From contig CAZJVP010000057.1 in assembly GCA_964549615.1 (NCBI GenBank), forward strand, positions 1 through 57,116: a stretch of 57,116 bases of DNA, given 5' to 3'. A program made the translations under genes and the position numbers. The DNA comes from an uncultured Thermococci archaeon. Lineage in GTDB: Archaea; CAYQAE01; CAYVLA01. The notes beneath the pieces were generated by a model, which saw nothing but the letters and a program-made list of their open reading frames with translations, did no database searches and was not told the origin of the DNA. This document shows, one piece after another, positions 1-57,116 of the stretch (positions within the stretch are counted from its first letter, which is position 1; each line of letters starts with the position of its first letter).

Positions 1-434
1 GAGAAGGGGTGGGCGACATCATCTTCGTCTACTCAGCGGGCCACGCTTGGACTGGCGAAGAGGTCTTGCGCTTGGGGGAGAGGAGGGTGATCTTCCCTGG
101 AACGGGTGCGAACCACGGACCACAGCCACCCTGGACGGAGACCGACATCTCGTCAAACTTCGCGACCCTGATCATGGCCGGGCCGGGCGTTCGCGCCAAG
201 AAGATCAGGGGAGATCTCGACCCGTCGATCGCCCTCGTGGACATCGTCCCCACCTTATGCCATATCTTGGGCCTTCCTCTCCCTCGCCAGTCGCAGGGCA
301 GGGTATTGCACGAGTTGCTGGTCGGCGGATCGCAAAAGAAGCGGAGGCCCCCGGCCCCCAGGTTGATCGTTCCGGAAGCTTTGCCGACAAAGGCGCCCAC
401 CAAGTTCAAAGGGGATGTGACGGACGAGGCTTAA
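1..434 (+). CDS. Alkaline phosphatase superfamily / type I phosphodiesterase-nucleotide pyrophosphatase, C-terminal part (5' truncated by window)
   Basis: GDIIF...NHG...LIMAGPGV...LVDIVPTLCHILGLPLP..SQGRVL is the typical C-terminus of this family and resembles the end of the paralog at 18252-20183. Confidence 0.8.
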   Translation, partial: EGVGDIIFVYSAGHAWTGEEVLRLGERRVIFPGTGANHGPQPPWTETDISSNFATLIMAGPGVRAKKIRGDLDPSIALVDIVPTLCHILGLPLPRQSQGRVLHELLVGGSQKKRRPPAPRLIVPEALPTKAPTKFKGDVTDEA

Positions 435-445
435 TCCGCCTAGTT

Positions 446-478
446 CGCAGTGACAGGACGGCCGAGTGGTCCGTCTGC
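446..478. terminator. Possible stem-loop between convergent genes
   Basis: GACGG-CCGAGTGGT-CCGTC inverted repeat downstream of the stop at 434; no U-tract. Confidence 0.2.
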
Positions 479-520
479 CCTACCGAGTTGTACCCGCATT
501 CGGTCTATAATCGGAACCGG

Positions 521-775
521 CTAGGCGCATGGATACAGGGGCTCCCCGAAGGGGCCGCCGGCCTCCTGCACAGCGCCGTCGGTGTTTTCCCCATGAGAAT
601 CCCCGGGGCCTGGAGAGCCGCGCCATCTCGTGACCTTGAAGAGGGTCAATGCGAGCAAGAAGCCGATCACGACCCCCGCCAGGACAAGAGTCACCGCGTC
701 GCTCTCCCAGAAATCGGCCCACATCCCAGACGCGGCATTCAGGAGTCCATCCATCAGCAAAGTGGCGCCGCTCAC
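521..775 (-). CDS. Small single-pass membrane protein
   Basis: One clear hydrophobic helix (AVTLVLAGVVIGFLLALTLF) followed by basic residues; fills the gap downstream of GH116; start uncertain. Confidence 0.5.
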   Translation of the reverse strand: MSGATLLMDGLLNAASGMWADFWESDAVTLVLAGVVIGFLLALTLFKVTRWRGSPGPGDSHGENTDGAVQEAGGPFGEPLYPCA

Positions 776-876
776 GCATATCCACGCTCAGAGTCCGAAG
801 GGCCGATCGATCGATATAAACCGTTTCCGAGTTCGCCGAACCTGGTTTGCCGTATTCGCAACAGGGCTTGAACGAA

Positions 877-3498
877 TCAAAAAGCCTCGGAGACTATCGA
901 CAGCGACTGACCGCCTGAGAGCTTGATGTCCGCTTTGACGACTATCTGCTTCCTATTGCTCGCGATCCAAGCCCCTTCCACGGCATTCCCGCCCAGGAAC
1001 ACCTTGACGGAACTGGGACCCTTTAGCAACCGAGGTATGCGAATCTCCTTGAGGCTCAGATCGCCGAACTTGAGCTCTATTTGGCACACCTGTCTGTTGC
1101 CATCCAGCTCCTGCGTGTATGTCCCCCATCCTTTGGCCCCGACGAAAAGGCACCTGAAGCTTTCCTGGTTCAGCCGGGGCCGGAATCCCAGCACTCCTTT
1201 TGATGCGTCGTAGACATATCCGCTGAGGGCCTCCAGCATCGTCCAGCTGCTCAGCGGGCGCACGTAGTGGTCGCCGCACTCGACCTCATTCCAAGGGTTC
1301 CTGAGCGTGCCGTCATGGCGTTTCCTTGCAAGGCCGACGATCCGCATGCCCTCCTCGATCATGCCTTCATAGAACATGAGGCCGGCAACCGAGTACTCTA
1401 TCCCGGTCCAAACCTCATCGCAGTACAGGGTCACTGGGTCCGGCCTGCCGCCCTTCGGCCAAGTGCAGATCAACAGCCCACCTTCCTCGCTCTTCAGATA
1501 GACCCTGGGTCTCTGTAAGTGTGTTCCCAGCCTCTGCCGAAGGTTGTGCTTGCATATCGATTCAAGGGCCCGCCTGACATGCTCCTTGGGGAGTATGTAG
1601 CCCAGGTCGAGCACGTGCGCCCACCACTGGCCCAGCAGCTGATCGGAGTGGCAACCGCTTCCGTACTGCATCGACTTGTGCTTCTGCTCATCGTATCGCT
1701 GCACGAAATACTCCCCATTCCACAATTCCGAGTCGATCAACGATGACCCTTTAGCAAATATCGCTCGGCACTTCTTTGCGAGGCTGTTCTGGCGCCTGAT
1801 CTTGGACATCTCCTCCATCGCGCGAAGCGCCGCAAGGTAGAGTCCGCTGACGAAGCTGTTGTGACCCTGAAGGTGACAGTCGTAGGTGTTCCATTGAGGC
1901 CCATCGAACATCCCGTCCATATCGGGATCCCACGTCGCTATTGCGTAGTCCAGCGCCTTCACAAGCGCCGGCCAATGCTTGTCAAGTAAACCTGCGTCCC
2001 CGCAGCGCCTGTATTCCCGGTAGGTTTTCAGGATCGTGCCGCAGTGTCCGTCCGCTGCGTAGACGTGTGAAGTCCGATCCTCATCGTGCCACCTCGGAAG
2101 GTAAAGGGGTAGGACCGTGCGGTGAGGGATGCGGCCGTCGGCGCCCATCTGCCAGACCAGGTCCGCCTCTCTCATCTTTCTCTCCAGTTCCGGGAACAAA
2201 ACGGAAAGCGCCTGCTCGTAGTTCCACACATGCGTGCAGTTCAGCGGGCAGCAACCACCCACGGCCCACGAAGATCCGGTGCTTGCCCCGCAGCATCCCT
2301 CGAAGCCGTAGAACATGCCGTCCTCCGTCCAGAAGCATGTGGGACTCCTGATCGTTGAGATCTGGGACGAGACCGCGTCCAAGACGGCGGGCGGCAGGGT
2401 CGTCCCGAAGAGGCAGTCCCTGAACAGCTCAGTCTTCGCTCGCAGGTCGTCGTAGTGTTCGATGGCGTAGTCCAGCACATCGAGCACCCCCCTGTACCAG
2501 TTCGCGTACATGTTGCCGAGCCAGAACATGGTCTTGTCGTCGTTGACGCCCAGCCCCTTCTGGTCCCAGTTCACGTACCGATTCGGAAAGTACCAGGCGA
2601 TCGCGAACACTGTCTCCTGCGATTCTCCCGGCTTGAGGCGCAAACATCGGCCCAGCGCCCCGTTCCACGTCCGACCGAGCTCGCTTGAGAAGGACGGACC
2701 GCTCGTCAGACGACCATCCGAAACGAAATCCGCCCAAAGTTCGCCCGGGTCCTCCCAGTGCGGCCGCATCCATGCATCTTCCGCAAGGAGGGCAAGGGCC
2801 ATCTCGCCGCTTCTGGGGGATCTCTTGTCGACGAGGTCGTTGCCCATAAGCAGTATTGTTGCGCCCCTTCTGGAAACCGGCGTGTTCCTGTTTCCACCGT
2901 ACAGGGGACAGGACGTCCCCGAGACAGGGGTCACACCGTCCCAGCCGACGGCATTCTGCAGAGAAGCCATGGCCGAAACGCTCACATCCTCTCGGGAAGG
3001 GTTGCGGAGGCGAAGAACGAGGAAGGCTAGGGGGAGGCCAGAGTTCTTCTGGTCCAAGGGAACGAAGGGAGAGAAAGCTGAAAGCTCCACGTCTACGGGT
3101 AGATCCGGATCCTTGTACTCAAGGCGTGCGATCGGGTACTGCCCGGTAAATCTTATCCTCGCCACTCCGGGCAGGGTTTCCATCAGACGCTTCGCTTCCG
3201 CAGGCACGATGTGATCGCTCACCAGGGGCGCGGGACTGAATCCTTCGTCCGAGTACAGCGCACTGGACTGCAGCAGCATGGCCTTCGGTTCCTGTCCCCT
3301 CCTGCAGGTGCTGATTGCGAGAAAGGTCCCGGGAAGGTAGGCCAGATGGTTGACTTGGTTGAAGATCTGCCACTGCCTGAACCCTCCGTCCCCGCAGATG
3401 CAGAAATGCCCCGTCCCAATGCCTCCTAAGGGAAATGCCAGCGCTCTTAGGGCCGGGCCCTCGTATACGAAGGGCGTATGCCCCTCTGGGACTTCCAT
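877..3498 (-). CDS. Glycoside hydrolase family 116 (non-lysosomal glucosylceramidase/GBA2-like beta-glycosidase)
   Basis: N-terminal FPLGGIGTG, WQIFN and GQYPIA motifs; catalytic region FYGFEG, CTHVWNYEQ, QWNTYD, LWNGEYF, DQLLGQW, EVWTGIEY, NPWNEVECGDHYVR; GGAG SD upstream. Confidence 0.93.
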   Translation of the reverse strand: MEVPEGHTPFVYEGPALRALAFPLGGIGTGHFCICGDGGFRQWQIFNQVNHLAYLPGTFLAISTCRRGQEPKAMLLQSSALYSDEGFSPAPLVSDHIVPAEAKRLMETLPGVARIRFTGQYPIARLEYKDPDLPVDVELSAFSPFVPLDQKNSGLPLAFLVLRLRNPSREDVSVSAMASLQNAVGWDGVTPVSGTSCPLYGGNRNTPVSRRGATILLMGNDLVDKRSPRSGEMALALLAEDAWMRPHWEDPGELWADFVSDGRLTSGPSFSSELGRTWNGALGRCLRLKPGESQETVFAIAWYFPNRYVNWDQKGLGVNDDKTMFWLGNMYANWYRGVLDVLDYAIEHYDDLRAKTELFRDCLFGTTLPPAVLDAVSSQISTIRSPTCFWTEDGMFYGFEGCCGASTGSSWAVGGCCPLNCTHVWNYEQALSVLFPELERKMREADLVWQMGADGRIPHRTVLPLYLPRWHDEDRTSHVYAADGHCGTILKTYREYRRCGDAGLLDKHWPALVKALDYAIATWDPDMDGMFDGPQWNTYDCHLQGHNSFVSGLYLAALRAMEEMSKIRRQNSLAKKCRAIFAKGSSLIDSELWNGEYFVQRYDEQKHKSMQYGSGCHSDQLLGQWWAHVLDLGYILPKEHVRRALESICKHNLRQRLGTHLQRPRVYLKSEEGGLLICTWPKGGRPDPVTLYCDEVWTGIEYSVAGLMFYEGMIEEGMRIVGLARKRHDGTLRNPWNEVECGDHYVRPLSSWTMLEALSGYVYDASKGVLGFRPRLNQESFRCLFVGAKGWGTYTQELDGNRQVCQIELKFGDLSLKEIRIPRLLKGPSSVKVFLGGNAVEGAWIASNRKQIVVKADIKLSGGQSLSIVSEAF

Positions 3499-3711
3499 GA
3501 TTCTCCTCCGACCATTGCCGTCGCGAACCGCTTATAACGATTCCGCCCATGAACGGATCCTGCGGCCTAGATTAGGGAAAACCCCAATCCCAGCCCCTCG
3601 ACTTCGCGGGCCCACGTCCAACCAATGCTTCAAAGAATCATCCGTTTGCATCCCGAAGTTCCTCCGGTACATTCAAAAGGCCGCCGGCCCGGCTGCTGCG
3701 GAGGCGCGGAA

Positions 3712-5241
3712 ATGGTGCTGCCCTTCGTGAAGGCAGAAACCTGGCTGCAGACGCTGACCGAAGAAGTCGACCTTCAGAGGATCACTACGCCGCTCAGGGT
3801 CGAGAAGGAGGAATTGATTCAGGTCCCCTGCAGGGTTGGGGGGAGGAAGCGGGAGATCTCGGTGCGGCAGTACGACATCACGTTCAGCTTCAGGGGCACG
3901 AACGGAAGAGACCTGAAGGGATCTGGCAGGCTTTTCATCCCGACCAAGAGGCCCCGCGAAAGGCTGCCGATCGTTGTCAGCATGCATTACGAGATGGACG
4001 CAAAGGCATCGGGCCGATTCCTAGCCAGGGGCTGGGCAACCATGACCCCGCACGGGGAGAGAAGCTACGTAGCTGCAAACCTCATGGGACACGGCCTGAA
4101 CCACTCCGCCTGCATGGCCCAACTGCCCAGGCGAATGCCCTTCGTGGACCAGCGGCGGGTCATCCTCTTCGGAGCGAGCGCGGGCGGCTACCACGCGCTC
4201 ATGGCCTCCTCCATGGTTTTCCCACTCACGGCAGTCTGCGCCCTGGTCCCTCCGCTGAACCTGAAGTACAATATCAACTACCTCGTCAAGAATGACCCGC
4301 TCAACGTCAACCCCCAGGACCCCCAGAAGCCCCTGGCGCCGGTCGTCAGGGCCGTCATGATCGTTGGAACCGAGACGTCGAAGGGAGGAAGGCCGGACGA
4401 ACAAGATTGGAAGCCCTTCAGCCCGACCTTTCGGACGGACCTGATGACCTTCCCGACCCTGATCACCTACAGCACCGCGGATGTCTTAGTTCCGATTCAA
4501 CAACTGTCTGAGGATCTCGTCCGAGAACCGCCGCCGGGCCTGTGGCCCAAGGGCTACACGTTCGATATGTCAAAGCTCGTCCCAAACCGGTCAGAGAGGA
4601 AGACCCTGATGAGCGTCCTCCGGCCCAACCAATATTCGCTTCGATGCCTAAGGATACCGCGGAACTCCCCGACGATCCTCAGGAAGAGGGAGGAGATGCC
4701 CCCAGATGAGGCTTCCAGAATTCCGCGCCATACGGTTACCTGGAGCAAGACCAAGAGACTATCCATCTTCGTCCTCGACGAGGGGTACCCCGAGCCCTTC
4801 TGTGGCCACACCAAGTATCACCACGAACTTCAAGATCAGGACTTCTTCCAGTACTACATGTCCCGGTCCACGTTCAGGCCCGAGATTCTGAACAAGGAGA
4901 AGCTCGCGCAGCTCATGCGTCGTTTCTCCCAAAGAGAGGAGCCCACCGGGAGAGAGTATTTCGGCGACGAATCATGGCCCATCTCGCGCCTGGACCACCC
5001 CCATATCGAGCGCTGGTACGTCGCGACGGGCCTGGAACTCTACGTGCGATCTTCTAAGCAGAACGCCACCAGGGCGCTCAACCTCTACCGGCAGCTCCCG
5101 GCTGCCCTGCAGGTACTAGATCTGGATTCGTGTAGCTTTGAGGAGGACCCCTTGTCGGTCCTTCTCGAGCATCGATGTCAAGCCCTCGAACAGGGCGGTG
5201 ACGCCATGATGGCGGCACGCCTGAGGAAGTCGGCGGGCTAG
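3712..5241 (+). CDS. Alpha/beta-hydrolase fold protein
   Basis: Nucleophile elbow ILFGASAGG preceded by PIVVSMH; candidate acid in TADVLVP and His in FCGH; ATG at 3712 after GGAGG chosen over ORF start 3625. Confidence 0.65.
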   Translation: MVLPFVKAETWLQTLTEEVDLQRITTPLRVEKEELIQVPCRVGGRKREISVRQYDITFSFRGTNGRDLKGSGRLFIPTKRPRERLPIVVSMHYEMDAKASGRFLARGWATMTPHGERSYVAANLMGHGLNHSACMAQLPRRMPFVDQRRVILFGASAGGYHALMASSMVFPLTAVCALVPPLNLKYNINYLVKNDPLNVNPQDPQKPLAPVVRAVMIVGTETSKGGRPDEQDWKPFSPTFRTDLMTFPTLITYSTADVLVPIQQLSEDLVREPPPGLWPKGYTFDMSKLVPNRSERKTLMSVLRPNQYSLRCLRIPRNSPTILRKREEMPPDEASRIPRHTVTWSKTKRLSIFVLDEGYPEPFCGHTKYHHELQDQDFFQYYMSRSTFRPEILNKEKLAQLMRRFSQREEPTGREYFGDESWPISRLDHPHIERWYVATGLELYVRSSKQNATRALNLYRQLPAALQVLDLDSCSFEEDPLSVLLEHRCQALEQGGDAMMAARLRKSAG

Positions 5242-5266
5242 CTCGTCCTTAGAGGGGTCTAAGCCC

Positions 5267-6451
5267 ATGGAAGACCGCAAACCGGACGTTGCAAGCCTGA
5301 CCGGACCGATGCGGGCGAGCCTGGAGGATATCGACTCACTGATCCAGCTTCTGGATGAGTGCTTCCCGCGAGATCGGGCGTTGGGAGGAATGCTCCCGAG
5401 GTGGCCACACTGCTTCAGAAAGGAAAATATCCGGAACTCCCTCATCATCAAGGATGGGACAAAAGTCGTAAGCCACGTGGGATGCGTCGACCAGACGGTG
5501 ATGCTGGAGCGGGGGAAGGTGAGGGTGGCCGGGATCAGCGGCGTCGCGACCAAACCGGAGTACAGGGGAATGGGACTGATGACGAAGATCCTTCTCTACA
5601 CAGAGGACTTCCTCAAGCAGCAGGGATACGCGCTGTCTGATCTGGGCGGGGACAGGCAGCGCTACGGCCACTTCGGGTGGGAGCTTGCCGGGAGGGTCTG
5701 GCAGTTCAACCTGACCGCTCGCTCCCTCGCGTCGCAAGACGAACCCGGCGGATATGAGGTCCTCCGGTACTCGGCAACTCCGGACGAGGTTGACAGGACG
5801 CTTGCTTTGAACCGGCGCCAGCGGATCGGCGTGAGAAGGGACCGCAAGCTTCATTCATTGCTGCTGGGGCGTCTCGGGAAGGAGGTTCTTCTTGCTAAGA
5901 AGAAGCGCGTGATCCAAGCCTACGCGGTCATCGAACGCCAGGAGAAATGGGCCCACGTCGGCGAATTCGCCGGAGCCACGGACGGCGTTCATTCAATCCT
6001 CGTGCACCTCGTCGGCCTCGGGGCCGAGTCGATTTCCGTCCCCTCCCCGTGGTCCCATCCGGCGAACGAGATGCTCATGGGCGTGAGCTCGAGCTGGCAG
6101 GTCAACTGCTTGCGCAACATCAAGATAATCGACCTGCTGGCAACTGTCGAGGCCTTCTCAGCCCAGATCTGCAAACGGTACAGGGATCTCGGATTGGTGT
6201 CCACAAGAACGCTGACGTTCGGAATCGAGGGGGAACCGCATGCAGTCAAGGTAAGATTCTCGCGGCGAGGGACGAAGGCCAGACAGGTTCCCGTTGGAAA
6301 GGATGCGATAGTCCTGCCTAGGAGGGAGATGGCTCAGTTCCTCTTTGGCCCGTGGTCCCCCGGAGCAATCGCGGACCTCCGCGCTGACGCGCGGTTCTTG
6401 GACGGGCTCTTTCCGCTAGATTTTCACATATGGCACAATGAGATGGTGTGA
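5267..6451 (+). CDS. GNAT N-acetyltransferase, Eis-like (GNAT plus SCP2-like C-terminus)
   Basis: VAGISGVATKPEYRGMGLMT acetyl-CoA motif A; RYGHFGWE; ~390-aa Eis-like layout. Confidence 0.85.
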   Translation: MEDRKPDVASLTGPMRASLEDIDSLIQLLDECFPRDRALGGMLPRWPHCFRKENIRNSLIIKDGTKVVSHVGCVDQTVMLERGKVRVAGISGVATKPEYRGMGLMTKILLYTEDFLKQQGYALSDLGGDRQRYGHFGWELAGRVWQFNLTARSLASQDEPGGYEVLRYSATPDEVDRTLALNRRQRIGVRRDRKLHSLLLGRLGKEVLLAKKKRVIQAYAVIERQEKWAHVGEFAGATDGVHSILVHLVGLGAESISVPSPWSHPANEMLMGVSSSWQVNCLRNIKIIDLLATVEAFSAQICKRYRDLGLVSTRTLTFGIEGEPHAVKVRFSRRGTKARQVPVGKDAIVLPRREMAQFLFGPWSPGAIADLRADARFLDGLFPLDFHIWHNEMV

Positions 6452-6587
6452 AGCCGCGCGTGAACCCGAACACTGCGACGATCCCGCAACTTGCCGCGCC
6501 CGACGCGCCGTTGCCCCCTAACAAGGGGCATACGGATGCGACCCGGAGAGATTTTTCTGGCCGGCATGCCGCGATTTCAGGATACCC

Positions 6588-7877
6588 TTGGTTACCCTAC
6601 TATCTAACCTCCAGGAGACCTTGCTGCCCAACGGACTGAAGATCCTGACCAAGGAGGTTCCGTCCTCCCCGGCCATCAGCCACTGGGTCTGGTACCGCGC
6701 CGGGTCCCGCTACGAAGTGCCGGGAATCACCGGTATCTCCCATTGGGTCGAACACATGCTGTTCAAGGGGACCAAGAACTTCACCAAGGACAGGATCGAC
6801 CGCCTCCTGAGCAAGAACGGGGGTACCTACAACGCGTTCACCTCCCAGGACCATACGACGTACTTCGAGACTCTTCCCGCCCGCCAGCTGGACCTCGCAC
6901 TGAGGATCGAGGCTGACCGGATGCAGAATGCCACGTTTCCGCCGGAGGAGGTTGAGGCCGAGAGAACGGTCGTGATATCGGAGCGAGAAGGAATGGAGAA
7001 CGAGCCAACCTATCTCCTGTATGAGGAAGTTCTCGCATCCGCTTTCAAGGTTCACCCCTACCGCTGGCCGGTGATAGGTTGGACCTGTGACCTGAAGGCA
7101 ATGACGCGGGATGACCTGTACAACTACTATCGCGAGGTCTACTCGCCGAGCAACGCTTTCCTCGTGCTGGTCGGTAGGTTCGACCGAAAGAAGACCCTTG
7201 AGAGGATAAGCGAGCTGTATGGGGCCATCCCACCCGGGAAAGGGCTGAGAAGGCAGGTGCCCCCCGAGCCGCCGCAAAGCGGGGAAAGGAGGGTGTTGGT
7301 GAGAAAGCCGGGGAACACCGAGTACGTTATGGTCGCCTACCACGTTCCGCCTCCCTCGCACGACGACGCCTCTGCGCTGATGATCCTGGACGCGATCATG
7401 AGCGGTGCAAAGGCAGTGAGGTCCGGCCCGAGCTTCGAGAGAAGCGGAAGGCTCTACAAGGCCCTCGTTGAGAAGCAGCTCGCCTCCGCTGCCCATTCGA
7501 GTTATCAGGAGTCCGTGGACCCGAACCTCTTCACCTTCTTCGTCACGGCCAAGGCAAGCGTGCCGGCCGAGAAGGTCGAGAAGGCATTGCTGCGCGAGGT
7601 CGACAGAATACGATCGAGGCCCCCGTCACCCAAGGAGTCAAGAAGGGCCCTGGCTCAGACCGAGGCGCAACTTGCGTATGCAACCGACGGCGTCACGGGA
7701 CAAGCGTACCTCATCGGGGCCTTCGAGCTTCACCTGGGATACCAGCATCTGGCCAGAATCCTTGACAAGCTCAAGGCCGTATCGCCCTCGGACGTCCAGA
7801 GGGTGGCTGAAAACTACCTAGCGGAGGACAACCGAACGGTTGGCATATTCAAGCCGACAAAGGAGAGCTCCAAATGA
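6588..7877 (+). CDS. M16 (pitrilysin/insulinase) zinc peptidase, catalytic subunit
   Basis: LPNGLKI, GSRYE..GISHWVEHMLFKGT (HxxEH), NAFTS, ERTVVISER, HPYRWPVIG. Confidence 0.95.
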   Translation: MVTLLSNLQETLLPNGLKILTKEVPSSPAISHWVWYRAGSRYEVPGITGISHWVEHMLFKGTKNFTKDRIDRLLSKNGGTYNAFTSQDHTTYFETLPARQLDLALRIEADRMQNATFPPEEVEAERTVVISEREGMENEPTYLLYEEVLASAFKVHPYRWPVIGWTCDLKAMTRDDLYNYYREVYSPSNAFLVLVGRFDRKKTLERISELYGAIPPGKGLRRQVPPEPPQSGERRVLVRKPGNTEYVMVAYHVPPPSHDDASALMILDAIMSGAKAVRSGPSFERSGRLYKALVEKQLASAAHSSYQESVDPNLFTFFVTAKASVPAEKVEKALLREVDRIRSRPPSPKESRRALAQTEAQLAYATDGVTGQAYLIGAFELHLGYQHLARILDKLKAVSPSDVQRVAENYLAEDNRTVGIFKPTKESSK

Positions 7878-9145
7878 GAACCCTCGCGGGCTCACTGCGC
7901 ATCGAGAGGCTGGAGTTCGATAACGGTCTCGTCGTCTTGGTCAACCCGAGGCCCGATTCCGAGTTGATAGTCATAACCGGATCTTCACTCGCAGGAGCCG
8001 TCTTCGATCCCAAATCGAAGCCCGGGCTATCCCAGTTCACATCGGGGATGATGATGCGGGGAACGAAGAAGCGCAGGCACATGGAGATCGTGGACGAGAC
8101 GGAGTCCCTCGGTGCTGGAATAAGGTTCCACGCCGATGATGATCTGGCATGGTCCACCTCAAGATGCACGCCTGCCACCTTGGACAAGACCGTAGAGCTC
8201 CTTTTTGACTGCATGATGAACCCGACCTTCCCGGAGGCCGAGATCGAGAAGGTGAGGGGACTGATGCTGACCAGCATCAAGGAGAGGGAAGATAGCACGC
8301 AAGCCGTGGCACAGCGTCTTGCTAGGGAGATGCTTTTCCCAGAGGGCAACCCGTACCACTCGGATCCGGGCGGGTATGAGGAGACCGTGAACGCCATCAC
8401 GAGGGACGATGTGGCCCGCTTCTGGGAACGACAGTATGGCCCTGAGTCCACCATCCTCGCCTTCTCGGGTAGGGTTACCACCGACGAGGTCAAGAGGAGG
8501 ATTGAACACTACTGCAAGGACTGGGACGCGCGCTACCCAAGGCCCGACGTACCCACCGTTGAGGTGCCCAGGCCGACAAAGCCGGCCTGCAAAGTCCTAC
8601 CCATGATGCACAAGTCCCAGGTCGATATCGTCATGATGTGCCAGACGGTGCCCAGGTCCCATCCGGACCATTATCCTTTGGCCTCCGCCACCGTCATCCT
8701 GGGCAAGCTCGGACTCATGGGGCGGCTCGGCAAGACGATCAGGGATAGACAGGGACTGGCCTACTATGCCACATGCTCCTACTCCCCTAGGATCACAGGG
8801 GGTTACTGGACCGCTTTCGCGGGCGTCGATCCGGCCAACGTCGACAGGGCCGTCGAAAGCATGAAACAGGAGATGCAGAAGATCTCCCGGGAGCTCGTCA
8901 GTAAGAACGAGCATCGCGACTCCGCGACCCACCAAGTCGGCTCCCTGGCGCTAAAGCTCGAAACAGCCCAAGCTGCAGCGGCATTCATGCACAGCATCGA
9001 GATCTACGGCCTCGGACTCGACTTCGTTGACAGGTACGAGGAGATCGTGAACTCCGTCTCGCGGGAAGACATCAGGCGCGTGTGTCAAGCGTACCTCAGA
9101 CCAGAGGAGGCCTGCACCGCCGTCGTCGGACCATACGCGGCGTAG
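7874..9145 (+). CDS. M16 peptidase, non-catalytic partner subunit
   Basis: M16 fold (FDNGLVV, GLSQFTSGMMMRGT) lacking HxxEH; RLGKTIRDRQGLAYY R/Y motif; overlaps the end of the preceding gene. Confidence 0.9.
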   Translation: MRTLAGSLRIERLEFDNGLVVLVNPRPDSELIVITGSSLAGAVFDPKSKPGLSQFTSGMMMRGTKKRRHMEIVDETESLGAGIRFHADDDLAWSTSRCTPATLDKTVELLFDCMMNPTFPEAEIEKVRGLMLTSIKEREDSTQAVAQRLAREMLFPEGNPYHSDPGGYEETVNAITRDDVARFWERQYGPESTILAFSGRVTTDEVKRRIEHYCKDWDARYPRPDVPTVEVPRPTKPACKVLPMMHKSQVDIVMMCQTVPRSHPDHYPLASATVILGKLGLMGRLGKTIRDRQGLAYYATCSYSPRITGGYWTAFAGVDPANVDRAVESMKQEMQKISRELVSKNEHRDSATHQVGSLALKLETAQAAAAFMHSIEIYGLGLDFVDRYEEIVNSVSREDIRRVCQAYLRPEEACTAVVGPYAA

Positions 9146-9170
9146 CCAAACCTCCAGTTCCAGGAAACAT

Positions 9171-9551
9171 CTACTTTCTTCCACCCCGGGTCCTGTAGAT
9201 GCGTCTGGCCGAGATCCCGCCCAGCAATCCGACGGCAACAACCGCCATGATGCCGGTAGCACTCGGAGCAGTGCCCACCAACACCATCAGCAGTTGATCA
9301 AGCACCCCTTTGACCAGTCCGGCGAGCATCCCGTGGTACATCTCTTGATACGGAGTGCGCCTGCCCGCATACAAGCCGCCCACGAAGGCCGAGCCGAGGT
9401 TCATCAAGCCAAGGGTAACGACGCCTGTACCGTCGAGAGCTAGGACGAGGACGAAATTCAGAAAGAAGGCGAGGATTCCTCCTTTCGATGCTTCTTTCCA
9501 GTTGGTGAATCTGATCTCACGCTCCACTGCCATCATCCGCCAAGCGGCCAC
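9171..9551 (-). CDS. Small multi-pass membrane protein (about 4 TM, Gly-rich)
   Basis: Hydrophobic helices with FVGGLYAG, HGMLAG and VGLLGG patterns; start may be a later Met (MMAVER). Confidence 0.7.
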   Translation of the reverse strand: MAAWRMMAVEREIRFTNWKEASKGGILAFFLNFVLVLALDGTGVVTLGLMNLGSAFVGGLYAGRRTPYQEMYHGMLAGLVKGVLDQLLMVLVGTAPSATGIMAVVAVGLLGGISARRIYRTRGGRK

Positions 9552-9634
9552 AGGCCATTCCAGACCGAGATGCCCTGCGCTCGGCCGGGAAAAACAATTT
9601 CATCTCGGCTTGGGAAGCACAACGGGGCGAGTGG

Positions 9635-10960
9635 TTGATAATCCGCGACCCGGTCCATGGAGATGTGGAGTTCACCGACGCTGAGAAATCTATTCTGGAC
9701 TCGCGCGAGTTACAGAGGTTAAGGGGCATAAAGCAGCTCGGCACGGCGTACCTGGTCTACCCCGGGGCCTTGCACACAAGGTTCGACCACTCCATCGGGA
9801 CGATGGCAACCGCGAAGAGGATGATCGCCTCGCTGAGATCCAGGGGGTACGAGATCAGCCGTGACGAGGAGGAGCTGGTCACGATATCATCCCTCGTCCA
9901 TGATGTGACCCATGTGCCATTTGGCCATACTTTCGAGGACGAACGCAAGATTCTTCCCGGCCACGAAAAGGGCGACCGGCTGGAGCGTCTCCTCTCGCGT
10001 GGTGAGCTCGCGGACGCGCTAAACGATCTGGGGATCTCAAGGGAGGTGAAGACCATTCTCCAAGCAAAGGAACCAATCGAAGCCAACCACCCGGATCCGT
10101 GGATGCCACAGATCGTGAAGGATGCAGTTTGCGCTGACCTCCTGGACTACCTTCGCCGCGACTCCTACTTCACCGGCCTCGCGCAGAACTACGACGACCG
10201 GGTCTTCCGGTACTTCATCATAGCAGACATCAGTGTTGGGGGCTCGTCAAGGAAGGTACTCGCCGTAGATCTGGGGAAGGAGGGCATGGTACGCCAGGAC
10301 GCCAAGTCCGAGGTGCTCCATCTCCTGCGCATGCGGTATTTCCTAACGGAGAGGGTATACTACCATCATGCCAAGCAGGCGTCGGGAGCCATGATATCCA
10401 AGGCACTGGAGATCTGCATCGCCAATGGTTTCGATCCCGAAAGCCTGCTTTGGATGAAGGACTGGACGTTGCTGGAAGCCCTCAGGGAGTTCGCCCCGTC
10501 TTCGAGGGCCGCGGGGCTGGTCCGGGGTGTTGAGGAAAGGAAACTCTTCAAGAGGGCCTACGTGCTGGGATCCGACATCGGGGGCTCCAAGCGAAACGAG
10601 CTCATAGCCCAGTACAACCTCCCCAGAGCCGAGAGGGAAAAGACGGAATCGAAGATCATCTCCCGCCTTAACGAGCAAGGAGTCCGGGCAGAGGAGGGGG
10701 ACGTCATCATACACTGCCCGGACCTCGGCACCATGAAAGAGGCTAAGGTCTTTGCGAGGGACGAGGAGGGCATGGTGGAGAAGCTTGACAGGCATAGGAG
10801 GTCCCTTTCTCGCGACCTGGACGCCATCGAGGGACAATACCTAGCGATATGGAACTTCTTCGTCTTTTCAGAACCCAGGCTGGCAAGAGCCGTTAACGAG
10901 GTTTGCAGGGAGATCTTCCCTTCCGAGAGGGTGGGCTATGCCCCCAAGGAATACACTTGA
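9635..10960 (+). CDS. HD-domain phosphohydrolase, SAMHD1/dNTP triphosphohydrolase-like
   Basis: IRDPVHG, LQRLRGIKQLG, YPGALHTRFDHSIG, HDVTHVPFGHTFE, ADLLDYLRRD, VYYHH. Confidence 0.92.
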   Translation: MIIRDPVHGDVEFTDAEKSILDSRELQRLRGIKQLGTAYLVYPGALHTRFDHSIGTMATAKRMIASLRSRGYEISRDEEELVTISSLVHDVTHVPFGHTFEDERKILPGHEKGDRLERLLSRGELADALNDLGISREVKTILQAKEPIEANHPDPWMPQIVKDAVCADLLDYLRRDSYFTGLAQNYDDRVFRYFIIADISVGGSSRKVLAVDLGKEGMVRQDAKSEVLHLLRMRYFLTERVYYHHAKQASGAMISKALEICIANGFDPESLLWMKDWTLLEALREFAPSSRAAGLVRGVEERKLFKRAYVLGSDIGGSKRNELIAQYNLPRAEREKTESKIISRLNEQGVRAEEGDVIIHCPDLGTMKEAKVFARDEEGMVEKLDRHRRSLSRDLDAIEGQYLAIWNFFVFSEPRLARAVNEVCREIFPSERVGYAPKEYT

Positions 10961-12113
10961 ACGCCTGGCATGGTTCTCGGCCATCGCGACGGCGATCACC
11001 GGGCCCGTTATCAGCGCTCCGAGCATGGACGGCCAGGGTTTCCTATGCGTGAACGGCACCCCGTACATCCCGGTGGGGGTTTTCGACATCAACAGCCGGG
11101 AAGACGCGGTGGCAGCGAGGTCCGCCAACCTCAACGTGGCAGAGAGCATGCTCGACGGCATATTCGGATGGTCTAGGGAGGCCGGACTCAACTGCCTCTA
11201 CTGGATGAACGCCCGAATGAAGAGCGATGAGGAGATCCTCCGCATCGTCGAGGCACACAAGCACGATCCTCTGAACATCGCCTGGTACACGTTCGATGAG
11301 CCCAACGAGGTGGGCGTGCCTGCCTCTCGGTGCGAACAAGTCTACCGACTTATAAAGTCCGTCGATCCAGAGAGGCCGGTCGTGCTAACGGTTTCGCCCG
11401 CATACTGGTATCACCCATGGGCCTACTCGGAGTATGCGTCTTCGTGCGACATCATCGCGACGGACCCCTACCCGGTCGAGATCGGGCACGGAATCAAGCT
11501 CGACTACGTCTCAGAGTGCGTTGAAAGGGCTCGCAAGGACTCCGGCAAGCCGGTCTGGGCCGTTCTCCAGGCCTTTCCATGGCCGGGGAAACGCCTCCCC
11601 ACGGCTCAGGAACTGCGATGCATGACCTATCAGGCACTAGTTCATGGGGCCAGCGGGCTGCTCTACTACACCTTCCAAGTCAGGGCTTGGAACTACACCC
11701 TGGTCACGACGCCGCTGTGGAGCGAGATAGCGCGTCTGGCTGAGGAGACTAGGCAGTTGGCGCCCATCCTAGTCAGGCCCGGGCCCGAACCTTCAAGGAT
11801 ATCGACCGTCCACCTTCTCGAAAGGCGCCTCAACGATACCGTGTATCTGATCGCCGTCAACGTTGGAACCGACCCTGCCGTGCTCGAGCTGGCAATTCCC
11901 GGTTCCCGGGGCGAGGTCGACGTGATGTTCGAGGGGCGGGAAATGAGGTTGGAGAACGGGCTTCTGAGGGATGAGCTCGGTCCGTACGCGGTTCGATGCT
12001 ACCGCGTGCCTGATACCCTTCATCTCTCCGCAGCCTGGCTGGCCGGAGGATGCGTCCTAGGGCGCAGCTTGAACGTGAAGAAATCCAAGAAGCTCCGTGG
12101 AAGCCATCGCTGA
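10938..12113 (+). CDS. Secreted glycoside-hydrolase-like protein (clan GH-A-like TIM barrel) with C-terminal hydrophobic tail
   Basis: Signal-like N-terminus; VNGTPYIPVG, AWYTFDEPNE, DIIATDPYP, KPVWAVLQAF, ELRCMTYQALVHGASGLLYY. Confidence 0.7.
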   Translation: MPPRNTLERLAWFSAIATAITGPVISAPSMDGQGFLCVNGTPYIPVGVFDINSREDAVAARSANLNVAESMLDGIFGWSREAGLNCLYWMNARMKSDEEILRIVEAHKHDPLNIAWYTFDEPNEVGVPASRCEQVYRLIKSVDPERPVVLTVSPAYWYHPWAYSEYASSCDIIATDPYPVEIGHGIKLDYVSECVERARKDSGKPVWAVLQAFPWPGKRLPTAQELRCMTYQALVHGASGLLYYTFQVRAWNYTLVTTPLWSEIARLAEETRQLAPILVRPGPEPSRISTVHLLERRLNDTVYLIAVNVGTDPAVLELAIPGSRGEVDVMFEGREMRLENGLLRDELGPYAVRCYRVPDTLHLSAAWLAGGCVLGRSLNVKKSKKLRGSHR

Positions 12114-12229
12114 AGCGAGGTGGTTGGGGCGTGCATCCTCCATGGGTCCGGAAAACTGGGTGGACCGGGCCCTGGTCAGAGACAGCCGAAAGGGACGTCT
12201 TGCGTTTTTCCTCATAACTTCGGTGCAAT

Positions 12230-14698
12230 TTGGGCAAGGATTATCAAAACGTGCCTCCCACGAAGCATGGGATGAGCTTCTTCGAAAGCCTCGCCTGGGC
12301 ATACGTCGCTTTCGTCCCATCGGCCGTGCCGATCTCGTACGCGGCGTGGCCCAAAACCCGGGCAGGGTACAGGGCCATCTCGTCGATGGCCCTCGCGGCG
12401 ATCCTTGTCGTGTTCAACGCGTTCTGGCTCGCAACCACGCAATCGGGGATTACCCTCGGCGGCCTGCTCCTCTGCTCAGGCATCTGGCTCATCCTCGGAG
12501 TCGTCATCTACCTTGCAGGTGTCGGGAAGTTGAGCATCTTTCGGCCCGGCCGACGCATGGCACCGCCGGCTATTGCCAGGAGCGAGACGAAAAAGTACGT
12601 CCTCGTTTCCTCGGCCGTACTCTTCGCGATCGGCTTGCTGCTCATCCCCGTCGTCTGGGACCTCTCCAGCAACCTACTCTGGCGATACAGGGCCTACATG
12701 GCCGCCCTTGCAGGGGTTGCGATCCTGGGCGTTTACACCAGGAAGAAGGCAAAGACGGTACTTCTCGGGCTTTTCTTGATCTTCTCCGTTTCCTTGGCGA
12801 ACCTGCTCCTGGGACTCTATCCGACAGGAATGCCCCTACTGCACGCGGAGTCCTTCGTTACCGAGGCCGTCACGGCCAAAATGCCTTTCGCAGACACCGC
12901 AGGGCTCAAGTTCGCATCCGCATTGATCTCCCGAATCGCCGTGATTTCGGATACAGTCGTCATGGGCGTGGCTGTCGTTCTGGTTGGCGTCTCAGGGGTC
13001 GTGCTTACCAACGCCTTGCTGAGTAGGCCCTCCGGAAGGACCATCATTTCCTTGATCTTGGTCCTAGTCCTTCTCGTGCCCGGGATCCTGATCCCCCACG
13101 TCTACACGATCGGAGTGGGATCATTGGAATTCGGTGCGAACCTGGGAATTGGCGCTTCGGAGGCCAACTATCTTGTGGACTTGGTGCAGAAGGGCGAGAT
13201 CAGCAACGCAACTTTGTCCGAGGCTACGCTGCATCTGCGGTCCGCGGGCGACCGGTTTCTCAGAAGCGAAAGGCTGTTGGCCGGCCTGGAAAGGCTAAGG
13301 CTCTTCCAGCTCGTTGGATTCCTTCCGATCGTCGGTGAATATTCCGGCGCTGCCAGGAGCATCGCCTGGGCGCTGCCCAACGCCGCTATCGGCCTGCAGA
13401 CCTGCGCCCTAGGAGCCGTAACGATATTGGATGGAATCCTGTGCATCTTCGGTAGCCGCGGGAGCGTCAGAATCGACTCGTTCGACGTGGTGGGCCGGAG
13501 GCTCATGAATGAGGACCTAGACGCAGATCTCGTCAGGCAGGGGATCCTTCGCATCGACTCGGCGTTTCTCCAAGTCATGGAAGGATTCCCCCGCATCCGA
13601 TCATCGCTAGGCAATCTCTCCCAAGTCCAACCACAAATCTTCGAGGAGAAGTTCCCGGGCGTTTCAAGCGACCTGCGGACGGTTTTGGCGAGCGCCGCCG
13701 AGCTTGCGGACGGAATGGATGCCATGGAAGTCTTCCTTCGACATGCCAACAACGGCCGCGCACCCGCAACGAGCTTTCTCTTCGCATCCTATGCGTTGGC
13801 GCGCCTGGCGCCGCGCTTCACCGACATCAGACGACCCGAGCAGCTGCCCGACATGCGCGACGTGGTCTTGAACCTCTCGGACGTCAGCGCGGCCCTAGGC
13901 GATCCCGCCATCCGCCGACTTCGCAACCAGGGCGGCGATGTGGGAAACAGTCTATCCTTTCTGTCAGACACCGTTGATCTCACCCAGCAAATGGCTGGCT
14001 TGGGCGATCACGCGAAACGGATCGCCGTGGACATAGAAAGCATCCGTGCGAGGTTCGGGGCGAGTTCTATACAGAACTTGACCGAGATCCAACTTGAGGA
14101 GTGGGAAAGGGCGGTAGAAGCCCTGATCGACGACGCCGACGACCTGGCTCAGAGGACGAAGATGATCGAAGAGGGCATCCAGCTCATGATGGTGAAGACG
14201 GCCAACAAGCAGTACGGATATGCGAATGACCTTGCCGCATCAAGCGTCGGGCTCTTGGAGGGCGCCATGGACCTTCTAGGTGGGCTGGAACGGCTCTCCG
14301 AGTTGTCCCTTGGCCTGAATTCATTGGTCGATGCAGCGAGAAGCTTCAGGGACTTCCATTACCAGCTTGAAAGGCTTCAGAGGCAGGTTGAACTCGGGAA
14401 TTGGGGCATCGTTGAGCTGACCTTGGACCAAGCACTGGGAGCGCTGAGGAGCGGCAAGATGCAAACCGAGAATTCGCTTGCAGCGCTTGGGTGGGTTGCG
14501 GAGAAGATCGAGCTGCCCTTCGACACAGGGTACGTCGAACGAGCGCTCGACGCCGCTGCGTCCTTGGAGCTCAAGCTCGTCGCGTTGGAGGGTTTGCTTG
14601 CGGCGCAGGACCAAGAAGCGGCCATGGGGATGATCTCGGATATCCGCAGTGACTTCGCCCAGCTTTCCGAGGAGCTCAAGCTCAAGCAATCTACGTGA
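12230..14698 (+). CDS. Large membrane protein: multi-TM N-terminus plus long alpha-helical/coiled-coil domain
   Basis: Roughly 8 hydrophobic segments in the first ~310 aa, then ~500 aa rich in Leu/Ala/Glu heptad-like patterns; TTG start. Confidence 0.8.
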   Translation: MGKDYQNVPPTKHGMSFFESLAWAYVAFVPSAVPISYAAWPKTRAGYRAISSMALAAILVVFNAFWLATTQSGITLGGLLLCSGIWLILGVVIYLAGVGKLSIFRPGRRMAPPAIARSETKKYVLVSSAVLFAIGLLLIPVVWDLSSNLLWRYRAYMAALAGVAILGVYTRKKAKTVLLGLFLIFSVSLANLLLGLYPTGMPLLHAESFVTEAVTAKMPFADTAGLKFASALISRIAVISDTVVMGVAVVLVGVSGVVLTNALLSRPSGRTIISLILVLVLLVPGILIPHVYTIGVGSLEFGANLGIGASEANYLVDLVQKGEISNATLSEATLHLRSAGDRFLRSERLLAGLERLRLFQLVGFLPIVGEYSGAARSIAWALPNAAIGLQTCALGAVTILDGILCIFGSRGSVRIDSFDVVGRRLMNEDLDADLVRQGILRIDSAFLQVMEGFPRIRSSLGNLSQVQPQIFEEKFPGVSSDLRTVLASAAELADGMDAMEVFLRHANNGRAPATSFLFASYALARLAPRFTDIRRPEQLPDMRDVVLNLSDVSAALGDPAIRRLRNQGGDVGNSLSFLSDTVDLTQQMAGLGDHAKRIAVDIESIRARFGASSIQNLTEIQLEEWERAVEALIDDADDLAQRTKMIEEGIQLMMVKTANKQYGYANDLAASSVGLLEGAMDLLGGLERLSELSLGLNSLVDAARSFRDFHYQLERLQRQVELGNWGIVELTLDQALGALRSGKMQTENSLAALGWVAEKIELPFDTGYVERALDAAASLELKLVALEGLLAAQDQEAAMGMISDIRSDFAQLSEELKLKQST

Positions 14699-15368
14699 CG
14701 TCCGCTCGGTCGGAGTAGCCACGGCTATCCCAGTAGCCCCGATGATCCTCGTTCCCGCTGATGTCGATTCGGGTGACCCACTTGTATCCCCACCTGCCTT
14801 CGGCCACGGGCCCCACCGGGAAACCCTCCTCCCGAGGCAGGTAATCTCCGTTCGCCATGTAGGCGAGCACCTTCGCATCTGACGACTGTAGCTCTTCGAT
14901 CGGAAATGAGCTTGTATACTCGCTGGCTGCGTGGAGTATCACCCTTTTTGCAGCCGCCTTCGGCTTAACCTGCGCTAGGAGATCCCTAACGGCGAGCCCC
15001 CTCCAACTCGCCGACCAACTCCATCCCTCCACACAGTACATGACGTTTTGCCTTTCCACATATGGATGCCCCAGGATTTTCCTGAAAGACATGCTCATTG
15101 GATTTTGAGCGAGTCCGTCCATCGTCAGAACATATTCCTCAGCATCGACGACCTGTGTTCCCCTGATGCTGCTTGTGCGACCGAGGTAGATCACACCGGG
15201 CCCTAGCAGGGGTCCATTCCAAGCACCGGGATCGACCCGATCCAGCGACAGGCTGTCGGGCGGCCTTTGCCTTCCCTGGCCTGACAGAAAAACTAACGCT
15301 AGCGCCGCCGCCACCAAGCCCAGGAGAATCCCGAAGACGACCGGCGCACGCCGCATAATTAGGCTCAT
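14691..15368 (-). CDS. Membrane-anchored molybdopterin-dependent oxidoreductase domain protein (sulfite oxidase/MsrP family)
   Basis: N-terminal TM; YCVEGWS...WRGLAVRDLL, YTSS, LAYMANG..LP...GFP, GYKW, GYW..RGYS. Confidence 0.8.
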   Translation of the reverse strand: MSLIMRRAPVVFGILLGLVAAALALVFLSGQGRQRPPDSLSLDRVDPGAWNGPLLGPGVIYLGRTSSIRGTQVVDAEEYVLTMDGLAQNPMSMSFRKILGHPYVERQNVMYCVEGWSWSASWRGLAVRDLLAQVKPKAAAKRVILHAASEYTSSFPIEELQSSDAKVLAYMANGDYLPREEGFPVGPVAEGRWGYKWVTRIDISGNEDHRGYWDSRGYSDRADVT

Positions 15369-15442
15369 GGGGCCTGTCCGACATCGCGGCTGATAACCTA
15401 CTCAATCGCCAATCTCTTTGACATTCTCCGAGACGCCGCGGT

Positions 15443-16102
15443 CTACTTGGCCTCTCTGTCCCCATTCCGCTTCTCGTTCTCTTCTTTCTTGCTTCCGGCC
15501 GCCTCCACTCGCTCCCGGGCTTTCAACCCCGCAAGCCAGCTGTTGACGTAATCTCGGGGCTGGAACGGACACGTGACTATGACCCTGATATCGCTGGGAA
15601 GCTCAATCCTTCTAGACAGATCCATGAAAAGGGCTCCCACTTCCCCGTCCTTGAGCGACTCATCCACCTTCCTTCCGACGAACTCGTCACGTTCCCGCAG
15701 GCTCTCCTCCATCAGCTCGGCAATCGTCCGGACGCCAGACATGTCTTGGCCGAGGCTCCCGGAAAGCGCGTCTTGCATCCTCTGCATCCATGACATCGTC
15801 TCGAGCACTAGCTCCGGACTCTCCACCTCCACCAGCTCGGCGCCGTTGTCCAGCAGCTTCTTGACGACCTTGTGCTGCGCAGGATCCGCGATGGCGAGCA
15901 TGTCCAAGTGCCGCTTGCCCACGACCCCGATGGATTCCATGTAGACCTTCTTGATCTTCGTCCCAAGCGCCGACAGCCTCAAGTCCACGTAGGTCCAGAA
16001 CTCCCTCGCCTTCTCGTCATAGTCGTCGGGAAGCCTGGGATCGATCCGGGAAAGATCCTCCCTGGTGAACATCTTCGGAATGCGGAGCAGCGTCCTTGCC
16101 AT
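15443..16102 (-). CDS. Hypothetical protein
   Basis: 219-aa ORF with normal composition, co-oriented just downstream of the helicase. Confidence 0.7.
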   Translation of the reverse strand: MARTLLRIPKMFTREDLSRIDPRLPDDYDEKAREFWTYVDLRLSALGTKIKKVYMESIGVVGKRHLDMLAIADPAQHKVVKKLLDNGAELVEVESPELVLETMSWMQRMQDALSGSLGQDMSGVRTIAELMEESLRERDEFVGRKVDESLKDGEVGALFMDLSRRIELPSDIRVIVTCPFQPRDYVNSWLAGLKARERVEAAGSKKEENEKRNGDREAK

Positions 16103-16141
16103 CCTGACCCGTTTTCAGACTACCCCCGTTTGGGATAAAAA

Positions 16142-18136
16142 TCAAACCGTGGCTCGCTCAGACGATCCCTTCAATGACCAGAACTGTTCCGTGCGGAGAA
16201 TGAGGTCTTCCGTCCCTCTGAGCCTGATGCCCTCCTCCTTCCACCAACTTGGCGCGCTCGCCAGGTAGTATCTGCAGAACCTGCGGTCAAAAACGTACAG
16301 GGCAGCCTTGTCCTCGCTGCTCCGATGCGCCCTTCCGGCCGACTGGACTATCCTGGTCACGGCAGGAAGGTAGTAGAAGTAGTCCCGGCCCTTCCCCGGG
16401 AACTTCGCGTTGTAGTAGTCCATGCCAAGTCTGATCATGTCGGAGATCCGATCAAGAGGCAGCCCGAAGATTGCGATCGCTTTCACCAAGCCCGGAAGAT
16501 CCAAGCCCTCGCTCAGTGATGCACCCATGACGGCAAATACGCTGCGCTTCGATTCAAGCGCAGACACAACCTCCTCCCTCCTGGTCGAGGCCCTCCTTTC
16601 CACCAAGAAATCCTCCGCCTGGCACAGACCTCGCACCTCGTTCATCACCTCGTACGATGGGAAGAAGAACATGCACCCCCCGGGCGTATGCGCCTTGATG
16701 ACGGCGACCTTCTCCACTATCAAGCGGTACATGTCTTGGGTCCTAGCCTTCCAGGCAAGCGAGATCGTGTCGTCGAGGAAAAGGGCGCGGTTCTCCCGCG
16801 GGAAGATGTTTGGGAACTCCCTGTGGGGCGCTGAAGGGATGCCCAGAATGTCCTTGTAGTACTCACCGGGCACCAAGGTGCCCGACATCAAAACCGAGCA
16901 TCTAGCCGCCGTCGGCTGCCTCGGATCGAGAACGGCTGCAGATAAGGGCGCTGGATCGAGACACCTTATCTCTAGCCTCTTCACCGACCTCCCCCTGGGC
17001 GTGCGGGAGAGAACGCAGAACCGTTCGAAGGCTCGATCGCTACAGAGGAGGAACGGGCGAATGAATGAGCCTGCGGTCGCAAGGCTTGAGATAGGGGGCT
17101 GGCCTTCCGCTATCTTGGATTCTAAGATCAGTTCGCCTGCCGATTCGAGGCTCTCAACGGAACCCTCCAGCGAGCCCATCCCCAATCTTCCGAAAAAAGC
17201 CCTGACGAGACCGTAGGGAAGGTGCTTGCCATCCGGCGTGAACTTGAAGCGATCAAAAATGCCCATGATCGCAAGCAGGAACTCCTCTATCCCCCTCCCG
17301 GACATGCCGGCCTTCTCCAACTCGTTCGAGTACCTCTTTAGCTCGTCGATCGCATGCTCAACCCTACCTTCGGAGATGCCGTGCGACATGGCTTCGCGGC
17401 AAAACCGAGGAAGGTTGTGAGCCTCGTCGCATATCAGGACGCATCTACCCATCGTTAGGGAAAGTGACCTCAGAAGGCTCTGCGAGACGAGTGGATGAAA
17501 GGAGTACCAGAAGGTTCCGACGATCACCTCAGAACTCTTCGCGGCCGATTTTAGGACCTCGTATAGACAGAGCGGAGGGCTGCCGGAGTCTTCCTCGACC
17601 TGCTCGGCCATCCGCTCCAACATGTGGGGAGCCGGCATCTCCTCCAGGATCCTTCGCTCAAGCTCCAGCGCCGCCTGGGACTTCGTGAGGCGGCGAAATC
17701 CCTGCAGGTGGCGCGGGGCCGGGACCTCTTCGGCCCCTGCATATATGGCGTTATGACACGGGCAAGACCGGCTCTTCCTCCGGAGTTCGCAGGCCTCCAG
17801 GAGCTCGCGGTATCCGAGCTTCTTCAGGTCGGCGTCCCTGCACAGATCGCCCTTGCTTGCGAACGCAACCGCCCTGAAGTTGGTGCCGTTCGTTGCATTT
17901 ATCCCTCGAATTTCCTTGAGCACTATGGGGATCTGATTCTTCCTGTTCACCGCATAGAGGATCTTCCCGTCTTCGGGAAGGTTCGGCAGTGCAGCTAGGA
18001 GAGCTGCGAGAGTCTTTCCAATCCCCGTGGGCGCATGGGCAAGACAAACGCCGCCGGAGCATAAGACCTCGCTGAAGTATCGAACGAGGTCACCCTGTCC
18101 CTCGCGCAGAGGGTATGGACTCTCGAGCCCTAGCAA
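16142..18136 (-). CDS. xpd: XPD/Rad3/DinG-family Fe-S ATP-dependent DNA helicase
   Basis: Q motif PYPLREGQ, Walker A APTGIGKT, Fe-S cysteines (LC...AC...SCPC...LCLYE), DEAHNL, MSGTL, FFPSY, SEGLD, QSAGRAHRS. Confidence 0.9.
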   Translation of the reverse strand: MLGLESPYPLREGQGDLVRYFSEVLCSGGVCLAHAPTGIGKTLAALLAALPNLPEDGKILYAVNRKNQIPIVLKEIRGINATNGTNFRAVAFASKGDLCRDADLKKLGYRELLEACELRRKSRSCPCHNAIYAGAEEVPAPRHLQGFRRLTKSQAALELERRILEEMPAPHMLERMAEQVEEDSGSPPLCLYEVLKSAAKSSEVIVGTFWYSFHPLVSQSLLRSLSLTMGRCVLICDEAHNLPRFCREAMSHGISEGRVEHAIDELKRYSNELEKAGMSGRGIEEFLLAIMGIFDRFKFTPDGKHLPYGLVRAFFGRLGMGSLEGSVESLESAGELILESKIAEGQPPISSLATAGSFIRPFLLCSDRAFERFCVLSRTPRGRSVKRLEIRCLDPAPLSAAVLDPRQPTAARCSVLMSGTLVPGEYYKDILGIPSAPHREFPNIFPRENRALFLDDTISLAWKARTQDMYRLIVEKVAVIKAHTPGGCMFFFPSYEVMNEVRGLCQAEDFLVERRASTRREEVVSALESKRSVFAVMGASLSEGLDLPGLVKAIAIFGLPLDRISDMIRLGMDYYNAKFPGKGRDYFYYLPAVTRIVQSAGRAHRSSEDKAALYVFDRRFCRYYLASAPSWWKEEGIRLRGTEDLILRTEQFWSLKGSSERATV

Positions 18137-18251
18137 GATCGATCAGATCGGTCCGACGTCTTTGAAAGAAATGTCTCTCGTCTGCACAGCGGCCGAGCCC
18201 AAGCTGCCAAAGATTTTTGTAACCCCCCGTCGCGGGAGCGTCGGTGAAGCC

Positions 18252-20183
18252 GTGAAAAGACCGGAGAAACTGGTATTGATAGGCCTGGATGCCCCCATAA
18301 CGCCTAGGATCCTCGATCTAGCTAGGAGAGGTGAGCTCCCCGCCATCGCGGACCTCATCCGTAGAGGAACCGTGGCCGCGAACTGCATGGTGCCCTTCCC
18401 TACCATCACGCCGCCAAACTGGATCACGATAGTCACTGGAGCCTGGCCCGGAACGCACCAGATCACATGCTTCAACGACTACAACCCTGGCGACCCCCTC
18501 GATGTCACCGTCCCAGCCTTCGACGTAAGGCACGTTGAGGCTGAGCTCATCTGGAACAAGGCCGCCGAGGCAGGCAAGAAGTCGATTGTTCTAAACTACC
18601 CCACCACGTGGCCTCCCTCGCTCAAGTCCGGCTATCAGATCGCGGGGGCCGGGCTGAGCGTGAACGAGTGGAGATTTGAGAACCCAAACAACATGCCATA
18701 CTGCTGCACGCTGGCCGACGAACAGCTCTTCTCCACAGAGAGCTACCCGCACGCAACCACGATCGCGCTTTCCGAAGTGGCCGGTCCAAAAGGAGCGAAA
18801 GCACTGGAGGCCGAGCTGAAGCTGACCTACAGGAGAGCCAGATACCCCATTAAGGAAGTGACCTGGCACCTTCGGGTCGAGCAAACCCACGGCAGCGGCT
18901 ACGACCTTGCACGCGTCTCCAGGGATAGGGAAGGCAAGTCGACGATCGCGCTCCTGAGGCTCGGACAGTGGTCGCCTTTCATCGTGGACACGTTCGAAAC
19001 ACGGAACGGACCGAGGAAGGCCGTCTTTGCCCTCAAGCTCCTCGACCTTTCGCCGGATGGCAAGAACTTCAAGCTCTACGTAACGCCGCTCTGCGCGCTG
19101 GACGGCTGGTCCCAGCCACAAGAGCTTGCGAATGAGATCAGGTCGGCGCAAGGGCTACCCGTGCCCGTGGCCGGCTACGAGGCCCTGAACCTGGAGTGGA
19201 TCGATCCGTCAACGTACCTTGAGTTGGTGGAGATGCACAACGTATGGCTTGCGGACGCTGCCTGCTACCTCATGACGCACAAGGAATGGGACCTTTTCTT
19301 CATGCACAACCACATCCCGGACTACGCCTACCACTCCTACGCAACAAAGATAGAGCCCCTCACGAACCGCGACGAAGAGAAGAGACGGATCTTCACGGAG
19401 GTCGAGCTGGGCTTCTACAAGAGCCTGGACAGGATGATCTCGAGGATCGTGGCTACAGCGGGGCAAAACGCCCTCTTCATCCTCGTCTCCGACCACGGGG
19501 CGAAGGCTACGGGACGCGCGGTTCCGACATACCGGATTCTCGAAGAGAAGGGTTTGCTGGCCTTCAAGGAGACTGGAGAATCCAAATCCAGGACCATCGA
19601 CTGGGCAAAGACGAAGGCCTTCCCGCAGAGATCCTGCTATGTGTACGTCAACCTGAAAGGCCGAGATCCTGACGGCGTCGTCGATCCGGGCGACTACGAG
19701 AAGGTCAGGGACGAAGTCATCTCGGCGCTGTACGACTACACGGATCCTGAAACCGGCAAGAAGCCCTTCACTTTCGTCCTCAGGAAAGAGGACGCCAGGA
19801 TCCTCGGGCTCTACGGCCGCAAGGTGGGTGACATCGTCTACTCGATAGGCCCCGAGTTCGGCGGCCAACACGGCAACCACCTGCCGACCGCCAAGTTCGG
19901 CATGGGATCCCTCGAGGGGCTGCTGGTGCTGACAGGGCCGGGAGTCAAGAAAGGCCACGTTCTCGAGAGGAACGCATGGCTCACCGACATAGTGCCGACC
20001 ATATGCTATCTGATGAACCTGCCGATCCCCGCCCAGGCCGAGGGAGCCATACTCTACCAAGCCCTTGAGGATCCGGATCTTGCCCTGAAAGAGAAGGAAG
20101 AGCTTGAGAGGAACCTCCGGAGGATAAGCCAGGCCTACGAGGCCGATCGACAGCTCACCCACACGTACGCCAAGCCGGTCTAG
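18252..20183 (+). CDS. Alkaline phosphatase superfamily / type I phosphodiesterase-nucleotide pyrophosphatase
   Basis: LIGLDA, PTITPPNW (Thr nucleophile), TGAWPGTH, DYAYH, VSDHG, YVNLKGRDP, LTDIVPT; GTG start after GGTGA. Confidence 0.9.
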   Translation: MKRPEKLVLIGLDAPITPRILDLARRGELPAIADLIRRGTVAANCMVPFPTITPPNWITIVTGAWPGTHQITCFNDYNPGDPLDVTVPAFDVRHVEAELIWNKAAEAGKKSIVLNYPTTWPPSLKSGYQIAGAGLSVNEWRFENPNNMPYCCTLADEQLFSTESYPHATTIALSEVAGPKGAKALEAELKLTYRRARYPIKEVTWHLRVEQTHGSGYDLARVSRDREGKSTIALLRLGQWSPFIVDTFETRNGPRKAVFALKLLDLSPDGKNFKLYVTPLCALDGWSQPQELANEIRSAQGLPVPVAGYEALNLEWIDPSTYLELVEMHNVWLADAACYLMTHKEWDLFFMHNHIPDYAYHSYATKIEPLTNRDEEKRRIFTEVELGFYKSLDRMISRIVATAGQNALFILVSDHGAKATGRAVPTYRILEEKGLLAFKETGESKSRTIDWAKTKAFPQRSCYVYVNLKGRDPDGVVDPGDYEKVRDEVISALYDYTDPETGKKPFTFVLRKEDARILGLYGRKVGDIVYSIGPEFGGQHGNHLPTAKFGMGSLEGLLVLTGPGVKKGHVLERNAWLTDIVPTICYLMNLPIPAQAEGAILYQALEDPDLALKEKEELERNLRRISQAYEADRQLTHTYAKPV

Positions 20184-21043
20184 ACGGCGAAGCAGAAGTT
20201 AGCCATGCGGTGCTGAACCTCGCCGTTGGCGCTGATGGCCACGAGCTGCAGCCGGTCCTGACGGTATACCTTGTAGATGCTGTCGTAACCCGGAACCGTC
20301 GCCCGGTCTATCGAGAAGGACAACCTAAACGTGTCGTCCCTCCGAAGATCCGAGAAGCCAGCCTGGCCGAGGCCTGGGGCATCGAGCATCGGGGCGACGC
20401 CCATGGCCCGGTCTTGCGGGGAAAGCTCCTTGACCCTCTTGTAAACCTGTTTCTGATCGTTCAGGACTACGCTTAGCTCCGTTATGGTTGAGTTTCTCGA
20501 CGAGAAGAAGTCCCTCGACCCTGCGTACAGGTCCTGAAGGCCAGTCTTGTTGAATAGCCCCGCGTAGATCGTCGTCAGGCCGGCACCCCAGTAACCGCCC
20601 AGGACGCTGGGCTCGACGAGCGGAAGGAGAACATCGGTGAAGTCCAACACATACATGAGGTATCTGGTCTTGTTCCGGTCAACGTCCCGCATCTCGTATT
20701 CGACCGGCTCCACGCCCAAGGAACGGGCCATGCCGTAGAGATCCGAGATGAACCCCAGCGAGAGCATGCCGTCTCTACCCGATCTGTCCGTGCTTATGCC
20801 AAGTTCCTTCACGTCGAGGCGGCTCAGGGACGCGACCGTGATCTGGACGTACTTGACCGGCCTCCTTGCGATCGCCGCCACGGAAAACGTATTGCGCAAG
20901 TCATGCCGAATCTGTACGGGGAAGGTGTTCTCCAGTACCTCTAGGTAATCCCTGGATCTCTCCCCGACCAGGAAAAGCGTAACGATCGTCGAGGCGGTCA
21001 GCGCGATCAGGACCACCCCAACAAGCTCCCTTGACCTAGCCAA
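20180..21043 (-). CDS. Hypothetical protein with N-terminal membrane anchor
   Basis: Hydrophobic LVGVVLIALTASTIVTLFLV then a soluble domain; GGAGG upstream. Confidence 0.7.
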   Translation of the reverse strand: MARSRELVGVVLIALTASTIVTLFLVGERSRDYLEVLENTFPVQIRHDLRNTFSVAAIARRPVKYVQITVASLSRLDVKELGISTDRSGRDGMLSLGFISDLYGMARSLGVEPVEYEMRDVDRNKTRYLMYVLDFTDVLLPLVEPSVLGGYWGAGLTTIYAGLFNKTGLQDLYAGSRDFFSSRNSTITELSVVLNDQKQVYKRVKELSPQDRAMGVAPMLDAPGLGQAGFSDLRRDDTFRLSFSIDRATVPGYDSIYKVYRQDRLQLVAISANGEVQHRMANFCFAV

Positions 21044-21156
21044 ACCCGCGGCCTCCCTCAGCCACTAGGGCAGCCCGGTCATCTATAAAAATATCGGGGT
21101 GGCCTGGCCAGCCGCCCGACTCACCCAGCCATCTTCTTTGAAGCCGCTGAAAGTCC

Positions 21157-21948
21157 CTAGATCGCACTCTCCCTGACCCTGTGGTAGATCAGCGTCGTCG
21201 ATACCGGGACGACCGGGCTGAAAAGCGCCGAGGCCACGAATTCGCCAACTTGCGCCAGTTGGGCCGGCACGGCCAGCAGCAAGAGCATGTAGAACAACAC
21301 CAACACCATCGCCCAGAACAGGAAGAAACAAAAGATGGCGATCTTGTTTCCCGAGCTGAGCTGGTTGCTACGGCTCAGCGCAGCCAAAGGGCCCTTGCCC
21401 TCGAGGATGACCGTCTGGGGAACGAGAACGAACATCGTCAGAAACACTAGGCCCGGGATGACGAACGCGATAAGCCCAAGGGCCACGATCACGCCTGCGG
21501 CGATGGTAGCCGCAACCAGCCTAGGGAATCGCTGAATGCACTCGGAAAAGCACTGCGGCCACTCAGGAGCACCGCCCTGCAGGTTATCGTAAACGTATTT
21601 TATGGCAGCCCCGTCGAAGAGCAGCGAGATCAGGTAAACAGCGACCATCGACAGAAGAAACAGGACTAGCAGGTCCGCCAGCAGGGAAACCCCCAATGAG
21701 GCTGATTGCTCGGGGTGCTCCATTATCTCCGTCAGGTTCAGGGCATGTTCCTCGAGGATATTCGCCACCTGTGCGGCCGAGTAGAACTGCACCATCCAAA
21801 CGATGAGGTTCGCGACCAGGAAAACGACGAAGAGGGAGACGAAGTGCTTCTTGTAGAAGCTCAATGCCTCTTCCATTATCCACGTGACCCTGAGCCTTTC
21901 CCTGGTAACTCCTCTATCAATCGTTCCCGGAAGCGGCTCCACCGCCAT
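21157..21948 (-). CDS. Multi-pass membrane protein (GDPD membrane-domain/DUF975-like)
   Basis: 5-6 TM; FVIPGLVF...VILEGKGPLAALSRSNQLSSGN signature. Confidence 0.8.
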   Translation of the reverse strand: MAVEPLPGTIDRGVTRERLRVTWIMEEALSFYKKHFVSLFVVFLVANLIVWMVQFYSAAQVANILEEHALNLTEIMEHPEQSASLGVSLLADLLVLFLLSMVAVYLISLLFDGAAIKYVYDNLQGGAPEWPQCFSECIQRFPRLVAATIAAGVIVALGLIAFVIPGLVFLTMFVLVPQTVILEGKGPLAALSRSNQLSSGNKIAIFCFFLFWAMVLVLFYMLLLLAVPAQLAQVGEFVASALFSPVVPVSTTLIYHRVRESAI

Positions 21949-22002
21949 GCGGGCACCTACCGTCGCCCCCTGAAAAAGTATTCGCCTGCGGTAGTTAAGC
22001 CG

Positions 22003-22767
22003 TTAGCGTCTGCGCTGCGGAAGCCAGATCCGATCTTCCCGTATCCCGTACTTGCGCAAGAGCGGAAGGACGAGGCGATCGTTCCCTATGCCCTCCGTCG
22101 AATGTGCGTCTCCCCCTATTGAGAAACGGACGCGAGCCTCGTTGCACAACCGTACGAACCTTGAGATGAAGGTACTGCTTAGGCCCAGAACCCTGGGGCT
22201 GAACTCCATGGCCATCTCGTTTCTGCTGGCAAGCTCCAGGGCCCAGAGCAGGTCCGCATCATCGATCCGAGACAGCACCTCGTCGCGCCGAGGAAACTGG
22301 CCTGGCCCATACGCAAAAGGATGTGCGACCACGTCGGCGAAGCCGGTCCGCACGGATTCTATGAACGAGTCAAGCACCATCTGGGCTTGAACCTCAAGTG
22401 GCAGGCGACCGAACGTTGCCGCTTGGGCACCGCATGGGTGATGGCTCGGCGAAAGGATGCAGAAATCCAGATCTCGGGATCTCAACCTGGCGAGTTCGTC
22501 CCTTGGCCATCCCGGGAGGTAGACGCAGGCCTCCGTGCCCACATACACCTCCATGGTGGTCTCCAGCTCCTCCAGTTCCTCCCTCGTCTGTCTGAGCTTG
22601 TCCGGGGTAAGGATCGGGTCGAAATGGTCGGTAAAACCAATCGCCCGGTATTCCCGCGACTCGTAGGTGCGAACGACCGACGTCGGCGTCATTCCGCCTT
22701 TGCCGCAGTTGGAATGTATAGTGTGAACATGAAAGTCTATGTAGCCAAGAAGTGCTTGGCTGCTCAT
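22003..22767 (-). CDS. PHP-domain phosphoesterase (histidinol-phosphatase/YcdX-like)
   Basis: DFHVHT, GFTDH, VGTE, SHH, VAHP, GGDAH metal-binding motifs. Confidence 0.9.
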   Translation of the reverse strand: MSSQALLGYIDFHVHTIHSNCGKGGMTPTSVVRTYESREYRAIGFTDHFDPILTPDKLRQTREELEELETTMEVYVGTEACVYLPGWPRDELARLRSRDLDFCILSPSHHPCGAQAATFGRLPLEVQAQMVLDSFIESVRTGFADVVAHPFAYGPGQFPRRDEVLSRIDDADLLWALELASRNEMAMEFSPRVLGLSSTFISRFVRLCNEARVRFSIGGDAHSTEGIGNDRLVLPLLRKYGIREDRIWLPQRRR

Positions 22768-22830
22768 ACGTCGCGGTGGATTGTGTCATAGAAAACGGTT
22801 TCCAGCCCGGTGGGTTATCAGCCCGCTCGA

Positions 22831-22992
22831 TCAGCAAAAGACCGAGCCAACCACCTTGCTTCCGGCCAAGACCCAGGAGGTCAGCACGATATTGGACGTG
22901 CAACACAGAAGGTACGCCAAAACCACCAACGAATCGATCGCCATCAGCAGGCCGCAAAGAATACAAAAGTGCTTGGAGACCCGTTCCGGCAT
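22831..22992 (-). CDS. Possible 53-aa hydrophobic, Cys-rich micro-protein (below ORF track cutoff)
   Basis: Own translation: MPERVSKHFCILCGLLMAIDSLVVLAYLLCCTSNIVLTSWVLAGSKVVGSVFC*. Confidence 0.3.
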   Translation of the reverse strand: MPERVSKHFCILCGLLMAIDSLVVLAYLLCCTSNIVLTSWVLAGSKVVGSVFC

Positions 22993-23297
22993 GCCTTGTC
23001 ACTTCCAGATTCTGCTCGTATCGCCTCGGCAGCTTGCACGAAGCGTGCGGCGTCTGATAAATATTTCGCCACAACCACCATCTTCCACCAAAAAAATTCT
23101 GAACGGCTCTCAGGGGGAATGTTCCCCAGACCCCAGGGGCCCGGTCCATCTACGGCTCGCCGCAGCTGGTTCCTGTCCAACAGGAAAGCGCATGCGAGCC
23201 CCAGCTCACGGTTGACGGCAGGGGCAACCAGCATCGCACACGGTCCTAACTGGACTAGTCGCGCCTTGCAACCCGCGACGTGCTGACCCTGTCGAGC

Positions 23298-23756
23298 CTA
23301 GGGAAAACAGGACGAGATCAGATACTTTTCCATGCTCTCGACTTCGAGAAGCTCCCTCAGATGTATCGTGAAGTCGTCTATGACCTGGATGCGCTCAAAG
23401 TACGCCAAGATGAAGATCACGGTGCCATTCTCGGATGAACCCACGAACCTTATGATCATGCCCGGCACTTTCTGCTCCAGTATCGCATCGATGGGCGATT
23501 GCCGGTTGATTATGGAGGCAGGGTTAGGTCCCCTCGTCCGAGCGACAATAAAGGCGGAAATGTTGTACCCAAGGTTCTCGAAATCGATCGTGTAGCCTTT
23601 GGACGCGATCACGCCGAGCTTCTTCAGGCGGTTTATTCGATAGTATATCTTGCTGGCGGGCACGGACATCTCCCTGGCAATGCGCTTTGGCTCCCTGCCT
23701 GTAACGAGGAGTTCGGCAAGCCGCTTGTCCTGGCTGGAAAAGTCCCGCCTCAACAA
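23298..23756 (-). CDS. Lrp/AsnC-family transcriptional regulator
   Basis: D.RLAELL...IAREMSVPASKIYYRINRLKKLGVI..GYTIDFENLGY wHTH plus C-terminal RAM-like domain. Confidence 0.85.
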   Translation of the reverse strand: MLRRDFSSQDKRLAELLVTGREPKRIAREMSVPASKIYYRINRLKKLGVIASKGYTIDFENLGYNISAFIVARTRGPNPASIINRQSPIDAILEQKVPGMIIRFVGSSENGTVIFILAYFERIQVIDDFTIHLRELLEVESMEKYLISSCFP

Positions 23757-23778
23757 TATCTCGACCTCTTCTCGGTAA

Positions 23779-23826
23779 AAGCTTCGAGCACTTTTATAAA
23801 TATTGTCAACTGCTGGTGCTCAGCTT
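23779..23826 (-). promoter_or_regulatory. TATA box of the Lrp gene flanked by an inverted repeat (possible operator)
   Basis: TTTTATAAAT at 23792-23801, ~40 nt upstream of the start; flanked by GAGCAC (23786-91) and GTGCTC (23816-21). Confidence 0.45.
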
Positions 23827-24295
23827 GCCCGCGTAGTCGCAACTCCTTCGCGAGGCCAACCATTCTCTTGAACAATTTTGAGCTATTCAGTCCATTGTTT
23901 GAGACCAAGTAGGCCATCTTTCCTCATTTCCCGCCCCTCAACCGCCAGGCTGCGTCACTGGCACCCCTCGGTGGCATTGTTGTCCCTCCCCGAACACCGA
24001 CCTAGCGTAGGTGAAGCAGCCGTGGATCTGGGCAAAGGTTGTATGGGGTCTTCCCTCCTCGTAGGTCTTCACCGAGTCTGTGATCGCCAAGAGCAGTGCC
24101 CTAGCCTCCACGGGGGCTCAATCCCTGTACGCAACAGCCGATTGCCTCTCGTTGGGTCGCTTCGTCGGGGTCTGGCCGCCCTGCGAAACCATCAAACCGC
24201 GAGAGGCTCCCGGTATGTGGAGACCGAACGCCGCCATCCATCCTTCCGGCTTCCGGCCGCAATAGATTTATCCTGCAAGAGGCGTCGCAGCTGCT

Positions 24296-25624
24296 GTGAA
24301 AAAGGCTGCCCTGCCGCTGGTGGGCTTGATCGTTGGCACAAGCGGCGTAGCAGGCCACTCGGCCGTGAGGGCAGGAGCCGCGAAGGTCGACATAACCCCC
24401 GATTCCCGAGTCTTCATAGCGGGCTATGGCCAGAACCGCATCTGCACGGGCGTCCACGATCCCATCTGGGCCCGCTGCATCGTCCTTGAGATCGCGGGCT
24501 CAAGGATCGCCTTTCTATCCCTTGACCTGATAGGGCTGTTCTGGGACGATGTGGAGGTTATCCGCAAGGGGGCGGCGTCCCCCTCCTTGCCCGCGGAGAA
24601 CATAATCATCTCATGTACCCACAACCACGAGGGGCCCGATACGCTGGGCCTTTGGGGGCCTGAGATCGGCAGATCGGGGGTGGACAGCAGGTACAAGCTC
24701 CTCGTGAGGGAGAAGGCAGTTGAGTGCGTGAAAGAGGCCGAATCGAAGATCGTTCCGGCCCAACTGCGGGTGGGCCAGACAAGGGTTGAGGGCGTGTCGC
24801 GTAACGCGAGGGACAAGGATATACTGGATCCCGTCCTTGTTGCGCTGAAGGCAGAGGACGATCAGGGCAGGTGTATAGCGACCCTGGTGAACTTCGCCAA
24901 CCATCCCGAGGCCCTGGGCTCAAGGAACACCCTGATCTCTGCCGACTGGCCCCACTACCTCTACGCCACCGTTGAAGAAGCGCTGGGCGGAATCTGCATC
25001 CTCCAGAATGGCGCGTTGGGCGGCATGGTGACCCCGGATGTCTCGTCCCACACCTTTGAGGAGGCCGAGCGAATCGGCGCCACGACGGGGCTCAGGGCCG
25101 TGGAATGCCTCCAGGGCAGCCCCGTCATGCCGTGCGAGAACCTCACACACCTCAGCGCAACCCTAGACATCCCCGTGGCCAACAAGAACTTCCTCGCCCT
25201 GCGCAAAGCCGGGGTCATCACGCGAACCTTCCATCACGGCAAGGTTCGTACCGAGCTCCACGTCATAAGGTTCGGCGACGTCGAGATGGCCACCATCCCG
25301 GGCGAGGCCCTTCCCAAGGTCGGACTTGCAATCAAGAGCTACATGACTGCGAGATACAAGATCCTCATCGGCCTCGGGAACGATGAGCTTGGGTACATAA
25401 TACCTGAGGAGGATTTCGATCCAACGAAATACGAGGAGTCCATGTCCGTCGGGCCCAAGATAGCACCCGCGATCGAAGCCAAGCTCAAGGCCCTGCTCAC
25501 GGGTCACGGAACGGGAAGCCCTCGGGCTGGCCCGCTCACCCTTGCCCTGCTCCTCATGCTCTTCGGCGGGGGCGCATGTGGCGTTATCTGGGGTCTCCGT
25601 CGTCGCAGGGACTCGGCTGTCTAG
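24296..25624 (+). CDS. Neutral/alkaline ceramidase-like hydrolase, secreted and C-terminally anchored
   Basis: RAGAAKVDITP, GVHDPIWAR, SCTHNHEGPD, NFANHPE, ISADWP, IPGE, GLGNDELGYI; signal peptide and C-terminal TM plus RRRR. Confidence 0.8.
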   Translation: MKKAALPLVGLIVGTSGVAGHSAVRAGAAKVDITPDSRVFIAGYGQNRICTGVHDPIWARCIVLEIAGSRIAFLSLDLIGLFWDDVEVIRKGAASPSLPAENIIISCTHNHEGPDTLGLWGPEIGRSGVDSRYKLLVREKAVECVKEAESKIVPAQLRVGQTRVEGVSRNARDKDILDPVLVALKAEDDQGRCIATLVNFANHPEALGSRNTLISADWPHYLYATVEEALGGICILQNGALGGMVTPDVSSHTFEEAERIGATTGLRAVECLQGSPVMPCENLTHLSATLDIPVANKNFLALRKAGVITRTFHHGKVRTELHVIRFGDVEMATIPGEALPKVGLAIKSYMTARYKILIGLGNDELGYIIPEEDFDPTKYEESMSVGPKIAPAIEAKLKALLTGHGTGSPRAGPLTLALLLMLFGGGACGVIWGLRRRRDSAV

Positions 25625-25767
25625 AGCCCGCTCACCGGCTGTAGCTTGTCCATCACGGCGCCGGGTCGCGAAGAACGCGGAACGGGAAGCTGTACGGATG
25701 GCCAGGCTTCGCCAAAAAAACGAAGGCCGAGCGCAAGATATTTGCACGCCCCCGGAAAGTCCAAGAC

Positions 25768-26880
25768 GTGGCCCAAGAGGCATACTCGCAGCTTGCAAGC
25801 TACATAGCCCTTTCGGCCCCCGCCACCCGCAGGCCGGCTCGGCCAAAGGAGCCCTTCCTGCGGCCGGAGATCGGCTTCGTGCCCGCATGGTTCCAGCAGA
25901 GGCTCGGCATAGACTTCGGCAAGCGATGGCACACCGACCCTCGCTATAGGTGCGAGACCATCGTTACGATGTCGAAGGAAACGAGGCGGCGATTCGGCGC
26001 CCGCTCTGACATCGGGATCATGCAGGACCCCGAGCGTCCTCGCGACATACTCACCGGCACTTACGGCACCGTTTTCGTCGCTGGCATCTACGGGGCTCCG
26101 ATAGAATACCCGAGCAACGGTTGGCCCTCGGTGAAGCCCGGATGGTTCTTGACCGATCAGCAAGCCGATGAGCTGGAACCTCCGGAGCTCGATAGCAACC
26201 CGGTGTGGAACGAACTCATGGACCAGCTGGACTGGATTGAAAGGGAGCGCGGCCGCATCGAGGGGTTCCTGAACTGGCAAGGCGTCTTGAACAACGCCTT
26301 CAGGCTGAGGGGCAACAGGATCTTCTTGGACATGGCAAGGGCCCCGCAAAGGGTTGAACATGTCTTCGAGTGCGTGACCGAAACGATGATCGAAGGAGCC
26401 AGGCGGCTCTACGAACGCCAGAGGAGAACCGGGGTGCGGATCGACCACTTCACCATCAGCAACTGCTTGGTGAACATGACCTCGCCCGCGCAATACGCCC
26501 GGTTCCAGTTGCCCTTCGATCGCAGGATCGCCCGATCCTTCGGGATGATCGGGATACACAACTGCGCCTGGTCGGCCGACCCCTACATCGACTTGTATGC
26601 CACGCTCCCCAAGGTCGCATACATCGATATGGGCGTCGAATCGGATCTTCCCAGGGCAAAGAAGGCTTTTCCGGAAGCGCGCCGGGCGATCATGTACCCA
26701 CCCCAGGCGATCAGGAACCGACCGCTACCGGCGATCGAACAAGACCTAGAGCGGATCGCGGAGCGGTACGGCCCATGCGACATCGTCTTCGCCGACATCA
26801 CGCACGATACGCCGGATGAGCGCATCCTCGCGCTGATCGACATCTGCCAGCGCATCAGCGAGAAGCATGCTTGCGCCTGA
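25768..26880 (+). CDS. Uroporphyrinogen decarboxylase (UroD/MtaA-CmuA) fold protein
   Basis: GVLNNAFRLRG..IFLDM...P, SPAQYARFQLPFD, GIHNC motifs. Confidence 0.7.
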   Translation: MAQEAYSQLASYIALSAPATRRPARPKEPFLRPEIGFVPAWFQQRLGIDFGKRWHTDPRYRCETIVTMSKETRRRFGARSDIGIMQDPERPRDILTGTYGTVFVAGIYGAPIEYPSNGWPSVKPGWFLTDQQADELEPPELDSNPVWNELMDQLDWIERERGRIEGFLNWQGVLNNAFRLRGNRIFLDMARAPQRVEHVFECVTETMIEGARRLYERQRRTGVRIDHFTISNCLVNMTSPAQYARFQLPFDRRIARSFGMIGIHNCAWSADPYIDLYATLPKVAYIDMGVESDLPRAKKAFPEARRAIMYPPQAIRNRPLPAIEQDLERIAERYGPCDIVFADITHDTPDERILALIDICQRISEKHACA

Positions 26881-26894
26881 GGCTTTACCGAAGA

Positions 26895-27845
26895 CTACCT
26901 CTCGGTCACGACATCCGCTATGTCGAAGATGTGGTCCGCCGCATGCTCCACGCACGACCAGATCTTGGCAGTATCTGGCTCCTGTGCGGACTCTTCCCTG
27001 AGCTCCGATATCATGCGCACGATGCTTTGACGGTTTCTCGTCACCATGTTCGACAACTTGAAGTCTCCCTTGAGCAACGCGTTGGTCGCCTGCTGGTAGA
27101 GCCTCTTCATCTCCGCCGCCAGGTCGATGGCCTTCTCGGCAATCACGACGTTCGTCGCCTTTTCGAGGTAGTGCGAGCACATGTCAACCGACTCGTCTCC
27201 CACCTTCTCCATCATGCTCGCAGCGAACCGCAGGTCCAAACACTGCGACGGCAGTACGCCGACGCTCTCGGCCGTCCTCAGGTCGCTGACCGCAGTCCTC
27301 AGCAGGCGTATGGCGAGGAAGTAGAGCCTGTCAAGGGCATCGTCCCTTTCGATCACGTTTTGGGCTAGCACTCTGTTCCCCCGCGCCAACGCGCAGATCG
27401 CGTCCTCCAGCATCGAGCTGCCTATCTGGTGAAGCCTCCTCATGACCTCCTCCACGGAGAGCTCCATGGGGACCACTAAGCTGACGAGCAGAAGGCTGTC
27501 CGAGGTCTCGTTTATGACCTCCATCCCCGCCAAGCGCGTCGCAGCCGTCCTTATTGTCTCCTTCTCGGTCGACGTAATCATCTTCTTGGACTTGATCAGT
27601 ATCCTGTCGTAACCGGAGAGGTAGCTGGCCGTTAGCTCCCTCCCGATATCCTCGGTCAGCTCCAGCTCGGTCGCCCTCGCCCTCGGCTTGGCCATGGGAT
27701 TGGCCTCTATCATTAGCGTTGAAGCTCCGAGCCTAGCAAGTCCCACCTGGCTTCCCTTCGTAAGTCCATTCTCAGCCACCCAATCCTTCGGAAGCGATAT
27801 CAGGTAGCTGCCTCCGGACGTCTCCTGAAGATACCGGGTTTCCAT
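26895..27845 (-). CDS. phoU: Archaeal phosphate uptake regulator (AbrB-like N-terminus plus two PhoU domains)
   Basis: RYLQETSGGSYLISLPKDW, ASYLSGYD, VIERDDALDRLYFL, EKVGD, EHAADHIFDIAD; the ORF-track start at 28067 is over-extended. Confidence 0.88.
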   Translation of the reverse strand: METRYLQETSGGSYLISLPKDWVAENGLTKGSQVGLARLGASTLMIEANPMAKPRARATELELTEDIGRELTASYLSGYDRILIKSKKMITSTEKETIRTAATRLAGMEVINETSDSLLLVSLVVPMELSVEEVMRRLHQIGSSMLEDAICALARGNRVLAQNVIERDDALDRLYFLAIRLLRTAVSDLRTAESVGVLPSQCLDLRFAASMMEKVGDESVDMCSHYLEKATNVVIAEKAIDLAAEMKRLYQQATNALLKGDFKLSNMVTRNRQSIVRMISELREESAQEPDTAKIWSCVEHAADHIFDIADVVTER

Positions 27846-28030
27846 GAGATGTTCATATCCAAACATACATATTTGAATATTTCGCCGGAAAAAAAGAAAA
27901 GCCGCTCCCTGTTCGAATAGGCGTGGCCGACTGGGAGAAGCCGCGCCCATTTCACCGCAAGCTCGACTGCCCTGGCGATCCCAAACCGCGTCTCGCGGCT
28001 GGGAGATCGTGATTGCTCCGAGGTGTAGAA

Positions 28031-29803
28031 ATGGCCAACGTCTCCACCCTCGAAGTTCCAGTTGCACCCGCCACCGAAGGAGCCAAACAATCTCACGAAC
28101 ATATGGTTAGAATAGAAAATCTCAATTACACCTACCCTCGAAGCGATAGCCCGGCCCTCCGCGACGTGAACCTTGATATCCATGAAGGAGACGTCGTGCT
28201 CATAACCGGTCCGAGCGGGGCCGGAAAGACAACGCTCCTCAGGCTCATAAACGGTCTCATACCCCATTTCTTCGGGGGCACTTTCAAAGGGTCCGTTGTC
28301 GTCAAAGGATACGACACCAAAAGCCGCGACCCAGGCTTCTTTTCCACCTTCGTCGGTTACCTTTTCCAGAACCCTTCGGCCCATCTGATAGCACCAACCG
28401 TGAAGGAAGAGCTGGCATTCGGTCCCGAGAACCTCGGCGTGCCAGCACACGAGATCCTTGCCAGGATCGAGCGCACTTTGAAAGAGATGGGACTTGAGGG
28501 ATGTGAGGGCAGGAACCCGCACTTCCTTTCTGGAGGGGAGCAACAGGCCGTGGCGCTGGCATCCGTTGTCGTAATGGAACCCAGAATCCTAGTGCTCGAC
28601 GAGCCGACATCAAACCTCGATCCTCTCGGCACCGAACGGGTGATGGCACAGATTCAGAGGCTCGCAAGAGATGGCCGCAGAACGATCTTGATCGTTGAAC
28701 ATAAGTTGGAGGAAACGGCGCACCTGGCGGACAGACTGATCGTCTTGGACGACGGAGCTGTGTTGCTGGATGCACGGCCGAAGGACGCCTTGAACCAAGC
28801 TGAAGAACTGCTCGGTCACGGCGTCAGGATTCCGCAGGTGACGTTGCTCTTCCATCACCTCGTCAGGAAGAGGCTTGTCAACCTCGAGAGCCTTCCGCTA
28901 ACCGTTGAGGAGGCCTATGAACTCTTGGCCGGAAAGCCAAGACGCGCGCCCAGAAAGCCACGCACCGAAGCTACCCAAGGTGGAAAGGAGATCGCCAGGG
29001 CCGTCGACCTCAGCTTCACCTACCCAGATGGCACCGAAGCGCTTAGCGACGTAAACCTCACGATTCGAGAGGGGGAGTTCGTAGGGCTGATAGGTCAGAA
29101 TGCTTCCGGCAAGACGACCTTGGCGAGGCTTTTCAACGGCCTACTTAAGCCCACCAAGGGCAAGGTCTACGTTGACGGAGAGGATACCTCCGAGCACAGC
29201 ACGGCATACCTTGCCACAAAAGTTGGCTACGTCTTCCAGAACCCCGATAGCCAGCTCTTTTGCAGGACCGTCGAGGAAGAGCTGACCTACGGGCCGAGGA
29301 ACCTAAAGTTGGACAGGAAGGTCGTTGCGGAAAGGGTGAGAGAGGTCTCTGAAGCCATCGGCATAACCCACCTTCTCAGGAAAAACCCATTCCAGCTCAG
29401 CCAAGCGGAGAAGCAAAAGGTGGCGGTGGGCTCGGTCTTGACAATGAGGCCCAAGATCCTCATAGTCGACGAGCCCACAACCGGCCAGGACCATTTGTCA
29501 AGCCTCAGGATGATGGAGTTTTACCGCAAGCTGAACAGCCAGGGCGCGACCCTGGTCGTCATAACCCATGACATGAATCTTGCTGCCCAGTACGCCAGCA
29601 GGATCGTAGTGATGCAAAGCGGAAGGATTATCGCTGAAGGGCCGGCGAGGACGGTTTTCGCAAGATCCCAGATCCTGAGGGAGGCCCATCTCAAGCCCCC
29701 ACAGGTTTCGGAGCTTTTTAACCGAGTCTTCAACGGTACTGTGGACTGGACGGTACTTACGGTCGAGGAGGCTTTGGAGGCCTTTGAGGAGGCGCTAGCC
29801 TGA
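28031..29803 (+). CDS. ECF transporter ATPase with two fused ABC domains (EcfAA')
   Basis: GPSGAGKT/LSGGEQQ/LDEPTSNLD and GQNASGKT/LSQAEKQK/VDEPTTGQD; ATG after GAGGTG. Confidence 0.93.
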   Translation: MANVSTLEVPVAPATEGAKQSHEHMVRIENLNYTYPRSDSPALRDVNLDIHEGDVVLITGPSGAGKTTLLRLINGLIPHFFGGTFKGSVVVKGYDTKSRDPGFFSTFVGYLFQNPSAHLIAPTVKEELAFGPENLGVPAHEILARIERTLKEMGLEGCEGRNPHFLSGGEQQAVALASVVVMEPRILVLDEPTSNLDPLGTERVMAQIQRLARDGRRTILIVEHKLEETAHLADRLIVLDDGAVLLDARPKDALNQAEELLGHGVRIPQVTLLFHHLVRKRLVNLESLPLTVEEAYELLAGKPRRAPRKPRTEATQGGKEIARAVDLSFTYPDGTEALSDVNLTIREGEFVGLIGQNASGKTTLARLFNGLLKPTKGKVYVDGEDTSEHSTAYLATKVGYVFQNPDSQLFCRTVEEELTYGPRNLKLDRKVVAERVREVSEAIGITHLLRKNPFQLSQAEKQKVAVGSVLTMRPKILIVDEPTTGQDHLSSLRMMEFYRKLNSQGATLVVITHDMNLAAQYASRIVVMQSGRIIAEGPARTVFARSQILREAHLKPPQVSELFNRVFNGTVDWTVLTVEEALEAFEEALA

Positions 29804-29812
29804 AAGACAGGG

Positions 29813-29938
29813 GTGACCCCGGTGCAATGGCTGCCACTTAAGCCACCATGGAGTTGGCTCGCCGTAGCGGTCATCGTCGTGCTAACGATCTTGGTGGTCT
29901 ACTATGGCAACTCCAGGTGGAGAGGAAGCGGGAAATAG
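29813..29938 (+). CDS. 41-aa single-TM micro-protein inside the ECF operon
   Basis: Own translation from GTG: MTPVQWLPLKPPWSWLAVAVIVVLTILVVYYGNSRWRGSGK*; fills the gap between the ATPase and EcfT. Confidence 0.55.
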   Translation: MTPVQWLPLKPPWSWLAVAVIVVLTILVVYYGNSRWRGSGK

Positions 29939-29955
29939 CGCAGGATGGGCCAAGA

Positions 29956-30792
29956 ATGGCGTTTGAATATTTCGAGGGCGATTCCCTCCTTCACAGGCTA
30001 GATCCAAGAGTCAAGATCGTACTCTACCTCACGTTCACGCTCTTCGCCATCGTCTACTCAGATCCGATCGTGTTGGGCGTCGTCTACCTGTTAGCGTTGG
30101 GGACCATAAAGGCGGCTGGAATACCCCTGAGGAAGATGGCGCCCGCACTCAAGGCGATTCTTCCGTTCCTAGTCGTCTACCCGCTCTTCAACATCTTTGG
30201 CTATAGGGGCGGGTTCGGGATGCAGTACTCGCTGGGGAGATTTCTTTTCTGGAACATATACCTCGAGGCACTGGTCTACAGCATCGGGGTGGAGCTGAAG
30301 GTTCTCATCATCGTAACCGTCCTCAACGTCGTGCTCTACGTTACCCCCATAAGTCGTCTGGTAGGCTCCCTCGCCAAGTGGAGGATGCCAGCTGATTTCA
30401 TCGTCGCTCTTTCGATAGGGTTTAGCTATGTACCAGTTCTGATGAACGAGGTGAGGGAGACCCTGAACGCGCAAGAGGCGAGAGGGTTTAGCCACAGGTC
30501 AAGAAACCCGGTGAGGCTTCTGCTCAACTACATCCCCGTGATCATGCCATCGTTCATGAGCGCCTTCAGAAGAGCCCAGGACATAGCCCTGAGCATCGAG
30601 ACTAGGGGATTCGGCTACAGCCTCGGCAAGAGAACCTCGATAACCCAAACGAAATTCGGTCGCGACGACTGGCCAGTCATGGCCACGCTTCTCGCTGCGA
30701 TCGGAGTCGCCCTCGTCACCGGACAATGGGGGCTCGACCTGGGTGACTTCAGGTTCAGCTTGAACTTCTTCAGGATCTTGCTGCGCATGTAG
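29956..30792 (+). CDS. ecfT: ECF transporter transmembrane component T
   Basis: SLLHRLDPRVK; AQEARG and IETRGF coupling motifs. Confidence 0.92.
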   Translation: MAFEYFEGDSLLHRLDPRVKIVLYLTFTLFAIVYSDPIVLGVVYLLALGTIKAAGIPLRKMAPALKAILPFLVVYPLFNIFGYRGGFGMQYSLGRFLFWNIYLEALVYSIGVELKVLIIVTVLNVVLYVTPISRLVGSLAKWRMPADFIVALSIGFSYVPVLMNEVRETLNAQEARGFSHRSRNPVRLLLNYIPVIMPSFMSAFRRAQDIALSIETRGFGYSLGKRTSITQTKFGRDDWPVMATLLAAIGVALVTGQWGLDLGDFRFSLNFFRILLRM

Positions 30793-30818
30793 GGAGTCGC
30801 AATGGGAGGAATCGTGCC

Positions 30819-31481
30819 GTGGAACAGAGAAGGAGACTCATAACATCTAGGCAGGTGGGCTTGGCCGCCGCTCTGGGAGGCCTTGCCTTTGCGTGGAGGG
30901 CCCTCGGCCTAAACATACCCTGGGTCCCGCCTTTCGTCGTCGACCTAGGCCATACCATAGTGCTCCTCGGGTCTTTTGCCGGAGGACCTTATGTCACAGC
31001 TGCAATTGCGATCCTGATAGGGATACCCTCGTGGGATACCTGGATAGACATGCTCGGCTACTTCATCACAGGGCTCGGGTTGTGTTTCCTCGCGAAGACG
31101 ATCTGGAAGCATAGAAACAGCTTCGGCGGCCACCTTCTCATATGGCTCTACTCAGCAACTGCATCCTACATAGTGGCCCCTGCGTACTGGTTACTGATGT
31201 TCGACAACGTTCTCCACCTCATACCATTCAAAGCCACCCTCTTGGTCGTCTGGTCCCCAGCCGGCGACGCCCTCCCGTACACCCTGCTCAAAGCCATACC
31301 TCTGAGCATTGCCCTCGTATCAGCGCCCCACTATATGGAGCCAAGATGGAAATGGAGAGGCGGAGAGCAGGTGGTTTCGGAGGAAAGCAGGGTCGGATGG
31401 AGCAAGCAGGATGTGTTGGGGATTGCCCTTTACCTACTCATGATACTGGCGGCAGTGGGCGTGATTCTGATCAAATGGTAA
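30819..31481 (+). CDS. ECF transporter substrate-specific S component (substrate unknown)
   Basis: ITSRQVGLAAALGGL N-terminal AxxxA-type motif, SFAGGP, about 6 TM plus an extra C-terminal TM; directly follows ecfT. Confidence 0.75.
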   Translation: MEQRRRLITSRQVGLAAALGGLAFAWRALGLNIPWVPPFVVDLGHTIVLLGSFAGGPYVTAAIAILIGIPSWDTWIDMLGYFITGLGLCFLAKTIWKHRNSFGGHLLIWLYSATASYIVAPAYWLLMFDNVLHLIPFKATLLVVWSPAGDALPYTLLKAIPLSIALVSAPHYMEPRWKWRGGEQVVSEESRVGWSKQDVLGIALYLLMILAAVGVILIKW

Positions 31482-31502
31482 GACGCCCGGCTCTTAGCGC
31501 CG

Positions 31503-31605
31503 ACACCTCCACGCTGGATGGCACCGCCGAACCACCTTTCAACACCGGAAAGGTCGGCCCAAGCCTGATCTGTGGGCTGTGTCCATCCATAGACTCGCTA
31601 GGTGT
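31503..31605 (+). ncRNA. Candidate structured cis-element (multi-stem junction) between the S component and pantothenate kinase
   Basis: Nested pairings: ACACCT/AGGTGT, TGGATGG/CCATCCA, ACCTTTC/GAAAGGT, GCCCA/TGGGC. Confidence 0.3.
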
Positions 31606-31740
31606 GCTTGAGAAGAAGGTTCCCGGCTTTCTTGGACGCAGGGACGTTCACTGCCTCCAGTTCGCTTGCCTTTCCGGGGCAGCCTTTTCGGAGCTCTCCT
31701 GGGGAAGAGATAAATCCTGTGGCAACAACGAGGAGGTCGA

Positions 31741-32559
31741 ATGATCGTAGGGATAGACATCGGAGGAAGCACCACGAAGGCGGTTGCCTATCGCAACGGG
31801 ATGGTCGGGAAGACCTCCGTCACAACGACCGACCCCTATGCAGCGGCCGCAGGTGCACTGGCGAAACTCTTCATCGATATCGGTAAAGGCCTGAGCGATG
31901 TCCAACGTATAGCTGTTACTGGAGGAGGATCCCGCGCCATGGCACCCGACCTCCTCGGCCTTCCCGTGTGCAAGGTGGACGAGATGCGGGCCATCGGACT
32001 CGGGGGAATCGAGCTGACGGGAAAGAAGCAAGCTCTCGTGGTCAGCATGGGCACGGGGACGGCGATCCTCGCCGTCAGGGACGGAGGAAGACGGGTACAG
32101 CATGTCGCAGGTACCGCTGTCGGAGGCGGTACTTTGATGGGCCTTGCAAGATGCATTCTCAACAAGTACGAGATAGGCAGCCTCTGGAAGCTGGCCAAGG
32201 ACGGAGATCTCAGGAAGGTTGACCTATCCGTCAAGGATATCGCTGGCGGGTCGGTGGGATTCCTTCCTGAGAATGCGACCGCGTCCAACTTCGGGAAGGT
32301 CACGGATGACGCCTCGGAGGCCGATTTCGCGCTCGGCGTCATCAACATGGTCGGACAAGTGATCGGAACCATTGCGTGCCTGGCCGCAAAGGCAAATGGC
32401 CTCGAGCAGGACGTTGTCCTGGTCGGCAAGGTTGCTGCGAACAAGGAGATCACCGACGTCATGCAGGGCGTGGGGGCGCTCTACGGAGTCAAGATGGTGG
32501 TTCCGCGGGACCCGGACTTCTGCACGGCCCTTGGCGCGGCCATGGCCGTCCTTAAGTAG
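31741..32559 (+). CDS. coaW: Type II pantothenate kinase (Fumble/CoaW-like, ASKHA fold)
   Basis: GIDIGGSTTK, AVTGGG, VDEM, VSMGTGT, GTAVGGGTLMGL, GD...VDLSVKDI, TASNFGK, ALGA; GAGGAGGT SD. Confidence 0.85.
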   Translation: MIVGIDIGGSTTKAVAYRNGMVGKTSVTTTDPYAAAAGALAKLFIDIGKGLSDVQRIAVTGGGSRAMAPDLLGLPVCKVDEMRAIGLGGIELTGKKQALVVSMGTGTAILAVRDGGRRVQHVAGTAVGGGTLMGLARCILNKYEIGSLWKLAKDGDLRKVDLSVKDIAGGSVGFLPENATASNFGKVTDDASEADFALGVINMVGQVIGTIACLAAKANGLEQDVVLVGKVAANKEITDVMQGVGALYGVKMVVPRDPDFCTALGAAMAVLK

Positions 32560-32651
32560 ATCGCTCGCTGGGCACCAGAGATTCGCAGTCACCGGTCGCC
32601 AGCACCAAACAGCCAAATAGCCTTTTATTTTGGCTGCAGTCACCGGGTCAT

Positions 32652-33599
32652 GTGGCGGGCCTGGATCTGCTTGTCGTGGGCGACGCAATGGTGGACCTGA
32701 CGGTGAAGCCACCTCCGAGCCGCAAGGGAGGCGCCTATCCATCCACGATCGTTGTTTCGCCGGGCGGCCTAGGCAATGTTGCGGCTGCCGCGGCTGATTG
32801 CGGGGCGCGGGTGGGCTTCGCCGGCAGGGTTGGAAAGGATGTCCTTGGCGAGATGTACATCCGGGACTTGCGCTCGAACGGCGTCCGCAGCTTCGTGCGC
32901 AGATCCCACCTTCCCACCGGGATCTGCATCAACTTCATCCACCCGGGCGGCGAGCGGACCATGTACACGACCCGCGGGGCAAACGACCTGCTCGTCTCGC
33001 GGGACGTCCCCGACTCCCTACTTCGCCTGACCAGAATGGTCTTCGTGTCGGGTTTCTCTATGGAGACTGCCAAATCTGCGACGGAGATCGAGAAGGTATG
33101 CAATAGGGCAAAGGCCCGGGGCAGCCAGGTAGCGGTCGGAGGAGGGGCGTTCAACATAATAACGAGGAGGCGGGAACGCTTCCGTCGAATGATATCCAGC
33201 AATGCTGACATTCTCGTGCTCAATCAAAAGGAGGCCCTCGCCCTCAGTGGCAAGACCGCTGTGAGGCCTGCACTGGACGCACTGCAAGCCCTCGTTGGGT
33301 TCCTCGTTGTCACTCTAGGTCGGCGTGGTAGCATACTTTGCCGCAATGGTTCTGTGACCCGCATTCCTGCTCCTCGGTCACCGGGAAGGGCCATTGATAC
33401 GACGGGCGCCGGGGACGTTTTCGCGGGGACCCTTCTTGCGGGGCTTCTCCTAGGGAAGGGCGCCATCGAAAGCATAAGGCAGGCCCATATCCGGGCGGGC
33501 AAGAGCGTCGCCCACCTGGGGCCCAGGCCGCCCCGATGGCCGTCGGAACGCAGCATCAGACCCGTTTGCCCGCCAAACAGCACAACATGGCCGTTTTGA
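32652..33599 (+). CDS. PfkB/ribokinase-family carbohydrate kinase
   Basis: VVGDAMVD, PGG..NVA, GRVGKD..G, GERTM, LNQKEA, VTLGRRG, DTTGAGDVFAG. Confidence 0.92.
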   Translation: MAGLDLLVVGDAMVDLTVKPPPSRKGGAYPSTIVVSPGGLGNVAAAAADCGARVGFAGRVGKDVLGEMYIRDLRSNGVRSFVRRSHLPTGICINFIHPGGERTMYTTRGANDLLVSRDVPDSLLRLTRMVFVSGFSMETAKSATEIEKVCNRAKARGSQVAVGGGAFNIITRRRERFRRMISSNADILVLNQKEALALSGKTAVRPALDALQALVGFLVVTLGRRGSILCRNGSVTRIPAPRSPGRAIDTTGAGDVFAGTLLAGLLLGKGAIESIRQAHIRAGKSVAHLGPRPPRWPSERSIRPVCPPNSTTWPF

Positions 33600-33792
33600 A
33601 AAGAATTGCGAGCTCTCTCGGCGTGGAAGTGTTGATCACAAGGCGCTCCAGCATTGGGGCCCCTGCGCTCCAGGCCCCCAGGAATTCCTTGCAAGAAACC
33701 AGGACCGGTCAGAAGGATTTGAAAGCAGTGATTAGCCGAAACAAGGCAGAAAACAACACCCTTTTCTTACTCTAACAGCCACCCAATTCCTA

Positions 33793-34116
33793 TTGAAGCG
33801 GGTTGAGATCCGTCAGAAACGCATAGTGATAAGCGACATAAGGGACATGGAAGAGAGGGCTGCGTCCCCGGCCTTGGTGAAGGCGCTGGCGTCTCGCGTT
33901 CAGAGGGTGCTGAGGGAGCTGGGCCTCACCGCAATTGTTAGGGTCGGAAGGAATCCTGATATTCCGCACAGAAGGCCACGCAAAGCCCGGCATGGAGGCC
34001 AATTCTCAGCCAAGGCGCGCGTAGCCGCGCCACTCTCCCGGCCGACACAAGCCTCCGACACGGTCCTAAGACCCAGACCCGCCATGAGAACTGGGGCGGA
34101 GGAGACACGCCAATGA
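33793..34116 (+). CDS. Hypothetical basic protein
   Basis: 107-aa ORF overlapping the next gene (ATGA); Arg-rich, no motif. Confidence 0.35.
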   Translation: MKRVEIRQKRIVISDIRDMEERAASPALVKALASRVQRVLRELGLTAIVRVGRNPDIPHRRPRKARHGGQFSAKARVAAPLSRPTQASDTVLRPRPAMRTGAEETRQ

Positions 34117-34721
34117 TGGGCTCAGCGCATGTGGAGCGAAACGGCAGGTATGCCGTGACCGCCCTCATGGCTATCTTGGCTTTCGTGGTGATGGCCCGGC
34201 TTGTGATGCTGACCCTGGTGACCCCGGTCATCGCGATCATCCTCATCTGGATGATCGTCGTTCCGATCTCCTATAGGGCGCTGGCCGAAGAGCCGGCCCT
34301 ACAGGGCCTACCGGAGCTGCCCGCGCCTCCGCCCGGACTCAACTGGCAGAAAGCGCTCCCGAGGAGGAAGAGACCTGCCAGGAACGCCCCGCGCCACGCA
34401 CCTGTAAATCATATCAAGCGCGTCCTGAGCGAGCTTGGATACAGGTGCGCGCCCTCGCACGATTCAAAGGTATCCCTGATTGCCCGTTCCGCGGATGGCG
34501 CAAGCGTAGTTGTCAAGATATGCGAGGGGCAGGCCGGAGTGTTGGCATGCCAAGACGCGCTCAAAGCCATGCTTAAGGTTGGCGCCCACGAGGCGATCGT
34601 GTTTGCGCCAAACGGTCCCACCCCAACTGCGAGTCGCTTCCTTCGTCAGATCAGGTCGAGAAGAGGCGTGCGAATACGGATCTGGAGCGACGCCAATCTG
34701 GCAAGGCCCGCGCGGCGGTAG
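34113..34721 (+). CDS. Membrane-anchored Mrr-like (PD-(D/E)xK restriction-endonuclease fold) protein, degenerate active site
   Basis: Two N-terminal TM, Pro-rich linker, then LSELGY...VSLIAR...VVVKI...AGVLACQDALKAM...AHEAIVFAPNGPTPTA matching the Mrr_cat layout. Confidence 0.6.
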   Translation: MMGSAHVERNGRYAVTALMAILAFVVMARLVMLTLVTPVIAIILIWMIVVPISYRALAEEPALQGLPELPAPPPGLNWQKALPRRKRPARNAPRHAPVNHIKRVLSELGYRCAPSHDSKVSLIARSADGASVVVKICEGQAGVLACQDALKAMLKVGAHEAIVFAPNGPTPTASRFLRQIRSRRGVRIRIWSDANLARPARR

Positions 34722-34791
34722 CGGGACAGGGATCTTGGGCGCAGGGAAAGAAAGAATAGGCACCTCGTATTAGGGCGGTTGCGGTCCGACG

Positions 34792-36549
34792 ATGCTTTAC
34801 GAGGTCCTTTCCGACACCTTCCGGAGAGTAGAGGAGACTTCCAAGCGGCTGGAGATGACAAGCTATCTCGTCGAGCTCCTCAAGAAAAGCCCCCCGGATG
34901 AGATCGACAAGGTCTGCTACCTCTCAACTGGCGAGCTCCATCCTCCCTATCTTGGCATCGAGCTCGGTGTTGCGGAGAAGCTCGCCATAAGGGCCATATC
35001 CGAAGCATCCGGCATAGACACAAGGGAAGTCGTGCAGAGTTACAAGGTCAGCGGCGACCTTGGAAAGACCGTGGAGGAGATCCTCAAGAACCGGCCCCAG
35101 AGAACGCTTTCCAACCAGAGACTCACCGTCGCGCGCGTCTACGATACCCTAGACCGGATTGCCAGGGCGTCCGGCAAGGGAACCCAGGAGACCAAGATCC
35201 GTCTGCTCAGCAGCATGGTTAACGATGCCACCCCACAGGAGGCAAAGTATATCGTCAGAACGGTCGTTGGAAAACTCAGGCTAGGGATAGCCGACATGAC
35301 CCTTCTCGACGCCCTTTCGATCGCCTACGGGCAGGGAAAGCAATCAAGGCCCGACATAGAAAGGGCCTACAACCTCTCCTCCGACATCGGCTACGTCGCG
35401 CGGCTGCTCGCGGAGGGGGGCGTCGAGGCAGTGAGGAACTACAGGATAACGCTGGGCAGGCCCATCAAGCCCCAGATGGCCGAACGCCTCAAAACCCTCG
35501 ATGAAATCATGGAGAAGCTTGGCGGCAGATGCGCGGCCGAGTATAAGTACGATGGCCTTCGCATGCAAGCCCATATCTCGCCGGACCAGATCCACATTTT
35601 CTCAAGGAGACAGGAGAACATAACCGGCCAGTTTCCCGACATCGTCGAAGGGCTGAAGAAGTCGATCAAGGCCGACACGGCCATTCTGGATGGAGAATGT
35701 GTGCCCGTGGACCCGAACACGGGCGAACTCATGCCCTTCCAAGTTGTCTCCCAGAGGAGGGGCAGGAAGTACGAGATCCAGAGGATGACCGAGGAGGTTC
35801 CGGTCGTCCTCTTCCTCTTCGACGCCCTCCTCGTGGACGGAGAGGACCTCACGAGGAAGGACTACCTGTCAAGAACGGCACGCCTTTCCGACATAGTCAA
35901 GGAGAGCGAAACGGTCCGGATCGCAACCCGGCTCATATCGGATAATCCGGCCGAGATCGAGGCCTTCTTCGAAAAGGCGATCAACGAGGGCACGGAAGGC
36001 CTCGTCTGCAAATCCGTTTCCCCCGAAAGCGCGTACGAGGCGGGCAAGAGAGGCTGGATGTGGATCAAGTGGAAGAGATCCTACCGATCCGAGATGGCCG
36101 ACACCGTCGACCTGGTCGTCGTCGGGGCTTTCGCGGGCAGGGGTAGACGGGCAGGAACGTATGGTGCGCTACTCATGGCAGCCTACAACGACGAAGACGG
36201 CACTTTCGATACAACGTGCAAGCTGGGAAGCGGCTTCACCGACGAGGAGCTGTCGAGGTTGCCCAAGATGCTCGAGCCCTTCGTCACTCCCAGAAGGGAT
36301 CCCAGGATAAACGCACTGCTCGAGCCCGACGTGTGGGTCTCCCCGCGCATCGTCCTAGAGGTAATAGGCGATGAGATAACGCTCTCGCCGGTCCACACCT
36401 GCGCCTTCAATTCGATTAGGAAGGGTAGTGGATTGGCGATAAGGTTCCCCAGGCTCGTCAAGCGGAGGGAGGATCGTGGCCCCGAGGACGCTACGACCGT
36501 GAAGGAGCTGACGGAACTCTACCGCATGCAGCTCAAGCAGATCGCTTGA
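34792..36549 (+). CDS. lig: ATP-dependent DNA ligase (archaeal type)
   Basis: EYKYDGLRMQAH (motif I), FSRR.ENIT.QFPD, ILDGE, FDAL, EGLVCK, YEAGKRGWMWIKWK, DLVVVGA, EITLSPVH, IRFPR. Confidence 0.97.
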   Translation: MLYEVLSDTFRRVEETSKRLEMTSYLVELLKKSPPDEIDKVCYLSTGELHPPYLGIELGVAEKLAIRAISEASGIDTREVVQSYKVSGDLGKTVEEILKNRPQRTLSNQRLTVARVYDTLDRIARASGKGTQETKIRLLSSMVNDATPQEAKYIVRTVVGKLRLGIADMTLLDALSIAYGQGKQSRPDIERAYNLSSDIGYVARLLAEGGVEAVRNYRITLGRPIKPQMAERLKTLDEIMEKLGGRCAAEYKYDGLRMQAHISPDQIHIFSRRQENITGQFPDIVEGLKKSIKADTAILDGECVPVDPNTGELMPFQVVSQRRGRKYEIQRMTEEVPVVLFLFDALLVDGEDLTRKDYLSRTARLSDIVKESETVRIATRLISDNPAEIEAFFEKAINEGTEGLVCKSVSPESAYEAGKRGWMWIKWKRSYRSEMADTVDLVVVGAFAGRGRRAGTYGALLMAAYNDEDGTFDTTCKLGSGFTDEELSRLPKMLEPFVTPRRDPRINALLEPDVWVSPRIVLEVIGDEITLSPVHTCAFNSIRKGSGLAIRFPRLVKRREDRGPEDATTVKELTELYRMQLKQIA

Positions 36550-36698
36550 CCGTCCTTCCCAAATGCTGTCCCAAGGTCCATAGTTTCCTCCTTCAAACCG
36601 GCAGAGCGGGGCGCCGATCATGCAACGCTCAAGAACTCAACGAGCGGGGACCGCCGCGGAATGGAGCAAGAAATCTTCGGGGGCGCACCGGCCGCGAG

Positions 36699-37343
36699 CT
36701 AAGCCGCGCAGCTTGCCAGCGCTGCCGCCGTCCCGATCCCATTCTCTGACAGAAGCCATATGACGAAGGCAGTCAGGATGCCCACCAGGAGCATGCGCGC
36801 GCCGCTTATGGCGATGCTCTCTTGGGATATGTGCCCGAGATAGGCCCCCAGGAAGACCAGCGTGGCAAATACGAGGACCAGGGAGGCAGCTAGCGCTGAT
36901 TCAAAGCCAAATAGGCCGAAATGACAGAGGATGAAGGGGATCACGGCCACGAAGGCGGTCAGCGCCGGCGACGCACCGTCGACGAAGGCAGCCCAGAACG
37001 AGACGAAACTCGAAGCTGTGTCCCACACCGTCTCGTCCAGTTGCGTCACCATCGCGCGCTCCAGTCTCTTTAGCTGGCGTGTCCTCTCGGCCCGCTCTGT
37101 CAAGTAAGTCCCAAAGAAGCCCGACATCCCCATGGCAAGGCTTGCACCCACACCAGCGCCGATCACGACCCGAGGCTCGCGGACGCGGAGGAAAGAGGTG
37201 CCCAGAACGATCCCGAGTATCGTGAGAGAGCCGTCGAACGCATTCATCACGAAGTATCTTCGAGCTATCTCATCGGCCTCGGTTATCCTCACGTACCTTC
37301 TAAACTGGCCTATTCTGTCCCCGATTCCTTTCCAAAGGACCAT
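36699..37343 (-). CDS. VIT1/CCC1-family membrane protein
   Basis: IARRYFVMNAFDGSLTILG, AMGMSGFFGTYLTERAE; paired with DUF211 as commonly seen in archaea. Confidence 0.85.
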   Translation of the reverse strand: MVLWKGIGDRIGQFRRYVRITEADEIARRYFVMNAFDGSLTILGIVLGTSFLRVREPRVVIGAGVGASLAMGMSGFFGTYLTERAERTRQLKRLERAMVTQLDETVWDTASSFVSFWAAFVDGASPALTAFVAVIPFILCHFGLFGFESALAASLVLVFATLVFLGAYLGHISQESIAISGARMLLVGILTAFVIWLLSENGIGTAAALASCAA

Positions 37344-37381
37344 CTAGTGGTCTCTCCGCCCGCCGACGCGGGAACGCGCCG

Positions 37382-37675
37382 CTAGTGCACCCCTTCCTCC
37401 CTCTTCTCGACCGAGACCTCGTCGACGCTATGGACGCTCGCGCTGCACCCCTGGATCACGTCGAGCACGGCATCGTAGTCAACTCCAGGGCCTTCCACCG
37501 ACAGGACGACTGTCTCCGTTTCCGCATCGACTTCCCGGAGCACCGTGTGAACCGACCTAACCCCAGCAAGTTCGGCGAGAAGCTTGCTCAGTTCAAGAAT
37601 GCTGGGCTGGTGAGGCTTAAGTACGTCCAACACGACCTTCGTGACCCGGACGACTTGCGCTCCGGCCTTAGGCAA
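37382..37675 (-). CDS. DUF211 family protein
   Basis: KVVLDVLKPHQPSI...EVDAETE...SVHSVDEV. Confidence 0.88.
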   Translation of the reverse strand: MPKAGAQVVRVTKVVLDVLKPHQPSILELSKLLAELAGVRSVHTVLREVDAETETVVLSVEGPGVDYDAVLDVIQGCSASVHSVDEVSVEKREEGVH

Positions 37676-37806
37676 CTTGCATCCACCTACGGGATCGCCG
37701 GACCCCTTTCCCTGATAAATCTTAGGTAGGCTCGATCACCGTTCTTGAAGGGAGACCAAACGCCCTCGCACCCATGCCGATCGGCTTCCAACTCTTGCCT
37801 CTCGCA

Positions 37807-38111
37807 TCCAGATCCGAAGTTAACAGGGCCCCCGGAGACGAGCACCGAGGCACACCGGTGGCTTCGCTGGTCTTTAGGCTGGTCCGCCGCTCGCATTCAC
37901 GGTGGCATGGATAGCCCCACATCTCGGTCGCCCCAACTAGATTAGACCGGGCCGAGCGGAGGACCGATCTGGAGCCTCAAACGGCAAACCTCGTCGCGAT
38001 GAAGACGGAGAAGTCTCCAGCAGGGTCCTCATCCGCGAAGACCGGATGAGATCTCCCATGCGTTCCGCTTAACCTCCCGATCGTGTCACCTGCGCGAAGT
38101 GGCTCGCAGGT
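37807..38111 (+). ncRNA. Candidate unannotated structured RNA in an intergenic gap
   Basis: Nested long helices plus two hairpins (see findings); no convincing ORF. Confidence 0.3.
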
Positions 38112-38192
38112 CTGCAGGAATCTAGAAGAGCCAACCGGCCGCGAGCGCCGAGAAGGCCCCGAGCCGAGATTCCGATTAGCTGCCTTCGAACC

Positions 38193-38951
38193 CTAGATCG
38201 GAAGCTGATCGAAGGTGTAGACGCCCATCTTCAGTTCTCGGCGGAAGCTCTCGCCCAGGGCCGTCCTGCCCTTTGTCCCCTGGAGGATGTGCCTCGCGTT
38301 CTCCATGATCTCCTCGACCGATCTTCCCAGCTCGTAGGGATCGTCCTTGACTTCCTCGAAGTTCGGAACCAAGGACCTGAAGACGCTCTCGGGAGCGATG
38401 CTTCTCCAGGATTCGAGTCCGAAGATCACCTGGAACCGCAAAGCATCTTCCGCCTTCCTCTTGGTCGCGTAGTAGCCGGAGATATCCACAACACAATCAG
38501 GATTCTCGAAGGTGGGGTAGTAGATGGCCTTGACGGAGTGAGGCTTCAGGCCCTCTTCGATCTGCTCGGGTGCGAACGCCGCCCGGCTGGCATGCGACAC
38601 GGCATCCCTGAAGATCTCGTAGGTGGCAAGCTTATCCGGGTCGCCTGGGGACCAGACATCGTTCGGATCGCACATGATGACTATCTCGGGCTTGCGCTCT
38701 CGGATGATGCGCACAACCTTCTTCTTTTCCTCAATCGTGGGCCAAACGTTGCCGCGCGGCAGGTCCAAGAAGTAGAGATCCACGTCCAAGATGGTCGCAG
38801 CTTCCTTGACCTCTTCCTTCTGATCATCCTCATACTCCATGGCGACGACCGCGCCCGACCAACCGCCCGCCCTCTTGTGTTTCATCAGGGTTCCGCCGAC
38901 GCGGACGAACTCGGCGGCGTAGGTGGCTAGACAAAGTATGTTCGAGGCCAT
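38193..38951 (-). CDS. PIG-L/LmbE deacetylase-fold protein (GalB-like) with altered metal motifs
   Basis: GGTL.KH...G, EVKEAATILDV, VVRIIRERKPEIVI, PDCVVDISGYYATKRKA...Q, GESF. Confidence 0.75.
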   Translation of the reverse strand: MASNILCLATYAAEFVRVGGTLMKHKRAGGWSGAVVAMEYEDDQKEEVKEAATILDVDLYFLDLPRGNVWPTIEEKKKVVRIIRERKPEIVIMCDPNDVWSPGDPDKLATYEIFRDAVSHASRAAFAPEQIEEGLKPHSVKAIYYPTFENPDCVVDISGYYATKRKAEDALRFQVIFGLESWRSIAPESVFRSLVPNFEEVKDDPYELGRSVEEIMENARHILQGTKGRTALGESFRRELKMGVYTFDQLPI

Positions 38952-39103
38952 CTCGATCGATCATACCGGATGCGATCTCCATAAAAATCCCATCCTCCGG
39001 CCAACCGCCAAGCATGTTTCTTTCCCAACCCGGGCACATCCCAGGTGCACGAAACAGGTATAAGACCTGCCGAAGACGTTGCCCAGCTGCACTTCCTGAG
39101 GCG

Positions 39104-39973
39104 ATGCAATTGAGGATCGGTTTCATAGGCCTCGGCATCATGGGGACGCCCATGTCGCTGAATCTTCTGAAGGCTGGGCATTCGCTGACCGTCTACAACC
39201 GAACGAGGGCAAAGTGCAAACCCCTACAGGACGCCGGGGCAAAGATTGCCGGAAACCCCGCACAGGTCGCCGCGTCAACGGACGTCATCATAACCATGGT
39301 GACCGATACGCCGGACGTCGAGCAAGTGCTCTTCGGCCCCGAAGGGGTGGCCAAGGCCATTTGCCCGGGAAAGACAGTGATCGACATGAGCACGATCTCG
39401 CCCGACAAGACCGAGAAGTTCGCGTCCCGAATCGCTGGCCTAGGAGCCGAGATGTTGGACGCCCCGGTTAGCGGAGGTCAGAAAGGCGCGGTGGAAGGAA
39501 CGCTGACAATAATGGTCGGTGGAAGGAAGGAAGTGTTCAACAGATGCATGCCGATCTTCCGGGCTCTAGGCAAGAACATATTCTACGTCGGACCCCACGG
39601 GTACGGACAGAGGATGAAGCTCGTCAATCAGGTCATCTGCGGTCTCAACATACTAGCCGTCGTGGAAGGGCTGAGATTTGCGAAGGCAGCTGGACTGGAC
39701 ATGAAGACCACGCTCGACGTTGTCTCAACGGGCGCCGCAGCTTCCTGGATGCTTTCCAACCTGGGGAGAGCCATATTGGCGGATGATTTCTCGCCCGGCT
39801 TCAGGATCGCCCTGCAATGCAAGGACTTGAGGCTGGCCAGGGAGTCCATGCTGCGCCTGGGGATGAGGGCACCTGGAACAGAACTCACGCACTCGCTCTT
39901 CGAAGAAGCCGTAAGGAAGGGCCTCGGCGATCTCGGGACGCAGGGGCTCATCAAGCTATTCGAAGCCGGATAG
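39104..39973 (+). CDS. NAD(P)-dependent beta-hydroxyacid dehydrogenase (3-hydroxyisobutyrate DH / tartronate semialdehyde reductase family)
   Basis: IGFIGLGIMG, YNRT, IDMSTISP, LDAPVSGG..GA..GTLTIMVGG, MKLVNQ, KDL. Confidence 0.93.
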   Translation: MQLRIGFIGLGIMGTPMSLNLLKAGHSLTVYNRTRAKCKPLQDAGAKIAGNPAQVAASTDVIITMVTDTPDVEQVLFGPEGVAKAICPGKTVIDMSTISPDKTEKFASRIAGLGAEMLDAPVSGGQKGAVEGTLTIMVGGRKEVFNRCMPIFRALGKNIFYVGPHGYGQRMKLVNQVICGLNILAVVEGLRFAKAAGLDMKTTLDVVSTGAAASWMLSNLGRAILADDFSPGFRIALQCKDLRLARESMLRLGMRAPGTELTHSLFEEAVRKGLGDLGTQGLIKLFEAG

Positions 39974-40101
39974 AAACGGAAGCTCCGTCGACCAAGTCAC
40001 GAATACTCTGACGCGCTCCGCCATGCAGACCTTTCTTCCTGCGTGACCGATGCAAAACACAGTTTTCAACCGAATGCGGAATCCGCGGGGCGGGAAACAA
40101 C

Positions 40102-42525
40102 TTGACAAAACCCAAACTGCACATGGTCGGGAACGCGCACATCGATCCAGTCTGGCTGTGGCGATGGCAGGACGGATTGGAGGTGGTCTTGTCGACCTGC
40201 CGAGATGCCGTCGCCCTTCTCAAGAGATATCCCTGCTACGTCTTCTCGAGGAGTTCGGCCGGAGCCTACAAATGGCTGGAACAGACGGATCCTCAGACGT
40301 TCGAGGAGATACGGAGGCTCGTTACTGAGGAAAGATGGAATATTGTGAACGGGTGGTGGGAGCAGCCGGACTGCAACATCCCTTGCGGCGAGTCTCTGAT
40401 CCGCCAGGGTCTCTACGGACAGCTCTACTTCCTGGAGAAGTTCGGCAAGGCGGCGAGGGTCGGCTACAACGTGGACACGTTCGGCCACTGCGGTACGTTG
40501 CCCCAGATACTGAGAAAGTGTGGCCTCGAGTACTACGTCTTCAGCAGGCCGGGCCGCCATGAGAAGACCCTCCCGAACGATCTTTTCCGGTGGATGGGGC
40601 CCGACGGTAGCCAGGTCCTTGCATGCCGAATCGAGGGATACGCAACGGGAAACGTCGAAGGCCTCGAAAGAAGGATCGAAAGGGCCCTTGCGCGATGCCG
40701 CGAGACCGGCATGGACTGGATGGCCTTCTACGGCAGAGGCGATCACGGCGGAGGGCCGACCGAGGAGATGATACTCAAGATACAGGAGCTGTCCGCAAAG
40801 GTCCAAGACGTTGACATAGTCTTCAGCACCCCCGACTCATTTTTCGAATCGGTCAAGGGGCGAGCGCCCGACCTGCCTGTTGTGAAGGACGAACTGCAGC
40901 ATCACTCGCGGGGATGCTATACGGTTGTATCGGAGATCAAGGCAAGGAACAGGAAGCTCGAGACCTCCCTGCTGAACGCGGAGAAGTTCTGCTCAATGGC
41001 CAGCATGCTCTTTGGCGTCCAGTACCCGCGTAGCAACTTGAGACAATCATGGGAGACCCTCCTCTTCAACCAGTTCCACGACGTATTGGCTGGCACCTCG
41101 ATCAAGCCCGCCTACATGGACGCCTTCAGGGCACTCGATGTTGCTGAGGGCGTTGCCGGTTCGGCGAGGGACTTGGCCCTCGCAGCCTTCTCCGCCAGGG
41201 TAAGAACCGTTGGGAAAGAGGGCCAACAGCTTCTCGTGTTCAACCCCGCCTACTGCGAGAGGGAGGATCCCGTGGAGTTCCAGGCCGTCTTGCCGCCGGG
41301 AGGCGATCTAGTTGCCTTGGACGAGAAGGGAGGGAAACACCCCATCCAGATCCTGTCCTCAGAAAAGGTTGATGGGAACCGGCTGGTATCCGGCGTCTTT
41401 GTGGCTAGGCTGCCGGCCTTGGGCTACAGGGTATTCTGGATAACCCAAGGCAAGGGCCCGGCCGCCTCCGACCTCCAAGCGTCCTCGAACGGGGTGGAGA
41501 ACACGTTCGTGAGGATTTCGGTCGACCCGAAGTCCGGGTTCATCGCAAGCATATTCGATAAGAGAATGGGAGCGGAGCTGCTCGCCTCGCCTAGTAGGTT
41601 CGTGGTCATCCGGGACGAAAGCGATACCTGGAGCCACGACGTCGCATCCTTCAGGGATGAGATAGGAACATTCGATCTGGAAAGGCCCCCTATCGTAAGG
41701 GCTGGGCCCGTCAGGGCATCCCTCACGATATTCGGCAGGCATGGCAGGTCCAAGGTGATCCAGACCTACATCGTCCACGCGGGAATTCCGCTCGTTGAAT
41801 GCAGGATCGACCTGGACTGGCACGAGAAACACAAGATGCTCAAGCTATCCTTCCCGGTCGCGGTGCAGAGCCCAACGGCAACCTACGAGATTCCGTATGG
41901 AATCATGAGGCGCGCCACCACCGGCGAAGAGGAGCCCGGCCAAAGGTGGCTCGATGTCTCGGGGAGGTCCGACGACGGGTCAAGACTGGGCCTTCTCTTG
42001 ATCAACGACTGCAAGTACGGCTTCGACGTTCTGGGGTCGGAGATGAGGATCAGCCTCGTGAGAAGTCCCATCTACGCCTTCCATGCGCCGCGCAAGGTCG
42101 AGCCGGGCAAGAGATACCTCTACACGGATCAAGGCAGACAAAGCATCAAGCTCGGCCTGCTCGCCCACGCTGGTTTTCAGCCGCACGTGTCCTTCGCGTA
42201 CGCCGAAAGGCTGAACAATCCGCCGATCATTCCGTTCTCGAATGCCCACGACGGACCTCTGCCCTCGACCTCCAGCCTCCTAAAAGTCAGCCCTCGCAAC
42301 GTCGTGCTGGGAGCTTTGAAGATGGGCGAACGCGACGAGAGCGTGGTCCTGCGCCTCTTCGAATCGGCAGGGAGGAGAACGAAGTCGAAGGTGAGATTCC
42401 CCCTCTGGGGACTGGAGTTTTCATTCCCCCTTGCCCCATGGGAGATAAAGACCGTCAAGATCTCGAAAGCGGGCCGGGCAACGGAGACCAATATGTTGGA
42501 GATGCCACCAGCCAGCGGATCCTAG
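40102..42525 (+). CDS. Glycoside hydrolase family 38 alpha-mannosidase
   Basis: HMVGNAHIDPVWLW, W.QPDCNIPCGESLIRQ, VDTFGH, YGRGDHGGGPT, NQFHDVLAGT, NDCKYG. Confidence 0.95.
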   Translation: MTKPKLHMVGNAHIDPVWLWRWQDGLEVVLSTCRDAVALLKRYPCYVFSRSSAGAYKWLEQTDPQTFEEIRRLVTEERWNIVNGWWEQPDCNIPCGESLIRQGLYGQLYFLEKFGKAARVGYNVDTFGHCGTLPQILRKCGLEYYVFSRPGRHEKTLPNDLFRWMGPDGSQVLACRIEGYATGNVEGLERRIERALARCRETGMDWMAFYGRGDHGGGPTEEMILKIQELSAKVQDVDIVFSTPDSFFESVKGRAPDLPVVKDELQHHSRGCYTVVSEIKARNRKLETSLLNAEKFCSMASMLFGVQYPRSNLRQSWETLLFNQFHDVLAGTSIKPAYMDAFRALDVAEGVAGSARDLALAAFSARVRTVGKEGQQLLVFNPAYCEREDPVEFQAVLPPGGDLVALDEKGGKHPIQILSSEKVDGNRLVSGVFVARLPALGYRVFWITQGKGPAASDLQASSNGVENTFVRISVDPKSGFIASIFDKRMGAELLASPSRFVVIRDESDTWSHDVASFRDEIGTFDLERPPIVRAGPVRASLTIFGRHGRSKVIQTYIVHAGIPLVECRIDLDWHEKHKMLKLSFPVAVQSPTATYEIPYGIMRRATTGEEEPGQRWLDVSGRSDDGSRLGLLLINDCKYGFDVLGSEMRISLVRSPIYAFHAPRKVEPGKRYLYTDQGRQSIKLGLLAHAGFQPHVSFAYAERLNNPPIIPFSNAHDGPLPSTSSLLKVSPRNVVLGALKMGERDESVVLRLFESAGRRTKSKVRFPLWGLEFSFPLAPWEIKTVKISKAGRATETNMLEMPPASGS

Positions 42526-42628
42526 GCCGCCCGAACCAAGTCAGCGGGGGTCCCCGTCCTTTTTCGACGTCTCCGACCAGGACAACACATTTCCAGACTC
42601 TGGGTAGCCGCACGACCGAGGCGGAATC

Positions 42629-44443
42629 TTGAATCCCAGCGCCGCAATGCAAAGGATATCCCAGAACCTTATCATGTTCAGGGACACTTGCAACGTCTAC
42701 GTTGTCAAGGATGGAAGCCGCGCGCTCCTGGTCGACTTCGGATCGGGCCGCATCCTGAAGGCTTTGGAGTTGTTGGGCGTGAGGAATCTGGACTGGGTCC
42801 TCCACACCCACCACCATCGGGATCAGTGCCAGGGCGACCCGCTCCTGCCCAAGGGAACCAAGATCGCGGTGCCCTACCACGAGAGGCCTCTTTTCGAGGA
42901 CGCCGAGAACTTCTGGAGGAACAAGCAGATATTCGACAGCTACAACGACCAGTCGACCTATTTCACCCTGACCCGGAACGTCAGGGTAGACCGATCGCTT
43001 GAGGACTACGACTTCTTCGAGTGGCGCTCGTACCGATTCCTCATCCTCCCTGCGCTTGGACACACCCATGGATCCATCGTTCTTATGACGGAGTTGGACG
43101 GAAGGAAGCTGGCGTTCACCGGCGATCTGATCTACGCGCCCGGGAAGGTCTGGAATCTGATCGATCTCCAGCACTCATACGGCGGTGCGGAGGGAATAGA
43201 CCTGAACCTGTTCTCGCTACGCGACCTAAAGAGGATGCAGCCCGACATCGTCCTGCCCTCACACGGGGATCCCATGGACAACCCGGACGAGGCGATTTCC
43301 AAGACCATGGAGAATCTGAGACGTTACCACCTTTACCTCACCGGACAGCCTCCCACGATCGACCGCACCTTCAAGAGGCTCAGCCCCCACCTCCTCGTTG
43401 CGCCCCACGCCTGCTGCACGTTCTACGTTCTGCTGAGCGACTCGGGGAAGGCGATGCTGATCGACTACGGAGCTGCGAGCGGCAACCACTTCTACGCCCA
43501 TCTGCGGCAGTTCGAGTCTTGGGAGAAGCAGAGGTTCGTCGAGCACTCGATCCATGAGCTGAAGACCGATTGGGGGGTGAAGTCGGTGGAGGTCGTGATC
43601 CCAACCCACTACCACGACGACCACACGTGCGGCATCCCGCATCTACAGAGGCACCACGGGGTCAAGCTTTGGGCTCTTGACCTGATGGCGAACATCTTGG
43701 AGAACCCTCAAGAATACAACGTCCCCTGCCTCCTGCCGTATCCCATGAAGGTCGACCGCCGGATCGCAGATGGCGAAACGGTCAAGTGGGAAGAGTACGA
43801 ACTCAAGGTCGTGCACTTCCCGGGCCAAACCGAGTTCCACATGGCCATGGCTGTCACGGTGGACGGTCAGAGGGTTGCGTTTGTCGGGGACAGCATATGG
43901 GACGCTGGAGCGGCGCTGGCCCAGCCCATCATCCACCGCAACGTCGTCACGGCCGCGAGGCATATGAAATGTGCGGAGAAACTGGAGCAGCTCCAACCCG
44001 TCGTCCTGGCTGGCGGACACGGCAGCTGGATCCCCGTCGACCGAGAGAAGATCCGTACACTGGCCGTGAGAGCGCAATCCACGCGAGAAATGTTCCAAAT
44101 CCTCCTGCCAGATCCCCCCGAGATCGGCGTCAACCCGCGCTGGATCGCGATCGTTCCATATCAGCTAACGGCAAGGAGAGGTGGCACCGCCCGCGTGTGC
44201 GTAGAGGTCCAAAACTACTGGGCCCGCAGCGTGGTCGCGAAGGCAAGCCTCGCCCTGCCCCCGGGCTGGACCTCGACCCCGAGGACCGCGTCAGTTCGGA
44301 TCGACCCCGGGGCCCGATCCAGCATGGGGTTCAGGCTAAAGGTCGGCAAGTCAAGGAACGACAGGGTAGCGATAGCCGCCGACGTAACGATAGACTCAGT
44401 TCACCTTGGACAGATCGCGGAAGCTGTGGTGAGTCTCACCTAA
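42629..44443 (+). CDS. Tandem metallo-beta-lactamase-fold hydrolase with C-terminal Ig-like (NEW3-like) domain
   Basis: Two MBL modules: THHHRDQ..GHT..FTGD..PSHG and THYHDDH..PGQT..FVGD..GGHG; C-terminal LPPGW beta domain. Confidence 0.88.
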   Translation: MNPSAAMQRISQNLIMFRDTCNVYVVKDGSRALLVDFGSGRILKALELLGVRNLDWVLHTHHHRDQCQGDPLLPKGTKIAVPYHERPLFEDAENFWRNKQIFDSYNDQSTYFTLTRNVRVDRSLEDYDFFEWRSYRFLILPALGHTHGSIVLMTELDGRKLAFTGDLIYAPGKVWNLIDLQHSYGGAEGIDLNLFSLRDLKRMQPDIVLPSHGDPMDNPDEAISKTMENLRRYHLYLTGQPPTIDRTFKRLSPHLLVAPHACCTFYVLLSDSGKAMLIDYGAASGNHFYAHLRQFESWEKQRFVEHSIHELKTDWGVKSVEVVIPTHYHDDHTCGIPHLQRHHGVKLWALDLMANILENPQEYNVPCLLPYPMKVDRRIADGETVKWEEYELKVVHFPGQTEFHMAMAVTVDGQRVAFVGDSIWDAGAALAQPIIHRNVVTAARHMKCAEKLEQLQPVVLAGGHGSWIPVDREKIRTLAVRAQSTREMFQILLPDPPEIGVNPRWIAIVPYQLTARRGGTARVCVEVQNYWARSVVAKASLALPPGWTSTPRTASVRIDPGARSSMGFRLKVGKSRNDRVAIAADVTIDSVHLGQIAEAVVSLT

Positions 44444-44548
44444 CACACCGTCCGCCATCACAAGCTGCCGGCTGAACAACGCCGCTAAAGGCCCAGGGGC
44501 GCAGGGCGCAGGCAAACCTTTATGTCCCGACAGCCCGTAGGCCGGCGC

Positions 44549-45580
44549 ATGAACCGACGGGAGAGAGTCTTGAGGGCGGTCGAACTGAGGCGGCCCGATC
44601 GCTGCCCGATCGTCCACTCCATCCTGCCCGCCGCTTTGCTCAGACACGGCCAGGCGTTGGTCGATCTCCTCGCCAAGTATCCCAATGACTTCGGATCATC
44701 GGAGCACTCGATCCCAAGGATAGAGGAGCTCCCGCCCGACTACAGGGCTGGAAGGAACCAGGACAGCTGGGGCACGGTCTGGCAATCAGCCACGGACGGC
44801 ATACACGGACAGGTCGCTGACTATCCAATACATACCTGGGAGGAGGCCGAGGAGTATGAGTTCCCGCCCCTGCCGAGCGACGAGGAAATCGCCAAGAGGA
44901 AGGCAAGCGTTGCCGAGGCCAAGAAAGACCTCTTCGTGATGAACGGCTTCAACCCGGGCAACTACTTCGAGCGCCTGCAATGGCTTTTGGGGTTTAGAAC
45001 GGTCCTCTCCTGCCTCGTCCGGCAACCTTCCCAGTTCGTCCGCTTCGCTGACAGGTTACTTGATTATTGCCTCGAATCCATCGGAAGAACCCTCGAGGCA
45101 AAGCCTGACTGCGTGACGTTTGCCGACGACTGGGGGGCCCAGGATCGCCTCCTCATCAAGCCCGATATCTGGCGCAGCTTCTTCAAGCCCCGCTACAAGA
45201 AGATGTTCGACCTCGTTCACGAAAGCGGGGCTTTCGTCCAGCTGCACTCGGACGGGTACATCGTGGACATACTCGACGACCTGTACGAGATCGGGGTGGA
45301 CATCCTCAACCCGCAGTTCTCCTGCCACGACCTCGATGACTTTGCCTCGAGGACGAGGGGCAGGTTCTGCATTAACTCGGACGTCGACAGGCAATACATA
45401 CTCCCGCATGCATCCCCACGCGAGGTGGCGTCGCACATCCGTTATCTGATCCGGATATTCGGGCAGGAAAACGAGGGCGGGCTCTTCGGCAGAGGTGAGC
45501 TGAACATGGATGTGCCGTTGGAGAACGTGAAGGCGATGTTTGATTCGTTCGTCAGATTCGGCAAGTACACATGGAGATGA
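44549..45580 (+). CDS. Uroporphyrinogen decarboxylase (UroD/MtaA-CmuA) fold protein
   Basis: MNRRERV..A.....PDRCP, DSWGTVW, FER..L.G, FADDWG.Q..LLI.P..WR.FFKP, LHSDG, DVDRQ..LP, VPLEN. Confidence 0.88.
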   Translation: MNRRERVLRAVELRRPDRCPIVHSILPAALLRHGQALVDLLAKYPNDFGSSEHSIPRIEELPPDYRAGRNQDSWGTVWQSATDGIHGQVADYPIHTWEEAEEYEFPPLPSDEEIAKRKASVAEAKKDLFVMNGFNPGNYFERLQWLLGFRTVLSCLVRQPSQFVRFADRLLDYCLESIGRTLEAKPDCVTFADDWGAQDRLLIKPDIWRSFFKPRYKKMFDLVHESGAFVQLHSDGYIVDILDDLYEIGVDILNPQFSCHDLDDFASRTRGRFCINSDVDRQYILPHASPREVASHIRYLIRIFGQENEGGLFGRGELNMDVPLENVKAMFDSFVRFGKYTWR

Positions 45581-45581
45581 A

Positions 45582-46640
45582 GTGGGTCTTTTCAGTAGGT
45601 CCATCTTCGGAGGGGAGGAGTCGAACACGCAGATCCGCATCGCTTGGAAGCTGGGCCCGGAGTTCCCCGACCTCGTCAAGGGAGGCGCCATGGGGACGGT
45701 CGATGGAATGGTCGTGCATGCCGCGGGGATGACCTATCCTTGGAGGGAGAACGAAACCGGCTGGTGGCTTGACCCCGCAGAGCCGGAGTGGCAACCCCTC
45801 CCGCCGCTGCGGACGGGAAGGGCCTACACCATTGGTGCATCGGACCAGGACTCCCTGTTCGTGGTGGGCGGACGACGGGGTTGGCTGCCCCGCAGAGACG
45901 CCTTCAGGCTGGTTCGGGCGGCACAGGGATGGGAGTGGCAGAACCTGCCGGAACTCCGGTACCCGAGGGGTGCCCCGGCCCTCGCCCTGTCGGGGTCGCG
46001 ACTCTACGCGATCGGAGGGGGCAGCTGGGGGACTGGGACCTTCCTCGCGGACGACGTCCCCGGGGATGAGGTGCTCGACCTGGAGAGGCTTAAAGACGGC
46101 TGGAAAGAGATCCCGAAGTGTCCTGGCAGGAGACGATCCAACTGCTGTGCCGCGGCCTTGGGCAGCAAGGTGTACGTGTTCGGCGGCGTGTACGCTTGGA
46201 AGGAGCGGGAGGTGCAGAAGGTCATTCGGCTTGATGATGCGTGGCTTTTCGACGCGGAATCTGGCGACTGGATGGAGATAGCCCCCCTTCCGTGCAATGG
46301 GCTGAGCGGGGCCGCTGCACTTCCGCTCGACGACCGGCACATAATCATCGTTGGCGGAGCGATGCCGACCTCTAAGAACGGAGGGGACGCTGTCCTGACC
46401 TACAGGGAGGATCCCAAGCGCGGGGTCAGGGTGGGCTGGTATAACGAGAACGTGATCGTCTACGATGCGCGGAAGGACCGCTATCAGACGGCCGACGGGC
46501 GACTTCCGATGGGCACACACGACATAAGAGCAGCGATCCTGGAACGTACCGTCTACACGGTGGGCGGCGAGAACCTCGACCCCTCAACGAGCAACACCTG
46601 CTCCGCGGTGCAGGTCGGAGCCTTGGAGGTCAGACCTTGA
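45582..46640 (+). CDS. Kelch-repeat beta-propeller protein (NanM-like)
   Basis: Repeated GG...W units: LFVVGG, LYAIGG, VYVFGG, IIIVGG, VYTVGG; GTG start right after the upstream stop. Confidence 0.85.
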   Translation: MGLFSRSIFGGEESNTQIRIAWKLGPEFPDLVKGGAMGTVDGMVVHAAGMTYPWRENETGWWLDPAEPEWQPLPPLRTGRAYTIGASDQDSLFVVGGRRGWLPRRDAFRLVRAAQGWEWQNLPELRYPRGAPALALSGSRLYAIGGGSWGTGTFLADDVPGDEVLDLERLKDGWKEIPKCPGRRRSNCCAAALGSKVYVFGGVYAWKEREVQKVIRLDDAWLFDAESGDWMEIAPLPCNGLSGAAALPLDDRHIIIVGGAMPTSKNGGDAVLTYREDPKRGVRVGWYNENVIVYDARKDRYQTADGRLPMGTHDIRAAILERTVYTVGGENLDPSTSNTCSAVQVGALEVRP

Positions 46641-48046
46641 TGCGGGCGATGCAGGGTTACGGCAAGCTTCCCATCAGCTACACCACCGACGTGGTGGTCG
46701 TGGGGGCGGGCGTATCGGGGGTTGCCGCTGCAGTGGCGTCATCCAGGGCCGGGGCAAGGACGCTTCTCGTCGAGAGATGTGCCTTTCCAGGCGGCACTTC
46801 CACCTCAGGCTTAATGTCCACGATCACCAACTTCTACGTCACCCGCCGCAATCAACAGGTCGTCCGCGGGATAGCCCAAGAGGTGCTCGACCGCCTTGCC
46901 GCCAAAGGCGGAGCACCCAGGGGACCCTTCACGAGGGAGATCCCACAGATACCGAACGATCCGGAGAAGATGAAGCTCATTTTGATAGAGATGCTTGAGG
47001 ATGCCGGGGTGAAGGTCCTATACCGCTCCTCGGTGTGCGGCGCCAGAGTTGCAAGGCGTAGCCTTCGGGCAGCCGTGGTGCAGAACAAGGCCGGCCACTC
47101 CGCCGTTCGGGCGAAGGTTTTCGTGGACGCCACTGGAGATGCTGACCTGGCGTTTATGGCCGGCGCCGAGGTGGAGGCGGTTCCCGCGAACGGAAGCCTT
47201 GAGCTGAGGATGGGCAACGTCGACTTGGACCGGGTTGTGGAGTATTTCCTGCGTAGCCCGTCAGAGTACGATGAGTACGGTGATGTGGAGACCAACCTTG
47301 CCGACTTCGAGCGGAACTGGAAGGAGAGAGGGATCATCCACGTCCCGCACGGAAATGGCCGAAGGATGTCCGTCGTGCAGAAGGCGATCGCCGAAGGCCG
47401 CTATCCGAGGGAACTCGGGCTGGTACACGGCTTAGATGCCTTCGGCATGTACGGTTTGAGGGGAACGGGAACCCTGATAGTGAACACCGGATTTGTGAAC
47501 GGGAATCTACTGGACCCGTTCTTCCTATCCGAGGCGGAGTCCGACGCGCGCAAGGCCGCGTCCGTCGCAGCTCGGTTCCTGATCGAGAACATGCCGGGAT
47601 TTGAGAATGCGTACCTAGCCGAGACCGCGCCCGAGCTGGGAATCAGGGTCACGCGCAGGATAAGGGGCCGTCACACCCTCACCCAGGCAGAGCGTGAGGG
47701 CTTCCACCGCTTTCCGGATGTGGTCGCCGTGGCAACGGAGAGGAAGATCGGGGGCCCAAGGTACGAAGGGGCCTTTGACGTGCCTTACGGCATCTTGCTT
47801 CCCCTAGGGGTCGAGGACCTGCTCGTCGCAAGCGGCAAGGCCGTCTCGACGGATCCGCCGGCGGCAATAAGGGGGCAGGTCGCCTGCATGCAGTTGGGCC
47901 AAGCTTGCGGGGTCGCGGCGGCGGTGTGCGTCAGATCGGCAGCCCATCCGTCCGAAGTCTCGGTGCGAGATGTCCAAACGGAACTCCTAAGGCAGGGAGT
48001 GTACCTGGGGGACCAGAAAAGGCTGGAGGAACTTGGCCTGTCCTAG
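46637..48046 (+). CDS. FAD-dependent oxidoreductase (PF12831-type)
   Basis: DVVVVGAGVSG.AAA, VER...GG, FVDATGDADLA, LGIRVTRRI.G, VPYGILLP, CMQLGQACGVAAA. Confidence 0.92.
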   Translation: MMRAMQGYGKLPISYTTDVVVVGAGVSGVAAAVASSRAGARTLLVERCAFPGGTSTSGLMSTITNFYVTRRNQQVVRGIAQEVLDRLAAKGGAPRGPFTREIPQIPNDPEKMKLILIEMLEDAGVKVLYRSSVCGARVARRSLRAAVVQNKAGHSAVRAKVFVDATGDADLAFMAGAEVEAVPANGSLELRMGNVDLDRVVEYFLRSPSEYDEYGDVETNLADFERNWKERGIIHVPHGNGRRMSVVQKAIAEGRYPRELGLVHGLDAFGMYGLRGTGTLIVNTGFVNGNLLDPFFLSEAESDARKAASVAARFLIENMPGFENAYLAETAPELGIRVTRRIRGRHTLTQAEREGFHRFPDVVAVATERKIGGPRYEGAFDVPYGILLPLGVEDLLVASGKAVSTDPPAAIRGQVACMQLGQACGVAAAVCVRSAAHPSEVSVRDVQTELLRQGVYLGDQKRLEELGLS

Positions 48047-48132
48047 GGCGAACTGGAGCACTTGAGGTTTCCGCAAGGAGAAATCCCACTAGGAGTTGAC
48101 CATATTTTTCGGCGTGCCGACAGCCCCTCTCG

Positions 48133-51100
48133 ATGAACCGGGCTGCGTGGGCGGGCATGGCGCTGGCCCTGGTCGTGCTTTGCCCCCCTGTCCTTGCGCT
48201 AGATGCCGAGGAAGCCGCGTTCCTGGACATAATCAACCAGTACCGGCTGGCAAACGGCGTTCCCCCGCTGGCACTGTCCCCAACGCTCACCCAAGCATCC
48301 GAACTTCACAGCCAAGACATGGCCGACCACGACTACTTCTCCCACTACAGCCTGGACGGAAGATCGCCGTACGACAGGATGGTCCAGGCAGGGTACAACT
48401 ACGCGACGTGGATGGGTGAGAACATAGCTGCAGGGTTCGTCACGGCCGCTCAGGTCTTCCAGGGCTGGAAGAACTCCCCCGGCCACGATGCCAACATGCT
48501 GCGGCCGAATTTCGTGGTGATCGGCATCGGGAGGGCGTACAATGCCTCATCCCACTATGGCTGGTACTGGACCACCGATTTCGGCGGATACGACGATTCC
48601 GGGGCTCCCCCGGCACCGATCGTTACCTCGCCAACCCATCCGAGCCGAGACCTCTGGTACGCCAACCACTCCCCAGTATTCGAGTGGGAAGGCGTCCCCG
48701 ATGCCGAGGGGTATAGCTTCCTGATCGACCACTCACCATACACCACCCCGGATAGTTCGATCGATTCGAATACCACTAGCGCGACCTATTCCAACCTCCA
48801 AGATGGAACATGGTACTTCCACGTCAGGGCGAAGACGCCGACTGGGTGGGGCCAGGCGAGCCACTACCGCATCAACGTGGATTGCACCCCGCCGGAGCCT
48901 CCAGCCATCGCGTCCAGCACACACCCAGACCAAGACGCCCAATATCCCAACGATGACCCGTCCTTCAGCTGGTCACCCTTGCCCGACACCTCCGGCATCT
49001 CTGGCTACAGTTACCTTCTGGACCGAGAAGCCCTGACGACGCCGGACGAGGTCCTAGATACTTATTCCACCTACAAATCCTACCATGACCTCCAAGAGGG
49101 ACTTTGGTATTTTCACGTTCGCTGCGTGGATCGCGCCGGCAACTGGGGTCCGGCCTCCCACTTCAGGATAGCCGTACGGTTCTTGCCTTCCGCGGACTTC
49201 GAGGCCGCGCCCAGAAACGGGTACGAGCCGCTCTCCGTCGCGTTCACCGACCTTTCGCTCTCCAGAACCGGGATCACCAACTGGTCATGGGACTTCGGCG
49301 ACGGCTGCACCAGCCGGGAGAACAATCCCGTCCATCTCTACCTTCGCGAGGGCGTCTATTCGGTCTCGCTTGAGGTCTGGGAATCTGACGGGGACCACGA
49401 CCGCATCTCGAAAACCGACTACATCCGCGTAGCCACCCCTGCGCCGGACGACTTTTTGGTCGCATCTGTCGCCAAAGACTGGGAGCCAATCATAGGGTCG
49501 AGCCTCTTCGGAGCTTTTGCCCTCGAGGACTCCTACGTATCCCCGGATCAGCCTGCAGTCAACCACGGGCACGAACCGCTGCTCTTGTGCGACTCCCAAG
49601 GCAGCTCCATATACCTGGCGATGGATCTGTCCGCAATCCCCACCGGTGCGACCATCCTCGACGCGGGGCTAAGCCTCTACTTCCAATCTGGCATCGGACT
49701 CGTGGACCCGCACGTTAGGGTTTCCTACATCGAGGACGACTCCTGGACGGAGGCGGAGATCTGCTGGGACAATGCACCCTTGCATCCTGACATGGATTGT
49801 GAGAGCAAGGAGTTCCTTGCCTTCCCGGGCATGTACGCGAGATTCAACGTATCCTGGGCTGTGAGGACCGCGCTGCCGAGACGACGGATCAGCCTGCGGA
49901 TCTCCGTGTGTTCGGGAAATGGAACCCTGCTATTTGCGTCGGGGGAGTCGGACCAGATCGAAGCTCGTCCTCTGATCGTCGTTCGATACACGACGGGCGA
50001 TCTTCACCGGGTCTCGTTTTCGTCGGTTGGCCCGGGAGGCGTGGTCCGCAACCTTGGCCGCGTCTCGATAGGCGGCATTATCTGCAGCCTCCCGTCGAAC
50101 GCGTCCGTCATCGCAGGTTCCTATCCCCTGGCCTACCTCCCCGGATGGGATTTCGAGATGTGGCAGGCCGAGGGAGCACTGTCGGTCTCCAATCCATTTG
50201 CCAACGCCACCATCCTGACTGTCTGGGGGCCCGGCGTCGTCGTCGCCAAAGGGAACTCCACGAAGGCGACCTATGCTTATGACGACGGCACGTGCGAGTT
50301 TGCCCTCGGCGCGTCCCGAGGCCAGCTGCTTGCAGTGGAGTTTTCGCCACCCATCACGGGCCGGCTCGCCGGCATACGCCTGTTCTTCGAGGATATCTCG
50401 GATGCAGGGAACAACAACGCCCTCGTACGCATCCTGCGCCGGGACGGCAACGACCTAGTTCCCCCAATTCCGATCGACCCCAAGAACGACGGCTGGCTGG
50501 TGATCGAGCTCGATGACCCCGTGGACCTTGCCGGGGACTTCCTCGTAGCCCTGCAACATATTGAGGATGGTTGGCCCAGGATAGGGGTGGATACAAGCAG
50601 TTCTGCAGCGAGCCTCCTTCGACAAGGGGCCGGGTGGCAGGACTATGATTCGAACCTGATGATCAGGTGCGAGTTGGACCACCTTCCCTCCCTCAAGCTG
50701 GCTGCGCGACTTTCTTTGGAGTTCGCTCCACCGACGCCGCGCGCAGGTGAAGTTGTCACCGTATCGGGCAGATTGGAACCGGAAACGCCGCAGGCATACG
50801 TTACCATCACCCTCGAGCCCCCGGGCCGCACCCGCATCAACCATACGATTCCCCTCACTAGCCTCGGCGAGTTTTCTTTCGACTACGTCCCGCCCTGGGC
50901 CGGGCTCTGGCACGTGCGTGCCTTTTGGGAGGGAGATTCGAACTCCTCCCCCGCAAACGAGACCATACAGATACCCGTCGAGAGGGGCTCCGTCCACATC
51001 ACCTGCATCGTTGAGCCTGACCTTAGCAACTATGGCGAACCGATCAGAGTCAGTGGCGAAGTCGGCCCGGTCGCCGTTCCGTTCGCCGTTGAACAAAGAG

Positions 51101-52857
51101 TGTCGGGAGGCCCGTGGCTGTCTTTGGCACAACCTGACTGCCCATCCGAGCTGGCCTACGAGTTGTGGTTCGTCCCTCCCGAAGCCGGGAACTACGAGTT
51201 CCGAGCATCATGGCCGGGGAACGAGGACTTCCTGGGATTCGAAACGCCCCCGGCCCGGCTCCAGGTCCTGAAGGCGAACTCGTCGATCACGTGCATGTTG
51301 GACGCCACATCTACGGCCTACGGTTCGCAGGTACAGATCTTTGGAACCATTTCCCCGGGTTGTTCCGCGTCGGTGAAGATCAGATACATCCAGGGGGCGG
51401 AATGGCACGATATAGGCATAGCCGCGGCCGATCAAGACGGAAGTTTCCGCTACACATGGACCGTCGATGCAGTGGGGTCGTTGTTCGTTGCATCGCTTTG
51501 GGAAGGCGACCACAACCACAACGGTGCCATGAGCGAGTTGATCTACCTGTCGTCAAGCAGGGCCCGCGCCACCCTGTACTGTCTGGTCGAGCCTTCGGTT
51601 GTCGCAATCAATGAGTCGATCACGATCCAAGGAAAGATCCATCCACCGCATGAAACCGCTATTGAGATCGGCATCGAGTCGCCGAAAGGATCGATCGATC
51701 GAGCCCAGGCGTATCCTGGCCCGTCAGGTGAGTTCGCCGTGCGTTTCACGCCTCAGAAAGCGGGGGCGTGGAAGGTCATCGCCGAATCGCACGGCAGCCC
51801 TTGCTTTGAGCCTTCCAGATACACAGCCGAGTTCTCCGTCGAGAGGACGCGCGTGGACCTCGAATGCTGTGTTTCGCCTTCCGCACTGGCATTCGGTGAC
51901 CGGGTCCAGATAGCGGGTTCCTGCTCAAGCGCCGGAGGTCAGATCCTTCTGCAGTATGCGTATGCCGGCGGCGATTGGACGGACCTGGACTGGGTCGACT
52001 GCTCCCCAGACCGCGGATACGAATGCTCGTGGCTGCCGCCGCACGCTGGACACTACCGGTTTAGAGCCGTCCGGATGGGCGACGAGCGGTTCCAGGGATC
52101 CGAATCGCAGACCGTCGAGGCGTACGTGTCCAAGGGAGCCTCCTCGATCTCTTTGACATTCGATGGGGCGCCAGTTGTCTACGGAAGCTGTGTGACGATC
52201 TCGGGCGAGATATGGCCTCCGCTTGCCACGCAGGTCGTCTTGGAGCGTTTCGACTCCGGTGGGTGGAACCAGGTCACGATCGTGCCATCCGCGCCGGATG
52301 GGCACTATGGCTATAGCATGCAAGTCGACTTCGTCGGAGAGGCAAGCATACGATCCAGTTGGCGGGGCAACGACGATTGGCTCGGAGCATCGAGCGAGGT
52401 CTTGACCATCAAGTCCGAACAAGCAGATATCTCACTTTCCTGCCATGCGCAGCCGCCCTACGTTGAGCCCGACCAACCTGTGGCAATCCACGGCGAGGTT
52501 CGACCGCCCATGTCGATTCCGATAGTCGTCGATGCAATCAGTTCCGAGGGGTCGGAGTTCAGGTACCACGTAATTTCAGATCCTGCGGGGCGCTACGCCA
52601 TAAACGTGACCCTTTCCAAGGCCGGTGCTTGGCATGTGGTGGCGGCCTGTAATGGCACCGAGGTGTACCGAGGCTACGTTACCCCTGGGACATGGATTCT
52701 CGTTGTGGAAGATGTTGCCGAGGCTCTGCCTGCCTGCCTTCTCTTACTACTCGGGGCCTTTCTAGCGGTGAGGGCCTTCGGCATGTGCCCTTCACAGGTT
52801 CCTAGCCTTCGAATCCTCCTTTTCTCCCCAAATGCACACAGTTTGAGCGAACTATGA
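48133..52857 (+). CDS. Large modular cell-surface protein: CAP/SCP domain, 2 Fn3-like repeats, PKD, DNRLRE-like domain, about 7 Ig-like repeats, C-terminal TM
   Basis: Signal peptide; INQYR...HSQDM...YFSH...GENIAAG...WKNSPGH..NML; WSWDFGDG..S...NPVHLY; W.E..I.WDNAP; repeated G..V.I.G.I.P...W.G units; LLLLLGAFLAV. Confidence 0.9.
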   Translation: MNRAAWAGMALALVVLCPPVLALDAEEAAFLDIINQYRLANGVPPLALSPTLTQASELHSQDMADHDYFSHYSLDGRSPYDRMVQAGYNYATWMGENIAAGFVTAAQVFQGWKNSPGHDANMLRPNFVVIGIGRAYNASSHYGWYWTTDFGGYDDSGAPPAPIVTSPTHPSRDLWYANHSPVFEWEGVPDAEGYSFLIDHSPYTTPDSSIDSNTTSATYSNLQDGTWYFHVRAKTPTGWGQASHYRINVDCTPPEPPAIASSTHPDQDAQYPNDDPSFSWSPLPDTSGISGYSYLLDREALTTPDEVLDTYSTYKSYHDLQEGLWYFHVRCVDRAGNWGPASHFRIAVRFLPSADFEAAPRNGYEPLSVAFTDLSLSRTGITNWSWDFGDGCTSRENNPVHLYLREGVYSVSLEVWESDGDHDRISKTDYIRVATPAPDDFLVASVAKDWEPIIGSSLFGAFALEDSYVSPDQPAVNHGHEPLLLCDSQGSSIYLAMDLSAIPTGATILDAGLSLYFQSGIGLVDPHVRVSYIEDDSWTEAEICWDNAPLHPDMDCESKEFLAFPGMYARFNVSWAVRTALPRRRISLRISVCSGNGTLLFASGESDQIEARPLIVVRYTTGDLHRVSFSSVGPGGVVRNLGRVSIGGIICSLPSNASVIAGSYPLAYLPGWDFEMWQAEGALSVSNPFANATILTVWGPGVVVAKGNSTKATYAYDDGTCEFALGASRGQLLAVEFSPPITGRLAGIRLFFEDISDAGNNNALVRILRRDGNDLVPPIPIDPKNDGWLVIELDDPVDLAGDFLVALQHIEDGWPRIGVDTSSSAASLLRQGAGWQDYDSNLMIRCELDHLPSLKLAARLSLEFAPPTPRAGEVVTVSGRLEPETPQAYVTITLEPPGRTRINHTIPLTSLGEFSFDYVPPWAGLWHVRAFWEGDSNSSPANETIQIPVERGSVHITCIVEPDLSNYGEPIRVSGEVGPVAVPFAVEQRVSGGPWLSLAQPDCPSELAYELWFVPPEAGNYEFRASWPGNEDFLGFETPPARLQVLKANSSITCMLDATSTAYGSQVQIFGTISPGCSASVKIRYIQGAEWHDIGIAAADQDGSFRYTWTVDAVGSLFVASLWEGDHNHNGAMSELIYLSSSRARATLYCLVEPSVVAINESITIQGKIHPPHETAIEIGIESPKGSIDRAQAYPGPSGEFAVRFTPQKAGAWKVIAESHGSPCFEPSRYTAEFSVERTRVDLECCVSPSALAFGDRVQIAGSCSSAGGQILLQYAYAGGDWTDLDWVDCSPDRGYECSWLPPHAGHYRFRAVRMGDERFQGSESQTVEAYVSKGASSISLTFDGAPVVYGSCVTISGEIWPPLATQVVLERFDSGGWNQVTIVPSAPDGHYGYSMQVDFVGEASIRSSWRGNDDWLGASSEVLTIKSEQADISLSCHAQPPYVEPDQPVAIHGEVRPPMSIPIVVDAISSEGSEFRYHVISDPAGRYAINVTLSKAGAWHVVAACNGTEVYRGYVTPGTWILVVEDVAEALPACLLLLLGAFLAVRAFGMCPSQVPSLRILLFSPNAHSLSEL

Positions 52858-52953
52858 GTCCCACTTTCCCGCTCGCCGACCAGGTCCCACGCCTCCGCCA
52901 ACGAACGTCTTGTGGCAGCAAACGATGATGCTTGACCGCCGCCTCAGCATGAG

Positions 52954-52991
52954 ATGGGTCCCAGATGCAGGCATGGGTCCCAGATGCAGGC
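52954..52991. repeat. Perfect 19-bp tandem duplication ATGGGTCCCAGATGCAGGC x2
   Basis: Units at 52954-52972 and 52973-52991, between convergent genes. Confidence 0.9.
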
Positions 52992-53004
52992 CGGGGTGCC
53001 CAGC

Positions 53005-54030
53005 TCATTCCTGGGGGTTGACTATGACCTTGAGGGATTCACCGGCCGCAGCCACGAGCTCGAAACCCTTCTGGGTCTGTTCCAGCGGCAATCTGTGGGT
53101 AACCATTTCCCGCACGTTGACGCGCCGCTGCCTTATGAGCTCTATCGCCCTCGCTATGTCGCTCGGCGCGGCCGCGTACGATGTCTTCAACGAAATTTCG
53201 TCCCGCCAGAACTGGCTCATGGGAACCGCCACATCCGTTCCGGGCGGAGGGACGGCAAAGAACATGACGGTTCCCCCACGGTCGACCGACGACAATGCCT
53301 GCTGGATCGCGGCCGGTGCGCCGGTGCAGACTATGACCACGTCGGCAAGTCGACCATCGTTTGCGCGTCTCACCTCGTCCGGCACGTCCTTGGCAGCCTG
53401 AATCGAAACGTCGGCCCCGAATCTCTGAGCGGCGGTCAGCCGATACTCGCTAATGTCCGTTGCCATTATACGACCGGCGGAGAGGCCTCGCGCCAGCTGT
53501 ATGTGCAGAATGCCCGCGACCCCGCTGCCCAGGACCAGGACGCTGCAGCCTGGCTCGATCCCGCAGATCCGCTGCCCGCGAAGCACGCAAGCCAGGGGCT
53601 CGATGAACACCGAATCCTCGTAGGTCAGTTCCTTTGGGAGTATGAAGGTTCCTCTGTCCACGTTTATGCTGGGCACTCTGACGTATTCCGCAAATCCCCC
53701 GGGCTCGAAGTTCGTCCTATGCAGCGTCTCGCAGGCCGTATGATGTCCGTTCAGGCAGTAGTGGCAGGTATTGCACGGCACATGGTGGGAGACGAAAACC
53801 CTATCCCCGACGTGGCAGCCCCGGACTCCCTCCCCGGCCTCCACGATCTCGGCGCCTATCTCGTGGCCCAGAACCCTCGGTGCCGTCTTGACCCTGTACC
53901 ATTCCAGGACGTCGCTGCCGCAGATGCCGCAGGCATGCACCTTCAAGAGGATCTCGCCCGGCCCTATCCGAGGCTTCGGCATCTCCTCTAGCCGGACGTC
54001 GTTGTTTCGGTAGTACATCGCGACGCGCAT
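53005..54030 (-). CDS. Zinc-dependent medium-chain (polyol/threonine-type) dehydrogenase
   Basis: CGICGSD, LGHE, C..CHYC...HHTAC, EPLAC, VLGSGVAG. Confidence 0.93.
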   Translation of the reverse strand: MRVAMYYRNNDVRLEEMPKPRIGPGEILLKVHACGICGSDVLEWYRVKTAPRVLGHEIGAEIVEAGEGVRGCHVGDRVFVSHHVPCNTCHYCLNGHHTACETLHRTNFEPGGFAEYVRVPSINVDRGTFILPKELTYEDSVFIEPLACVLRGQRICGIEPGCSVLVLGSGVAGILHIQLARGLSAGRIMATDISEYRLTAAQRFGADVSIQAAKDVPDEVRRANDGRLADVVIVCTGAPAAIQQALSSVDRGGTVMFFAVPPPGTDVAVPMSQFWRDEISLKTSYAAAPSDIARAIELIRQRRVNVREMVTHRLPLEQTQKGFELVAAAGESLKVIVNPQE

Positions 54031-54036
54031 GTGGCT

Positions 54037-54843
54037 CTATGCTTCCTTGCCTTCCTTTAGGGAGTTGAAGAGGTCGAAGGCCTCTTTGGGGGTTGCGTTC
54101 TCGTGCACCACGGCCCGGACCGCCCTGATCATCGCAACGGGGTAATCGGATTGCCAGATGTTCCGCCCCATGTCGACCCCAACCGCACCCTCCTGGACGG
54201 CCTTATACGACATCTCCAAGGCCTCGAACTCCCCGATCTTCTTGCCGCCCGCGATCACTATGGGGACGGGGCATCCCTCCACGACCTTCCTGAAGTCCTC
54301 GCAGTAGTAGGACTTCACGAAGTTTGCTCCGAGCTCGGCCGCTATCCTGCAGCATAGGCCGAGGTACCGCGCATCCCTGCCCATCTCCTTCCCAACCGCG
54401 GTGACGGCAAGAACCGGCATACCGTACTCCTGCGCAACGTCCACCACGTTGGCTAGGCTCATCAGCGTCTGCTTTTCATATTCGGCCCCCACGAATATGG
54501 ACAGCGCAACGGCACAAGCGTTCAGCCGCACGGCTTCCTCCATCGAGGTCGTGATGCCCTCGTTGGAAAGTTCCTTGAGGATGCTGGTGCCCCCGGAGAT
54601 CCTTAGCACCACCGGGGTGTCCGTGTTCGGATCCACGCAGGTCCGAAGCACTCCCCTCGTGAGCATAACGGAGTCGGCGTAGGGGAGCAACGGGGCGATC
54701 GTCTTGCGCGGCGACTCCAGCCTCGTCGTTGGGCCGAGGAAGTACCCGTGGTCGACGGCCAGCATCACGGTCCTGCCCGTCTTGGGCTTGATGATCCTTG
54801 ACAACCTGTTCTGCATACCCCAATCCATATCCTCACTTCCCAT
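54037..54843 (-). CDS. lsrF: LsrF-like 3-hydroxy-5-phosphonooxypentane-2,4-dione thiolase (DhnA/class I aldolase family)
   Basis: MDWGMQNRLSRI, VMLAVDHGYFLGPT, AVTAVGK, RDARY..L.CRIAAELGA..VKSYYC, PVPIVIAGGKK, GVDMGRNIWQS. Confidence 0.9.
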   Translation of the reverse strand: MGSEDMDWGMQNRLSRIIKPKTGRTVMLAVDHGYFLGPTTRLESPRKTIAPLLPYADSVMLTRGVLRTCVDPNTDTPVVLRISGGTSILKELSNEGITTSMEEAVRLNACAVALSIFVGAEYEKQTLMSLANVVDVAQEYGMPVLAVTAVGKEMGRDARYLGLCCRIAAELGANFVKSYYCEDFRKVVEGCPVPIVIAGGKKIGEFEALEMSYKAVQEGAVGVDMGRNIWQSDYPVAMIRAVRAVVHENATPKEAFDLFNSLKEGKEA

Positions 54844-55054
54844 GCGTCTCGGGCCTTACGATCAGGTAGCCTCTCTCTATCAGCCAGTGATGGAACTCGT
54901 AAGCGGTGTGCAGGCAATCCGTCTTGCACAGCCCCCTAATCCTCTCGTACTCCGTCGAGCCCGCTGCCTTGCTCTCAAGCTCGGCCTGCCGTGGGCAGCT
55001 GACGTCCTTACAGTATTCCCGTCGCTGGTACTCGACGTATCCATCGATTGGCAC
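54833..55054 (-). CDS. Small Cys/His-rich putative metal-binding protein upstream of lsrF
   Basis: YC.DVSCP...LCKTDCLHTAYEFHHWL; overlaps the lsrF start; TATA-like TTTATAT upstream on the minus strand. Confidence 0.7.
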   Translation of the reverse strand: MPIDGYVEYQRREYCKDVSCPRQAELESKAAGSTEYERIRGLCKTDCLHTAYEFHHWLIERGYLIVRPETHGK

Positions 55055-55185
55055 AGAGCAAGCCCCGAGTCCGCACAGCAGACTCCGAGCCCGTCATATA
55101 AAGTTTTTCCGGCTTGCTTGCTCCCGCTCCCGCCAGTAACTTTATATCACCCTGGCACCTCACCGGGCGCTCGGAGGATGAGGGT

Positions 55186-55788
55186 TTGGAGAAACCTCTC
55201 GTTATCGTGGCCGTGACGCTGGTTCTGGTGGCAGCCGTCCTTCTGCCTGTGATTCCAACCAAGCACACAGTTCTTGTGCCGCAGTCAAGGACAGAGACCT
55301 ACACGGAGACGGAGCCGTACCAAGACACCGAAGAGCGCACCCAGTCTCTCGTCGATGACAAGCCCACCGTTTCTGCCGGTCAGTACATCTACTACAGCCG
55401 GTATGTCGATGTCGCTGGCAAACAGCAGAACTTCGTCGCTGGCAAGGTCACGGAGACCGCCGGGTACGACATCAACTTTTTCGTCTTCGACCAGAAGGGC
55501 TTCAACGCCTGGAAGCAAGGAGGATCTTCAGCAGCCTATGTGGACGCCCGGCGGATAGCCTCCCAAGACTATAGATTCGTCCCAGACCACACGGACTACT
55601 ACTACTTCGTCCTCGACAACACCTTCTCATGGTTCACGAACAAGGTGCCCTCAGTAACGGCCACTTGGTCCTACCAAGAAACGGTCACCAAGTATAGAGA
55701 CGTCCAGAAGACGCGCACGATCACGGAGGATGTCGAGGTGACGGAAACGAAGATGACATCCCTGCTGGCCCTTTTGCTTGGACTGTAG
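55186..55788 (+). CDS. Membrane-anchored protein with a GOLD/emp24-like beta-sandwich flanked by Thr/Glu-rich strands
   Basis: N-terminal TM; DINFFVFDQKGF..W, YYFVLDNTFSWFTNK; TATA TTTATAT at ~55141 and GGAGG upstream. Confidence 0.7.
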   Translation: MEKPLVIVAVTLVLVAAVLLPVIPTKHTVLVPQSRTETYTETEPYQDTEERTQSLVDDKPTVSAGQYIYYSRYVDVAGKQQNFVAGKVTETAGYDINFFVFDQKGFNAWKQGGSSAAYVDARRIASQDYRFVPDHTDYYYFVLDNTFSWFTNKVPSVTATWSYQETVTKYRDVQKTRTITEDVEVTETKMTSLLALLLGL

Positions 55789-55789
55789 A

Positions 55790-56181
55790 CGAGACCCGTC
55801 ACTGGGAGGCTCATGACCTCTCAGGTCTATGTGTGACGGAGTGAGAAGATGGCAGTTGCGGAAGACGTGAGGAGGGACTTCAAGAAGGTGGAATGACCTT
55901 GGCGACGTACGAATGTCCAAGGTGCGGCTCCACTCCCTGACAGTAAGCGTCTTCTTGGCGTAATCCCTCCAGACGTGGGACGACTTGTCGTTGACGTCGT
56001 CCGACTGGTAGTTTGTACTTGCGGGCTTCAGTACAGTTCCGCACCTGCCGCATTCCATATGACGGTTCGCAACCAAGCCGAAGAAGGACTTTTTCTCCAT
56101 CAGGTCGGGACCGCTCTGCCCACAAACTGGGCACCTGAGGCTTTCGATTCCCTGAATAGTCTGAGCCGGCTTGCAGCCCCA
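55790..56181 (-). pseudogene. Zinc-ribbon protein remnant (CPVC...CGRC) without an in-frame start before the first Cys pair
   Basis: Reading frame WGCKPAQTIQGIESLRCPVCGQSGPDLMEKK...MECGRCGTVLK opens right after the TGA of the TPP enzyme; the frame runs on into the convergent gene. Confidence 0.4.
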
Positions 56182-57116
56182 TCACGGCCTCCGCCTCGCC
56201 CGGGACCGCCCCTTCGTCCTGCAATCCGCGGGTGAGCATATTCGAATCGGAACGTCGATCACAGTCGGGATCTTTCTCTTGAAGCCTGCCTTGATCGCGG
56301 CCGCCAGGCTATGGGCATCCCTCACCCTAACGCCTTTTGCGCCGAGGGCGTTGGCGACCCTATCGAATCTGATTTCGCTTGTTTGGCTTGCCAAGGTGCG
56401 ACCCTTCCACTGATCCCTCTGGCCGCAGACAACAATGCCCCACGCGCTGTCATTCGCCACGACCGCGACGAAGGGAAGCCCCTGCCTTGCCGCGGACTCA
56501 AGCTCCGTAGGCGTGAAACCGAACGCACCGTCCCCTGACAGAAGTAGGATCGGCCTGTCCGGGTATGCAAGCCTTGCACCCATCGCCCCGGGCAATCCCC
56601 ACCCGACGACGGCACTGGCACCGCAGGTCAGCCAACGGGCCGGGTAGCGATCGGCGAGGGCCATGTGAACCCATTGTCCGATGTTGCCGCCGTCGATGAG
56701 GAACAGCACATCCTCGGACAACAGCGGTCGGATCGCATCAACGATGTCCCTGCCCGTCTTGATCTTGCGATGAATAGGGCCGCCGACCCACGGCCGACGG
56801 AAATCAGCAAGGCGCTCTTGGCAAAGCCCGATCCATTCCGCATGTCGAGAAGGACCCGCCTTGGAGGCGTCGGAAAGCTGGTCCAGAACCGTGGCGACAT
56901 CCCCGACCAGCGTTAAGCCTGGCTGTACGCCCCCGGCCGGTTGGTCAGCATACGGGGTCACCTCGATCGCAAGAGTCCCGGGCCCTACCTTCGGCGGGGA
57001 TAGGAATCCGCACCTGTAGTCAATTTCTGCACCTGCGAGAATCACGAGGTCGGCATCCTCCAAGAGCCTCGGCTCCCCGCTCGCTGCGCCGATCACGCCC
57101 ATGAAGTTGGGGTGGG
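56182..57116 (-). CDS. Thiamine-pyrophosphate-dependent enzyme (acetolactate synthase-like), 5' truncated by window
   Basis: ADLVILAG, DGGNIGQW, VGWGLPGAMGA, LLSGDGAFGF...VANDSAWG TPP motif. Confidence 0.9.
   Translation of the reverse strand, partial: HPNFMGVIGAASGEPRLLEDADLVILAGAEIDYRCGFLSPPKVGPGTLAIEVTPYADQPAGGVQPGLTLVGDVATVLDQLSDASKAGPSRHAEWIGLCQERLADFRRPWVGGPIHRKIKTGRDIVDAIRPLLSEDVLFLIDGGNIGQWVHMALADRYPARWLTCGASAVVGWGLPGAMGARLAYPDRPILLLSGDGAFGFTPTELESAARQGLPFVAVVANDSAWGIVVCGQRDQWKGRTLASQTSEIRFDRVANALGAKGVRVRDAHSLAAAIKAGFKRKIPTVIDVPIRICSPADCRTKGRSRARRRP

Follow-up and report, generated by a model that had tools for sequence, protein, structure and literature searches.

An ECF Transporter Cassette in the Place of an OPT Gene Beside a Type-II-Pantothenate-Kinase-Like Gene in an Archaeal Genome: a Possible Entry Point of a Pantetheine Shunt

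Introduction

Which compound enters coenzyme A (CoA) metabolism through an ECF transporter encoded directly upstream of a type-II-pantothenate-kinase-like (PanK-II-like) gene, and is the transporter functionally tied to the kinase at all? This question is raised by a locus in the window, i.e., the whole stretch of 57,116 nucleotides that was analyzed. The host organism is uncultured, and the sequence originates from a hot-spring metagenome. The genome from which the window was taken (G000; 99.46% complete) was compared to three sister genomes (G001–G003) and to genomes and metagenome loci from other archaea and bacteria.

Results and Discussion

Organization of the Locus

The ORF list showed six co-oriented ORFs on the plus strand, encoding EcfAA', a micro-ORF product, EcfT, an S component, a PanK-II-like kinase and a PfkB-family kinase, with a regulator gene divergent from this transporter-kinase unit. 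The features are as follows:

26895..27845, minus strand: regulator with a PhoU domain and an AbrB/MazE-like domain (PF01895 56 bits, PF04014 24 bits)
28031..29803, plus strand: fused EcfA-EcfA' ATPase (TIGR04520 and TIGR04521, both above cut-off)
29813..29938, plus strand: micro-ORF for a 41-aa single-helix membrane peptide (ORF list and positional homologues)
29956..30792, plus strand: EcfT (PF02361 103.7 bits; ORF open from 29848)
30819..31481, plus strand: predicted S component of an unnamed family, 220 aa (predicted fold and family profile)
31482..31740, no strand: spacer between the S and PanK genes, 260 bp (sequence)
31741..32559, plus strand: type-II-PanK-like ASKHA kinase, 272 aa (PF03630, NF009842)
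32652..33599, plus strand: PfkB-family kinase (PF00294 157 bits)

The gene order from ecfAA' to PanK given in the preliminary description, including the kinase motifs GIDIGGSTTK, VSMGTGT and TASNFGK, was confirmed by the ORFs and family scans, and the archaeal appearance of the genome was borne out by archaeal-type PPAT, DPCK, NMNAT and AfpA. The EcfAA' ORF is open from 28013 to 29803 with a probable ATG at 28031. The regulator ORF extends to 28067 and probably starts at 27845, the sister proteins beginning at a METRY motif. EcfT most likely starts at 29956, where homologues begin to align (ORF residue 37), and the micro-ORF thus lies in the spacer between the EcfAA' and EcfT genes without overlapping EcfT. 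The regulator is syntenic in G001–G003, and a homologue was found divergent and upstream of a transporter-PanK pair at six more archaeal loci (L026, L033, L047, L051, L062, and L065).

Two ABC ATPase domains were found in the single 596-aa EcfAA' ORF, and each of the two ECF ATPase models matched two stretches of it (TIGR04520 474.1 bits, cut-off 315; TIGR04521 470 bits, cut-off 330). The EcfT ORF scored far above the cut-off of 25 bits of the CbiQ/EcfT family PF02361 and below that of the cobalt-specific equivalog TIGR02454 (89.9 bits, cut-off 111.8). Relatives of the micro-ORF (39–50 aa) end 2–14 bp ahead of the S gene in the seven closest S loci (L099, L100, L102, L103, L104, L153, and L156), and share a hydrophobic core and a YY-basic tail. 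As the pairwise E-values are each weak (0.03–0.12), the argument for homology is the constant position, by which the ~40-aa product probably serves this ECF subfamily as a small additional subunit.

The AlphaFold model of the S candidate (pLDDT 96.1, pTM 0.91) showed six core helices and an additional C-terminal helix. In a Foldseek search against the PDB, ranks 1–15 were all ECF S components, PanT structures being ranks 5 and 12, with TM scores by target of 0.39–0.64 and E-values of only 0.045–0.4. From this confident predicted fold we identify the 220-aa protein as an ECF S component. The features by which an ECF transporter is recognized, i.e., two EcfA-type ATPase domains, EcfT, an S fold, and A and T genes tied to the S gene, were all found by sequence or model. 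Homologues of the S protein are rare (7 among 5.8 billion clusters; 38 among 1.84 billion representatives). Assignment to the PanT/PanU family was considered and rejected: the match to PF12822 was weak (17.1 bits, E 0.006; cut-off 30.7), NCBIfam gave no match, and the sole match of the family profile among PDB sequences was RibU (3p5n, E 3.5e-8), PanT chains not being found.

CoA Pathway Genes in the Host and in Other Archaea

PPS (PF02006) was not found in G000, and the genome relies on the PanK-II-like kinase, which supports the earlier suggestion of a non-canonical CoA salvage system. The DFP/CoaB domain (PF04127) was not found in G000–G003, the same search being positive in G004 and in 14/14 control genomes. 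The two flavoproteins with PF02441 turned out to be UbiX and AfpA, not CoaC. PanB (PF02548), PanC (PF02569) and type III PanK were each found in none of five genomes. G000 has kept PPAT of the archaeal type (NF001985 159 bits, above cut-off) and DPCK of the GTP-dependent archaeal type (PF04019). Since CoaB and CoaC are missing, pantothenate would be useless to this host, and only pantetheine or its disulfide could feed CoA. The bacterial-style pantothenate route first suggested for the locus is therefore not upheld, and the gene content fits a pantetheine shunt that bypasses CoaBC instead: PPCS/PPCDC are missing, as are PPS, PanB and PanC on the way to 4'-phosphopantothenate, and a PanK-II-like kinase, PPAT and DPCK are present. 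Judged from this gene set, the shunt very likely operates in the host. It had also been suggested that the S component imports pantothenate or pantetheine; the first substrate falls with CoaB and CoaC, and the second stands as plausible, at about even odds.

A similar pattern was found across archaea. CoaB was missing in 29/30 archaeal genomes with a PanK-II-like kinase, and PPAT scored above its cut-off in 27/29. For 23 further archaeal PanK-II genomes, which were reached through loci and carry no completeness figures, neither CoaB (0/23) nor PPS (0/23) was found, and DPCK was present in 22. In a sample of 61 archaeal genomes CoaB was missing in six of the seven with PanK-II, compared to 19 of the 54 without the kinase, related genomes being non-independent samples. 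In the bacterial control, CoaB was present in 18 of 25 genomes with the same kinase family.

The expectation of an importer beside the kinase was shown to hold as a rule among archaea, a gene for OPT or an S-component-like protein adjoining the kinase at 24 of 25 archaeal PanK-II loci, with L019 as sole exception. A co-oriented OPT gene lies at most 2 kb upstream of PanK-II at 8/25 loci, and an S-component-like protein adjoins it at 16/25 (Pfam matches and BLAST clustering). The model of this PanK-linked family (family X) had a pLDDT of 88, and its Foldseek top 17 were all S components.

We propose that a CoA salvage route of three steps, the pantetheine shunt, begins at this locus. The host, unable to make or use pantothenate, would import pantetheine or its disulfide; the PanK-II-like kinase would convert pantetheine to 4'-phosphopantetheine, and the remaining steps to CoA would fall to the archaeal PPAT and the GTP-dependent DPCK, whose genes lie away from this locus. 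The importer would here be the ECF transporter (EcfAA', the small membrane peptide, EcfT and S) in place of the OPT of the sisters, and the divergent PhoU/AbrB-type regulator probably governs the unit. For this explanation as a whole, with the ECF module as importer, we estimate a probability of about 0.5. A wider and more tentative proposal, to which we give somewhat less than even chances, is that obligate pantetheine auxotrophy may extend over large parts of Archaea, including the Hadarchaeota-labelled family of this host, Bathyarchaeia, Aenigmarchaeota, a Korarchaeia-type MAG and several MAGs labelled Thermoproteota or Thermococci. In these organisms CoA would be made by three enzymes, the first of them a pantetheine kinase dedicated to this task (His for the carboxylate-binding Arg), and three unrelated importer types, namely OPT, the solitary S-component-like proteins and the present ECF cassette with its ~40-aa peptide, may be interchangeable as pantetheine transporters beside this kinase.

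Replacement of OPT by the ECF Cassette

In G001–G003 the gene order is regulator (minus strand), OPT, PanK and PfkB (all plus strand), and OPT ends 16–47 bp before PanK. This OPT, the only one in each sister genome, sits exactly at the position of the ECF cassette in G000. No OPT was found anywhere in G000, nor any member of family X, and the S gene was found in 0/3 sister genomes. DNA similarity to the sister genomes restarts at the PanK start codon. The ECF cassette has thus replaced OPT in G000. The archaeal OPTs are distant members of their family (PF03169 132–146 bits, in two partial stretches). The spacer between S and PanK contained neither an OPT remnant nor an Rfam match; its 260 bp, compared to the 16–47 bp between OPT and PanK, mean that PanK may have its own promoter.

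Among 65 metagenome loci of the S family, a fused EcfAA' homologue adjoins S at 51 and EcfT at 49, the loci without them being mostly short contigs. By these neighborhoods S-EcfAA'-EcfT is a self-contained, dedicated module. PanK, OPT and PfkB were found beside the S family at 0/65 loci, and the synteny check, which looked for a conserved S-PanK linkage, was thus negative both at these loci and in the sister genomes, an outcome that the preliminary description had named as one that would refute it. The neighbors found instead encode a creatininase-family hydrolase (32 loci), a class-III aminotransferase (17), an ArgE/DapE-type M20 deacylase (15, the closest homologues included), and members of the proline-racemase family (7), threonine-synthase-like proteins (6) and a C45 hydrolase (5), which point to a different, amide or amino-acid-like substrate. 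In addition, the S-AA'-T cassette of one genome (G083) lies away from the OPT-PanK pair that this genome also has.

These observations speak against the ECF module as pantetheine importer and for the account that competes best with ours, in which the shunt is real and the ECF transporter is an unrelated, horizontally acquired importer of another small amide or amino-acid derivative that by chance inserted between the genes for the regulator and PanK with deletion of OPT, while pantetheine, or a CoA precursor further down the pathway, enters otherwise. The base composition of the cassette (GC 0.566 for EcfAA' compared to 0.599 for the genome; 0.55–0.57 for the cassette overall compared to 0.60) fits a recent transfer that is not necessarily tied functionally to the landing site, and the long spacer ahead of PanK points the same way as the amidohydrolases and amino-acid enzymes beside the family and the separate cassette of G083. 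However, G000 would then join L019, the two being the sole importer-less cases among the 25 archaeal PanK-II loci, and would have neither an OPT nor a family-X S protein, yet be unable to make the precursor. A clean swap in place, with both flanking genes intact, would also be hard to survive if the sole importer was deleted. Despite the S-PanK linkage not being conserved, the importer idea is rescued by the slot being occupied by OPT in the sisters and by the loss of OPT here. We therefore regard chance landing as a serious but rather doubtful account.

The Kinase and Its Likely Substrate

The kinase is the sole match in the genome to Fumble (PF03630; 94.9 bits, cut-off 28.5), and scored below the NCBI equivalogs (NF009842 213.6 bits compared to 234, in a full-length alignment; TIGR00555 108 compared to 247.6). 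Residues 1–264 of the S. aureus type II PanK align to positions 1–269 of the kinase profile (E 5.6e-30). Kinase E81 aligns with the conserved Glu E70 of S. aureus, and the S. aureus residues S102 and R113 correspond to A108 and H121, both invariant in the kinase family. We take R113 to be equivalent to R207 of human PanK3, and on this assumption the loss of an Arg from the pocket would fit a substrate without a carboxylate. For human PanK3 the pantothenate contacts are reported as E138, S195, and R207 (PMC8366970). The enzyme is proposed, from its sequence and context, to be a pantetheine kinase.

Whether the PfkB gene belongs to the unit had been left undecided. It lies downstream of PanK in 4/4 genomes of the family, and the linkage stops beyond the family; the ORF matched ribokinase best among NCBIfam models (98.6 bits, far under cut-off). 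A kinase acting outside CoA metabolism on another imported compound, perhaps with PfkB, while CoA or dephospho-CoA is imported ready-made, would accord with this family-wide linkage, with the score under the equivalog cut-off and with the changes at two of the three positions that contact pantothenate within the same protomer. We consider it improbable, as the kinase co-occurs with PPAT (27/29) and DPCK (22/23), which would otherwise have no input, and hardly ever occurs together with CoaB in archaeal genomes (29/30 without), and as the PfkB linkage does not extend past the family. Most improbable of all is import of pantothenate by S, with the kinase feeding a standard route of PanK, CoaBC, PPAT and DPCK: the kinase is a full-length homologue of type II pantothenate kinases and pantothenate ECF S components exist (PanT structures; PanU as described in PMC11487621), but neither a CoaB domain in G000–G003, by a search positive in G004 and all 14 controls, nor CoaC was found, and the S protein is under the PF12822 cut-off with PanT not its nearest relative.

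Comparison with Known Systems

The pantetheine shunt proposed here has a counterpart in bacteria without CoaBC, for which such a shunt, as their Apn variant, was proposed by Rodionov et al. (2019; PMC6593275). As reported there, CoaBC and de novo pantothenate synthesis are missing, PanK, PPAT and DPCK are kept, and dependence on pantetheine is predicted with the importer unknown; known B5 transporters were found in only 12% of the predicted pantetheine auxotrophs of that gut survey. In contrast to those human gut genomes, the present host is an archaeon with an archaeal PPAT, a GTP-type DPCK and a kinase of a distinct type-II-like clade, which is physically paired with importer genes. Korarchaeota, Bathyarchaeota and a small number of other groups have been described as lacking PoK/PPS, the replacement not being stated in that account (PMC6650551). 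Our gene-content comparison suggests that archaeal lineages without PoK/PPS may salvage pantetheine rather than make 4'-phosphopantetheine de novo.

For the OPT of the sister genomes, the closest parallel is yeast Opt1, an OPT-family protein by which both pantetheine and 4'-phosphopantetheine are taken up in the form of glutathione disulfides (Wedman et al., 2025; PMC12406275). Opt1 (PF03169) thereby supplies CoA precursors past PanK/PPCS/PPCDC, and in the sister genomes an OPT gene and the kinase gene share an operon. The archaeal OPTs are only distantly related to Opt1, and in the window OPT is replaced by an ECF transporter. According to the same report, pantetheine is accepted by type I and II PanKs and not by type III, pantetheine uptake mechanisms were unresolved before the Opt1 result, and Opt1 apparently has no orthologues outside yeast, an analysis that covered bacteria only.

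With PanT (PDB 4rfs, 6zg3) and PanU of B. subtilis (PMC11487621) the cassette shares the A, A', T, S architecture, the S fold and a context of CoA precursors. It differs in an S protein outside both families by sequence, in a dedicated fused-AA' cassette, an extra C-terminal S helix and the ~40-aa peptide, and in its substrate, which is likely pantetheine and not pantothenate. Similarly, the kinase is homologous to S. aureus CoaW (PDB 2ews, 4m7x) over its entire length and has the ASKHA phosphate motifs and the Glu at E70 in common with it, but at ~25–30% identity, under the equivalog cut-off and with R113 and S102 replaced by invariant His and Ala.

These comparisons name concrete importer candidates adjoining the kinase. 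If the wider proposal of interchangeable importers is true, they would be the first candidates from prokaryotes for a dedicated uptake of pantetheine. The salvage suggested by the comparisons has a bearing on cross-feeding among the microbes of hot springs and sediments, on the resistance of such archaea to cultivation (as a medium supplement), and on the specificity of ECF and OPT transporters. As described for B. subtilis, the TcyJKLMN system likewise is a prokaryotic importer that brings a pantetheine-type disulfide, cysteinopantetheine, into PanK-dependent salvage (PMC11487621). Unlike the ECF cassette, this system is a cystine ABC transporter that depends on a binding protein and was recruited through mutation, not a dedicated gene beside the kinase.

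Gene organization of the locus

The ORF listing showed a co-oriented series on the + strand between 28013 and 33599, with a divergent regulator gene upstream and an ATP-dependent DNA ligase gene downstream of the kinase run. The order ecfAA′, micro-ORF, ecfT, S component and PanK given in the preliminary description was borne out by this listing and by family scans, and the motifs it had assigned to a type II pantothenate kinase (GIDIGGSTTK, VSMGTGT, TASNFGK) were found in the translated kinase. The features are:

24296–26880: C-terminally membrane-anchored protein resembling neutral ceramidases and distant URO-D-like protein, which keep their place beside the regulator in the sister genomes
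26895–27845, −: PhoU and AbrB-like regulator, divergent, upstream of the cassette
28031–29803, +: fused EcfA-EcfA′ double ABC ATPase, first ORF of the run, above cut-off for each of the two ECF ATPase equivalogs (474 bits and 470 bits)
29813–29938, +: micro-ORF
29956–30792, +: CbiQ/EcfT (PF02361, 103.7 bits)
30819–31481, +: predicted S component, 220-aa membrane protein (PF12822, weak, 17 bits)
31741–32559, +: PanK-II-like kinase, 272 aa (Fumble, 94.9 bits; NF009842 end-to-end at 213.6 bits, below the cut-off of 234)
32652–33599, +: PfkB kinase, final ORF of the run

In all four genomes of the family, the PfkB gene was found directly 3′ of PanK, some 70–95 bp away. It reached no NCBIfam equivalog, the top match being ribokinase (98.6 bits compared to a cut-off of 299.7), and a role as substitute dephospho-CoA kinase was discarded, since the genome has a member of the archaeal DPCK family. 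An Rfam scan of 27500–33800 gave as its sole match a chance-level sRNA within PfkB. A PhoU-domain/AbrB-like regulator was also found divergent to the transporter-kinase pair, about 0.7–1 kb upstream of PanK, at six further archaeal loci from distant lineages (L026, L033, L047, L051, L062, and L065), with any transporter type in the slot, which makes it a candidate for controlling the uptake of CoA precursors.

Coenzyme A pathway of the host genome

The genome containing the window (3.2 Mb, 99.46% complete), for which the closest matching DNA source was a hot-spring metagenome, was shown by whole-genome family searches to be without PanB, PanC, type III PanK and PPS, the last of which the preliminary description had proposed to look for along with PoK. 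No RNA source was listed among those matching the window. Neither this genome nor the other three of its family contained the DFP/CoaB domain, which was found in G004, the next relative, and in 14/14 control genomes. The two flavoprotein-family genes detected were UbiX and the archaeoflavoprotein AfpA, not CoaC. An archaeal PPAT (NF001985, 159 bits, above cut-off) and the GTP-type DPCK family were present. Since there is no PPCS/PPCDC, 4′-phosphopantothenate would be a dead end, and pantetheine is the predicted sole input joining the kinase to PPAT. Such a pantetheine shunt has been proposed for some bacteria (PMC6593275), and type I and II PanKs, not type III, are described as capable of it (PMC12406275). 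We consider it quite likely that the shunt operates in this organism.

The kinase family in archaea and bacteria

The kinase family was found to be widespread (574 confirmed loci in species-representative genomes), and 80 of these loci, 25 of them archaeal, were kept. Both CoaB and PPS were absent from the genomes behind 23 archaeal loci (0/23 each), and DPCK was present in 22/23; these locus-reached genomes carry no completeness figures, and the archaeal counts in this section include relatives, which are non-independent samples. PPAT was above cut-off in 27/29 kinase-bearing genomes without CoaB. In an independent sample of 61 archaeal genomes, the kinase was found in seven, six of them missing CoaB, and 35 of the 54 kinase-free genomes had CoaB. 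One genome of this sample (G048) contained CoaB together with a weaker PanK-II match (60 bits). Of 25 bacterial genomes carrying the same kinase family, 18 were found by the same search to have CoaB, which argues that the archaeal absence is no artefact of MAG quality. The seven CoaB-less bacterial genomes (G092, G094, G098, G100, G103, G105, and G106), titled Clostridia, Clostridiaceae, Oscillospiraceae, Candidatus Pseudoruminococcus, Bacteroidales, Bacteroidota, and Binatia, are consistent with a bacterial pantetheine shunt.

A lack of PoK/PPS has been described for Korarchaeota, Bathyarchaeota, Thermoplasmatales and lineages of nano-sized archaea (PMC6650551). Searches of open-access papers and bioRxiv revealed no account of type II PanK or pantetheine salvage in archaea, or of neighbouring OPT or ECF genes. 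In Aenigmarchaeota-type genomes, the DUF359/DPCK match was located in frames of 343–351 aa, about twice the usual 166–199 aa (G063:C2:1097157, G068:C18:4133, G070:C111:1177, and G082:C7:4823), which may be fusions with another domain.

E81, A108, and H121 were among the family-invariant residues of the kinase and were placed by profile alignment at E70, S102, and R113 of S. aureus PanK. The last of these would correspond, by the RV-G-x3-GGG motif, to R207 of human PanK3; nothing on S. aureus Arg113 was found in open-access papers and bioRxiv. In human PanK3, the pantothenate contacts are described as E138, S195, and R207, to which the other protomer adds two backbone groups (PMC8366970). If the equivalence holds, the clade would be without the Arg pairing with the pantothenate carboxylate, a loss compatible with pantetheine as substrate, since this compound lacks a carboxylate.

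Replacement of an OPT transporter by the ECF cassette

The order of ceramidase-like, URO-D-like and regulator (−) genes, followed by PanK, PfkB, a small ORF and the ligase, was kept in the three sister genomes, with a 570–640-aa OPT-family transporter in the regulator-PanK gap where the window has the ECF genes. This transporter gene (PF03169, 132–146 bits) was co-oriented, stopped 16–47 bp 5′ of PanK, and was the only OPT gene of each sister genome. A family search and tblastn detected no OPT in the genome of the window, and no OPT remnant above noise was found in the 260-bp S-PanK spacer (31482–31740) or in the regulator-EcfA spacer. DNA similarity to the sister genomes restarts at the PanK start codon, and the GC content of the ECF genes (0.55–0.57) is below that of the flanks and the genome (0.60). 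The OPT in the slot of the sisters, the lack of an OPT remnant and the lower GC of the ECF genes together indicate that OPT was exchanged in place for the ECF cassette, which was probably acquired by transfer. No cassette-flanking repeats pointing to mobile-element insertion were found, and the direct repeats detected were the two homologous ATPase halves. Short contigs from a second hot-spring study, with 90–95% identity, match segments of EcfA, EcfT, the T/S junction, S and PfkB, and a related strain elsewhere thus carries the cassette.

Importers beside PanK-II in archaea

A co-oriented OPT gene was present ≤2 kb upstream of PanK at 8 of the 25 archaeal loci, labelled as Hadarchaeota, Aenigmarchaeota, Thermococci and unclassified archaea. 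At 16 of the 25 (L011, L012, L014–L017, L021, L026, L033, L047, L051, L055, L057, L062, L065, and L066), PanK adjoined a 176–337-aa membrane protein of one BLAST-linked family, here called family X, and L019 was the only archaeal locus with neither neighbour. The family X loci were titled Bathyarchaeia, Thermoproteota (including isolate Kor1), Crenarchaeota, Thaumarchaeota, Nitrososphaerota or uncultured archaeon, and L047 and L055 contained a family X protein on both sides of PanK. ECF S-component models were matched by 8 of 10 scanned members of family X, four of them above the gathering cut-off, and the best 17 PDB matches of a structural model (pLDDT 88) were all S components. Homology between the S family of the window and family X was rejected (hhalign probability 2%, hmmsearch E >0.01), and the two are therefore treated as separate families. 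The A4 profile matched no PDB sequence. Bacterial PanK-II loci were mostly without a membrane neighbour. In the 61-genome archaeal sample, OPT was found in 5/7 kinase genomes compared to 2/54 others.

The S component and the micro-ORF

Relatives of S were rare (7 in a set of 5.8 billion clusters, 38 in one of 1.84 billion representatives); its homologue P0002 showed 74% identity, and the PanK homologues P0009 and P0010 showed 88% and 80%. An AlphaFold model built from 36 relatives (pLDDT 96.1, pTM 0.91) showed six core helices and an extra C-terminal helix, and its best 15 Foldseek matches in the PDB were ECF S components (RibU, ThiT, PanT, FolT, and BioY), with TM by target length of 0.39–0.64 and weak E-values (0.045–0.4). 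The sequence profile of the family matched RibU alone in the PDB (E 3.5e-8). By predicted fold and profile, the 220-aa protein is an ECF S component and not PanT, the family against which the preliminary description had proposed to compare it; the fold gives no information on substrate. Riboflavin, as a RibU-like substrate, is conceivable, but nothing was found in its favour; lumazine and riboflavin synthase matches were present in 5/5 genomes.

EcfT homologues align from residue 37, corresponding to position 29956, which places the 41-aa ORF at 29813–29938 within the AA′-T spacer. At the seven closest S loci (L099, L100, L102, L103, L104, L153, and L156), ORFs of 39–50 aa with the same hydrophobic core and YY-basic tail end 2–14 bp 5′ of the S gene, so that the micro-ORF lies between AA′ and T in the window and just upstream of S in these loci. 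Pairwise E-values were weak (0.03–0.12). The constant position argues that this ECF subfamily has a genuine small membrane partner in the predicted single-helix peptide of about 40 aa, which may be a fifth subunit.

Substrate of the ECF module

Judged from gene content and context, we put the odds that the ECF module of the window is the importer of the pantetheine shunt at about even. The associations of the S family itself point away from PanK and pantetheine. A metagenome scan based on the closer alignment set A3 gave 65 S-family loci, with EcfAA′ in 51, EcfT in 49, and PanK, OPT and PfkB in none; the S-PanK linkage on which the preliminary description had built was thus not conserved. Recurrent neighbours were a creatininase-family hydrolase directly downstream of S (32/65), a class-III (GSA-aminomutase-like) aminotransferase (17/65) and an ArgE/DapE-type M20 deacylase (15/65, closest homologues included), besides genes for proline-racemase-family proteins, threonine-synthase-like proteins and C45 hydrolases at fewer loci, and these neighbours suggest that the usual cargo of the family is a small amide or amino-acid derivative. 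The creatininase-family protein was not ArfB (43 bits compared to a cut-off of 180). The S-family loci (L105–L151 and others) look like an island for the breakdown of a small amino compound of cyclic or N-acyl type.

In addition, the comparison genome G083 carries an S-AA′-T cassette apart from its OPT-PanK pair, and the 260-bp spacer in the window is long enough for PanK to have a promoter of its own. The main alternative, conceivable if somewhat doubtful, is that an unrelated cassette displaced OPT and that the ECF module is not the pantetheine importer. However, neither OPT nor family X was found in the genome of the window, the only further PF12822-like gene of that genome also occurs in the sisters that have OPT, and an in-place swap in a genome needing an importer and lacking the usual one of its family is hard to explain unless the ECF module is that importer. 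Import of pantothenate by S, one of the two cargoes named in the preliminary description, is very unlikely, since its phosphorylated product would be unusable in this genome.

Comparison with known systems

The shunt of gut bacteria is a genomic prediction for which importers are given as unknown (PMC6593275). Yeast has the sole known OPT-family importer of pantetheine disulfides, which is said there to appear without orthologues outside yeast (PMC12406275). In B. subtilis, a cystine ABC system is described as able to take cysteinopantetheine, and the ECF S component PanU takes pantothenate (PMC11487621).
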